IMG/VR virus record: IMGVR_UViG_3300037420_001133
Coordinates: 1 to 45,119 of that record
Origin: a virus
Lineage: Duplodnaviria; Caudoviricetes
DNA length: 45,119 nucleotides
Direction: 5' to 3' (one strand)
Positions 1-45,119 of this stretch are shown here, piece after piece (position 1 is the stretch's first letter; the number at the start of each line of letters is the position of its first letter). A model generated the notes under the pieces. The model was not told where the DNA came from. It ran no database searches and saw only the letters and a program-made list of their open reading frames with translations. Made by a program: the position numbers and the translations under genes.

Positions 1-60
1 GTCCGGCGTTTCCGCAGGTCAGAGGACATGTGACCGGGGGTAGCCATCCACCCGAGATCG

Positions 61-393
61 TCACTCGCTGTCACGCTTCGCTGCATTGCATGATCGACAC
101 AGCACACCGAGTGACTGTCGCTCATCTCCACCAGCAGCAACAGCGTGAGGATGATCGGCTGTCAGGTCAGTCGCCGGGTGGGGTAGCCGGTGCCAGCCAG
201 GACAGTTGAGCCCGAACTGTTCGACGTGTAGGCGGACAGCCTCAGCCCTGCGCTTGTCCTCGGCTGCGATGTGTGGCCTGACCTGCCGCTTGCGTTGGAG
301 TCTGCCCCTGTCGTAGGCGGCCTGGCAGGGGATGCAGCGGGAGCCTTGACAGAGGACTCGGCAGTCTGCGCACCTGCGCTGGATTGCCATCAC
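61..393 (-). CDS. HNH endonuclease (terminase-associated)
   Basis: CxxC..C..C N-terminus; DLTADH...LCRSCNAAK HNH motif; position adjacent to terS across the genome end. Confidence 0.9.
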   Translation of the reverse strand: MMAIQRRCADCRVLCQGSRCIPCQAAYDRGRLQRKRQVRPHIAAEDKRRAEAVRLHVEQFGLNCPGWHRLPHPATDLTADHPHAVAAGGDERQSLGVLCRSCNAAKRDSE

Positions 394-410
394 GGCTCGC
401 AGAACGCATG

Positions 411-440
411 AAGTTCACCTGCGCTGGGCATGGTGAACTT
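411..440. promoter_or_regulatory. Inverted repeat upstream of HNH (candidate late-control element)
   Basis: AAGTTCACC-N12-GGTGAACTT in the gap between the Zn-finger regulator and HNH. Confidence 0.35.
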
Positions 441-471
441 GCTGCAATCTTCGTACCTTGACGCGTGATCG

Positions 472-1161
472 TCAAGCAGCCGCACGGCGCGCCTTCTCTG
501 CTCTCGCCTTGGCCCGTGCCAGGTCAGCCTCGGCCTCAGAGGACGCCTTCCAGATGCGGACGTGTTCGCCGAGGAGACCGATGTTCGATTCGTCCCATGT
601 GCCCCTGCAGTTGAGGCAGACCGCGGTCTTGGTGTCGAGGCGGACGCGGATGGTGCCGCGGGTATTGCAGGGTTCCTCTTCGCCTTGGTCGTTGGTCTTC
701 AGGAGTGGGCATGGTGCTGTGGGCGCGTAGGGCTGGTTGCGCCACTTCGTGATGGTCTCGGCCCATGCCACCCATGCGCGGAGTTCCCGGAGCAGGTCGG
801 TGCGTTGGTCTGAGGTCATGGTGGCGCCGACGAGGGCGCGGAGGTTCGACGCCACCGTGGACCGGGCCTCAAGGCGTAGGCGGTGCACCCATTTCACGGA
901 GCCGATGGTGATGGCGGTGTGGCATGCCACGGCTTCAAGGTCGGCTGGTGGGCGGGATGCGTGGTCGCCGGCGCCGGGTTCGGAGGTGCCGGGGAACGCG
1001 GCCGCGGCGAGCTGGTCGAGCAGGGACGGGAACGCCTCGACATGGTCGCGGAACTTCCGGTTGCGGTTCGTGTCCCAGTAGGGGATCTGCTCGCGGTGTT
1101 TGTAGGGCTCGGTGAGCGCATCGGCTGCGGTGGGGACGTCGACGAGGTTCCACTCGCTCAC
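472..1161 (-). CDS. Zn-finger protein, candidate late-gene regulator
   Basis: CP...C / CLNC...W motif near the C-terminus; last early gene before HNH/terS, where late activators usually sit. Confidence 0.6.
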   Translation of the reverse strand: MSEWNLVDVPTAADALTEPYKHREQIPYWDTNRNRKFRDHVEAFPSLLDQLAAAAFPGTSEPGAGDHASRPPADLEAVACHTAITIGSVKWVHRLRLEARSTVASNLRALVGATMTSDQRTDLLRELRAWVAWAETITKWRNQPYAPTAPCPLLKTNDQGEEEPCNTRGTIRVRLDTKTAVCLNCRGTWDESNIGLLGEHVRIWKASSEAEADLARAKARAEKARRAAA

Positions 1162-1346
1162 GCTGTCCCCCGTTCGGTTGAGGCTGGGTCGGTCTCACGG
1201 CTGAGGTCAGAGGGCACCGGGCGGTTCATGTAGCCGCGGCGGATCGCCGCCCGCTGCTGGGGAGTCAGGTTGAAGCCCGGGACCTCCTTCGCCGAAAGGG
1301 AGTGGCGGGACGCTGCCGGCTGACCGGTAGGTACAGGGAAGGTCAC
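1158..1346 (-). CDS. Hypothetical protein
   Basis: 4-bp overlaps with both neighbours. Confidence 0.55.
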   Translation of the reverse strand: MTFPVPTGQPAASRHSLSAKEVPGFNLTPQQRAAIRRGYMNRPVPSDLSRETDPASTERGTA

Positions 1347-1663
1347 GGCGAGGTCCGGGTCGTCAGGTGGTCGATCATCTTGTCGACGCGGACACGTTCG
1401 GCCAGGTAGTCCTTCCGCAACGTCTGCATGTCACCCGTCCCGCCGAAGTGTGCTGAGAGCGCATCGAGGAGAGCGCGGGCCATGGACTCGGGTAGCCGCA
1501 GCGTCGGCTCCTGCTGAATGCCGACGGCGCCGGTTTCCTCCTCGCGCATGACCAGTTCGACCGGCTGACCGACGGCGAACCGCTGATCACCGACCTTCTG
1601 GACGAGGTAGATCGAGACGCCCATGCGGAAGAAGTCCGGCTGGACGAAGGCGCGGTCGCTCAT
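1343..1663 (-). CDS. Hypothetical protein (106 aa, MSDRAFVQ...)
   Basis: ATG 1663 overlaps the upstream stop; SD present. Confidence 0.7.
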   Translation of the reverse strand: MSDRAFVQPDFFRMGVSIYLVQKVGDQRFAVGQPVELVMREEETGAVGIQQEPTLRLPESMARALLDALSAHFGGTGDMQTLRKDYLAERVRVDKMIDHLTTRTSP

Positions 1664-1848
1664 CCCTGCTCCCGACGCTTCGCTAACTGCCCGAAGACGA
1701 ACACTGCGCACTGCTCGCACCAGTGGAAGTCGCCATCGGGTAGGTGGCCGCCACGGAGGCCATTAGCTCGGTGGCCCTCCACAACAACCTGCCTGCGGTC
1801 CGCAACCAAGACGCTGCCGCATCCGTCGCAAATGATCTGGGTGCTCAT
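1660..1848 (-). CDS. Small Zn-ribbon protein
   Basis: CDGC...HWCEQC. Confidence 0.7.
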   Translation of the reverse strand: MSTQIICDGCGSVLVADRRQVVVEGHRANGLRGGHLPDGDFHWCEQCAVFVFGQLAKRREQG

Positions 1849-2129
1849 CCCTGCTCCTCGGTGTGTGCGGCGGGCGAGTCCGCGTGGAACGGTCCCTCGG
1901 CGGGCTCGACGAACAGAGCGTAGCCGCTGACCCGGTCGCCGAGTCCGCGCGCCGCCATGGAGCCAGGCATGGCCGGATATACGAGCACCGTGTTGACCTT
2001 CCAGACCGTTCCGAGGCCGCCGGTCGGCATGACGATCAGCGCACCGAGCGGCGGCAGCGCGTCCACGAAGCAGTGGCCGAGGTCGACGTCATCGGTGTCG
2101 GTGTGCTGATACAGCCTGAGTTCGATCAC
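1845..2129 (-). CDS. Hypothetical protein (94 aa)
   Basis: GTG 2129 with GTGA overlap. Confidence 0.65.
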   Translation of the reverse strand: MIELRLYQHTDTDDVDLGHCFVDALPPLGALIVMPTGGLGTVWKVNTVLVYPAMPGSMAARGLGDRVSGYALFVEPAEGPFHADSPAAHTEEQG

Positions 2130-2425
2130 AGCTTCCCCTCCTCGCTGTGTTGGGCGGCCAGCGCCAACCATCCGGCGACGGTCTCACCGGGCTCGGCGAC
2201 CAGCGGGACGGCAACGACCTTCCGCGCCGCGTCGTCGGTGGCCGGGTCAACAACCAAGCGGCCGGCGTCATTGCGCCGATAGACCGGGCAGAAGATCAGA
2301 TCCTCGGCGATGGCGAGGCGCGCGTCGGTGGGCACGTCATTCGGGTCGATGCCGTTGGCGCGCAGCCACACACACAGCCGCTCCCGGTGCGCCGTGGCGT
2401 AGTCGTACACCTCGTCGTAGATCAT
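2126..2425 (-). CDS. Hypothetical protein (99 aa)
   Basis: ATGA coupling; WLRANGIDPNDVP motif typical of actinophage early genes. Confidence 0.7.
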   Translation of the reverse strand: MIYDEVYDYATAHRERLCVWLRANGIDPNDVPTDARLAIAEDLIFCPVYRRNDAGRLVVDPATDDAARKVVAVPLVAEPGETVAGWLALAAQHSEEGKL

Positions 2426-2697
2426 GTTCCCTCCTCGGTGGTCAGCATCGGCGGAAGACACAGCAGCAACCTGACCCCGTCGGGGTCATCGCCGATGGGG
2501 TTGCCGGGTGCCCAGTAGTTCCGGGAGGCGATGTCGACACCGGGGGTGTCCAGGATCGCGGCGGCCCGGTGCGCCACGCAGGGACCTCCGCTCTGCCCCT
2601 CGGTGATCAGGCACATCACGCAACCACTGACCGGCTGCGCCGCGTCGATCCGCTCGGCTAGCCACTGGAGGACTAGGTCACGGTCACTCGGCGGCAT
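2422..2697 (-). CDS. Hypothetical Cys-containing protein (91 aa)
   Basis: ATG 2697 with GAGGAG SD; CVMC...CVAH. Confidence 0.6.
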   Translation of the reverse strand: MPPSDRDLVLQWLAERIDAAQPVSGCVMCLITEGQSGGPCVAHRAAAILDTPGVDIASRNYWAPGNPIGDDPDGVRLLLCLPPMLTTEEGT

Positions 2698-2812
2698 CGG
2701 TCGACTCCTCGGCTGGCTTGCAGGACCCGTTCGGCAGCATGTGACCGCCGGGGCAGTTCCGCTCGGAGCAGTGCCAGCGTCCTTGATCGACCGGCTTACG
2801 GTCAGTCGGCAT
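2684..2812 (-). CDS. Small hypothetical protein (42 aa, not in ORF track)
   Basis: Translated by hand: MPTDRKPVDQGRWHCSERNCPGGHMLPNGSCKPAEESTDAAE; SD GAGGAG; fills the operon gap. Confidence 0.5.
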   Translation of the reverse strand: MPTDRKPVDQGRWHCSERNCPGGHMLPNGSCKPAEESTDAAE

Positions 2813-3086
2813 GGGTGGGCTCCTCGACGGTCGCAGGGCGGCCATGGCGCCGGTACCTGATGCGCTGCCAGAGGGTTGCCGGCCGCCAAGTCTGACCGAT
2901 CCGGCATTGGCCCCGGTGCCGGCCTGGGCCGTACGCCTCGCAGGCGTCGCATGCGTCGCCGAGACGCCACAGCGTGCCGCAAACGTCGCAGCGGTACAGA
3001 TCGCCGTCGGCGCCGTAAGGACCGAACGACCCCATCGGCAGATCGCAGCGGTGCGGTGATTCGGTCATGCGGCGGACGTAGCTCAT
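2802..3086 (-). CDS. Cys-rich hypothetical protein
   Basis: HRC...CDVC...CDAC...H..QC; SD GGAGGAG. Confidence 0.65.
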   Translation of the reverse strand: MSYVRRMTESPHRCDLPMGSFGPYGADGDLYRCDVCGTLWRLGDACDACEAYGPGRHRGQCRIGQTWRPATLWQRIRYRRHGRPATVEEPTHAD

Positions 3087-3126
3087 GGCGTCTCCTCCGC
3101 TGGTGCTGGCGCGACTGACACCCGGT

Positions 3127-3171
3127 TAGTGTTTGACACTACGAACTCCCGTCGGGTAGTGTTATACACAT
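3127..3171 (+). promoter_or_regulatory. Sigma70-type promoter overlapped by two operator-like palindromes
   Basis: TTGACA (3133-3138)-N18-TAGTGT (3157-3162); TAGTGTTTGACACTA (3127-3141) and TAGTGTTATACACAT (3157-3171). Confidence 0.75.
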
Positions 3172-3196
3172 CAGCAGGACGACGAAGGAGACCGAG

Positions 3197-3628
3197 ATGA
3201 CCGAGGATCAGATCGACGACCTGGGCGGCCGCGCCCTGGCCACCGTCTCCCTGGAGGCGCGGGCGGCCGTGGAATCCGCCGTTGAGCACATGATCGAGCG
3301 CGAGTACGGCACCGGCGACCCGGCCAGCCTCCGCGGCGCCAGCCAGCTCGCCACGGCCGCCATCACCCTGGATATCCGCCCGCTGTACGTGGAGACCAAC
3401 GGCACCGACCGGGGCGTGGAGTCCCTCGCCGCGATCCTGTTCCGCATCCTCGTCCGTGACGGCCTGGACCAGCGGCGTTGCCCGTGCGTACTCACTGGGG
3501 TTGGCCACCACCACGTCGGCCAGTGCTCGGCCCACTACGAGGCCGACGTGCCGCCGATCGACGGCGAGCGGCTCTGCGGTACCTGCCACGTGGCGGTGTA
3601 CGCGACCAAGACCGCCGAGCGTGGCTGA
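3197..3628 (+). CDS. Hypothetical protein with C-terminal Cys/His cluster (moron gene 1)
   Basis: AAGGAG SD; own promoter; CPC...HHH..C...CGTC. Confidence 0.8.
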   Translation: MTEDQIDDLGGRALATVSLEARAAVESAVEHMIEREYGTGDPASLRGASQLATAAITLDIRPLYVETNGTDRGVESLAAILFRILVRDGLDQRRCPCVLTGVGHHHVGQCSAHYEADVPPIDGERLCGTCHVAVYATKTAERG

Positions 3629-3825
3629 TGCCCCGTCCTGGACCGCGCCGCCCCCTCGTCGCCATCCGGCTCTCCACGGATGGCACGAGTTGGCTCGACC
3701 AACGCGCTGAAGCGGAAGGGCTGGTGAAGGGCGACGGCCAACCGAACCGGTCGGAGATGATCCGGATCGCGTTGGCGTACGCCGCTGCGCATATGCCGAA
3801 GGGTTGGCGACCAAAGGGATCATGA
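3628..3825 (+). CDS. Ribbon-helix-helix (CopG-like) DNA-binding protein
   Basis: TGATG coupling; VAIRLS...LDQRA...NRSEMIRIAL pattern. Confidence 0.8.
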   Translation: MPRPGPRRPLVAIRLSTDGTSWLDQRAEAEGLVKGDGQPNRSEMIRIALAYAAAHMPKGWRPKGS

Positions 3826-4341
3826 CGGCTCCGTTGGCGTGTCTGGCTGCCCGCCGTCCAGCGCGGCCGGGGCGGCCGGGGCTTCCGTCAGCGGCGCGTT
3901 CGCCCTGAACAGCGCCCACCACGTTTCGATCGGCTGTAGGCCACGCTCGCGGCACAACTGCCAGCCACGGTCGACGCGCTCCCAGCGCCGGTCCGAGCAG
4001 TCCAGGACGGCCGTCACCTCAGGACCCGGCGGGGGCGGCAGATCCCACGTCCGCGCTCCCTCACCTTCTGGGCCGCCTACCGCGCTCTGGCCGATCGCGC
4101 ACCAACCCTTGTGCTCGGCGGTGGTCGTGTAGCAGACCGGGCACTTCTCTGGGCCGCCTTCGGCGGGGCGCCGGGACCACTCCAGATCGAAGATCAGTGA
4201 GTCGCGGTCGACGCCGAGGTGGTCGCACAGGTACTCGAACGCCAGGTTCGCGTTGTTCATGTACGAGCCGTTGCGTAGCGCGTTGTCGACCGCCGCCAGC
4301 AACGCGGGCAGCGGATAGTTCTGTCCCTCGGTTTGGATCAT
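3820..4341 (-). CDS. Hypothetical mosaic protein (173 aa)
   Basis: ATGA coupling with the upstream gene. Confidence 0.65.
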   Translation of the reverse strand: MIQTEGQNYPLPALLAAVDNALRNGSYMNNANLAFEYLCDHLGVDRDSLIFDLEWSRRPAEGGPEKCPVCYTTTAEHKGWCAIGQSAVGGPEGEGARTWDLPPPPGPEVTAVLDCSDRRWERVDRGWQLCRERGLQPIETWWALFRANAPLTEAPAAPAALDGGQPDTPTEPS

Positions 4342-4916
4342 GACGTCTCCTCGGCGGGGCACTGCGCGGGGTCAACCACCTGCCACGGCGTGATGGCGAC
4401 TCGGCGGTGGAGCAGCTCGGTGCGGGCCGAGATCCGGGTCTCGATGATGCGGCGTGCGGCGCGTTCGTTGAATTCCGCGTAGTCCTGGTATCCCTCGGTC
4501 TCGTCTCTGTACCAACGCCGAGTTCCCCACTCATCGCGGCCCTGAGGCTCCTCGACGGAGCGCTGCGCATCCAGGGCGGCGAGGCGCGCGTCGCCGTCGA
4601 GGCCAGCTTGCGCGATGCACTCGCTGCACCACCGGTCGGCCCCGTACTCAGCGGTCGGTGTCCGGCCGGAACCCTCGTCGCGGCATGACCCTTGGTAAAG
4701 GGTCGTGCAGCCAACTGCTGCGATCAGACGCAGGGCGGCCGGCGCGGCGGCGTCGTGCTCGCCGCGCGCCCGCCAGACCGACTCCATTGCAGCGCGGAAC
4801 GTCTCTGTCTTCGCCAGCCATTGAGCATGGTCCTCCGCGGCATCGGAGTTGATGAACAGCCGTCTGGCTTTCGCCCGCGCCGCGTTCAGGTACACGCTCT
4901 CGTCAATGTCAGCCAC
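4338..4916 (-). CDS. Hypothetical mosaic protein (192 aa)
   Basis: GTG 4916; internal C..C...WCSEC motif. Confidence 0.6.
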   Translation of the reverse strand: MADIDESVYLNAARAKARRLFINSDAAEDHAQWLAKTETFRAAMESVWRARGEHDAAAPAALRLIAAVGCTTLYQGSCRDEGSGRTPTAEYGADRWCSECIAQAGLDGDARLAALDAQRSVEEPQGRDEWGTRRWYRDETEGYQDYAEFNERAARRIIETRISARTELLHRRVAITPWQVVDPAQCPAEETS

Positions 4917-5436
4917 GGCTGCCAGTCCTCGCCTGCGCGCGCCAGTCCGCAGCCCATTCGAAGTCCAAGCCGGCACGCTCGGCGCACACCCGGTCTTCGT
5001 CGCGGTCGCCCACCATCAGGCCCATGTACGGGGGGTAGTACTCGTCATGCTTCGCTGCGAGGTCGAGTGCTGCCTCGATCAGCAGCCCGGGGGCCGGCTT
5101 GCGGCACCAGCATCGCGCCATCTCGGGGTGGTTCGCGTCAGGGTGGTGCGAGCACCAGGCGATCTTGTCGAACAGTTCCTCGGCCTGCGCATGGGTCTCT
5201 GCCATCGCGGCGGCGACCAGCCGGGGTGTGGTGTGGCCGAGCGCGATGCCGCCTTGGTTGCTGACGCCGATGATCCGGCCGCCGTCGTCCTTCCAGCGCC
5301 GCATCATCACCCTGGCCTCGGGGAAGACACGGACGTCCTCGGGTCCGTTGACGAACCGGCCGAGGGCGTCGTCTTTGCCCTGCCGGACGGTGCCGTCGAT
5401 GTCCAGGTACAGGACGGGTACGGCGCGCTCAGCCAC
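4909..5436 (-). CDS. HAD-IIIA phosphatase (GmhB/HisB-like)
   Basis: LDIDGT, SNQGG, CSHH...CWCRKP, MVGD...D motifs. Confidence 0.9.
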   Translation of the reverse strand: MAERAVPVLYLDIDGTVRQGKDDALGRFVNGPEDVRVFPEARVMMRRWKDDGGRIIGVSNQGGIALGHTTPRLVAAAMAETHAQAEELFDKIAWCSHHPDANHPEMARCWCRKPAPGLLIEAALDLAAKHDEYYPPYMGLMVGDRDEDRVCAERAGLDFEWAADWRAQARTGSRG

Positions 5437-5740
5437 GGTCTGCTCCTTCGGTGTCAGTGGGACCGTCCAGGGCGGCGCGGACATCGACGATGCGGATGTA
5501 CGTGAAGCCCCCGGCCTGGCGGGCAGCACAGGCTTCCCGGACGCGTTCGATGGCGGCCACGGTCTGCTCGACGCGGGCGGTAGCGGCGGCCAACTGCTGG
5601 ATCAACTCGTACGGCGTCCGTGGGTCCGGCGGAACAATCCCCGGCCCGTCGCCGAACAGGTACCCGACCAACTCGGGATCGGCGCGCATCTCCGCAAGCA
5701 CCTTCTCCACGCCCTCGCGGAGTTCATCGTTGTTCGGCAT
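5429..5740 (-). CDS. Hypothetical protein (103 aa)
   Basis: ATG 5740 with GGAGG SD. Confidence 0.6.
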   Translation of the reverse strand: MPNNDELREGVEKVLAEMRADPELVGYLFGDGPGIVPPDPRTPYELIQQLAAATARVEQTVAAIERVREACAARQAGGFTYIRIVDVRAALDGPTDTEGADRG

Positions 5741-6362
5741 CGGTGCCCTCCCGGGACGCGTAGGTGTCCACGGCGGCGGCGAGGTTCCACGTCTGGGTGC
5801 GGTAGTCCACGCTCGCACCGATGCGGATATGCACGTCGCGCCATGCCTTCGCCGCTTCTACGACCGGCTCTGCTCGTTGCCACCGGTCCAGCACTTCCTC
5901 GTACGCGGCGCGGAGATCAACGATGGAGGACCAGCCGAAGAGGTCCCGGCGCATCCGTTCGACTTCGGCCCGGGCCCCGTTAACCTCGGTGATCTTCTCG
6001 TCGTACAGGTGCCGGTACCGGTCGGCGTCGGCCCGGGCGGCGTCACGCTCGGCCATCACATCGCGGCAGATCTTGTCTCGGTCGGCGATGCGATCGGACG
6101 CGACAGCACGGGCGTTAGTCAGGGCACCTGTGAGTCGCTGAAGCTCATCGCCGCACTCGTCTCGTTCTCGCTGCGCTTCGGCTAGGGCGGCGAGGAGGGT
6201 GGGGACGGCCGCAGCCAGCTCACCGCGCAGACGTGCGCGCATCTCCGCCGTTGGGGACGTCTCGTCATCGCATGGGACCTTGTCTAGCAGGGCGAGACGC
6301 TGCCGGATCGCGTCGTAGTCGGCGATCAGGTCTAGTGGGGACGAAGGGTCAGGAGCGGTCAT
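5724..6362 (-). CDS. Coiled-coil hypothetical protein
   Basis: Heptad-rich, in the operon. Confidence 0.7.
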   Translation of the reverse strand: MTAPDPSSPLDLIADYDAIRQRLALLDKVPCDDETSPTAEMRARLRGELAAAVPTLLAALAEAQRERDECGDELQRLTGALTNARAVASDRIADRDKICRDVMAERDAARADADRYRHLYDEKITEVNGARAEVERMRRDLFGWSSIVDLRAAYEEVLDRWQRAEPVVEAAKAWRDVHIRIGASVDYRTQTWNLAAAVDTYASREGTDAEQR

Positions 6363-6591
6363 CGGAACCGCCGGCCGGAACGTGCTTGTGATCGGGAAGC
6401 TGCATCAGATCCTCGTGCCGGTCCTGCCACTCGATGATCTCTTCCAGTGCCTTTGCGACCTCGTCGGCCTGGCGGACCAGGTCGTACTTGCGGCAGAGGT
6501 CGCGGTACGCCCGCACTGCCTCGACGGCAAGCGCGTCCTTGGCCTTGATGACGAACACGGGCATCTCGTCGGTGATCTTGTCAGCGGTCAT
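6349..6591 (-). CDS. Hypothetical protein
   Basis: PVFVIKAKDALA motif seen in many phage small genes; SD GAGGAG. Confidence 0.75.
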   Translation of the reverse strand: MTADKITDEMPVFVIKAKDALAVEAVRAYRDLCRKYDLVRQADEVAKALEEIIEWQDRHEDLMQLPDHKHVPAGGSDDRS

Positions 6592-6877
6592 GGTTGTTCT
6601 CCTCTTCGGTGAGGGCGGCGTACACGTGGCAACACAGCCCGGCCGGATTCGGCAGCACGTCCTCCCGGCCCAGATACTCGCCGAGCACCAAGTCGGCCAC
6701 CCCGGCGCGCACGGCGGCTTGTTCGTCCACCCACTCGTCCCGGACGGGGTGGACGACGGCGGATACGGCGATCCAGTAGCGCTGCGGGATGCCGAGCGCC
6801 TTCCCAGCTTCCTCGCCTAGGTACACAACCGGGGTTTGGTTCGGGTCGCCGATGGCTTCCGGGTTGATGGGGATCAC
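6581..6877 (-). CDS. Hypothetical protein (98 aa)
   Basis: GTG 6877 with GAGGAG SD and GTGA overlap. Confidence 0.65.
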   Translation of the reverse strand: MIPINPEAIGDPNQTPVVYLGEEAGKALGIPQRYWIAVSAVVHPVRDEWVDEQAAVRAGVADLVLGEYLGREDVLPNPAGLCCHVYAALTEEENNHDR

Positions 6878-7107
6878 GACTCCTCCTCGGTGGGCTCGGC
6901 GGCGGGGCGGTAGACCGCGAGCGCGTTGGCCTGGACGATGGCGAACTCGACACCGGGCAGAACCTTCGTCAGCTGCGCCTTCCACACGTCCCAGTCGGCC
7001 ATGCTCAGCGGCCGCGCCACCGCGATGACCAGGGTGTCGCCCGGGCGAACGATGGCGAGCGTTTCGAGCTCCAGCGTGGCGCGCAGGTCGGTCTTAGCCA
7101 TGGTCAC
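6874..7107 (-). CDS. Hypothetical protein
   Basis: Coupled overlaps; IVRPGDTLVI. Confidence 0.7.
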   Translation of the reverse strand: MTMAKTDLRATLELETLAIVRPGDTLVIAVARPLSMADWDVWKAQLTKVLPGVEFAIVQANALAVYRPAAEPTEEES

Positions 7108-7388
7108 GGCTTCTCCTCTGGGTGCTGAGCGTGGGAACGAGCAATGGCGGCGGCGTCGGTCATGATCGCGGCGAGAGCGAGGCCAACGGATGGCGTCCAG
7201 GCGTCACGCCTGATCTGTTCCGCCTTCTCGTCGATACCCTCCGCGATCTCCTCGGCGACCTGTTGCCGGATCAGCGGGGAGACAGTGACGAGGATGTGAT
7301 CGGCCCACGCCTCGGCGCGCTTGCGGTCGACGAACATGTTCAGCGCGTCGATCATGGCGCGCCGTACGTCTGGGGTTGGGTCGGTCAT
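7104..7388 (-). CDS. Hypothetical protein (94 aa)
   Basis: ATG 7388 overlaps the stop of the replication gene. Confidence 0.65.
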   Translation of the reverse strand: MTDPTPDVRRAMIDALNMFVDRKRAEAWADHILVTVSPLIRQQVAEEIAEGIDEKAEQIRRDAWTPSVGLALAAIMTDAAAIARSHAQHPEEKP

Positions 7389-8173
7389 GCTGGCTGACTC
7401 CTCGGCCGGAATGGGACGACTTTGGCACTCGGTTTCGCTGATTCGCGTCGACAGATTGCGCATGAGGGTTTGCCGTCCTTGCGGAGTCGGGAGGCGAGTC
7501 CGTGTTCGCATCGATCAGGCATCGGAGGGGGATCAGGATCTTGTGGCGGCCCGGTCGCGCACGTATGGGTGACGGCCGTACGAAGGTCTTCATCGGAGTG
7601 GGAGGTAGTAGTGGTGGGTTGGTCTATGGGAGTTAATGCGCCGTGGGGTGGGGTGTACGACCGGCGTGGGGTGGGGTGTACGGCCCCCCGTTCGGGGTCT
7701 CCGGTGGGCTGTACGTCCTCCTCGTTGTCGGCCCGTACGGGTTCCCCCGCGCCCCGTACGGAGCCGTCCGTAGAACCCACCGCACGACCCGTACGACCAC
7801 GCCGGTGATAGCCCTCGCGGACGCGCTGGATGGCTAGCGTCGCCTCGGCCGGGCTCGGCACGGCGACCGCTTCCAGGAGGTTCTCACCGAGGATCAGGCG
7901 GTATTCGTCGTGGCTACCGGGCTGGCCGCTGCGACGCTTGGCTAGTTCGATCAGGCCGACATTCAGCAGCACTGAAATGGCCTTTTGAACCGTCTTGTAG
8001 TCCACCTCGGCGGCGACAGCGATCGTCGCCACGCCGGGATAGACCCGCTCGCCGTTCCGAAAGTCGGCATAGGTCGCCATCATCAGCGCGATGTATTTCG
8101 TGGTCTTACCCAGCCGGGCACGCCGGACGACGTCCGTCCACTCTCGAACGGACACGGTCGGTGTACTCGACAT
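7385..8173 (-). CDS. Replication initiator (N-terminal wHTH, RepA/O-like)
   Basis: LMMATYAD..G..VYPGVATIA....VQKAISVL..GLI..YRL; low-complexity linker with DNA repeats; C-terminal CEH..CAIC. Confidence 0.8.
   Translation of the reverse strand: MSSTPTVSVREWTDVVRRARLGKTTKYIALMMATYADFRNGERVYPGVATIAVAAEVDYKTVQKAISVLLNVGLIELAKRRSGQPGSHDEYRLILGENLLEAVAVPSPAEATLAIQRVREGYHRRGRTGRAVGSTDGSVRGAGEPVRADNEEDVQPTGDPERGAVHPTPRRSYTPPHGALTPIDQPTTTTSHSDEDLRTAVTHTCATGPPQDPDPPPMPDRCEHGLASRLRKDGKPSCAICRRESAKPSAKVVPFRPRSQPA
7574..7798. repeat. Iteron-like GTACG repeats inside rep (candidate origin)
   Basis: About seven YGTACG-centred repeats in both orientations, e.g. GGGGTGTACG at ~7650 and ~7673, CCCGTACG at ~7732, ~7753 and ~7788. 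Confidence 0.6.
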
Positions 8174-8190
8174 GAGATGGTGATGCCCTT

Positions 8191-8364
8191 CTAGTCGTGT
8201 TCGCCGAGACGTCGCGCCTCGGCCTCAGCTACTGCTGGATCGGTCGGCGGCAGTCGGTGGATGTCGTGGTCTTTCGGCAGGGGGCATTCCCGGCAGCCTG
8301 GCCGGCCCGCCCAGTCGGCGGTGTCCGCGTCGGGCGCGAACACGTGGCGGGGCTTCGCGCGCAT
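8191..8364 (-). CDS. Small Cys/His protein (57 aa, not in ORF track)
   Basis: Hand translation MRAKPRHVFAPD...CRECPLPKDHDIH...RRLGEHD; TGATG coupling. Confidence 0.65.
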   Translation of the reverse strand: MRAKPRHVFAPDADTADWAGRPGCRECPLPKDHDIHRLPPTDPAVAEAEARRLGEHD

Positions 8365-8777
8365 CACGAGGCTCTACTCTCGCTGTCGTCGGCCGTGCGG
8401 CCAAGCGAAGCGGTGGCGGAGGTCCTCGCCCGCGTGCGCCGAGGCGCTGCCCCGATTTGGGCGCGGATTCGCTGGACGACCGCGGAGCTGACCCCCAGTT
8501 CGTCGCCGATCTGCCGGTCGTTCAGCCCGGTACCGGCGAGCGCTGCTACCTTCCAGCCGTGGAGGTCGAACGCGGTCGGTCTGCGGCCGTCGATGACCTC
8601 GGCGGCGGCTTCGCAGTGCACTTGGTCTCCGTCGATCCACGCCTTCACGTCGCCGATGATTCGGATCCCACGCGCCTCTGCCTCGGCCGGGAACAGCAGC
8701 ACCGCTTGGTTGATGACCTGAGAGACACGCAGGGAGTCGTTCTCGATCGGGAAGACCATCCGGTACGTGTAGGTCAT
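8364..8777 (-). CDS. HTH DNA-binding protein
   Basis: GLNDRQIGDELGVSSAVVQRIR; TGATG coupling to ruvC. Confidence 0.7.
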   Translation of the reverse strand: MTYTYRMVFPIENDSLRVSQVINQAVLLFPAEAEARGIRIIGDVKAWIDGDQVHCEAAAEVIDGRRPTAFDLHGWKVAALAGTGLNDRQIGDELGVSSAVVQRIRAQIGAAPRRTRARTSATASLGRTADDSESRAS

Positions 8778-9289
8778 CACGCCACCGCCAGCTCGGCCAG
8801 GCCGGTGTCGGCGGCATACACCGCTAGTGCGTACGCAGCCCACACATCAGCGCTGAATCCGTGGAACCAGCCGGGCTCCTTCGCGGTGCCCTTGCCGTAG
8901 TTGGACACCCCGGGCGCGAACCGGTCGACGAGGGCCTGCCGGATGTTGCTGTCCTTGGCTTTGGAGTCGTGGCAGTGGTGGAGCTTGACGGGTAGCCGCT
9001 TCACGAGGTGGATGTTCTCCAGGCCGATCTGCGGGGCGAGCAGCTGCACGAACCGGCCGATCCACACGCAGGTGTCGAACACCTCGGCACCGACTGCCAT
9101 GCCGTAGGAGGCGACCATCTCGATCGCCACCTTCTCCGGACGCGCAATCTCCTGCCAGCCCAGGTCGAGGTGCGCGAGCATACGCTCGTTGCTGAACTTG
9201 CCGAACCGGCCCGGCCGCAGGGTGTCGTCGTCGATGTGGACGAAGGCGGACTCAGCGCAGCCGGGGTCGATCGCGAGATACCGGGTCAT
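8777..9289 (-). CDS. RuvC-like Holliday junction resolvase
   Basis: LAIDPG, VAIEMV..YGM.VG, K...C...AKD, D.WAAYA motifs. Confidence 0.8.
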   Translation of the reverse strand: MTRYLAIDPGCAESAFVHIDDDTLRPGRFGKFSNERMLAHLDLGWQEIARPEKVAIEMVASYGMAVGAEVFDTCVWIGRFVQLLAPQIGLENIHLVKRLPVKLHHCHDSKAKDSNIRQALVDRFAPGVSNYGKGTAKEPGWFHGFSADVWAAYALAVYAADTGLAELAVA

Positions 9290-10233
9290 GACGCGGGCTC
9301 CGCCGTCGGCGGCCAGTCGTCATCCAGGGCCGGCTCCTCCGCCGGCTGGTCGGCCTTGAGCGTGTCGATGACCGCGCTGGCTTCCCGCTTGGTCAGCGTC
9401 TTGGTGGAGTCCACCTCGCGGCCGAGGATCGCCGCGATCGCGGCCAAGCCGCGGTCCCGGTCGGCCAGGCCGGCGTTGCGGAGGTTGGCGTGGAGGGCCT
9501 TCTGCTGGTCCGGGGTGATGAGGTCGACGGTCTCCACTTCGGCGGGCTCGTCCAACTCGGGTTCCGGTGCCGTCTCCACGGTCCGCGGTGCACGTTGCGC
9601 CGTGCGCCGTGCCGGCTTGACCTCCGGCGCGGTGTCGACGGTGAGCGTCACACTGGTCGCCGTGTCCCCGTCGATCAGTTCCTCGCTCGCGTACGGGATG
9701 CCGAGGATGGCGTCGGAGGCGATGAGCCGGGCGCATTCGGCGGTAGCGCGGGCGACGAGCATGGCCTGCGGCTGGTTCTTCCAGTTGGACTTATTCGTGA
9801 GGCCGAGCTTGGTGGCCCGCTCTATGGTCCAGGTGGACTGCTGCCAGTTCTGCTCGCCGCGTCTGCGGCCCTTCACGATGGCCCGGGTAGCGGTGGACTC
9901 CGTCAGCACGAGCTCGTGGCCGCGGGACTGCACGACGGCTCGCAGGGTGTTCGCGCGGGGTGCTGCGGTGCCTTGGATGATGTCGAAGGAACGGAGGGCG
10001 GCCATCGGGTCGAGGCCGATCTCGGCGCCGGCCAGGATGGCGGCGGTGGCCTCGTGCGGCTTGTTCCTGAACGCCTCCGGGACGAAGCTGGTCTGCACCA
10101 GCGAGGTGGCCATGGTGTGCGCGGCCTGCGCGGCCTCCGCCCACCGGGCGAGCCGGTCGAACGTGGCACTGCCGCCCATGGCCGGCTCGGCCACCATGAG
10201 GCCGCCGGCCTGCCGTACTGCTATCTCGTTCAC
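9286..10233 (-). CDS. RecT-like ssDNA-annealing protein
   Basis: AAILAGAEIGLDPM..L..F.IIQG, WT.ERA..GL....NW..QP.AML.ARA; follows the exonuclease. Confidence 0.8.
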   Translation of the reverse strand: MNEIAVRQAGGLMVAEPAMGGSATFDRLARWAEAAQAAHTMATSLVQTSFVPEAFRNKPHEATAAILAGAEIGLDPMAALRSFDIIQGTAAPRANTLRAVVQSRGHELVLTESTATRAIVKGRRRGEQNWQQSTWTIERATKLGLTNKSNWKNQPQAMLVARATAECARLIASDAILGIPYASEELIDGDTATSVTLTVDTAPEVKPARRTAQRAPRTVETAPEPELDEPAEVETVDLITPDQQKALHANLRNAGLADRDRGLAAIAAILGREVDSTKTLTKREASAVIDTLKADQPAEEPALDDDWPPTAEPAS

Positions 10234-11018
10234 GCGGTCACTTCCTGTCGTTGCAGTGCCTCGCCGAGCCAGCTGCGCAGGACACCGTTCTTGTCGTCGG
10301 CGCGACGGGCCACGTAGGCGATGTGGTTGAACAGCTTGAGGACGTCGTCGCCGACCTCGACCGGGTAGACGTCGTACCCGTCGGGGCGTAGCCACACGGC
10401 GTAGCCGGCGTCGATGACGGGCATCCCGATCTCTCGGCCGTCCTGCTCGTACACCTCGGCGTGGGCGTAGGCGGCGAGCTGGAGGCACACCTCGGGGAAG
10501 ATGCCGGACGCGCCGGTCTTCCAGTCGATGACCGCGGTCCCGGCCGGACGCACCCCGCCGGGCGGTTGGACCTCGGCGACGAGGTCGACGGTGCCGGCGT
10601 ACTTCCAGCGGCGGTTGGCGACCGGCCGCTCGACGAGGATCTCGGACACCTTCCATTCGTCGAGGAACGCGACACAGGACTCGACATAGCCGGCGATCTC
10701 CTCGGGCACGTCGACCTTGTCACCGCGGGTCAGCTTCTCGGCCAGGTCGTGAATCTCGGTGCCCTTAGCGGCGGCCTTGTCCCGGGCGGTCCAGGGCACC
10801 TCTTTGAGGGCGGCGACGATGGACGCGCGGCCCATGCCGGCCATGTTGCCGACCTGTTCGAGGTTGTCGGCGACGTACTCTGCGACGCTCTTGGCAGACC
10901 AGTAGACGAGTGCCGGCTTCGGTAGCCCCTTGGACAGCAGGGTGGTGACGCCGTCGTACTTCTCGCCATCCACGAAGTAGCTGTGGCCCTTGCCGTAGTT
11001 GCGTCGGGTGATGGTCAC
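10230..11018 (-). CDS. PD-(D/E)XK exonuclease (RecE/Cas4-like)
   Basis: GVTTLL, GTEIH, YAGTVD, DWKTG, QLAAY. Confidence 0.88.
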   Translation of the reverse strand: MTITRRNYGKGHSYFVDGEKYDGVTTLLSKGLPKPALVYWSAKSVAEYVADNLEQVGNMAGMGRASIVAALKEVPWTARDKAAAKGTEIHDLAEKLTRGDKVDVPEEIAGYVESCVAFLDEWKVSEILVERPVANRRWKYAGTVDLVAEVQPPGGVRPAGTAVIDWKTGASGIFPEVCLQLAAYAHAEVYEQDGREIGMPVIDAGYAVWLRPDGYDVYPVEVGDDVLKLFNHIAYVARRADDKNGVLRSWLGEALQRQEVTA

Positions 11019-11230
11019 AGGTCCGCGCTCCGCTTCTCTGCCGCGATCTCGTCAAAGGTGGGTTCGTCGTCGACAACGACCGGCTTCCGCAGCCCGCGGA
11101 ACGGCCGGACGGTTTGGGCGCCGTCGGCGCGTTCGATGAGGACGTTGCGTGGTCCGCCGCCGCGTCCCCATTGGATGACGACGGTGACGGGTTCGCCCCG
11201 TTCGAGGTAGGTGCGGCCCTCGATGCTCAT
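11015..11230 (-). CDS. Hypothetical protein
   Basis: YLERG.PV....GPRNVLIERADG..VRPFRGLR; coupled. Confidence 0.75.
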   Translation of the reverse strand: MSIEGRTYLERGEPVTVVIQWGRGGGPRNVLIERADGAQTVRPFRGLRKPVVVDDEPTFDEIAAEKRSADL

Positions 11231-11679
11231 CCGGCCACCACCGCGAACTCGCCGGTCTCATCCACCAGCGCGTGGACCAACTCGAAGGACGGCAGCGGCA
11301 GAACCGCGGTCTCCTCCCACCAACCCGGCTGCCACTCGGCCAGCAGGCGTTCGATGCGGCCGTCGAAGTGGTCGATGTCCTCGGCCACCATCAGCCGCAG
11401 GTCCAGGGCGTCGACGGCCCACTGGCGCTGCTCCACGTCGAGGATGTTCAGCTCCAGTTCTTCGGCGATGGAGGCGAGTTCCCGCTCGCTGTGGCGCAGC
11501 TGCTCCAGGTCGTCGCCGTACTCGCTGTCGGCTCCGCTCGCTTCCCGCTCGTCGGGTTCATCCGGCTGAGTCGGTGCGGGTCGGGTCATCAGGTACGGGG
11601 CGATGCGGTCCCACCAGACGCGGCCGGCAACCCCGAGGGCGATCGCGGGGACGATGAGGAACCAGAGCCAGCTAGACAT
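11227..11679 (-). CDS. Membrane-anchored acidic protein
   Basis: N-terminal hydrophobic helix followed by an acidic region. Confidence 0.65.
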   Translation of the reverse strand: MSSWLWFLIVPAIALGVAGRVWWDRIAPYLMTRPAPTQPDEPDEREASGADSEYGDDLEQLRHSERELASIAEELELNILDVEQRQWAVDALDLRLMVAEDIDHFDGRIERLLAEWQPGWWEETAVLPLPSFELVHALVDETGEFAVVAG

Positions 11680-11917
11680 CGCGCGCCTCCGTCGTGCAAG
11701 TGGTGCACAGGTTGTCCGGCTGCCAGGCGTTCGCCTCGGCCTTCAGCTCGGCGTAGATCTCATGCCGGGTCTTTATCTCGCCGTCGGCGTTCTTGTTCCA
11801 CGGGTTGACGGTCTGCGTGAACGTGCGCGACCGGGTGAACCGACGGCCACAGTTGCGGCACTTCAGGGTCCGTCGACCCGACGGCCACCGAATCTCATCG
11901 AAGACGTAGGTGGTCAT
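11672..11917 (-). CDS. Zn-binding hypothetical protein
   Basis: CRNC...TFTQTVNPWNKNADG...CTTC. Confidence 0.75.
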   Translation of the reverse strand: MTTYVFDEIRWPSGRRTLKCRNCGRRFTRSRTFTQTVNPWNKNADGEIKTRHEIYAELKAEANAWQPDNLCTTCTTEARDV

Positions 11918-12171
11918 CGGACCTGCTCCTTCATCCAGTTCTCAACCTGGTCAGCGAACGTCCGCTCAGCCGGGGTGGACGGGTAGTCCCGCACCACCCG
12001 GACCGGGCGGTGCGTTGGAATCGTCAACGCGCAGGCTTCATCCATCCCGTCGGGGTGTTCGGCTACCCCACCTCTGCCGGTGAGGTCCGACAGCACCCAG
12101 TCAGCAGCCTTGTCAGCGGCCTTGATGGCCGTACCAAGGATCCAGCCGAGGACGATGCCGAGCCGGGTCAT
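11914..12171 (-). CDS. Hypothetical protein (85 aa)
   Basis: ATGA coupling at both ends. Confidence 0.55.
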   Translation of the reverse strand: MTRLGIVLGWILGTAIKAADKAADWVLSDLTGRGGVAEHPDGMDEACALTIPTHRPVRVVRDYPSTPAERTFADQVENWMKEQVR

Positions 12172-12620
12172 GAGGTCACCGCCCACAGAAGCCGCTGCAC
12201 GTTCTCGGTTCCGCGCAGCTCGCGCGGACGGGATGGCCTGTCCCAGCCAGGGGTGGCGGGTCGGCTGGCGACCACGCGCCAGCCGGCGCCGCGCAAGCCG
12301 TCCCCGGACTCTCCGTCCTGGGTGTAGGTGATGAGCCGGTCGTAGCCCAGGGCGAAGGTGACACGACGTGCTGCGGCGTACAGGAAGCTGCATGCGTTGC
12401 GCGCGTCGTCAGCGACGCAGCAGCGCGTGACTTCGAGCGTTCTGCCGTCGTCGTAGTGCCGGGCGACAGGCCGGCCCACGACGGCAACGCCGACCAACTC
12501 ATCGTCGCGAGCCGCGCCGATGCTGAATTTGTGGCCCCGGGGCGGCTTGTGATGCCGATGCCATTCGGCGATGAATTGGCAGGCTTGCTTGAAGCTCACG
12601 GCGACTACGCGCAGGGCCAT
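12168..12620 (-). CDS. XF1762-family (Mom-related GNAT-fold) protein
   Basis: HRHH.PP.GHKFSIG, GVAVVGRPVAR..DDG.TLEVTR, NACSFLY, ITYT...ESG..L..AGW. Confidence 0.85.
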   Translation of the reverse strand: MALRVVAVSFKQACQFIAEWHRHHKPPRGHKFSIGAARDDELVGVAVVGRPVARHYDDGRTLEVTRCCVADDARNACSFLYAAARRVTFALGYDRLITYTQDGESGDGLRGAGWRVVASRPATPGWDRPSRPRELRGTENVQRLLWAVTS

Positions 12621-12868
12621 CACGACGCATCCCCCTCGAACGCGCCGAACTCAGTGAGGATCACGTCAACCTGAACCGGGTCCAGCCCAACCGCCGAGGC
12701 TTCGATTCCGCCGATGCACACGGACAGAAGCTCATCGGAGGTCAGTTCCTGCCGGTCCCCGGCGACGGTGCGGCGCCAGACGTGCTGCTGGGTGCCGTTG
12801 CTGCCGAAGACGGTGTGTTCCCAGCCGGCGTGGTGGAGGCGGCGCAGCAGCGGGTACCAGGAGGTCAT
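12620..12868 (-). CDS. Hypothetical protein (82 aa)
   Basis: ATG 12868 with GGAGG SD, coupled. Confidence 0.6.
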   Translation of the reverse strand: MTSWYPLLRRLHHAGWEHTVFGSNGTQQHVWRRTVAGDRQELTSDELLSVCIGGIEASAVGLDPVQVDVILTEFGAFEGDAS

Positions 12869-13122
12869 GACGCCTCCGTAACTTCGCCCTTGCGGCCGCA
12901 TGCCATGCAGGAGAAGCCGGCCGGCGGCGTGTCCTGGCACCGGTTGCAGGATGGGCCGACGCTCGTCGCGAGGTAGTCCGCCGAGGTCTCAAGGACAGCA
13001 GCGAAGGCGTACAACTCGTCCACGGTCACGTCAGCGCGGCGTCCAGCCTCCAGATTCGCGAGGACCGCGCGAGGGATCGGAGTCCCCATCGCGGCGATGG
13101 GCTGGATTCGTTGCGGGCTCAT
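12865..13122 (-). CDS. XRE-type HTH (N-terminally short) with C-terminal Zn finger
   Basis: RAVLANLEAGRR..VTVDEL..FAAVL; CNRC...FSCMAC. Confidence 0.65.
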   Translation of the reverse strand: MSPQRIQPIAAMGTPIPRAVLANLEAGRRADVTVDELYAFAAVLETSADYLATSVGPSCNRCQDTPPAGFSCMACGRKGEVTEAS

Positions 13123-13313
13123 TGCCACTTCACCGCCAGGGACTCACGCCACGTCTTCTCGGAGACGACGCGGACCCGGGCCGGCTTCGGGTCAGCCGTC
13201 GCCAACACCGCCCCGAAGATGGCCATGGCGATGTCCCGGTCCCACAGGTTCCCCGCCTTCTCGGTGCCGTCCTTGTTGGTGGTGACCACCCGGTACGTGT
13301 CGTAGATGCTCAC
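13119..13313 (-). CDS. Hypothetical protein
   Basis: Coupled overlaps. Confidence 0.6.
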   Translation of the reverse strand: MSIYDTYRVVTTNKDGTEKAGNLWDRDIAMAIFGAVLATADPKPARVRVVSEKTWRESLAVKWQ

Positions 13314-13543
13314 GAGGCACCGTCCGGCGACGGCTCGACGATCACGGTGTGGCGGACGCGAATCCCTGAGAACGCCCGGGTGTCACTGTTGTGCTCGTCC
13401 ACCAACTGGGCATCGTCCGGGATTCCGGCCTCGTCGAGCGCTCGAACGAAGTCGCGGAGTGCCCAGACCGTCATGGTGCCGTTGGTCCGTTGACTCGATA
13501 CGGTGACCGAGTAGGCGGTGTCGGACTTGCGGACCTTAGCCAT
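13310..13543 (-). CDS. Hypothetical protein (77 aa)
   Basis: TAATG coupling; LRDFVRALDEAGIPDDA. Confidence 0.65.
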   Translation of the reverse strand: MAKVRKSDTAYSVTVSSQRTNGTMTVWALRDFVRALDEAGIPDDAQLVDEHNSDTRAFSGIRVRHTVIVEPSPDGAS

Positions 13544-13833
13544 TACCACCGACCCCCCAACCGCTCCCCATCGCACAGCCCCCCGGTGATCGGGAACCGC
13601 GTGTCGTGCGACCCCCGCAGGTCCGCTTCGGTGTCAGGGAACACCTGAACGCCCCACAGCCAGACCACGTACGGGTAGCCGGGGATCGACGAGTGCTTCG
13701 GCTGGTGGTCGGTGTCGACGTCCTGCCCCTCCAACGGGCCGTCGGCCCAGACGAGGGCCCGGCAGCCGGGGTGGAGGCGGTCGTCGCAGACCCGGATGGG
13801 GCGTTGGCCGGTGAAGGCGTGGCGGGCGGTCAT
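13543..13833 (-). CDS. Hypothetical protein (96 aa)
   Basis: ATGA coupling. Confidence 0.6.
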   Translation of the reverse strand: MTARHAFTGQRPIRVCDDRLHPGCRALVWADGPLEGQDVDTDHQPKHSSIPGYPYVVWLWGVQVFPDTEADLRGSHDTRFPITGGLCDGERLGGRW

Positions 13834-14390
13834 GACTCGTCGCCGCCCTCGATCGCCAGGAACTCCTCGTCCGTCGGCAGCGCGGATAGCGGCCACGAGC
13901 CGACCAGTGCGCAGGGGTAGTAGCCGTCCCGCCCCTGCTGCTCGGCGAACCGCCCCTTGGTGTGCGGGGTCTTCTGGAAACCCTCGTACGCCTCGAAGGT
14001 CTCGGCGTCGAAGTCGACGATGTAGCCCCACTCCGCGAACAGGGAGTCCGCCGGGAAGGTGCTGCCGTCGAGGACCGCGCCAGCATCGAGCATGGCGGCC
14101 GGCTTACCCTGCGTCCCCCGCAGCAACTGGTACCAGTCGGGACGCTCCTTCTGGCCGCCCACGCTGGTGTTCAGGTAGCCGCCGAGCTTCTCGATGTCCT
14201 CGTCGGTCGGCGGGGTGCTGTCGTCGACAACCCGGAGCGCAGCGGCCAGCCGGCGGGCTCCGCCGAGGTGCGCCTTGCGCAGCCAGCCCAGCACCTCGAT
14301 GCCGAGTCCGCTCGGGTAGGAGTCGAAGTGGTTGTACGCGATCTTCTCGGTGCCGTCGATGACGAACCCGACGAATCCTCTGGTCCCCAT
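13830..14390 (-). CDS. Conserved phage protein (MGTRG...YNHFDSYP family)
   Basis: AAGGAG SD; MGTRG, YNH.DSYP.GLG, DSLFAEW.Y..DFD motifs. Confidence 0.8.
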   Translation of the reverse strand: MGTRGFVGFVIDGTEKIAYNHFDSYPSGLGIEVLGWLRKAHLGGARRLAAALRVVDDSTPPTDEDIEKLGGYLNTSVGGQKERPDWYQLLRGTQGKPAAMLDAGAVLDGSTFPADSLFAEWGYIVDFDAETFEAYEGFQKTPHTKGRFAEQQGRDGYYPCALVGSWPLSALPTDEEFLAIEGGDES

Positions 14391-14552
14391 GCGATACTCC
14401 TTCTTGTCGGAGCGCCCGTGGTCCTGTCAGATCAAGTCGGGCGCTCTTGGCTTTCCTGGGCTTGGTGGCCGGGCCGCTCCGGGTGGGGTTGGAACGGCCC
14501 GGCCGGTGTCACCCGGTACCGACGGCGGAAACCGCGTGTCGACCCGGGGAGC

Positions 14553-15371
14553 TCACTCGGCTTCCTCACGCCACCAGGACGAGAGCTTCTTCGGTCCACC
14601 GCGGCCGCGGTTGTAGATGTCGACGGCGGCAGCGGCGATGCAGTGCGCGCGGGGATTACCGGTCTTCTGTCGCAGCGTCATGGCGGAGTTGAGGAGCCCG
14701 TTGACGCCGCCATGAGCGTTGCCGAGTTTCTCAATCGCCCACTTCTCGTCGAGCGTCCCGTTGTACCTGGAGCACCACAGGCCGATGCCCTCGATGACGG
14801 CCGACTCAAGGCCGGCATCGCCGTAGGCGTCGCGGATCAATCGCAGCGTCCGGGCCAAGGTGCCGGGCCCGAGTGTGTAGACCTTCCGCAGGGCGCCGAC
14901 CGCGCGGATTGCTCCACCGCCGTGCTCTCGCGACACCCGCAGGTTCACGGCACGCACGATGCGGTCGATGTCGGTCTCTTCAAGCCGGCCCGCCCGCACA
15001 CCGACGCGGAACTTCTCGAAGGTGGCAACGGTGAGAACGTCGTTCAGCTTGAGGAAGACCTCGGCCTCTTCCTCCTCGGTGAGGCCCTCGTACGCCCAGC
15101 ACTGCATCGCCTGGTCTTCCCAGTTGCCGTCGCCGCACCATTTCTTGTAAGCCTCAACGCGGTGCTGGCCGTCCACGATGTAGAACAGGTCGCTGCGCAT
15201 GTTCACGGTCGGGTTGCCGAGCTGCTCCAGTTCCATCTCTGCAGCAATCTTGTCGACGCGGGCCGCGTTCAGATCCCGCTGCGCGACAGGGTTCACGCGC
15301 ATGTCCTTCAGCGGAACCCAGCGCAGCCGCGCTTCCCGTTCCACCTTCTTGCCGGTAGGCTTGACCGTCAC
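14553..15371 (-). CDS. ParB/Srx-fold DGQHR protein (DUF6551-like)
   Basis: V...QR, YIVDGQHR, EEA.VF..LN motifs. Confidence 0.8.
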   Translation of the reverse strand: MTVKPTGKKVEREARLRWVPLKDMRVNPVAQRDLNAARVDKIAAEMELEQLGNPTVNMRSDLFYIVDGQHRVEAYKKWCGDGNWEDQAMQCWAYEGLTEEEEAEVFLKLNDVLTVATFEKFRVGVRAGRLEETDIDRIVRAVNLRVSREHGGGAIRAVGALRKVYTLGPGTLARTLRLIRDAYGDAGLESAVIEGIGLWCSRYNGTLDEKWAIEKLGNAHGGVNGLLNSAMTLRQKTGNPRAHCIAAAAVDIYNRGRGGPKKLSSWWREEAE

Positions 15372-16471
15372 TGGGCCATCTCCTTCAGTCGTCTGTTAAG
15401 CCGGTTGAGCACCCGGATTGCTTCGCTGAGGGAGTCGGTCCAGTTCTGAATTTCGGCCCGGTCGAGGTCGTCATAGTTGATGAGCCGGACGGCCATCTCC
15501 AGGCCGTCGAACATGGCGACCGTCTCCCGCACGATGCGGTTCGAATCGATCTTCTTGCGGGTCCCGCGCCCCATTGCCTCGTCGGCGGGGAGCCTGATGC
15601 CGTTCTCCCTGGCTATCTCGCGGACCCGAATGTCCCGAACGCCAATGCGGTCGGCGATCTGGTAGGAACTCATGCCCTCGTCCGCGAGTTCCCGGATCAA
15701 CGCCGAGCGTCGCTCTGTGGCCACCTGTCGGTTGTCGTGCGGCGCAGGAACCCAGTTCGGATCTTGTACGGCCGGCTTGGGTTCGGGCTCGGGATCGGCT
15801 AGCGCGTTCGCCTTCACCTCCTGCGCGTCGCGCTTGGCGCGCAGGGCCTGACGCAGCTTCCGCGTGGGCTTGATGATGCCGGCGCCAGCGTCCATCGCGG
15901 CGAGCGTCGATTGCGCGAGTACTCGCTCCTCAGCCGGGGCTTCCTCGTCATTCGCAAGGTCAGAGACGAAACGCAGGTCTTCATAGGTGCGGCCATGCAT
16001 GCCGAGGGCTTCGCCGACTAGGTCACGAACCTTGCCCGAGGCCGGCTCATCAGACCCTGTGGGTACGTACCCACAGGGTCTGCCTGCGAGCATTCGCGCC
16101 GCTGCGGCCGGGCGTTCGATCTCCTCCAATGCCTTGCCGAGTGACGCCTTTTCCGAGGGCAGCATCTCCTTGCGCTCGGTGTTCTCGTCGCGCTCCGCGC
16201 GCAGTAGGCGCGCGGCGTCGTCGAGCCTGTCGACGAAGCGGACCGGAATCTCGGCCCAGCCCAACCGCCGGCATGCCTCAAGCCGTCGCTGGCCCGCGAC
16301 GAGCCGCCCATCACGGGTCAGCGTGACCGGGTTCAGTAGGTCGACGTCGGCGATCGAGTCCATGAGTCCGGCCAGGTCGCCGAGATCCTTGCGGTGCCGG
16401 CCCACGACCTGGATCCACTCGATGCTCACGAAGGCGTCGATTGCGGTGGGCGTGATGGTCGGGGCGGTCAC
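15368..16471 (-). CDS. ParB N-terminal domain protein with C-terminal HTH
   Basis: RHRKDLGDL..L..SI...LLNPV, LVAGQRRLEA, EN.ERK; GMSSYQIADRIGV; GTG 16471 with GGAGG SD. Confidence 0.85.
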   Translation of the reverse strand: MTAPTITPTAIDAFVSIEWIQVVGRHRKDLGDLAGLMDSIADVDLLNPVTLTRDGRLVAGQRRLEACRRLGWAEIPVRFVDRLDDAARLLRAERDENTERKEMLPSEKASLGKALEEIERPAAAARMLAGRPCGYVPTGSDEPASGKVRDLVGEALGMHGRTYEDLRFVSDLANDEEAPAEERVLAQSTLAAMDAGAGIIKPTRKLRQALRAKRDAQEVKANALADPEPEPKPAVQDPNWVPAPHDNRQVATERRSALIRELADEGMSSYQIADRIGVRDIRVREIARENGIRLPADEAMGRGTRKKIDSNRIVRETVAMFDGLEMAVRLINYDDLDRAEIQNWTDSLSEAIRVLNRLNRRLKEMAQ

Positions 16472-16587
16472 CGCGCACCTCCGACGTTGGGCCCGACCGG
16501 TCGCTCGATCCGCGTCCCCAACGGATCGACACGGGGGGTGTGCCACACGGCGGTGCCAGCCGTGGAGCGGACCGGTCGGGAGATCAT
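16468..16587 (-). CDS. Small hypothetical protein (39 aa)
   Basis: ATGA and GTGA overlaps with both neighbours. Confidence 0.35.
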   Translation of the reverse strand: MISRPVRSTAGTAVWHTPRVDPLGTRIERPVGPNVGGAR

Positions 16588-16823
16588 GAGAACGCCGCCT
16601 CACGCCACTGCCTCGTCGGCAACGCGGCCAGCAGGATCACCGGGGCGAAGTAGCGCACGGTGAGGAGCAAGATGCCGACGACGATCAGGGCGACGGCTAG
16701 GCGGATGTCCTGGCGGGCCGAGCCGGCCCGGTTGGCCGAGGTGGCGGCTGCGGCCGGGGCGTCGCTGGCCGAGGGGTGGACGGCGGCGGATTGCCGGGCG
16801 GCCGCGTCCCGGCGGTCACGCAT
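16584..16823 (-). CDS. Small membrane protein
   Basis: ATG 16823 with GGAG SD; C-terminal hydrophobic stretch. Confidence 0.55.
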   Translation of the reverse strand: MRDRRDAAARQSAAVHPSASDAPAAAATSANRAGSARQDIRLAVALIVVGILLLTVRYFAPVILLAALPTRQWREAAFS

Positions 16824-16998
16824 TGCTCCGCCTCTTGAGCAGGTCCTCGACGGATCGTGCGTAGACGCGTGTCCGCGACCGTTTGCCCGCGCCAACGTCG
16901 GTCGTCTTCAGCTCCCCCTTGTGGATGAGCGGGTATACCGCTGGTCGGCTGATGCGAAGAGCCGCCGCTACCTCGGGGATCGTCATGACCGCGTCCAT
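16816..16998 (-). CDS. xis: Excisionase / recombination directionality factor (HTH_17)
   Basis: MTIPEVAAALRISRPAVY.LI..GEL; directly after the cro-like gene. Confidence 0.8.
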   Translation of the reverse strand: MDAVMTIPEVAAALRISRPAVYPLIHKGELKTTDVGAGKRSRTRVYARSVEDLLKRRSNA

Positions 16999-17294
16999 CA
17001 CGCCGCTACCTCGGTGACCTCGAAGAGGTCGTCGAACTCGAACGGAGTCCCGCTGCGGGCAAGCGACGCCTCGTTGGCGCGCAGGACGGTGAGGATCTTC
17101 GCCACGGTCTTGTCGCCGACTGGTCCCCCGTTGCGCAGGTTGTGGATCGTCTTGTTGTCCAGGTTGAACAGGTCCGCGCGAGCCACATCGGTCTCGCAGC
17201 CGAGCACCTGCGACGCGGCGAGGAACCTGTCCCATCGGAGTGAGATCCGGGGTTGCGTTCCCGACTGAAGCGGGGAGTGGATTCCGTGGAGCAC
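16998..17294 (-). CDS. Cro-like HTH regulator
   Basis: Divergent from the repressor; ARADLFNLDNKTIHNLRNG...FDDLFEV; probable leaderless GTG 17294. Confidence 0.7.
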   Translation of the reverse strand: MLHGIHSPLQSGTQPRISLRWDRFLAASQVLGCETDVARADLFNLDNKTIHNLRNGGPVGDKTVAKILTVLRANEASLARSGTPFEFDDLFEVTEVAA

Positions 17295-17503
17295 GTTCCC
17301 GAGTCTAGACCGGAACACATTCCCGTGTATCGGCCGAACGGATGACGTTCCCGGGAACGCGTTCCCGCTACCCTTGAGGCATGTCAATGGCTGTCGCCCG
17401 CGCCGGACGGCGGGCACGAGTACACGGTGACCCGCGATCGCGCGTACTCGTCACGATCCGGGAGCATCGGCCCTCCCGATCGGGAACGCGATCCCTATAT
17501 GAT
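17249..17503. promoter_or_regulatory. Immunity switch: GGGAAC-N2-GTTCCC operators and divergent -10 elements
   Basis: Perfect CGGGAACGCGTTCCCG 17352-17367; variants at 17249, 17287, 17311, 17339 and 17481; TATGAT 17498-17503 (+); TAGACT 17307-17302 (-). Confidence 0.75.
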
Positions 17504-17509
17504 CAGGCC

Positions 17510-17947
17510 GTGCCAGCGGACCGCCCGATCGACCGCGCGGCTTGGGCGGAGCTCATCAACGAGCTGATCCGTACCGAGACCGCCGGCAGGAAGGCGACCT
17601 TCGCCCGCCTGGTCGGCGTCGACCCCAAGACCATCTCCCACTGGCTCGCCGGAACCGTCGATGTCGCCGAGGCCAGCGTGCGCCGCGTCGCTGACGCCCT
17701 CGGGCGCACGCCCGCCGACATGCTTATCCGGGTCGGCTACTACCGCGCGGACGAGTTCTCCAGTACCCGCGACGAGGAACCGGCGGAGCGGGACGAAGAG
17801 GTCGAGGAGATCATGCGGTCGAACCTGCCGATCGCCATCAAGCGCGACCTCCTCCAGGTCCTCGCGGAGGAGCGAAAGCGGGACAAGGAGCGACGGCAGG
17901 AGAACATGCGCCGGTTGATCCAGGCGCAGCGTCGGCGGACCGGCTGA
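17510..17947 (+). CDS. Immunity repressor (XRE HTH)
   Basis: KATFARLVGVDPKTISHWLAG HTH; leaderless GTG 6 nt after TATGAT; coupled to integrase. Confidence 0.85.
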   Translation: MPADRPIDRAAWAELINELIRTETAGRKATFARLVGVDPKTISHWLAGTVDVAEASVRRVADALGRTPADMLIRVGYYRADEFSSTRDEEPAERDEEVEEIMRSNLPIAIKRDLLQVLAEERKRDKERRQENMRRLIQAQRRRTG

Positions 17948-19107
17948 TGGCCTGGATCCGCCAGCTCGACTCCGGGCTGTGGGCGGCCACCGTCTACACC
18001 CCGGCCGGGAGGATCACCGAGTCGTTCCGGCTGAAGGGCTCAGCCGAGAACTGGGCCGCCAACCTCAAGGCCGACATCGACCGCGGGGAGTTCATCGACC
18101 CCCGCAAGGCGATGACCACAGTGGACGAGATCTGGACGAAGCACAGCGGCGCCCGCAGGTTGGAGCGCGCCAGCCGCAAGCGCGACGAGTCGATCTACAA
18201 GAACCACGTCGCGCCACGCTGGGGCAAGCTCCCGGTCGGGGCCATCCTGAAACCCGATGTGCAGGCGTGGGTCAACAAGATGGAGGAGGACGGTGTCGGC
18301 GGCTGGGTCATCATCGCCGCGCTGAACGTCCTCAAGGCCGCACTGGAGCTCGCCGTCGACGGCGCCTACCTCCGCCACAACGCCGCCCGACGTGTCCAAC
18401 CGCCGATCCCGCCGCAGCACGTCGATCGGGTCCTCACACCCGACGAGCAGGATCTCCTCCTGGCCCGGTTCGACGAGCTGTTCCCGGGCCGGCGGGACGC
18501 GCGGCTGTTCGTCGAGGGATTGTTGGAGACCGGCGGCAGGTGGGAGGAGGTCGCCGCGGTGAAGCGGGAGGCGGTGAACCTCCGCCACCTGCTCGTCGAC
18601 CTCGGTCCGGTGTTGGAGCGGGACGGCACGATCCGCGACTACCCGAAGGGGGCGCGGTCGAGGCACGCCGCCGGCTTCCGGTCGGCGCCGATCAGCCAGG
18701 ACTACGCGAACCGGCTGCGGCCGATCGTGCTCGCCACTCCCCCGGGTGGCCTCATCTTCACCGCACCGCAGGGCGGGCCGCTGGACTACTCGCGGTGGCA
18801 CGACCGGGTGTGGTCGAAGGGCCTGCGCGCGGAGTACATAGGTCCGCCGCCGCAGCGCCGGCCCGGCCAGCGGGGGCCGCTCAAAACCCCCGTCGGACCG
18901 CTGCTCCTGGACGACCCGCAGCCCACGCCGCACGACCTGCGGCACACCGTCGGCACGGAACTGGCCGAGGGTGGGGTGCCGGAGCACGACCGGATGGAGC
19001 TGATGGGGCACAAGGACGCGCGGTCGGCGAGGCGCTACGTCCACTCGTCGGACGAGCGGTTCGAGCGCGCCCGGCAGGCCCGCGCGAGGAAGTCCAGCGG
19101 ATCATGA
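17947..19107 (+). CDS. int: Tyrosine integrase
   Basis: TGGRWEE (R), YPKG (K), HDLRH, MGH, RRYVH (Y). Confidence 0.97.
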   Translation: MAWIRQLDSGLWAATVYTPAGRITESFRLKGSAENWAANLKADIDRGEFIDPRKAMTTVDEIWTKHSGARRLERASRKRDESIYKNHVAPRWGKLPVGAILKPDVQAWVNKMEEDGVGGWVIIAALNVLKAALELAVDGAYLRHNAARRVQPPIPPQHVDRVLTPDEQDLLLARFDELFPGRRDARLFVEGLLETGGRWEEVAAVKREAVNLRHLLVDLGPVLERDGTIRDYPKGARSRHAAGFRSAPISQDYANRLRPIVLATPPGGLIFTAPQGGPLDYSRWHDRVWSKGLRAEYIGPPPQRRPGQRGPLKTPVGPLLLDDPQPTPHDLRHTVGTELAEGGVPEHDRMELMGHKDARSARRYVHSSDERFERARQARARKSSGS

Positions 19108-19331
19108 TGAGTTGCCTGTGAGTTAGGATCATGGAACACGACTGACATGCCTGACATTGCTGACACAGATTCGCGCAGGTCAGGCAGGGTGCGAATCCCC
19201 CGCCGCAGGTCCCGGGCTCGCCCTCAATTCCCTGACACGGAAGAGGTCACTGGTTCAATCCCAGTATCGCCCACCAGCACAAACACCCACTTGAAGATCG
19301 TCACCACAGAGATCATGAGTTGCCTGTGAGT
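19107..19331. other. attP site with arm-type repeats
   Basis: 17-bp direct repeat ATGAGTTGCCTGTGAGT at 19107-19123 and 19315-19331 flanks the tRNA core; 9-bp-period CTGACA triplet at 19142-19165. Confidence 0.85.
19228..19276 (+). pseudogene. 3' half of tRNA-Val(GAC), the attP common core
   Basis: TTCC-CTGACAC-GGAA anticodon arm, CTGG-TTCAATC-CCAG T-arm, TCGCCCACCA end; 5' half absent. Confidence 0.9.
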
Positions 19332-19373
19332 CACGGCCCCGAGGTCCAGGGGGCCGGACTCCACAGTGGACGA

Positions 19374-19799
19374 TCAGCGATCCTCACCCATCCGGCGCCG
19401 CAGGCCGAGACGGTAAGCCTCCTTGGTCATGGACCGGACGGTTGGGTCATCCTCAGCCGGCAGGAGGCTCTGGCTCTCCAGTAGAGTGCGTTGCCGCTTC
19501 GTGATGAGTTCGAGCTGCTCCTTCAATTCGCCGTGCCGCCGCGTGTTGGCCCGGTTGAGCAGGTACACCGCCACCAGGAAGGTCGCGGCCATGACAGCGA
19601 CGCCGGCCATGGTGAGCACCACCCGGCCACGATCCACCGGGAACCGCTCAGGGTCGAAGATGAGCAGCAGCGACAAGCCCGCGGCGGTGAACACCACGCA
19701 CAGGACGGTCAGGAGCGGGGCGTCGACCTCGCGGGGGCGAGAGTCGTAGTGCTGGGCTTCGAGCCGGCGGATCTCGTCGGCGTCATAGATGATGGACAC
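19374..19799 (-). CDS. Two-TM membrane protein
   Basis: Two hydrophobic helices; GAGGAGG SD. Confidence 0.75.
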   Translation of the reverse strand: MSIIYDADEIRRLEAQHYDSRPREVDAPLLTVLCVVFTAAGLSLLLIFDPERFPVDRGRVVLTMAGVAVMAATFLVAVYLLNRANTRRHGELKEQLELITKRQRTLLESQSLLPAEDDPTVRSMTKEAYRLGLRRRMGEDR

Positions 19800-20150
19800 G
19801 GGTTGGTGGCCTCCTCGGTCGCCTCGATGCGTCCAGGCCGCTCGCGTGCTCCCCCCGCGATAGGTCTGCTGAGATCACTGACCGTACGTCCGGGTTCAGC
19901 CCAGCGCGATCACCCGTTCGGCTCAAGCCCGATACTTTCGCACTAGCTGACCTGGGTCCGATCATCGACCTTGCCGTCGAGGCAACACCCACCACGTGGT
20001 CTCATGGAGACCCCCGGTCGGCCAGGTAGGGGAGCTACCTATGTCGACCGGGGGCCGCTGTCTCCCGGGGTCTGCAACGGGACGCGCGTCGTCGGAACGT
20101 CAGACGCTTACCCCCTATAGCGGGGATCGGGGCAGCAGTGTTACAGCGAT

Positions 20151-20612
20151 CTAGTGGACGTAGCCCAACTGGACACATGCGGTCCGGAACTCCATCAAGG
20201 GACCCAGCGCGCGAAGGTCCCGCTCCCCCGGTGTGAGGACTCCCGCGATCTGCTGCGTGTTGACGTGGGTCCACGTGTCAGCGAGAGCGTCGCCACGGAC
20301 GACCAGCTCGGTGTGGGTTGAGTGGATCGAGTGGGTGTGGATCGTATCCACAATGACCGCGTCGACGAAGCCCGGCCGGGACTGGTTCCAGTTGTCGGCG
20401 ATCTCGCACGCCTTCTTGCCCTCGGCGTCGGATTTCGTCGCGGGCTGGTGATGGAACGCGGCGAATAGGAGGCCGCCGCCGGCGGCGACCACGAGGGCCG
20501 CAGCGGCGACCGCGAGGAGCATCCCGGCTCGGCGGCGCGGCCCGGGTTGGCTGACCGGGTATTCGGTGTCGGCTGACGCGATCCAGGGATCGTGGCGGGG
20601 GTTGTCGGTCAT
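20151..20612 (-). CDS. Membrane-anchored/exported protein
   Basis: RRR followed by a hydrophobic helix; two Cys in the exported part; leaderless ATG 7 nt after TACCGT. Confidence 0.75.
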   Translation of the reverse strand: MTDNPRHDPWIASADTEYPVSQPGPRRRAGMLLAVAAAALVVAAGGGLLFAAFHHQPATKSDAEGKKACEIADNWNQSRPGFVDAVIVDTIHTHSIHSTHTELVVRGDALADTWTHVNTQQIAGVLTPGERDLRALGPLMEFRTACVQLGYVH

Positions 20613-20661
20613 GCCGGGCACGGTAACCCGACGTGTCGAGCCGGTGACCTCGGTTGATCGG

Positions 20662-20877
20662 TCAGCGCTTTGTCACGAATCTGCCCTCGCCTTGCCGACC
20701 CTCGATAAGGCCCTCGGCGGTGAGCCACATCAGGGCAGTGCGGAGCGTGCCATAGCTGACCTCGTACTCAGCCATGAGCTGTTCGGTCGTCGGCAGTTGC
20801 TCGCCCGGCTTTATTTGGCCGGTGCGGATCTTCTCGCGGATGGCGTTCGCCACCCGCTCGTACTTGGGTGCAGGCAC
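20662..20877 (-). CDS. GntR-family wHTH regulator (DNA-binding domain only; alternative start 20916)
   Basis: YERVA..IR..I..G...PGEQLPT..QL...Y.VS..T.R.AL..L..EGL...QG.G.FV. Confidence 0.92.
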   Translation of the reverse strand: MPAPKYERVANAIREKIRTGQIKPGEQLPTTEQLMAEYEVSYGTLRTALMWLTAEGLIEGRQGEGRFVTKR

Positions 20878-20952
20878 GGCGGTCTCCCTGGGTCGCACCG
20901 CAAGTAGATCACCCATGGCGCCTCCTGATCAACCAAGTCGTCACAGTCTACC

Positions 20953-20983
20953 TGTCGACAGTGTCGACAGTGTCGACTACCCT
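20953..20983. promoter_or_regulatory. Tandem palindromic operator array with -10 element
   Basis: TGTCGAC(A) x3 at a 9-bp period (20953, 20962, 20971), followed by TACCCT 20978-20983. Confidence 0.65.
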
Positions 20984-20989
20984 CGGCAA

Positions 20990-21080
20990 GAGTCTTCCCT
21001 GGGTCGCAACCGGGAAGACGAGGAAAGCGCGGCGGCCGGCCGGGTCTGCATCGGGCCGGCCGCCGCCCCCGGGGCGGAGG
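20990..21080 (+). ncRNA. Candidate structured leader/antisense RNA divergent from gntR
   Basis: Hairpins CTTCCC..GGGAAG (20994-21017) and a 13-bp GC stem (21029-21066); carries a copy of the gntR start-region sequence. Confidence 0.45.
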
Positions 21081-21085
21081 ACTCC

Positions 21086-21217
21086 ATGCGCTGGCTCACC
21101 CGGCTCTTGCACCGGCGACCCCGTCACGCCCGGGACCTGGAGCACACCGCCCCCAACGGGGACCGGGTGCGCCTGGGGATCCCGCGGGAGATGCTGATGC
21201 GGCGGGAGTGGCGATGA
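21086..21217 (+). CDS. Small basic protein (43 aa)
   Basis: GGAGG SD; ATGA coupling to the next ORF. Confidence 0.55.
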   Translation: MRWLTRLLHRRPRHARDLEHTAPNGDRVRLGIPREMLMRREWR

Positions 21218-21378
21218 GCTACAACAGCGGACCGTGCGACGAGGACTGGGATCCGCAGGAGCGTGATGTCGTAGTCCCGAGCGACGATGAGCGGATGCCT
21301 CGGCGGGAACGGTGGCAGCCGAACCAGCGTGGGGAGCTGTATCCGGTGCGGGATTGGCCGGAGTTGGACGCTGAGTGA
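21214..21378 (+). CDS. Small acidic protein (54 aa, not in ORF track)
   Basis: Hand translation MSYNSGPCDEDWDPQ...DWPELDAE; GGGAG SD. Confidence 0.5.
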   Translation: MSYNSGPCDEDWDPQERDVVVPSDDERMPRRERWQPNQRGELYPVRDWPELDAE

Positions 21379-21550
21379 CGGAATCCGCCGCTTCTCTCGT
21401 TGCGGTTTGTCCGTTCGTGGTGTCGTGTGGCTGACAGGTGTCCGGTTCGGGTAGATGTGGATATCCACCGTCTGGTCGAATCTCCACGCTGATCGAGAGC
21501 GGTTCGGACATAGCGGAACGTCCGATGTGGACAGTCTAAGGTGGACAGTT

Positions 21551-21760
21551 CTACGCGCCGTGATCCTGCCCGGATTTGTCCCAATCCTTGCGGACGTCAT
21601 CCGGGGTCGGCATCGGCTCCCCGGTGACGAACCGGCGCAGCACCGAGGAGATGACCCGCGCCCGCCAGCCGGCGCCCATCGTATCGTCGACCTGTTTGAG
21701 CAGGTCAGACGGCTGCGGTCGATAGATGTAGCCGGGTGTGAGGTGCCGGTCTTTCGCCAT
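21551..21760 (-). CDS. RHH-like small regulator
   Basis: YIYRP...LLKQVD.....RARVISSVLRRFV; leaderless ATG 6 nt after TAGTCT. Confidence 0.65.
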   Translation of the reverse strand: MAKDRHLTPGYIYRPQPSDLLKQVDDTMGAGWRARVISSVLRRFVTGEPMPTPDDVRKDWDKSGQDHGA

Positions 21761-21776
21761 GCGAGCAGACTAGCGC

Positions 21777-21814
21777 GTGGATATCCATCCGTGCTAGCGT
21801 GAGTGGATATCCAC
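21777..21814. promoter_or_regulatory. Divergent promoter with GTGGATATCCAC operators
   Basis: Palindrome at 21777-21788 (1 mismatch) and 21803-21814, third copy at 21457-21468; -10 TAGCGT 21795-21800. Confidence 0.75.
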
Positions 21815-21827
21815 ACAGGAGGTAGAG

Positions 21828-22076
21828 ATGCCCACCAACACCGAGACCCTGATCGCCAGCCTCACCGCAGTCGGCGAGAGCGGTGGCTGGTACGCCGACA
21901 GCGCGGACAGCCGGTACGTGGACTGGAGCAGCCGAACCAGCGAGGGCGAGTACGTGATGGAGGTCGGCGTCACCGACGGCGACATTGAGACCGTGCGGTT
22001 CGAGATGACCCGCGACGAGTTGGTGGCCCTGCACGCCGCGCTGACCCTGACCCTGCTCGCGAACCAGGAGGCGTGA
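21828..22076 (+). CDS. Hypothetical protein
   Basis: AGGAGG SD. Confidence 0.8.
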   Translation: MPTNTETLIASLTAVGESGGWYADSADSRYVDWSSRTSEGEYVMEVGVTDGDIETVRFEMTRDELVALHAALTLTLLANQEA

Positions 22077-22077
22077 G

Positions 22078-22368
22078 ATGACCGCACTGACCAAGCAGGC
22101 TCGCGAGACCATCAAGAACTACTGGATCGACCTCGGCGACAAGGGCATCCGGCACCTGACGATCGCCGGCTACGTCCGGTACCAGGGCTACGACAGCGTG
22201 GCCGCGTGGGGTGGAGACGTCTGCGGCTGCCCGGACGATCGGTGCGCGAACGGCTTCCACCACTCCGGCGTGGACGACTGCGGCTGCCTGCCGGTGCTGC
22301 TCGATCAGTACGCCGATGGACTGCGGCGCGGCTTCACGTCGTTCCTTGACGAGCTCGGTGCCCGCTGA
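22078..22368 (+). CDS. Cys-rich hypothetical protein
   Basis: WGGDVCGCPDDRC..FHH....CGCL; AGGAGG SD. Confidence 0.8.
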   Translation: MTALTKQARETIKNYWIDLGDKGIRHLTIAGYVRYQGYDSVAAWGGDVCGCPDDRCANGFHHSGVDDCGCLPVLLDQYADGLRRGFTSFLDELGAR

Positions 22369-22431
22369 CTTCCCCCCGGTCCCGGTCCGTCTTCCCCCTC
22401 GGCCCGGGACACAACCTTAGAAGGAGCAACG

Positions 22432-22611
22432 ATGGACCGGCAGCCCGGTTGGATCGTTCCCCAAGCCGAGAAGGCGCTGCGGGACTTCGGTGCCAGAACC
22501 AAGGCGGACGCCCGACGCCTCCTGCCGTCATGGGTGCACTACCCCGAGATGCGGGAGCAGGACATCCGCAACCTGCTGAAGCTGTTCGACGAAGAGGGAG
22601 GGGGACTGTGA
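22432..22611 (+). CDS. Hypothetical protein (59 aa, not in ORF track)
   Basis: AAGGAG SD; MDRQPGWIVPQ...LFDEEGGGL. Confidence 0.65.
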   Translation: MDRQPGWIVPQAEKALRDFGARTKADARRLLPSWVHYPEMREQDIRNLLKLFDEEGGGL

Positions 22612-22828
22612 GCAGCCGTGAAGCCCTCGCGCGGATGCTGTGGGCTGAGATCGCCAGCAGCGACCAGCGGCAATGTGACGTCGCCGAATCGGTAGGCGTC
22701 ACCGAGAAGCACCTGAGCCAGATCATCAACGGCCATTCCGGCGTCTCGCTCGATCTCGCGGACCGGCTCCTCCGAGCGCCGCAGCGAAGGTGCGCGCAGA
22801 GGCTGCCAGGTTCGGCATCACGCTGTAG
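22608..22828 (+). pseudogene. XRE/HigA-like HTH gene, apparently broken near 22775
   Basis: QCDVAESVGVTEKHLSQIING..SLDLADRLL; this frame runs through the terminator, while another frame ends AKVRAEAARFGITL-TAG at 22828. Confidence 0.55.
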
Positions 22829-22840
22829 CGACGCCAAAGA

Positions 22841-22869
22841 GCGGCCCGCCCCCCGAAGGGACGGGCCGC
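22841..22869. terminator. Bidirectional intrinsic terminator
   Basis: GCGGCCCG..CGGGCCGC stem between convergent units, with pyrimidine-rich tails on both strands. Confidence 0.75.
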
Positions 22870-22915
22870 GTCTTCGTCTCGGTTGTTCCGTAGGTTGTCC
22901 GCCTACGGTCGGGGT

Positions 22916-23278
22916 CTACTTCCCCACGTACTGACCGGTGACACCGGCCGGTGCCTTGCGGGTGGAACTGGCCGGCGCGACGGTCACGCCGAGCGCGGCG
23001 AACACCGCCAGCCCGACGGTGATCCAGCCGGACGCGGTGATGGGGCCGCTGATGAGCGGTACGAGCGCGGTCTCGCCGGCGATGAACACGCCGACCACGG
23101 TCTTCTCCCAGCCGCGCGACGGGTCCAGCGGCACCACGTACGTCAGGACGGCGCCGGTGCCGACGATGACGATCGCCAGAATCTCGCTGCGGTCGATGCC
23201 GCCGGAGGCCGCGGACTGTGCCGCGACCGCTACTGCCGCGATCACGTACATGATCGCCTTGCCGTACTTCGACCACAT
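22916..23278 (-). CDS. Holin-like membrane protein
   Basis: Four hydrophobic segments forming two similar halves; last gene of the late operon. Confidence 0.75.
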   Translation of the reverse strand: MWSKYGKAIMYVIAAVAVAAQSAASGGIDRSEILAIVIVGTGAVLTYVVPLDPSRGWEKTVVGVFIAGETALVPLISGPITASGWITVGLAVFAALGVTVAPASSTRKAPAGVTGQYVGK

Positions 23279-23281
23279 AGG

Positions 23282-24115
23282 TCAGCCTCCGAGAGACTTG
23301 ATGAACTTCTCGATCTCCCCGGCGAGGTGCCGGAGGAACTTGACCAGCGCATCCGTCGGCGATGGCGGGGCTGGCGGTACCGGTACGGGCGCCGGCTGGG
23401 TCAGCGGGGTGAAGATGGTGACGTCCCCCTGCTGCGCGAGCAGGTCCCCGAAGTCGGTGAAGGACAGGTAGAACCGGCCGTTCAGGCCCCAGCCCTCACC
23501 CCAGGAGTTCGTGAACCAGACCCGCTGCCGTTCGGCGTCGATCTCGTCGGCGCAGATCTCGTGCCCGCCCGCGACGGACCCGGTGGGGTGGACGCGGCCG
23601 TCGGCGTCCGGGTTGAACATGTCGTTCGTCCACGGGATACCGACGATCGCCGGAGTGACCCCGAGGGCCTTGAGCGCGTCGTCCCGGCTGAAGGTGTGCT
23701 GGTAGCCGGAGATCTGCCCGTGCGCCTTGAGCACCTTGGCGATGGTCAACCCGTCAGATCCGGTGTCCGTGGGGGGCCACTGCCCCGGGTAGTCGTCGGC
23801 CGCGGTGGCGTCGGAGTAGAGCTGGACCGCGCCTTCTTCGGTGAATGGGTACGCGCCCTGGCCGACGAGCAGCGGTTGCAGGCGGGACGGCACCGTCGCG
23901 TAGAACGGGTCCGTTCCCAGGCACCCGATCCCCGCGTTTCCCGTGCAGGAGCCGAGCTGCCCCTGGTCGAGGACTGGGATTCGGCGGGTGTGCTTTGCTG
24001 AGACGATCGAGAGGCCGGAGGTGTCGAAGGCGTACGCGCGGGACCGGTCGTCGTGGCGGACGTGCCGGTTCAGGCGGGGGTCGGTCGACGGGATGCGCCG
24101 GATGGTGACGGTCAC
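23282..24115 (-). CDS. Papain-like (C1) cysteine peptidase
   Basis: LDQGQLGSCTG (Q,C), GGHE (H), TNSWG..WG..G (N); GTG 24115 coupled. Confidence 0.88.
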   Translation of the reverse strand: MTVTIRRIPSTDPRLNRHVRHDDRSRAYAFDTSGLSIVSAKHTRRIPVLDQGQLGSCTGNAGIGCLGTDPFYATVPSRLQPLLVGQGAYPFTEEGAVQLYSDATAADDYPGQWPPTDTGSDGLTIAKVLKAHGQISGYQHTFSRDDALKALGVTPAIVGIPWTNDMFNPDADGRVHPTGSVAGGHEICADEIDAERQRVWFTNSWGEGWGLNGRFYLSFTDFGDLLAQQGDVTIFTPLTQPAPVPVPPAPPSPTDALVKFLRHLAGEIEKFIKSLGG

Positions 24116-24258
24116 GGCCGGCGTACCCACGGGATGCCGATGCCCAGGAGCAGGTGGGCGGCGACGAACACGAGCCCGAGGATGACCAGGTCGATGCTGC
24201 CGAGGTGGACGCCGAACAGGGCGAGAATGAAGCAGATAAGGGCGAGCAGCGCGAACAC
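24112..24258 (-). CDS. Small two-TM membrane protein (48 aa)
   Basis: GTG 24258 with GGGAG SD; almost entirely hydrophobic. Confidence 0.75.
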   Translation of the reverse strand: MFALLALICFILALFGVHLGSIDLVILGLVFVAAHLLLGIGIPWVRRP

Positions 24259-24271
24259 TTCCCGACTCCCT

Positions 24272-24288
24272 TCGAACAGATGTACGAT
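24272..24288 (+). promoter_or_regulatory. LexA (SOS) box overlapping a -10 element
   Basis: TCGAACAGATGTACGA versus actinobacterial consensus TCGAAC-N4-GTTCGA (1 mismatch); TACGAT 24283-24288. Confidence 0.75.
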
Positions 24289-24294
24289 CCGTGG

Positions 24295-24534
24295 ATGGCT
24301 GAGGTCGGCGAGTGGGAGCCATGGTTCAATCCGCGCACGAAGCGTCAGGAGTACCGGCTGGTGCTGCCGAAGCACTGCCGTAACGGCCATGCCCTGATAC
24401 CGGGTGTCATCCACCTGACCCACCGGGGATGCCTCTGTCGCGGGCCCATCGGTCACACCGTCGTCATGTGCCTGACATGCGGGGATGAGCAGCAGCTACC
24501 GACCTGTCTACGGGCAGCCGAACCCGACCCGTAG
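24295..24534 (+). CDS. Small Cys/His-rich (Zn-binding) protein, leaderless, putatively SOS-induced
   Basis: ATG 6 nt after TACGAT; CRNGH...CLC...GH....CLTC......C; fills a gap in the minus-strand operon. Confidence 0.75.
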   Translation: MAEVGEWEPWFNPRTKRQEYRLVLPKHCRNGHALIPGVIHLTHRGCLCRGPIGHTVVMCLTCGDEQQLPTCLRAAEPDP

Positions 24535-24768
24535 GTTGTGCATGTCCGCCGCAATCTGCCGGCCCGTCGGCGACGTCGGCGGGTTCTGCCGGTAGGCGTC
24601 GTCGAGGTTGGAAAGCAGCGCGCACCAACGCCGGTCATCATCGCGGTGGACCCGCGCCACGTACGCGATCGTCAACCCCAGCGCCAGGCCGAACGATACG
24701 ATCACCATCAGGACCGACGCCCAAGCCCGGATCGCCCCGGTCGGCGTGAAGATGCGCAACGGCTTCAC
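24508..24768 (-). CDS. Membrane protein of lysis cassette
   Basis: GTG 24768; one TM, then WCALL..LD.AY..PPT.P.GR..A......FGC. Confidence 0.75.
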   Translation of the reverse strand: MKPLRIFTPTGAIRAWASVLMVIVSFGLALGLTIAYVARVHRDDDRRWCALLSNLDDAYRQNPPTSPTGRQIAADMHNLRVGFGCP

Positions 24769-24787
24769 GACTTGATCACCGCCAGTG

Positions 24788-25036
24788 CTATGACCCAGGC
24801 GACTGCGACGAAGAGGGAGATGGCGATGGCCCAACGGCTGTAGGCGTGGGCGCTGTGTCCGGCGGGTTGCGCATGCGCCACACCGAGTTGAGCGCCGCCG
24901 GACCGAGCAGCAGCCCGATCGACACCCACACGCGGACCATGTTCGGGCTGCCGATGAGGAACAGCTCGTGAACCATCCCGGCCGACCCGAGGACGAGCAT
25001 CACCAGGTCGCGCAGCAGCGGAACTGTAACCCTCAC
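24788..25036 (-). CDS. Two-TM membrane protein (holin-like)
   Basis: Two hydrophobic helices and a Pro/Ser tail; follows the endolysin. Confidence 0.7.
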   Translation of the reverse strand: MRVTVPLLRDLVMLVLGSAGMVHELFLIGSPNMVRVWVSIGLLLGPAALNSVWRMRNPPDTAPTPTAVGPSPSPSSSQSPGS

Positions 25037-25049
25037 GCACGCCTACGCC

Positions 25050-26078
25050 TCAGGACTGGAGCCGCTGGGCGGCGTCGTCGTTCACGGCCGCCGCGATCTC
25101 AGCAGCGGTCGGGGGCGCCGGCAGCAGCGCGGCGACCTTCGCGGCGAGCGCGTCCAGCTCCGCATCTGTCAGGTTGACCGGGCCGGTTTCGATCGGGCCG
25201 TGTGTCTCGGCCTTCCAGCCGGTGAGGATGATGCCCGGTGTGCCGTTCCATGCCTGCCACACGCCCGGCTGGGTGCCGTTGTCGCGGCCCAGGTTCCGCG
25301 CTCCGAACAGGTGCTGGTTGACGAGATCCTGCACCGCGGCGGGGGTGCCGACGTAGTGACTCTTGAAGTCGTCGGTGCACAGGAACACCTGGCCGTGTGT
25401 TGGCGAGTTCGGGTCGGTGTCGGTGGCGAGGAACATGGGCATCTCCAAGGTGATCGATTCGGCTTCGACCCGCGGAAGTCCGATCAATTGCGCGTACTCG
25501 TCGACCGTTCCACGGAACGCGTTCATGTCGATCGGCGTCGAGGTGTACTGCCACTGCACCGGCGCCGGGGCACCGGAGTAGTACGGGGCCCAGCCGGGTC
25601 CGCTCTCGGTGTACCCGGCATTCGGGTAGTTCGACGAGACGAGGTGTAGCCCAGCCGCGGTCAACTCGCCCAACCGGTGCGGCGCGCCCATCGGGCCGGC
25701 CCAGTACCAGAACGGCAGGTACACCAGGGAGGCGATGCCGCCCAGCGCGCGGTAGGCGGCGGTGAACCCGAGCAGGTCGTCGACGGTCAGCGGCCCTGCG
25801 TAGCCGGTGTTCCCCGCCACATCCTCGGCGTCGATCATTACCGGAACGTCGGGGCCGACGTGCTGGAGACACCACTTCGCCTGCCTCTGCAGGTTCCCGT
25901 GGTTCAGCCAGTGGTAGGCGGCAAACACGGTCCCCACCACCTCGGCCTTCTGCTTGAACGTGGCGTAGGTCGGGTCGGCCACCCGGTCCGACAGGGTCGC
26001 GCGGGCGATCAGCACCGGGTACTTGGCAGGGTCAACGTTCGGGGTGTACTGCGACACGTCGGGGTAGAAGATCGTCAT
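25050..26078 (-). CDS. Endolysin, GH25 muramidase
   Basis: DVSQY, AYHWL, IDAE, WQYTS, DMNAF; TGATG coupling. Confidence 0.88.
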   Translation of the reverse strand: MTIFYPDVSQYTPNVDPAKYPVLIARATLSDRVADPTYATFKQKAEVVGTVFAAYHWLNHGNLQRQAKWCLQHVGPDVPVMIDAEDVAGNTGYAGPLTVDDLLGFTAAYRALGGIASLVYLPFWYWAGPMGAPHRLGELTAAGLHLVSSNYPNAGYTESGPGWAPYYSGAPAPVQWQYTSTPIDMNAFRGTVDEYAQLIGLPRVEAESITLEMPMFLATDTDPNSPTHGQVFLCTDDFKSHYVGTPAAVQDLVNQHLFGARNLGRDNGTQPGVWQAWNGTPGIILTGWKAETHGPIETGPVNLTDAELDALAAKVAALLPAPPTAAEIAAAVNDDAAQRLQS

Positions 26079-26638
26079 CAGGCCACCTGCTGAAGCCGCA
26101 TGTACGACCCCGCCTTCACCGTGGACGCTGAGGCGTTGCTGGAGTTCTGCGCCCACTGCAGCTGAAACGTGCCCGCGTTCGCACCAACGACCAGATCACC
26201 CTTGATGTGGACACCGAAGATGGTGGTGGTCAGGCCAATCGCGGTAGTGGCGGTCGGCGAGCCGGTGTCGAGGGACTTCCCGGCCCACTCTGCCTCGAAG
26301 TCCGTCGCCACGGCCGGCGGCCAGTTGACGTGCGGTGCGGCCTGCGCGTAGCTGGCGCTCGACCCAGACGGTTGGGTGAATGCGTACTTCATGTCGCCGG
26401 CCGCGCTGCCGCCCGCGTTGATGGCCAGCAGGAGAAGGTCGAATACGTACGACGCGTTCGCGGCGACGGGCACGAACAGGTCACTGTCATTTTGCAGGGT
26501 CGTGTTGCTGGAGATCGACTGGTCGTTGGCCTTACGTACGAACAGCGGGAGCGCGAACCGGATCGCCGCAATCCACGCGTTAATCGTCGTGCTGGGCAGG
26601 GTGCCGCCGTTGAAGTCCGCTAGAACGGGAACGCCCAC
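26078..26638 (-). CDS. Minor tail protein / short fibre
   Basis: RK..DQS.SSNTTLQNDSDL...V.AN..Y, GT.QLQWAQ...S...VKAGS. Confidence 0.75.
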   Translation of the reverse strand: MGVPVLADFNGGTLPSTTINAWIAAIRFALPLFVRKANDQSISSNTTLQNDSDLFVPVAANASYVFDLLLLAINAGGSAAGDMKYAFTQPSGSSASYAQAAPHVNWPPAVATDFEAEWAGKSLDTGSPTATTAIGLTTTIFGVHIKGDLVVGANAGTFQLQWAQNSSNASASTVKAGSYMRLQQVA

Positions 26639-26647
26639 GTCACCCTC

Positions 26648-27319
26648 CTAGAACGGGACCACGTCGAGGAACTGCGCCGGATAAGACGTGTCGGCTTTGA
26701 GCCATGGGCCGACCTGGCCGGCGGCTTGCCCCACCAGCGGTGAGCAGGTGAACGTGACGATCCGCTCGTCAATCCCGATGCTGTGGGCGATACCGTCCAC
26801 GAACACCGACCGACACTCCGCCGGCCACGTCGACGGGGTGTTCGCGAGGGCGACCCGGGTGCCTTCGGTGATGGACAGGATCCGCCAGCATTCCGCCGGG
26901 GTGCGGGGTAGCAGGTCGAACGTGAGCACCGGCGGCCGTTGCAGAAACACGTTCTCGTAGGTGGTGACGAAGGTGGTCAGCGCGGCCGCGTCCGCGTCGA
27001 GCGCCGTGTCCAGTTCCACCCCTCCGGGGTCGAACGTCCCGTATTCGGCGATGGAGGCCGCGTTCGTCACGCTGGCCGATATTCCGCCGGTGCGGGTAGC
27101 GGTCAGCGAGTTCGACGGCGGAACGGGTCGCCAGGCTAGGGGTTGGCTGATCCAGGTGTAGTCCAGCGTGACGGACGCCGGGAAGATCGACGACGCGAAG
27201 ACGTAGTCGTTGAGAAGTGCCGCGAGGGGCGAGTCGATGACGTCTGGCCGGGCGATCAGGTCGTCGACGTCGTACAGCGCCGCGTCGAAGTCGGGCAGCG
27301 CCTTGCCTGGGGACGGCAT
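26648..27319 (-). CDS. Minor tail protein (C-terminal-half-like)
   Basis: N..TATR.GG, SIAEYG, R...LT.DLL, V.GI.H.I...VTF..SP; ATG 27319 coupled. Confidence 0.7.
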   Translation of the reverse strand: MPSPGKALPDFDAALYDVDDLIARPDVIDSPLAALLNDYVFASSIFPASVTLDYTWISQPLAWRPVPPSNSLTATRTGGISASVTNAASIAEYGTFDPGGVELDTALDADAAALTTFVTTYENVFLQRPPVLTFDLLPRTPAECWRILSITEGTRVALANTPSTWPAECRSVFVDGIAHSIGIDERIVTFTCSPLVGQAAGQVGPWLKADTSYPAQFLDVVPF

Positions 27320-28134
27320 CAGCCCTGCGACCAGGACAGTGAACCGGCCACCGCGCCCAGGGCGGTACCGGTCGGCCAGTACACCAACTGCAGGGTGCTG
27401 TTGTCCCACACCGACGGCAGGCCCAGCGCCTGAAATCCGGCGGTGTTCCCGGTCGCGGTGAGCGGGGTAGCGATCTCGGCGACGAGCCGGAACGCGACGA
27501 CATGGATCGCGCCGGACACGTAGGACGTGCCGAGGGTGACAGTCTGCACGGACCGAACCCCGTCGTCGCCGGCGGCCAGCGCGAACGGCTGCCACGTCCC
27601 CGCCACCGCGGTCGCGGGGAACGAGGACAGGGTCGCGGTCTTCGAGCCGGTGCCGAGGCTGTTGGTGTAGGTCACGGTGGTGTTCGTGATCGGTGAACCG
27701 TTGCCGGTCGCGGACGAACACTCCAGCGCCAGGTACACCTTGGACCCGTTCGTGGACGCGGACGAGTCCCGCGCCGGCCATGTCGGGGAGGTGACTGCCT
27801 GCCCGGTGGTGGTGGTGACCACGGGTACGTTTCCCCATAGCCGGTCGATCAGCCAGATGTGGCCGATGTTCCCGGACTGCACCATCGACCAGCGGGCGAG
27901 TTTGATGAATGCCGATGTCACCGGGCTGGGGGTCGGGATCGACCCGCTGATGGTGCCGGAGAACGTCGCACCGTTCAGGCCACCGGTCGGGGCGCTCCCA
28001 GCGCCGATGATCCCGGTCTGGTACCAGGGGGTGTGCGGCTGCCCGGCGGCCTTCGCGGTACCGGCATCCTTCGCCACGACCTGCGGGATACCGATGTTAT
28101 TCGCGACGATGTCGTCGATCTTCGTGAAGCTCAC
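27319..28134 (-). CDS. Beta-rich virion protein (tail accessory)
   Basis: G/T/S/A-rich; LIDRLW, YTNS.G, L.AGD.GVRSVQ. Confidence 0.75.
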   Translation of the reverse strand: MSFTKIDDIVANNIGIPQVVAKDAGTAKAAGQPHTPWYQTGIIGAGSAPTGGLNGATFSGTISGSIPTPSPVTSAFIKLARWSMVQSGNIGHIWLIDRLWGNVPVVTTTTGQAVTSPTWPARDSSASTNGSKVYLALECSSATGNGSPITNTTVTYTNSLGTGSKTATLSSFPATAVAGTWQPFALAAGDDGVRSVQTVTLGTSYVSGAIHVVAFRLVAEIATPLTATGNTAGFQALGLPSVWDNSTLQLVYWPTGTALGAVAGSLSWSQG

Positions 28135-29522
28135 GAGTTGTACCTCCGGGTCCGCGGGTCGAACACGAGCAGCCCCTGCCCGTTGGTACGCAACCGGCCC
28201 TGCTCGGTGGTTTCCGCCTCACGCATCGCCGTCAGCGGGGTCTTCCCGGCGAAGGTCGGCTGCTGCATGGTCGCGATACCCGGGTCGATGAAGCCCAGGT
28301 CCGTTGCGGGAACACCGGCATACTTCGCCAAGGTCACAATCCGCTGACCGGTGGTTTGACCGGCGAGACCAGACCGCCCCATCGCGTACTGCGCCAGGTG
28401 CATCGCACGGGTGATCGCCGTGGCGCCGCTGTAGATCTGGAGGTGAGCGATCGACCCGTAGGTCTCCTCACCGACCGTCAGCGTGTCGAACGTCATCGAC
28501 GCAGGGGGGCTTCCCGACATTGTTCCCGACGCGGTCAGGCCCGGCCCGACCCAGAGTTCCACCAGCCCGGACGGCAGTGTCACCCGCATAGTCACAAGGG
28601 TCCAGGAGCCGCGGGGAACCGTGGGGCCGGGCGTGAGGGTGGCGATCGACGCGCTGGCCTGCGACTGCGCGGTGATGGAGTTGAACGGTCGGTCTTGCAG
28701 GACGAAGTTCGTCGAGCTTGGGCCGGACAGCCAGAACACAAAGTCGTCAGGTTGGTTCAGGTTCGCGATGTCATCGAACAGCACCCACGCGCTGACGCCG
28801 AGGGTCTGGCTGGTTGTCAGGGCATACGAAGTGGTGATGAGCGGGAAGGCGACAACGCCAGCCGGGCCCATGACCGGCACGATCTTCTCAACGGTCAGAT
28901 CGTCGCCGGGTGGGCCCGACCGGTTCCGGTAACTGACCATCGTCGTGTCCGGCCCCGACACCGACCCGACGATCGAGTCCGTCAAGACCGGCAGCACCGT
29001 CGAACCCACAACGGGGCGGAACGGCGCCACGGGATCGCTCATCGTCCAGTACCCGACCAGGTCGGTACCGGCGTTGTACAGGATGTGCTCACCGAGCACC
29101 GACACCATCGGTCGGCCCGTGCCGGCACGGCCGAGACGGTCGATTGCGCTCACGGTCATGTACTGGTCGACACCTCGCTCGGCCCAGTCACTGGTTTCCG
29201 GCGGCTGGATGAACCCCGTGAACAGGTCGAACCGCTTCCCGGCGATCGTCTCGTAGCACCGGATCCGCCGGCCGGGCTTCCAGTTCGGCGACAACGGGCT
29301 CGACGTGTTCCCGAAGGTAAACCGGTGGTCGGAGTTATCGAGGCTCACGGTCATCCGGTTGCCGTTGTCCGACGCCCCGGTGGAGCTCGTGATCCCGGGG
29401 ATGCTGATCGGCGGACCCCCGCCGGGGGCAAGCGCGTAGCTGGTGATGTCCTGCCACGTCGGGTTGGTGACCGACAGCGGATCCGCTGACCATTCGAGGT
29501 GGTAGTTCTCCCACGCGCTCAC
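28131..29522 (-). CDS. Minor tail protein with LamG-like domain
   Basis: WQDIT.Y, LDN.D.RF, LFTGFI, YW.M.D, GQTTGQRI, E.TE.G.L; follows the tape measure gene. Confidence 0.8.
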   Translation of the reverse strand: MSAWENYHLEWSADPLSVTNPTWQDITSYALAPGGGPPISIPGITSSTGASDNGNRMTVSLDNSDHRFTFGNTSSPLSPNWKPGRRIRCYETIAGKRFDLFTGFIQPPETSDWAERGVDQYMTVSAIDRLGRAGTGRPMVSVLGEHILYNAGTDLVGYWTMSDPVAPFRPVVGSTVLPVLTDSIVGSVSGPDTTMVSYRNRSGPPGDDLTVEKIVPVMGPAGVVAFPLITTSYALTTSQTLGVSAWVLFDDIANLNQPDDFVFWLSGPSSTNFVLQDRPFNSITAQSQASASIATLTPGPTVPRGSWTLVTMRVTLPSGLVELWVGPGLTASGTMSGSPPASMTFDTLTVGEETYGSIAHLQIYSGATAITRAMHLAQYAMGRSGLAGQTTGQRIVTLAKYAGVPATDLGFIDPGIATMQQPTFAGKTPLTAMREAETTEQGRLRTNGQGLLVFDPRTRRYNS

Positions 29523-31324
29523 CGGGCGGCGCCCACCGGCAGCAATTCGTCGACGGTGCGGAACCCGGACCGGCGGCCATGATCCACCAGGATCGAGCGG
29601 ATCTTCTCGCCGTTCAAGGTGAGGTCGATCTGGAACCGGTCGGTCCCTCCCCCACTCCCGGCCGGAGTGATGTAGCCGTCCTGGGCCGGGGTAAAGGTTT
29701 CCACCCCGTACTCGTTGACGACGTACGTCTGGCCGAGCTTCACGGGCCCGCCGCCGGCGCGGTGGCCAGCACTGCCATACCGGTTCACGTCATGCGGGGC
29801 GACGTTCTGCGCCAGGCCCGAGCTGTTGATGGCGCTGATCGCCTCGATAACGTTCACGTAGTAGGTGCCGGCCAGCTTGTCGAGATCCCTCTTACTCAAC
29901 CCGGCCTTGACGCCCATCGCCTCGATCGCCGCGATCGCGTTGTCATACGTGGCGTTCGCGGCGTCAACGGCGGCCTTGCTGGCGTTAGCCCCACCGGCCA
30001 TCTGAATCTGCGCGTCCCGGGCCTGCTGCGCGTCACCGATCAGGCCGCGAATGACGTCCTGGTTGTGCAGCCCAGCGAGAGAGTTGTCCGCCAGAGACCG
30101 CGAGTTCGCGTCAAGGTTGTCCCTCAACGACAGCAGATCCTCTTTGAACTTGGCGTTGGCCTGATCGGCTGACAACTGGTTGCCGAGGAGGTGGGACAGT
30201 TCGCCGTTCATCTTTTGTAGCCCCGCGGCTGCGGCCTCCGCCGCCCTCGCGGTACCACCCAACCCCCTGGTCAGGTCGTCGGCGCCCTTCGCGCCGCCGT
30301 GGAGCACCTCGGCCATCCTGGCCCCAGCGCCCGCGAAGTCGCCGGACATGAAGTCGCCGAAGGCAGACAGCGTCTCGTAGCCCTTGGACAGCCCCTCCAG
30401 CAGATACCCGACGCCCTCAACGGTGCCCTCGACGATCGCGAGGAGGGAATGCAACCCGTCTCTCGCGCCGCCTGCTCCCTGCGATAGGGAGTGGAAGAAG
30501 GTACTGAACGCCGCGCCCAGCCCGGGAAGGTCCCGGGCCAGCTCGTCGAGGATCGGGCCGGACGCGTCCAGCGCCTCCAGGAAGCCGGGTGCGGCCTTCT
30601 CGCCGAACTTCTCCAGCCCGGCGAACACCTTCTCGGCGTGCGGCGCCAACTTGTCGAACGCCTTCTCCAGCACCGGTTCGGCCCTGGTGAACTCATCACG
30701 GAACATGTGCGCGGCATCCACGAGCACTGGCGCGAACGCCCGCGTAGAGTCAATCAGCACGCCGGAGGCGGTTGACTTCAGCTCGTCGAACGCCTTCTGT
30801 ACCGCCGCGTCGTGGAGTTGCGCAACGACACCCGTAGCGACACCGCCGAGGCCCACACCAGCCAGCAGGACACCGTTGATGGCGGCGCCGATCGCCGTGG
30901 ATGACAGCACGATCGCACCGGCGATTCCGGCGCCGACGGCGACCTGAGCTTGCGGCGGAAGTGACCCGAACGCGTTCCCGAGGAACTGGATGCCCTTCTG
31001 CGAGCCCTCCTCGAACCCGGTGTCGACCGCCTTCGCGACCTGCTTCGACAGGCTCTCCAGCGACTTCAGGTTCTTCTCGGCGCCCTTCAGCGCGGCGAAA
31101 ACGTCCTTATTGCCGGTCCGCTCGAACTCCTGGCCGAGCTGCCGAACCTGCCCCTTCGTCTTGGCGATCTGATCCTCGAGGAACTTCGAGAACGTGGTGG
31201 TCTTCTGCATCGACTTACCGGAGTCGTCGACCTGCTTCGAGAGTTTCTCGAACTCGTCGGCGAGGAGCGACAGCTCTTTACTGTTCTTGCGCGCAATTAC
31301 GTCAAGGACCAGATCCTTCGCCAT
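29519..31324 (-). CDS. Tape measure protein
   Basis: Ala/Gly-rich helical, 601 aa; RAGGGPV..G..Y.V.E.G.E.F.P C-terminal motif. Confidence 0.92.
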   Translation of the reverse strand: MAKDLVLDVIARKNSKELSLLADEFEKLSKQVDDSGKSMQKTTTFSKFLEDQIAKTKGQVRQLGQEFERTGNKDVFAALKGAEKNLKSLESLSKQVAKAVDTGFEEGSQKGIQFLGNAFGSLPPQAQVAVGAGIAGAIVLSSTAIGAAINGVLLAGVGLGGVATGVVAQLHDAAVQKAFDELKSTASGVLIDSTRAFAPVLVDAAHMFRDEFTRAEPVLEKAFDKLAPHAEKVFAGLEKFGEKAAPGFLEALDASGPILDELARDLPGLGAAFSTFFHSLSQGAGGARDGLHSLLAIVEGTVEGVGYLLEGLSKGYETLSAFGDFMSGDFAGAGARMAEVLHGGAKGADDLTRGLGGTARAAEAAAAGLQKMNGELSHLLGNQLSADQANAKFKEDLLSLRDNLDANSRSLADNSLAGLHNQDVIRGLIGDAQQARDAQIQMAGGANASKAAVDAANATYDNAIAAIEAMGVKAGLSKRDLDKLAGTYYVNVIEAISAINSSGLAQNVAPHDVNRYGSAGHRAGGGPVKLGQTYVVNEYGVETFTPAQDGYITPAGSGGGTDRFQIDLTLNGEKIRSILVDHGRRSGFRTVDELLPVGAAR

Positions 31325-31325
31325 G

Positions 31326-31936
31326 TCACCCCCCGAGTTGCGCGGCCCGGTAGCGGTGGGCGAAGGCGAGGAACGCTTTCATCTGGTGGTAGTCCATGTC
31401 GAGGAAGTCAGCCTCCGACCGGAACTGCGGGAACACATGGAGAAGCAGTGGCAGGTTTCCCCGAACTACTCGGAGGATGTCGTCTCCGGGTCGGAGCCGC
31501 TGCCTTTTCCCGGGCTCTCGGGGTCCTCATCCGGAAGGATCAGGTACCGGGACAGCCCGGAGTCGAAGTCGAAGTCGCGCAAGTCGGGTACGTCGATCTT
31601 CGCTCGCTTCAGGGCGAGCCACGCCAGCGCGAGGAGTGCACCGAAGTGGGTCTGCCGCTTCTGTTTCTCGACCTTCTTGGTGGACCCGTCAGGCTGTTCC
31701 TCGTCGGCTTCGACCATCACGGGGGCGCCGTATTCGTCGAACACTGGCGTTCCGTCCAGCGCCTCATGCCATTCGTCCGGGTCAGCGAAGCCCTTTCGTT
31801 CCCCGTCCGTGTCGACGAAGAACGGGCGCTGCATCTCCGCCGCTTCCCGCGCGGACGGTCGCAACGTGATCTCCAGCCATTCCTCGCATCCGAACCGCTT
31901 GCGGTCCTCATCGGACAGCCGCAGACGAGCGGACAT
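31326..31936 (-). CDS. Tail assembly chaperone, -1 frameshifted long form (gpGT-like)
   Basis: G GGA AAA at 31511-31505; the -1 frame stays open to TGA 31328-31326, 1 nt before the TMP ATG. Confidence 0.85.
31466..31936 (-). CDS. Tail assembly chaperone (gpG-like)
   Basis: ATG 31936 coupled; ends just after ...PGK slippery site. Confidence 0.85.
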   Translation of the reverse strand: MSARLRLSDEDRKRFGCEEWLEITLRPSAREAAEMQRPFFVDTDGERKGFADPDEWHEALDGTPVFDEYGAPVMVEADEEQPDGSTKKVEKQKRQTHFGALLALAWLALKRAKIDVPDLRDFDFDSGLSRYLILPDEDPESPGKGSGSDPETTSSE

Positions 31937-32454
31937 CAGGCCCTCTCTAGCATTTCGCGGGTTTCGTCCAGCGCGCGGTCGATCTCGGCACGGAACGTTT
32001 TGATGTTGTCCCTGATCGGTGGCCAGAACCACGGGTCAGCAGTCTGTGATACCCAGGCGTTCCGGTTGCCCAAGACGGGGTGGCGCCACGGTTTGCCGGA
32101 GTCGAAGTGCCGGGGCATCGACCTGAGGTTCTCGGGGAGTTTCGCTTCGGCGATCCGGAACCGGACCCGTGGGTTGTCTTCTTCGACGCGCACGTCGAGG
32201 GTTGCCGCCTCGGCGATTCTCCGGCGGGTGCCGTGCGCCTCGACAACCTTTTCGAACGGGTGGCGCGCGCCCGGCTTCCGGAACCCGGTCGTCTTGATGT
32301 CCTCAGCGGACTTCTTGACCGCGTCGAGGGTGGGTTTCCCGGCACGGCGCATCGCCTTGCCGAGGTTGCGCCGCAGGTCCACCCGGTCCGCCTGGCGGAG
32401 CGCGCGGGCCATCCGGCGTAGGTCTTCCGAGCCTTTGACGGTGACGTCGAGCAT
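31936..32454 (-). CDS. Tail completion protein (HK97 gp10-like)
   Basis: Basic; WRHPV.G....WV.Q...PWF. Confidence 0.75.
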   Translation of the reverse strand: MLDVTVKGSEDLRRMARALRQADRVDLRRNLGKAMRRAGKPTLDAVKKSAEDIKTTGFRKPGARHPFEKVVEAHGTRRRIAEAATLDVRVEEDNPRVRFRIAEAKLPENLRSMPRHFDSGKPWRHPVLGNRNAWVSQTADPWFWPPIRDNIKTFRAEIDRALDETREMLERA

Positions 32455-33482
32455 CAGGGGGTTGTGTCCTGAGACTCGTATTCGAGCTGGATCAGCGGGT
32501 TGCTGCCGGCGTCGTCTTCGTAGGCGGTGAACGTGACCTTCCCGTCGACGATGTCCGGTCCCCCGGCTTCGGGTTGGGCAGGTTCGAACTTCACCGCCGG
32601 GTACGTGGCCCGCAGGACGGGGAAGTTGCCGCTGCCGTCGTTGGTGACACCGGTCCAGATGAACTGCAGCACGGTGGTGGTGTCAGCGTCGACGAGGTCC
32701 ATGACCTGGGTGCGGTCCGCGAACTCCAGGTCGAGGTCGCCGGTGTACTGGCGGAAGTCGTTCTCCAGCTGCTCGCTTTTCACCCCGGCGCCGCCGGCGA
32801 CGCGACGGTCGGTACGCAGCGGAGTGGTGCCCTTCAGCGACAGTCCCCGCAGGCCCTTGATGGTGGAGCCACCGGACACGGTGGTGCGACCACTGGAGGT
32901 GGTCGCGGTACCGCCGATGGAGGTGGTGAGGATGCCCCAGTGGAACTCTTCGAGGGAGGCCAGGTAGGAGGCGGACGCGAGGGCGGTGGCGGTGGTCCAG
33001 TTCCACGCGTCGACGGTGATGGTGGCCTCAACGAGGTCATCCATCTGGCAGGCGATTTCCCAGTCGGTGATCTTGCAGCCGTTGAAGGTGTAGGGCCGCA
33101 CCGTCGACGAGTACGACTCGCCGAAGCCGCCCTGCATCGTCATGCTCTTCCCGACGAGATCACCGGGGGTGTGGATCTGCCGCCACGTCAGCGACGACGC
33201 GATCTGCGCCGTGCTGCTGCTGCCCATCATGTGCTTCAGGAACACCCCGAAACCCTTGGAGAACACCGTCATCGGGACGACGAGGCCGCTGTCGACACCG
33301 GTCTTCACCCGGTTACGGGCACGGTGGCCGCGGGCCGCGGCGCGCAGCCCCGAAGACGTCTTGGTGATCTTCTCGTTCTTCGGCCTCAGGCTGTGGACCT
33401 CATAGAACCGGGTCACCGTCACCGGTGTACCGACGGTCGATTCCTCGGCGAGACCGAACTGGGTGGACAGGCCGGACGGCAT
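32454..33482 (-). CDS. Major tail tube protein
   Basis: SGL..Q.G.A.E.T.GT.VT..RF; KS.T.Q.G; GCKITDWE. Confidence 0.88.
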   Translation of the reverse strand: MPSGLSTQFGLAEESTVGTPVTVTRFYEVHSLRPKNEKITKTSSGLRAAARGHRARNRVKTGVDSGLVVPMTVFSKGFGVFLKHMMGSSSTAQIASSLTWRQIHTPGDLVGKSMTMQGGFGESYSSTVRPYTFNGCKITDWEIACQMDDLVEATITVDAWNWTTATALASASYLASLEEFHWGILTTSIGGTATTSSGRTTVSGGSTIKGLRGLSLKGTTPLRTDRRVAGGAGVKSEQLENDFRQYTGDLDLEFADRTQVMDLVDADTTTVLQFIWTGVTNDGSGNFPVLRATYPAVKFEPAQPEAGGPDIVDGKVTFTAYEDDAGSNPLIQLEYESQDTTP

Positions 33483-33485
33483 CGG

Positions 33486-33731
33486 TTACTCCTTGCCCTT
33501 GGCCGGCTTCGCCGGGAGTTCGAGGTCCCAGGTGGCTTTGTCCCACGACATCAGCCGTCCCGGGTTGTCCGGGTCACCGGTGGGGTGCAGCAGAAGCCAC
33601 GCGTCATCCACGGGCTGTTCGTCGGCGAGGCGGCCGGCGACTTCCACCACGGCGCCGTGTTCGACGACGCGGCCCTGCAGGAACGCGACTTCCCGGTCCC
33701 CACCGTTGTTGCGTAGCCTCACCAGGTCCAT
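33486..33731 (-). CDS. Small virion-associated protein
   Basis: Between terminator and tube genes; Lys-rich tail. Confidence 0.7.
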   Translation of the reverse strand: MDLVRLRNNGGDREVAFLQGRVVEHGAVVEVAGRLADEQPVDDAWLLLHPTGDPDNPGRLMSWDKATWDLELPAKPAKGKE

Positions 33732-33740
33732 CGGTGCCTC

Positions 33741-34187
33741 TCAGAACAGTCGGGTGCTGAAGCCAACGTGGGCGACGATTTCGGTTTCCACCTCGTCGTC
33801 GTCCAGGGCGTACGTCATGTCGAAGCCGGTGATGCCGGCGTACCGCAGGCCGGCCATGCCGCCCATCGTCACGTCGGCGGCCAGGAGCGCGTCGATGGTG
33901 TCGAGGAGGGTGAGGGCGGCGTCGTCGGAGTCGGTGACCGCGCCGCCGGGGATGTCCACCAGCAGGTGGAGGTCGACGGTGAACTTCCGGTCCCGGGGCT
34001 TCGTGCCGGATGTCATCGCCGCGTAGTTCTGCTCCACGGTGGTGCGGCCGCCGTAGATGTAGGTGCGGGTCCCGCCGGCGGAGATGCCGGAATAGGCGTA
34101 GTCGACGGTGATGTGCGCGAACGCGGGCGCGGCTTTGATCGCCGCGATGAGGGTGCGTTTCGCCAGTCCGACGTTGAGGTTGTTCAC
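33741..34187 (-). CDS. Tail terminator
   Basis: Size, position, L.AD.T.GG motif. Confidence 0.7.
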   Translation of the reverse strand: MNNLNVGLAKRTLIAAIKAAPAFAHITVDYAYSGISAGGTRTYIYGGRTTVEQNYAAMTSGTKPRDRKFTVDLHLLVDIPGGAVTDSDDAALTLLDTIDALLAADVTMGGMAGLRYAGITGFDMTYALDDDEVETEIVAHVGFSTRLF

Positions 34188-35164
34188 CGCTGCCCGCCGT
34201 GGAACAGGGCATTGCGTTGCGGGTCGTAGTTCAGGGTCCGGGACGCGGGGAACCGGGAGCCCTGCTGCGCGGCGGCGTTGGCCTGCACCCGCCGGGAGTA
34301 GCGGGAGTAGACCGCGTCAACCTCAGGGATGCCGGTGCGGTACGCGTCGGGCAGCAGGATCCGGTACGTGCCCCCGTCCGCCGCGGTGTAGCTGGACGCC
34401 CGGTCCGGGATCGACGTTTTGTTGATGTTCAGCCGGGAACGGAACCTGGTCTTCGCCGCCTTCACCAACTGCGCCTGCGGGTAGTCCAGGCCGAACTCGT
34501 ACTCAACGATGACGTTCTGATCGCCTTCGGTCCACACGTTCGAGTCGACCCGCTTCAACGTCAGGTCGGACTTCACGACCAGGGCGCCCAGTTCGGTGGA
34601 GGTGAGCGCGACGAACGTCTGCCCGGCCCTGGGCGCGACCGACACGGAACGGATGGTGCGGATGTCCGGGTCGGGCAGGGTCAGCGTCGCAGTGCCGGAG
34701 CCGTCGAGGACGACCCGGCGGTAGCGGGGCACGAACGCCCGGTCGCAGATCCATTCGCACTCGACCTCGACCTCGGTCAGGGCGGCGGCGAGGTCGGCCC
34801 ACGGGTACTTCGTGGTGTCGGACAGGGACGTGTCTGAGGCTCTACCTTCGGTGAGGGGGAAGAAGAACCCGCCGACGATTTCCACGGTGTCGGTTTCGGT
34901 GATCGCCGCACCGTTGATCGTCGCCGACCAAGTGACGGTGAGGAGTTTCAGCGTCGACTGCCCCGGCAGCGCGAACGTGTACACGCCAGTGACGCCGTGG
35001 GTGGCGTTGCCCGAGGTGACGCTGGCGCCGGTGGCGTCGGTGACCGCAACCGTGACCGTGGTGCTTGAGTCGGTCGCGGCCTCCGACGCCGAGCCGGCGT
35101 TGCCGTAGAAGGTGTGGGTGAGGGTGGCCGCGGCGCCTTTGGCCACACGGGTCAGGGACGCCAC
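34184..35164 (-). CDS. Head-to-tail adaptor with N-terminal Ig-like domain
   Basis: Thr-rich beta N-terminus (TGVYTF); E.IC.RAFVPR, N..VEY..G, TGIPEVDA..RY. Confidence 0.75.
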   Translation of the reverse strand: MASLTRVAKGAAATLTHTFYGNAGSASEAATDSSTTVTVAVTDATGASVTSGNATHGVTGVYTFALPGQSTLKLLTVTWSATINGAAITETDTVEIVGGFFFPLTEGRASDTSLSDTTKYPWADLAAALTEVEVECEWICDRAFVPRYRRVVLDGSGTATLTLPDPDIRTIRSVSVAPRAGQTFVALTSTELGALVVKSDLTLKRVDSNVWTEGDQNVIVEYEFGLDYPQAQLVKAAKTRFRSRLNINKTSIPDRASSYTAADGGTYRILLPDAYRTGIPEVDAVYSRYSRRVQANAAAQQGSRFPASRTLNYDPQRNALFHGGQR

Positions 35165-35172
35165 GGCTCACC

Positions 35173-35454
35173 TCATCCGATTCGGACGTTGCCGGTGACG
35201 GTTCCGGCGGAAGCGGACACGAAGATCCCGATCGCGCAGCGGACACCGTCGGCGAAGTCGAACTCCTTGTCGGCGTTCGCGGCCGCCGTCGTCCACTGCG
35301 CCAGGATTGTTCCCGAGGCCGCCGTGTTGTCGTAGATGGTCACGGTCGCGGCGGCTGAGGTGACCAGCCAGAAGCCGCGCAGTGTTGCCGGCGTCGCCGA
35401 GACGGTCTGTGTGGCCGCCGCGTTGACCGCGATCGGCGTGGACTGCGCGGCCAT
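35173..35454 (-). CDS. Small beta-rich virion protein
   Basis: TVTIYDNTAASGT; in the head operon. Confidence 0.75.
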   Translation of the reverse strand: MAAQSTPIAVNAAATQTVSATPATLRGFWLVTSAAATVTIYDNTAASGTILAQWTTAAANADKEFDFADGVRCAIGIFVSASAGTVTGNVRIG

Positions 35455-35457
35455 GGC

Positions 35458-35874
35458 TTACCGGTACTTGCAGTTCAGCATGACCACACCACCGGGGCAG
35501 GTCAGGCCCGTACCGGTGGTGGTGATCTCGATGTTCAGCACGTCGCCGGCGGCCGGCTGCAGGTCGGTCGCGGTCGACGACATGGTCAACGCGTTCGCGA
35601 CGGCCTTCGCCGCGGTCACGCCACCGCTGGAGTATGCGATGGCGGTGGCCCATTGGATCGTGCCAGCACCAGCACCGGTGCGGTTGAAGAAGCTGATCGT
35701 GAAGAAGTTCGTCGCCTGGCCAGTGATCGCCGCGCTCGCGGTCCACGTGGCCGACACGATCTGCAGGTTGTACGGCACCACGTACGGGGTGCCGCCGGTG
35801 GCGCCGGACGCGGCCGCGACGTAGGGCACCGGGATGGCCAGCGCCAGGTTCCCGGCGAGTTCGTTGATCTGCAT
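35458..35874 (-). CDS. Capsid decoration-like protein
   Basis: Directly after the capsid gene; A/T/G-rich; AAGDVL. Confidence 0.7.
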   Translation of the reverse strand: MQINELAGNLALAIPVPYVAAASGATGGTPYVVPYNLQIVSATWTASAAITGQATNFFTISFFNRTGAGAGTIQWATAIAYSSGGVTAAKAVANALTMSSTATDLQPAAGDVLNIEITTTGTGLTCPGGVVMLNCKYR

Positions 35875-38800
35875 CAGCTGTTACCCCTCTGGAACCCGCG
35901 GAAGTCCAGCACCGCGCCCGAGTAGATGTGGCGGATCTTGTAGGTGAACTTGTCGGCGTTGAACATCGACCCGACGGTCTGGTCGGACTGGGTGAACAGC
36001 TGCGGGTCCCGCTGGCCCTGGTAGAACCCGACCTCGACGGTGGGGACCAGATTCGGGTCGGCCACGACCGCCCACCCGGTGGTGGACTGCGCGTCCCAGT
36101 AATCGATGACGATGTAGTCCATCCCCCTGTGGATGTTCGGGGTGTTGGATGGGCCGGCGGGGGTGGACGGAATCGCCACAGCCGAGGTGCACAACTGGAA
36201 CGCAATCTCCTCCAGCGTCGGCGGCACCAACAGCAACGACGGGATCAGCGACAGGATATTCGCGGTGTCGCCGTACCCAGCCTGCTTACGCATCTTCGCC
36301 CGGGACGCGGACAGCGCGGTCTGCGACAGCGCCGTCGACGTGGTGTTGTTGTGCCCGGCCACGTACAGCGCGGACGAGTCGTAGATGTTCGGGTTGCCAG
36401 CGGTGCCCAGCGGCCCGACCGAAGTGTCGGGGCGGATGAACTCGAACACGAAGTCGAACAGGGTCCGCTTCGCGGCCAGCGCCAGGTGGAACGGGATCTT
36501 CGCGATGCCCCGGATGTCGTCGTTCGCGATCATCTCCAGGGTGACGTCTTCGGTGCCGCCGCGCTTCGCGACCGCGTAGGTGACTTCCTCGTTCGTCGGG
36601 GACGTCAGCGGCTGGTACGGGGCGCCCTGGCTGACGACCGACAACGTGCCGTAGCCGCCGATCCGCTCGATGCGCTGGGTGCGGAAGTCGTTGACCGGCG
36701 GCATGCTGGACACGACCCGCATCCAGTCGGTGAGGGCCGGCTCGTTGTACTCCGCGACCAGGCGCCGGGTGACGGAGTCGCCCAGTACCAGGTTCCAGGA
36801 GCTCGACGACATCGACTCCGTGGCACGCTTCCCGCGGTACTCGTAGTCACCGGTGCCGAAGGACTCCCGGAGGATCTTCCGGTTGATGTCCTCGTCGCCG
36901 AGGTACGTCGGCTGGTGGCCGGTGAAGTCGAGGTACGCCTCCTTGAACGACTTGTACGCGGGGGCGTCGCTGGGCCGCTTGCTGGTGGCGTCGACCCCGG
37001 ACCAGTGGCTGCGGGGCCGGCCGTACTCCCAGAACATCGCGTCGAGGGACTCGACCTTCCGGTCGACCTCGTCCTTCGTCACCGTCGCCGTGACGCGCGG
37101 CGCGAGGCCCTGCCGCTCGAAGTGCGCCAGCGCACCCTTCAGCGTGGAGATGCGGCCGTCGACGTCGGCCTCGGTGAACCGGTCCGGCAGCTCGCCGAGG
37201 AACGATTTGCTGATCGCGGCCATGCCGGCCGACGCGAGCTTGTCCTTGACGATCAGCCGGCCGAGCGCGGAGGTCTTCTCGAACAGTCCGGCCTCGGTGG
37301 CCCGCTCCGCGGACTCCACCGCCCGAGTGGGCGGGGTGGTTGATTCGGTGGTCTTCGACGGTGCCCGCGCAAGGCCCACCTCGGCGAGCTCGTCGCCCGT
37401 GGCTTCCTTGAGCGCGGCCAGCACGTCGGCCTTGGTTGGGGGCACGTCTGACTCCTCTTCGGTTTCCGTTCCGCCGGCGACGGCGCGGACCGCGACGCCC
37501 CCGGCGGATGGGTTGGCGACAACGTCCGCGGATTGGACGTCGACGATTTGGGTTGCTTCCTGGAGGCGGCGGCCGCCGTCGAGGATGGGTTGGAAGTGGG
37601 CGAGCACGTCGTGGCTCACCCCGACCAGTGGGGGCAGGCCCTTGTCCTGCGCGGCGAGGGACGCGTCCAGCGCTTCCGCCGCATGGGTGGCCGAGGGAAG
37701 CAGGTGCAGGTCGCCGTAGAGCCCGTCGGAGCGGGCTTCGACGTTGCGGTACGACCCGACCAGCCCCGTCAGCGTGGACGAGCGGAGTTCCTCTGCGGTG
37801 CGGTGGTGGTCGTACGCCTTCGCGCCCTCATACAGGGGGACGGCTTCCCGCATGACGGCTTCCTTGTAGCGGCGGCCGTTGCGGGAGTCACCGAACTTGA
37901 TGATCCGCATGTGGAAGACGCGGCCACCGTTCTCGTCGGTGCCCTTGGCCTCAAGGACGCGGCCGGCGATGCGGTCGACCGATTCAGCCGCGGACTCCCC
38001 CGTGTCCTGGATACCGGCCGGCTCATCCTCGGGCGGGTTGCGGTCGGATACTGGGACGTAGGTGCGTTCCACCGGTACCGGGTCGCCGAGGGTGACCTGG
38101 TCGTCGTCGGCGATGCTGTAGGAGCACTGCAACAGGTCGTCGGCGTCTTCGGTGGTGTAGACGGCCTGGGAGTCGGAGATGTCGACGAGGGACACGAACG
38201 CGTACGTGTTGGGGTTCATGTCCCGCATCCGGGCGCGAAGCGCGTCCCGCACGAGGTCTTCGGTTTCCCCGAAGGTGCGGTGTCCGTCGATGACCGCCTC
38301 CGCGGCGGCGATCGCGATGCCGTATTTCTTCGCCGCTGCCCGGATCTTGTTCTTGATCGCGCGTAGCTGCTCCGGCGAGTAGGGGGAGGCGTTTCCGGAC
38401 TGGTTGATGTACGACCAGGCCGCGCGGACATGGGCTTCGGAGTCGATCGGGTAACGCTTCTGCTTATCGACCTGGTAGCCCGGGTCGGCGTACTCGACGT
38501 CGCCGTAGGGCTGCTTCGTGGCCTCGCTGACCCTGTCGGCCACGTCGGTCTCCTCTGCTTCTGCGTACGCGCGGCCGGCCCGGGCTGTGTCGGTGCCGCT
38601 TCCCACGCGTTTCGGCGCCGGTTTCGAGGGCGGCACCGGCGAGGGCTTCGTGGTCGCCTTCGGCGCGACGTGTGGCGCGCTGGGCTTATGGGCAGGTGTG
38701 CCCGGTAGGGCCTTGAGTCCCTGGAGCTGGGCGAGGAACCGCGGGGTGACCTTCCCGTCCTGCGGCAGGCCGAGACGCCGCTGCGCCTCCTTGACCGCCT

Positions 38801-39287
38801 GCGTGGTCAGGGGACCGAGCTTCCCGTCATCGACGAGCTGCCGACCCTGCCCATCGGTCGCGCCAAGCCGATTCAGCGTCTGCTGCAGCTGGTGGACGTG
38901 CGGGTCGCCGTGGGGGCTGTTGTAGCCGGGGCCGGTGTCGGTGTTCGGGTTGTACGCCAGGGTCGTCTTGAGCGGCCCCAGCGTCTTCGTGGACGCCGGC
39001 GCCGCAGCCTTGGTTGGGCGCCTGCCGGTTACCTTGGTGACCTTGGCTGGCGCCGTGTTGTTCCCTGCGGTGAACTGGCCACCGGCGGACGAACCCGCAT
39101 CGGCGCGAGGGTGCAGGTCCTCGCTGAACGCCTCAACGGCCTGCTCCACGGCCTCAACCAGCTCCGGGTCGTCCGCTTCGAGCGCGGCGACCGGATCCAG
39201 GGACTGGATGAACCGGACGTCGTACAGCAGGTCACCCACGCCTAGGGACTCCACAGTGGAGCGGACCGTTTCAGCCCAGGTGTTCAC
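35874..39287 (-). CDS. Head polyprotein: PG-binding + DUF6582-like + prohead protease + scaffold + Mu-gpT-like major capsid protein
   Basis: GTG 39287 with AAGGAG SD. LQQTL..LG...DG..GP.T..AV...Q...GL..DG; PYGDV.YADPG..KRYPID; SRNGRRY...YDHH..VGVSH..SADVV.NP.AGG; NDFR...GGYG.L..V.QG..Y...KRG....T.EMI.NDD. Confidence 0.88.
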   Translation of the reverse strand: MNTWAETVRSTVESLGVGDLLYDVRFIQSLDPVAALEADDPELVEAVEQAVEAFSEDLHPRADAGSSAGGQFTAGNNTAPAKVTKVTGRRPTKAAAPASTKTLGPLKTTLAYNPNTDTGPGYNSPHGDPHVHQLQQTLNRLGATDGQGRQLVDDGKLGPLTTQAVKEAQRRLGLPQDGKVTPRFLAQLQGLKALPGTPAHKPSAPHVAPKATTKPSPVPPSKPAPKRVGSGTDTARAGRAYAEAEETDVADRVSEATKQPYGDVEYADPGYQVDKQKRYPIDSEAHVRAAWSYINQSGNASPYSPEQLRAIKNKIRAAAKKYGIAIAAAEAVIDGHRTFGETEDLVRDALRARMRDMNPNTYAFVSLVDISDSQAVYTTEDADDLLQCSYSIADDDQVTLGDPVPVERTYVPVSDRNPPEDEPAGIQDTGESAAESVDRIAGRVLEAKGTDENGGRVFHMRIIKFGDSRNGRRYKEAVMREAVPLYEGAKAYDHHRTAEELRSSTLTGLVGSYRNVEARSDGLYGDLHLLPSATHAAEALDASLAAQDKGLPPLVGVSHDVLAHFQPILDGGRRLQEATQIVDVQSADVVANPSAGGVAVRAVAGGTETEEESDVPPTKADVLAALKEATGDELAEVGLARAPSKTTESTTPPTRAVESAERATEAGLFEKTSALGRLIVKDKLASAGMAAISKSFLGELPDRFTEADVDGRISTLKGALAHFERQGLAPRVTATVTKDEVDRKVESLDAMFWEYGRPRSHWSGVDATSKRPSDAPAYKSFKEAYLDFTGHQPTYLGDEDINRKILRESFGTGDYEYRGKRATESMSSSSWNLVLGDSVTRRLVAEYNEPALTDWMRVVSSMPPVNDFRTQRIERIGGYGTLSVVSQGAPYQPLTSPTNEEVTYAVAKRGGTEDVTLEMIANDDIRGIAKIPFHLALAAKRTLFDFVFEFIRPDTSVGPLGTAGNPNIYDSSALYVAGHNNTTSTALSQTALSASRAKMRKQAGYGDTANILSLIPSLLLVPPTLEEIAFQLCTSAVAIPSTPAGPSNTPNIHRGMDYIVIDYWDAQSTTGWAVVADPNLVPTVEVGFYQGQRDPQLFTQSDQTVGSMFNADKFTYKIRHIYSGAVLDFRGFQRGNS

Positions 39288-39295
39288 GCCGCTCC

Positions 39296-40573
39296 TTATC
39301 CGGGTCCGACAACTTGGCCGCGGGGCGGCTGCCCGTGGGCGACTCTGTTGAGGTCCGCACCAGGCCAGTAGGCGTGAAGATGCTCGGCGCCCTTGACGTC
39401 CGCGACCGACGTTTCGGCCGCAAGGAGCCGTTCGAGTGCTGAGGAGTAGCCGAACAGGGCCTCGACGGCGGTCGCGGGCTTTCCTGTTCCGTCCGCGGTG
39501 GCATACTGGTCCAGCAGGCGCAGGAACTTTTTCGTCTCGGCGGGGTCGAGGGTGGCGGCCTGCTCGTCGTCGGACAGGTCGCTCAGGTTGCGGCCGGAGC
39601 CGTGCGGAACTGCGGCCAACTTCACCTGCAGGCCGATGGCTGGATCCGGGTCGTCCAGGTAGACGGCGTAGTGCACATCGGCCCACTGCCCGGGGACGGA
39701 CCCTTCGGTGGAGAAGTAGTCACCCCACGTGCCGCCCGAACGCTTGGGCAGGTTCGCCTGTAGGGCCTCGATTTGGGCGGTCAGCGAGTCCCAGAGTTTG
39801 TCCTCTTCGTCAGTCCATTTCCGGCGCATGCCGCGCAGCTTGTCGCGCTTGGCTTCCAGCCGGTCGATCTCGTCGAAGTGGGAGTCGACCGTGGCCTGGA
39901 CCTTCTCACCGTCGTCCAGGGCGGCGGTGATGGATGACTGGAGGTGTTCCGCGGCCCGCGGGTCAAGGTTCGCGGTGTACCCGCCGGGGAACACGTCGGC
40001 GGTGTTAGTGCCGTCGAGTTCCTCAAGCCGTGCTTCGATCGCGGCCTTGCGCTTCGGGTCGGCGTGCGGGTCGGCGTCGAGGCGGTCCCATTCGTCTTCC
40101 AGTGACTTCTGCTCGTCCTGGAGCTTCTTCCGCTCCGCGTTGACCTCGGCTGTGCGGTCCGGCCCGCCCCGCCACGGACCTGCCTCGTCATCCCGGGACC
40201 CGAACCCCGGGCCACCGATGCCGAGCCGCAGCGACTTGTGTCCACCGTGGTCAACGAGTGCCATTCGGACAGTGCCGAAGTCACCCGAAACCTTGTCGGA
40301 GCCGACCAGCTTCTCGCCCGGTTCCAGTTCGATCTTTCCGGCGAGTTTCAGGACGTCCTTGCGCTTACCCGGTCGGCCGTTTTCAGGCACGGCGGCTTGG
40401 TTGACGGTTGGAACGCCGCGGCGTACCCGGCGCAACTCGACATCCACTGCCTTGTGCCTTCGACCGAGGCTGAATACGCGGCCGAAGTGCCCATGTTCAC
40501 CGCGAGGATGGAGGTCCGGGTTCCAGTCCTCCAGCCACCGCCGGACGGCGGGCGAGTCCAGCGGCAGCAGCAT
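39296..40573 (-). CDS. Accessory head protein with 'WNPDLHPR' motif
   Basis: Between portal and capsid genes; shares the DLHPR..G.F motif with the polyprotein N-terminus; coiled-coil segments. Confidence 0.75.
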   Translation of the reverse strand: MLLPLDSPAVRRWLEDWNPDLHPRGEHGHFGRVFSLGRRHKAVDVELRRVRRGVPTVNQAAVPENGRPGKRKDVLKLAGKIELEPGEKLVGSDKVSGDFGTVRMALVDHGGHKSLRLGIGGPGFGSRDDEAGPWRGGPDRTAEVNAERKKLQDEQKSLEDEWDRLDADPHADPKRKAAIEARLEELDGTNTADVFPGGYTANLDPRAAEHLQSSITAALDDGEKVQATVDSHFDEIDRLEAKRDKLRGMRRKWTDEEDKLWDSLTAQIEALQANLPKRSGGTWGDYFSTEGSVPGQWADVHYAVYLDDPDPAIGLQVKLAAVPHGSGRNLSDLSDDEQAATLDPAETKKFLRLLDQYATADGTGKPATAVEALFGYSSALERLLAAETSVADVKGAEHLHAYWPGADLNRVAHGQPPRGQVVGPG

Positions 40574-40575
40574 GG

Positions 40576-40965
40576 CTAGGAGGCGAGCTTCTCCAACGCG
40601 GCGACGAGGCTCTTACGGGCGGACACGCCCTTCGCCTCTTCGACCGCGAGGGCCTTCGCCGCGCGGGTCTTGTCGTCGCCGACCCAGTCGAGGATCTGCT
40701 GCGCCGTACCGTCCGGCACCACATCCTCGTCGACCTCGTCCGCCTCGTCGTCGCCCTCGTCGGACTCGACCGCGGCGTACACCGGGTGGTACTTCGGCGG
40801 GTTCTCCTTCGGGTTCGTGCGGACCCAGTGGTCCACCGGCCCGGTCGGAACCTCGTGCATGCTGCCGTCGAAAGTGACGATCCAGTTGTCGTCAACGCTG
40901 CGGATCTCGCGCTGGCCGGGACGGTGGGTCATCCCGAGCAGTGCGGCGGCCTCACGCTTGTCCAT
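40576..40965 (-). CDS. Hypothetical head-region protein
   Basis: Acidic linker followed by VP.GT...IL.WVG.D..RA..AL..E......RK.L helical domain. Confidence 0.75.
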   Translation of the reverse strand: MDKREAAALLGMTHRPGQREIRSVDDNWIVTFDGSMHEVPTGPVDHWVRTNPKENPPKYHPVYAAVESDEGDDEADEVDEDVVPDGTAQQILDWVGDDKTRAAKALAVEEAKGVSARKSLVAALEKLAS

Positions 40966-40982
40966 GCCTTACCTCTTTCGTC

Positions 40983-42485
40983 TCATCGGGTCAGTACGCG
41001 GCCGTTGACGCGGCCTTCAGCAGCGGGTTGCGGCTCAGTCAGGGACCGACCGCCGTTGTCGTCAATGTGGGTGGCGAGGTCGTCCGCGTTCGCGTCCGGC
41101 CCATCCAGATCAGCGGTGTAGGGCACGCCGACGAACTGCTCCCACGCCTTCCGCGCGGCCAGGTTCGCCGCCGCGGCCGACATGATGCCGTTCTTCACGA
41201 AGTTCCCCAGGCCGGTCGACAGGTTCAGCAGAACCTGCGCGGTCACCTGCGCATCCGCGGCGGCGATCTCTGGGCCGGTACACGACACACTCATCGCCGC
41301 CGGAATCTCGTACTCCTTGCCCGTGCGGGGGTCCTTCGCGGTGACGGTCCTCGGCAGCCGGCCAGCGGCGACGGCCCGGTCCACGGCGAGCCGGTTCAGC
41401 TCGGTCATGTAACCCAGCCACGTCTTCTGCACCCCACCGACACGGCGGCGCACCGGTTCGGCCATGGAGTGGGAAGTGGCCCGGTTCGTGCCATCGGGCT
41501 CCGCCAGCCAGTGCTTCGACAGCCCGGCGCCTCCGGCGATCTCGGTGAGGACGGTGCTGCCGGCCTGGGAGTCCTCCATCGCCCCCGTGGGGGCGGTCTT
41601 CGGCTCCCATGACACGGAGTCGTTGTGAACCTCCACCGACCCGGACTGCGGGATGTGGATGCCGCCGCGGGAGTTGACGAACGCGTCGACCTCGTCCTGC
41701 CCGCCGGTGACGGTGACGTCCCACACCAGGTACCGGGCCAGCGCGGTCCGGTCGACCAGGTTACTGATGATCGTGTCGTAGGAGTCGAGCTGGTCGACGA
41801 TCGCCGACATGAACGGCATCCCCCGCCGGTCCGTGACCAACGCCTTCCACGGCGTCCAGAAGATGCATTCCCCGTCACGAAGGCCGGTGTCGTCCTGGAC
41901 CATCACCACGGACAGTTCCCGACCCTGCGTGCCCGCGGTCATGTTCTGCCCCAGCACCACCACGGACGGCCACAGGGGGTTCCCGTTGAGCAGCTTCACG
42001 TTCACGATCCACGACGGGTCGAACGGGCTGTACCGCACCACCCCGGACCCTGGGCCCTGCATGATCTCCCACGCAATTTCGCCGTTGAGCATCAGGTCCC
42101 GCAGGAACAGGTCCTGCATCTGGAGGCAGTTGCGCGGGTCGGTCCAGAACTCCTGCGCGACAACGTTCACTTCAGGGTTCGTCACCTGCAACGCGACGCC
42201 GGAGTCCCCGACGCAGAACGACGTGTAGGTGTCAACGATGGCCTTCGCCATCGGGTTGATCCGGTACGCGGCGATCGAGTAGGCGCGGGCTTTCTCCTGC
42301 GACCAGTACGGGACCTCACGCCCAACGGAGCCGGCGAGTTTCCACCCGACGTCCCCGTCGACCGGGTCCCGGCCCCAGGAGCCGATGACCGCACCCGACG
42401 CGATGAGCTGGTCCGGGGTCGCCTCGACCGCGCGTTGCGGCGCGGCCTCAGCCGCGCGACGGGCCGGGACGAACCAGGGACGCAT
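40983..42485 (-). CDS. Portal protein
   Basis: 500 aa after terL; Y..NP.AK.IVD...F.VG, L.GE, RG.P, N.ATS..M..P. Confidence 0.88.
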   Translation of the reverse strand: MRPWFVPARRAAEAAPQRAVEATPDQLIASGAVIGSWGRDPVDGDVGWKLAGSVGREVPYWSQEKARAYSIAAYRINPMAKAIVDTYTSFCVGDSGVALQVTNPEVNVVAQEFWTDPRNCLQMQDLFLRDLMLNGEIAWEIMQGPGSGVVRYSPFDPSWIVNVKLLNGNPLWPSVVVLGQNMTAGTQGRELSVVMVQDDTGLRDGECIFWTPWKALVTDRRGMPFMSAIVDQLDSYDTIISNLVDRTALARYLVWDVTVTGGQDEVDAFVNSRGGIHIPQSGSVEVHNDSVSWEPKTAPTGAMEDSQAGSTVLTEIAGGAGLSKHWLAEPDGTNRATSHSMAEPVRRRVGGVQKTWLGYMTELNRLAVDRAVAAGRLPRTVTAKDPRTGKEYEIPAAMSVSCTGPEIAAADAQVTAQVLLNLSTGLGNFVKNGIMSAAAANLAARKAWEQFVGVPYTADLDGPDANADDLATHIDDNGGRSLTEPQPAAEGRVNGRVLTR

Positions 42486-42489
42486 CTAC

Positions 42490-42789
42490 TCAGCCGGCCG
42501 CTTCGGCCCGGGCGCGCTCCGCCGCCAGCTGCGCCTCGGCGGTCAGCGAGATGCGGGACTTCGGCGCGGCCGCGATCGGGGTCACCGTCGCACCCGCCGG
42601 GGTGGGCTGCGACTCCTGCACCTGCGCGATCACCGTCAGGGTCACAGCGAACAAGCCGGCGGTGAGCAGGCCCCACTTCCACGACGTCAGCGACGCCACC
42701 GCGAACACGATCGTGATCAGCCCGACAACGCCGAGGAGGTTCGTCAGCAGGCCGGGGCTGATCCGGGGTACCGGGATACGCACGTACAT
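42490..42789 (-). CDS. Two-TM membrane protein between terminase and portal
   Basis: AAGGAG SD; two hydrophobic helices. Confidence 0.75.
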   Translation of the reverse strand: MYVRIPVPRISPGLLTNLLGVVGLITIVFAVASLTSWKWGLLTAGLFAVTLTVIAQVQESQPTPAGATVTPIAAAPKSRISLTAEAQLAAERARAEAAG

Positions 42790-42799
42790 CGGTGCTCCT

Positions 42800-44611
42800 T
42801 CACAGCGCCAGACGTTTGGTGGGTCGGAAGAAGTCCCCGAGTTCCGGCTTGACCGTGGGTGCGCCGACCGGTGCGTTGACCGGTGGCACCGCTTCGGCGT
42901 CCATGCATTCCTTGAGCGCGTTCACCGCCGCCGCCACACCGTCGATCTTGTCGGCGGCGTGGGCCTTATCGGGTTTCACGTTCCCGGCCGGGTCCATCGC
43001 CACCGCGAGGTTGTCGACCATCCACCGCATAACCGGGTTCCCGCCGTGCATGAACCGGCCCACCAGCGTGAGGCGGAGCATCTCCTTCAGCGGGTACGAC
43101 AGTGACCCGAACGACTGCGACACCGGCACCAGCGTCATCCCGGCCTCAGACGCCTTACGGGTGACGTCGTTCGCGCCCCACCGGTCGAACCCGACCGTCT
43201 GAACGCTGAACGTGCCCGCGTCCTTGTCGAGTTGGTCGTTCACCGCGGCCGGGTCGAACACCGCCCCCGGCGTGGTCTGGATCCAGCCTTCCCGCGCCCA
43301 CACCTTCGCGTACCCAGCGGTGCGCCGGTCCAGATCCTCCAGGGCGTCCTCGGGCAGCCAGAACCGCCACAGCACCCGGTACAGGTCATTGGGCCGGTCC
43401 GGAAAGATCCAGCACAGCGCGGTGAGGTCGGATACTGACCCCATGTCCAGGCCGCCGTGGCACTGCATTCCCGCCAGGGCCGACTCGTCCAGAGTCCCGG
43501 TGGAGCGGTCCCAGTCCTCCAAGCGGATGAACCGGGTCGCCTGCTTCGTGCGGATGCCCAGGTGCAGCCGCAGGTACCGGGCCAGGTTCGCCGGGTTCTC
43601 CTGCGCCTTCTTCGCCTCAGCCTGAAGGAACGCCTTCGTCGGTGACACCCCGTAGCCGGGATTGGCCTGCCGCTGCGCCTGCTCTGAGAACGGGGACACC
43701 CCCGCTTCGGCGAGTGCCCGTTCCGATTCGGCGGCCGCCCACACCACCCCGTAGAAGGTGGCGTCGACGAACACCCCGCGGGCGAGCTTCTCCAGGTACT
43801 CCCGCTTCTCCGCGTAGATCGTGCCTGGCTTACCCTCGTCCGCCGTGGTGATGATGACGATCAGCGGCTGAGATCGGGCGCCGGTGCCGGTCTCCACCGC
43901 GTCGACCACGTCCCGCGTCTTGTGCACGTGCAACTCGTCGATGACCGCGCCGTGCACGTTCGCGCCGTGGATCAGGTCCCCGACCGAGGCGACGACCTGG
44001 AAGTACGAACCGGACGGCGGGTGGATGATCTTCCCCGCGTATGGCTTCACATACGGGGCCAGGTCGGGCGAGTTCTGCGCGAGGGTCTTGACCGGGTTGA
44101 AGCAGTACCCAGCCTGATCCTTGCTGGCCGCCACCGCCAGGACCTGGGCGCCGTGTTCCCCATCCGCCGCGGTCAGGTAGATCCCGACACCGCCGGCGAG
44201 TGTGGTCTTGCCGTTCTTGCGCGGCTCGTCGATGTGCGCGGTGCGCGCTATCCGCACCCAACTGTCCGCGTCGTCATCCCAACGCACCCAGCCGAACACC
44301 GGGGCCAGGATGTACGCGACCTGCCAGTTCGCCGGCTCCAGCGGCTTGCCGGCCCACTTGCCCTGGGTATGCCGCAACCGGCGGAACGCGCCGATCACCC
44401 GGTCCACCCGGGCCGGATCGAACCGCGCCCCCTCCAGCTCGCGGGGCTCCGGGGTCTTCCAGATCGGAACCTGCCACGGCTCCGGCAGCGGAAGCTTCCG
44501 GCTCAGCAGGTACCAGGCAACCTCGGGCGACAGCTTCAGTCGGGCAAGGGTCGCCTCGTCGGGGAGGTTGACGTCAGCCGGTGGCCGCGAACGGGTTGTC
44601 GCCCTGGCCAT
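42800..44611 (-). CDS. terL: Terminase large subunit
   Basis: H..G.WAG, PRKNGKT (Walker A), VIDELH (Walker B), ITTA, GLD....DLTA, KIDG. Confidence 0.97.
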   Translation of the reverse strand: MARATTRSRPPADVNLPDEATLARLKLSPEVAWYLLSRKLPLPEPWQVPIWKTPEPRELEGARFDPARVDRVIGAFRRLRHTQGKWAGKPLEPANWQVAYILAPVFGWVRWDDDADSWVRIARTAHIDEPRKNGKTTLAGGVGIYLTAADGEHGAQVLAVAASKDQAGYCFNPVKTLAQNSPDLAPYVKPYAGKIIHPPSGSYFQVVASVGDLIHGANVHGAVIDELHVHKTRDVVDAVETGTGARSQPLIVIITTADEGKPGTIYAEKREYLEKLARGVFVDATFYGVVWAAAESERALAEAGVSPFSEQAQRQANPGYGVSPTKAFLQAEAKKAQENPANLARYLRLHLGIRTKQATRFIRLEDWDRSTGTLDESALAGMQCHGGLDMGSVSDLTALCWIFPDRPNDLYRVLWRFWLPEDALEDLDRRTAGYAKVWAREGWIQTTPGAVFDPAAVNDQLDKDAGTFSVQTVGFDRWGANDVTRKASEAGMTLVPVSQSFGSLSYPLKEMLRLTLVGRFMHGGNPVMRWMVDNLAVAMDPAGNVKPDKAHAADKIDGVAAAVNALKECMDAEAVPPVNAPVGAPTVKPELGDFFRPTKRLAL

Positions 44612-45047
44612 CGTCGACCTTCCCGGACGCCACCCGCTGCTCCGCCGACGGGGTCATGCCGAACTGCGTGCACCACGCCCGCAGCTCCTTCGATGCCGCC
44701 TCCGCCGTCAGGAGTGCCGGGTGACGCTGCGCCCGGCCCTGCTTGTCGTCGTGCAGCACCATGCCCTCAGCCGCCACGATCGCGGAGGACTCCACGAACC
44801 GCTGCCACGTCATGCAGTACGCCGTCAGCGCCGCCCCATCGATGCGCTTGAGCAGCCCGAGGCGGTTCAGTTCCGGCACGACCCGGTTCCACTCCGCCCG
44901 CGCCTCGGCCGGGAGCCAGATCGGCATGACCGGCTCGCCGCGCTCGAACTCCGGGACGGCCTTGATCGGCCGGCCGCCCGAGTCGATACCCTCGCGCCGA
45001 CCTTCGATGATCTTCAATTCGACTGGCTTCGGGGGACGGCCGCCCAT
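44574..45047 (-). CDS. terS: Terminase small subunit (P27 family)
   Basis: GRPPKP..LK...G, P.WL...A..EW.R, L..YC, FGMTPS; GGAGG SD. Confidence 0.93.
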   Translation of the reverse strand: MGGRPPKPVELKIIEGRREGIDSGGRPIKAVPEFERGEPVMPIWLPAEARAEWNRVVPELNRLGLLKRIDGAALTAYCMTWQRFVESSAIVAAEGMVLHDDKQGRAQRHPALLTAEAASKELRAWCTQFGMTPSAEQRVASGKVDDGQGDNPFAATG

Positions 45048-45119
45048 ATCACCCTCCGTCACTAGTCACGCAGAGTAGCCAGCCCGGGAAGATCCATTCT
45101 GAGCCAGCACATGGGGAGG

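Follow-up and report, generated by a model that had tools for sequence, protein, structure and literature searches.

Small gntR genes and predicted divergent RNAs with matching addresses form a conserved cassette family in Micromonosporaceae and a phage: a candidate protein/antisense-RNA switch

A small gntR gene and a predicted, divergently encoded RNA that carries a complement of the predicted gntR mRNA 5' end form a conserved and apparently undescribed cassette, and the element in the virus sequence studied here is one member of a large paralogous family of such cassettes. The shared sequence, called the address in the following, has a fixed position in front of gntR, recurs in a covarying hairpin of the divergent strand, and differs from locus to locus. 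This comparative evidence makes antisense pairing of the RNA with the gntR mRNA very likely. The full switch, in which the RNA would silence gntR and GntR would silence the promoter of the RNA, is the reading that we consider probable.

The window, i.e., the whole stretch of 45,119 nucleotides that was analyzed, is a complete virus record of 45 kb with 67.6% G+C. It contains the following features:

20662 to 20877, minus strand: gntR, encoding a 71-aa HTH-only GntR with a GTG start (PF00392, E=4.5e-20)
20878 to 20896, minus strand: predicted 19-nt gntR 5' leader, from the sequence, with +1 (20896) placed by promoter spacing
20903 to 20932, minus strand: predicted gntR promoter, a motif at fixed spacing across paralogues with this putative function
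20937 to 20977, no strand assigned: array of GTCnAC-like boxes with a period of about 9 bp, likely GntR operators as judged from the sequence
20955 to 20983, plus strand: predicted promoter of the divergent RNA, TCGACA/17 nt/TACCCT, with +1 at about 20989-20990
20992 to 21019, plus strand: hairpin 1 with the anti-address (folds, covariation, G-U versus A-C, loop exposure)
21029 to 21066, plus strand: hairpin 2, a 13-bp G+C stem with no U tract, a possible terminator or stabiliser
21086 to 21217, plus strand: cargo ORF of 43 aa, SD GGAGG at 21076-21080, GC3 0.93
21214 to 21378, plus strand: second cargo ORF of 54 aa (ORF call), overlapping the stop of the first (ATGA)

An earlier sequence-only reading had noticed a 13-nt direct repeat, TCCCTGGGTCGCA, and this is indeed present at 20885-20897 and 20996-21008 with a spacing of 111 nt. 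The first copy, on the minus strand, includes the gntR SD GGGAG (20888-20884), as had been stated. The further claim that the match extends to about 19 nt with two bulges holds for the DNA, where the extension is visible. It does not hold for the RNA, because about 4 nt of the extension precede the predicted gntR +1, and the predicted RNA duplex is thus 15 bp long with one bulge, running from +1 through the SD. The address proper, GCGACCCAGGGAG, begins at the predicted +1 (20896) and takes in the SD. The 45-kb window has five exact direct repeats of 13 nt at distances of 50-200 nt; therefore, the repeat alone is within chance and the case rests on comparative data.

For the comparison, GntR matches were taken with 310 nt of upstream sequence, and an exact stretch of at least 10 nt shared between positions -36 to -3 and -300 to -55 was counted as a repeat. 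GntRs of up to 90 aa (HTH-only) were classed as small, those of 91-180 aa as mid, and those above as long. At loci of the Micromonosporaceae type the direct repeat was present for 66 of 108 small GntRs, versus 1/23 mid and 7/51 long ones (together 8/74). The inverted-orientation control gave 0/108, 1/23 and 4/51, respectively. The gap between the copies was mostly 82-147 nt (about 80-150), and the sequence varied among paralogues: the address is GCGACCCAGGG in the window, GCGAGCCAGGG in Micromonospora, GCGAGCCATGGG in most Catellatospora, and GCGACCCGAG in Plantactinospora. At the loci compared, close relatives of the window GntR keep both copies, altered together, and this co-variation over about 20 address variants bears out the proposed conservation of the complementarity. 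The loci include kin and the counts are not independent, so that the number of distinct addresses (20-22) is the better measure. In a tree of 46 matched proteins, which has rough support, most addresses were clade-specific and differed between clades. Whole-genome searches revealed many paralogous small GntRs, with roughly ten cassettes per genome. A further 80 regions comprised nearly all remaining short-frame matches and 31 long ones as controls. At additional loci the repeat was seen in 5/17 short matches, all from genomes G001 and G456, and in 1/25 mid and 1/34 long matches, the last two both being operator-like. A negative locus of this later set (L252) is from an unpublished genome, and no conclusion depends on it. 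The cassette was not seen in other Actinomycetia among the best matches of a sample of 301 genomes.

The sequence ahead of the address is also conserved. It reads GTGATCnA(C/A)T with TTG (or TAG) 19-21 nt earlier, and the motif across paralogues is TTG-17/18-TGATCnAnT. This spacing predicts a -35 box and an extended -10 (TGn-TCnAnT); in the window, the -35 is TTGATC (20932-20927), followed after 18 nt by the extended -10 TGA-TCTACT (20911-20903). Counted from the -7 T, the G of the opening 'GC' of the address is 7-8 nt downstream in 40 of 46 loci and would be +1 or +2. The predicted gntR leaders are mostly 17-20 nt long, and the RNA likely targets the very 5' end of such a short leader (about 19 nt).

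The address could also be defined from the promoter alone. An exact 10-mer defined in this way recurred in the gene's own upstream region in 46 of 79 cases, and in 59 of 79 when one mismatch was allowed. It was never found inverted, and matched the upstream regions of other cassettes in 21 of 4728 comparisons; 20 distinct addresses were involved. The matches peaked at +1 (46, compared with 9 at -3 and 1 at -5), the +1 having been picked among three positions by the presence of GC. A motif-bearing set of 78 (74 small) was obtained from 277 GntR matches, and 62/78 had a match with at most two mismatches in 11 positions, versus 1/78 for the inverted orientation (22 addresses). The two copies had an identity of 1.0 from the predicted +1, of 0.49 at -1, and of 0.09-0.31 further up (n=45). 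Identity thus ends at the predicted +1, upstream of which no mRNA would exist. Two gntR genes were found by the promoter pattern alone, and both have the repeat; one of them carries a G-to-A change in both copies relative to its sister cassettes. The pattern alone is unspecific, as 13 of 15 new matches were other genes.

An address complement that begins at the predicted +1, with its coding site about 100 bp off, would also suit an RNA that acts on transcription. Such an RNA would abort initiation by pairing with the 5' end of the nascent gntR transcript, or with the non-template strand displaced (+1 to +12) in the open promoter. We regard this as very unlikely. Pairing is kept up to the SD, as control of translation needs, and the cassette has no accessory protein. 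At locus L126, moreover, a single RNA has matches in two gntR genes that lie about 400 nt from each other and have the same address and each its own promoter motif, in keeping with a diffusible RNA.

The gntR -10 is non-canonical, e.g., in the window at 20903-20932, with a conserved C where sigma-A promoters carry A(-11). A dedicated sigma factor or an activator at these promoters is possible. A mapped second start of the Actinoplanes lexA gene has the -10 string TGATCTAATC (supplement of PMC7682106), and the start-site table of that study holds six entries starting with TGATCT and one with TGATCC, i.e., such entries are rare. In the supplement rows none of these entries is on a gene annotated as GntR, and the start-site table has no small gene with this annotation (24 GntR rows, the shortest 357 bp). 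The Actinoplanes strings may be taken as thin support for the odd gntR -10. The idea that GUGAUC is the anti-SD arm of a hairpin in the gntR leader was dropped: there was no consensus fold, and the position of the motif at promoter spacing from TTG also speaks against it.

The layout is not complete everywhere. No matching copy was found for 20 of the 79 promoter-bearing genes, e.g., in Hamadaea and for second genes of tandems. At five loci of Hamadaea and metagenome relatives (L024-L026, L032, L033) the promoter motif and a GC-starting leader occur without a matching RNA copy, and another conserved upstream sequence is present. For two orphan gntR addresses, in genomes G005 and G168, no remote RNA partner was found; the match in G168 lies inside a coding region. 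In genome G160 two cassettes (L104 and L125) use the same address, so that orthogonality is incomplete. Both copies read GCCACGCAAGG at locus L298; at L258 this sequence is confined to the gntR leader, the RNA copy being GCCACGCGAGG, and L258 is possibly an uncompensated intermediate. A natural deletion in Micromonospora okii (L004:2300-2500) spares gntR with its leader and takes out the RNA together with its -10 and the beginning of the cargo ORF. A covariance model of the RNA (R1) found 13 places in 151 genomes of the family; the best five were cassettes, four of them apparent training loci, and eight were weak places without an adjacent GntR.

The start of the RNA itself is predicted about 113 nt from the gntR start. 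The TACCCT -10 noted earlier was found at 20978-20983 on the plus strand, and across the loci a TTGAC-17/18-TAnnnT pattern lies just before the far copy, on the strand opposite to gntR. By hand count, with the best site chosen within 3-32 nt and no formal null, TAnnnT was present in 55 of 64 loci and a -35 matching TTGACA in at least 5/6 positions in 46 of 64. The pattern agrees with the Actinoplanes consensus as given in PMC7682106 (TAnnnT and nTGACn, 6.2 nt to the start). A strict sigma-70 scanner did not list the RNA promoter in the window, because TCGACA/17/TACCCT scores 8/12 and the threshold is 9. Two RNA runs (X1/X2) contained 67-kb contigs, i.e., likely DNA. In these runs a related strain (L003:2361-2692) has 330 nt, from inside hairpin 1 to the gntR end, swapped for 229 other letters.

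The second repeat copy had been placed in the first hairpin of the RNA, and this was confirmed (20992-21019, -16.4 kcal/mol, z -3.4; hairpins 1 and 2 folded together, z -3.1). The 5' arm and the loop (UCCCUGGGUCGC) are complementary to gntR mRNA positions +1 to +12; the loop has 7 nt (GUCGCAA) and there is a bulged U. In 13 same-register sequences 91.6% of the cells were paired and 6 of 11 pairs changed on both sides (reached in 3/500 shuffles), the structure for these counts having been specified by the analyst and not by RNAalifold. On the divergent strand, the same sequences had 25 G-U versus 2 A-C, and the structured strand is thus the plus strand, in agreement with the earlier assignment. 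In a broader alignment of 21 sequences 80.5% of the cells pair; RNAalifold found no consensus structure for it, because bulges shift the register. A count of G-U against A-C made symmetrically for all hairpins (127 vs 85) was set aside, because the gntR leader region has the same bias (98 vs 64) and composition may explain it. Folding of 58 loci left the RNA bases opposite gntR -1 to +3 unpaired (P 0.77-0.86). In 54 of 63 cassettes hairpin 1 is succeeded by another strong hairpin, versus 1/63 and 7/51 in controls, and a U tract is present in only 4 of 60. Therefore, the RNA may be a short RNA, a leader of the cargo mRNA, or both.

The three TGTCGAC palindromes described before are present at 20953, 20962 and 20971, and they overlap the predicted promoter of the RNA, as had been suggested. 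They belong to the array of GTCnAC-like boxes, which start at 20937, 20946, 20954, 20963 and 20972. In the RNA promoter, the last three boxes extend over the -35 and all 17 nt of the spacer, and we infer from this that GntR represses the RNA. The recognition helix is highly variable among the small GntRs, and, judged by eye, the promoter-region repeats seem to vary with it: GTCGAC goes with YG[ST]xRT, CCATGG with VS[SD]FVADRV, and ACTAGT/CTAGTC with VSAGVVR.

Address and helix are partly uncoupled, i.e., one address occurs with different helices and one operator type with different addresses, which makes it unlikely that the address is a GntR site. This bears on the question whether the repeat is a feature of the DNA, either a site bound by a protein or what is left of a local duplication, kept by gene conversion. 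Such an origin would accord with the frequency of 13-nt repeats as such and with the lack of a significant G-U bias in the intermolecular duplex (27 vs 30; 3 vs 5; 12 vs 4, p=0.077). It is highly improbable in view of the 20-22 different matched addresses, the uncoupling just described, the end of identity at the predicted +1, and the location of the far copy, whose hairpin covaries, is strand-specific and has the seed in its loop.

The predicted pairing was compared between cognate and non-cognate partners. The median net binding was -17.5 kcal/mol for 46 cognate pairs versus -8.0 kcal/mol for 256 non-cognate pairs, with overlapping distributions, and only 27 of the 46 cognate pairs beat the 5th percentile of the non-cognate ones. 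The value for the window is modest, -11.2 kcal/mol. The predicted duplex covers at least three SD bases in 44 of 44 cases, and the whole SD in 25 and part of it in 19 of these.

The effect of the pairing could also be of the opposite sign. FasX, which acts on the ska mRNA, is an RNA that protects an mRNA 5' end from decay. The cassette RNA might likewise protect the gntR 5' end from 5'-dependent decay, or GntR might activate the RNA promoter; the outcome would be a homeostatic negative loop and no toggle. The start of the duplex exactly at the predicted +1 and the partial coverage of the SD in 19/44 cases would suit this alternative. Pairing of SD bases in every case and operator-like boxes over the -35 and the whole spacer, which is the position of a repressor, oppose it, and we consider it unlikely. 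Mutual repression remains the preferred reading.

Small ORFs follow the divergent RNA in the window, as noticed before (43 aa and 54 aa, plus strand). The 43-aa product had no Pfam, PHROG or homologue match, and for the 54-aa product no match or homologue was found either. At other loci the downstream ORFs encode DivIVA-like coiled coils, Cys-rich peptides or small membrane proteins before XRE genes, or are missing. Three of 12 tested DivIVA-like cargo proteins match PF05103, one of them above the cut-off. Small cargo of this type is frequent (L051, L057, L098, L106, L117, L125, L145) and often has an Arg-rich amphipathic N-terminus, like the 43-aa ORF of the window; such proteins are possibly modulators of polar growth. 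The neighbours of the cassettes vary by locus and include integrase, FtsK and tRNA genes. At one locus (L058:1876-2503) a CRISPR array with at least nine repeats lies just downstream of the cassette gntR.

Many cassettes have a cargo mRNA whose predicted 5' leader is the RNA, and cofolding predicts that hairpin 1 must open when it pairs with the gntR leader. The direction of control could thus be reversed, with the gntR mRNA 5' end as the regulator that opens hairpin 1 of the cargo leader or sponges the RNA and in this way alters cargo expression. When the address was blocked in silico, the accessibility of the cargo SD changed by a mean of -0.003 (n=29; changes above 0.1: none up, three down), in equilibrium folding, which is blind to co-transcriptional termination. 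Catellatospora cassettes, furthermore, have no clear cargo ORF. On balance a regulatory gntR 5' end is quite unlikely, and the RNA is taken as the regulator in the following.

The proposed mechanism is as follows. The loop of the divergent RNA would catch the free 5' end of the gntR mRNA (the first 12-15 nt), and the pairing would zip over the SD and block GntR translation. GntR, in turn, would repress the RNA promoter, and a mutual-repression switch would result that also gates the small genes downstream of the RNA, which we infer to be co-transcribed with it. Once made, the RNA would hold GntR down and prolong cargo expression. As GntR has no ligand domain, absence or dilution of GntR would flip the switch, e.g., when the phage or element enters a new cell, or by noise. 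An own address and an own helix/operator pair for each cassette would limit cross-talk among the about ten cassettes.

A wider reading, taken as one joint claim, is tentative and in our estimate falls somewhat short of an even chance. Micromonosporaceae and their phages might hold a natural library of orthogonal, bistable protein/RNA toggles, about ten per genome. Two identifiers would define each toggle, namely the diversified HTH helix together with its operator, and an RNA address of 10-18 nt located where the repressor mRNA begins (+1). Each might give a burst of a small cargo protein (a DivIVA-like, Cys-rich or membrane peptide), either when a new host is entered or in only part of the cell population.

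The window is read as a temperate phage because its genes include a terminase, an endolysin, a repressor-like gene and an integrase. The element lies in an accessory region with the integrase on one side and the lysis genes on the other. The host family is presumably Micromonosporaceae, which are soil actinobacteria, since the named relatives of the window GntR belong there; unnamed metagenomic relatives have up to 85% identity. The protein has the N-terminal winged HTH (PF00392, 71.5 bits vs a cut-off of 27) and lacks the C-terminal effector/oligomerisation domain of the classic subfamilies, as it ends three residues past the HTH match. No related locus was found in viral contigs, nor by blastn in phages.

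Right after the integrase, positions 19231-19276 look like the 3' portion of a tRNA, with a GAC-containing anticodon arm, a T arm and a CCA end, and this stretch is likely the attP core, as judged from its sequence; ARAGORN called no tRNA there. ATCATGA(T)GAGTTGCCTGTGAGT occurs on both flanks of the putative core (19103-19121 and 19314-19332), and the two stretches are possibly arm sites of the integrase. Further on, the palindrome GTGGATATCCAC is present at 21457-21468, 21777-21788 and 21803-21814, around a 69-aa ORF (21551-21760, minus strand) and a divergent operon from 21828; it has 7 matches vs 1.4 expected. The palindromes and the 69-aa ORF may be a second small repressor/operator module.

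If the proposal is true, a regulatory cassette is widespread in a family of antibiotic producers, and antisense control of the IS10 type exists without gene overlap, tied to the RNA's own repressor and with at least 20 matched address pairs. It would give the many effector-less GntRs of 70-80 aa in these genomes a role and would show a way in which paralogous circuits might be kept free of cross-talk. For actinomycete engineering it would supply a set of RNA/repressor parts that are largely orthogonal and ready for use.

The first known system to be compared is the gntR-DTE motif (RF02989), with which the sequence-only reading had tentatively connected the element. Identity was not borne out, as RF02989 had no match at 20986-21080 even at E<=10; its best window score was 21 bits, elsewhere, compared with a gathering score of 63.6, and in the positive control 18 of 151 genomes were above the cut-off. 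The motif was found in 21 of 151 genomes of a Streptomyces-like genus (assigned by SsgA copy number), and 26 gntR-DTE instances from this genus were compared. The motif is also an actinobacterial structured RNA divergent from gntR, with a gntR within 500 nt in 15 of the 26 instances, and the window RNA shares this layout. However, sequence and fold differ, these 15 lie 249-426 nt from GntRs of about 110-277 aa, and the stretch that they have in common with the start region of gntR is only 5-8 nt long. The gntR-DTE core, CGGGTG...GCCCTGCTGGCGTCAGAGCAG, about 250-430 nt from gntR, is absent at this locus.

Rfam gave no gathering-level match in the window (locally only P17 at E=1.1), and searches over the cassette RNA of 13 + 15 related loci gave nothing beyond chance-level matches. 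IS10 RNA-OUT (RF00240) had no match at the window, and one at locus L093 was below the cut-off and at chance level (E=0.97). A full-text literature search, with subscription papers mostly outside its reach, found no description of the cassette. The main texts of PMC5737381, PMC11109978 and PMC8632094 do not contain 'GntR'; their supplements may bear on novelty.

KorSA of pSAM2 and TraR of pSN22 are GntR-type kor repressors of actinomycete integrative elements and plasmids. They resemble the cassette in that a GntR repressor on mobile DNA is divergent from genes that it is thought to repress. In this context, locus L148 (about 350-1350) has a full-length 249-aa GntR with the complete promoter/address/hairpin layout, and the named phage pMLP1 (L180, CP058906) carries a small-GntR cassette beside GntRs of 129 aa and 253 aa (UTRA). 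Unlike KorSA and TraR, most cassettes found here encode HTH-only proteins. We know of no antisense address in the KorSA/TraR systems, and a literature search for one found nothing relevant.

Mixed double-negative loops of an sRNA and a transcription factor exist in MicF-Lrp and RyhB-Fur, which are single global circuits that rely on Hfq. A synthetic sRNA/repressor digitalizer is described as giving sharp on/off behaviour (bioRxiv 10.1101/783506). As proposed for the cassette, the sRNA in these systems blocks translation of a repressor that is linked to its own control. The cassette differs from the two natural loops in being compact (a few hundred bp), repeated, and equipped with a private address.

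The closest parallel is IS10, in which the loop of RNA-OUT pairs with the 5' tail of RNA-IN, which is unstructured, and the RBS is thereby blocked (PMC4737173). In the cassette a hairpin loop would be complementary to the extreme 5' end of an mRNA, if the predicted +1 is right; the predicted duplex covers the RBS, and specificity would reside in loop and 5'-end bases. RNA-OUT overlaps its target, being encoded opposite the transposase mRNA, whereas the cassette RNA is divergent from gntR and does not overlap it, so that complementarity is kept by a duplicated address of 10-18 nt. In further contrast to RNA-OUT, the target is the repressor that likely controls the RNA, and at least 20 natural address variants exist. 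With these differences, the best reading by analogy is that the cassette would work like IS10 RNA-OUT.
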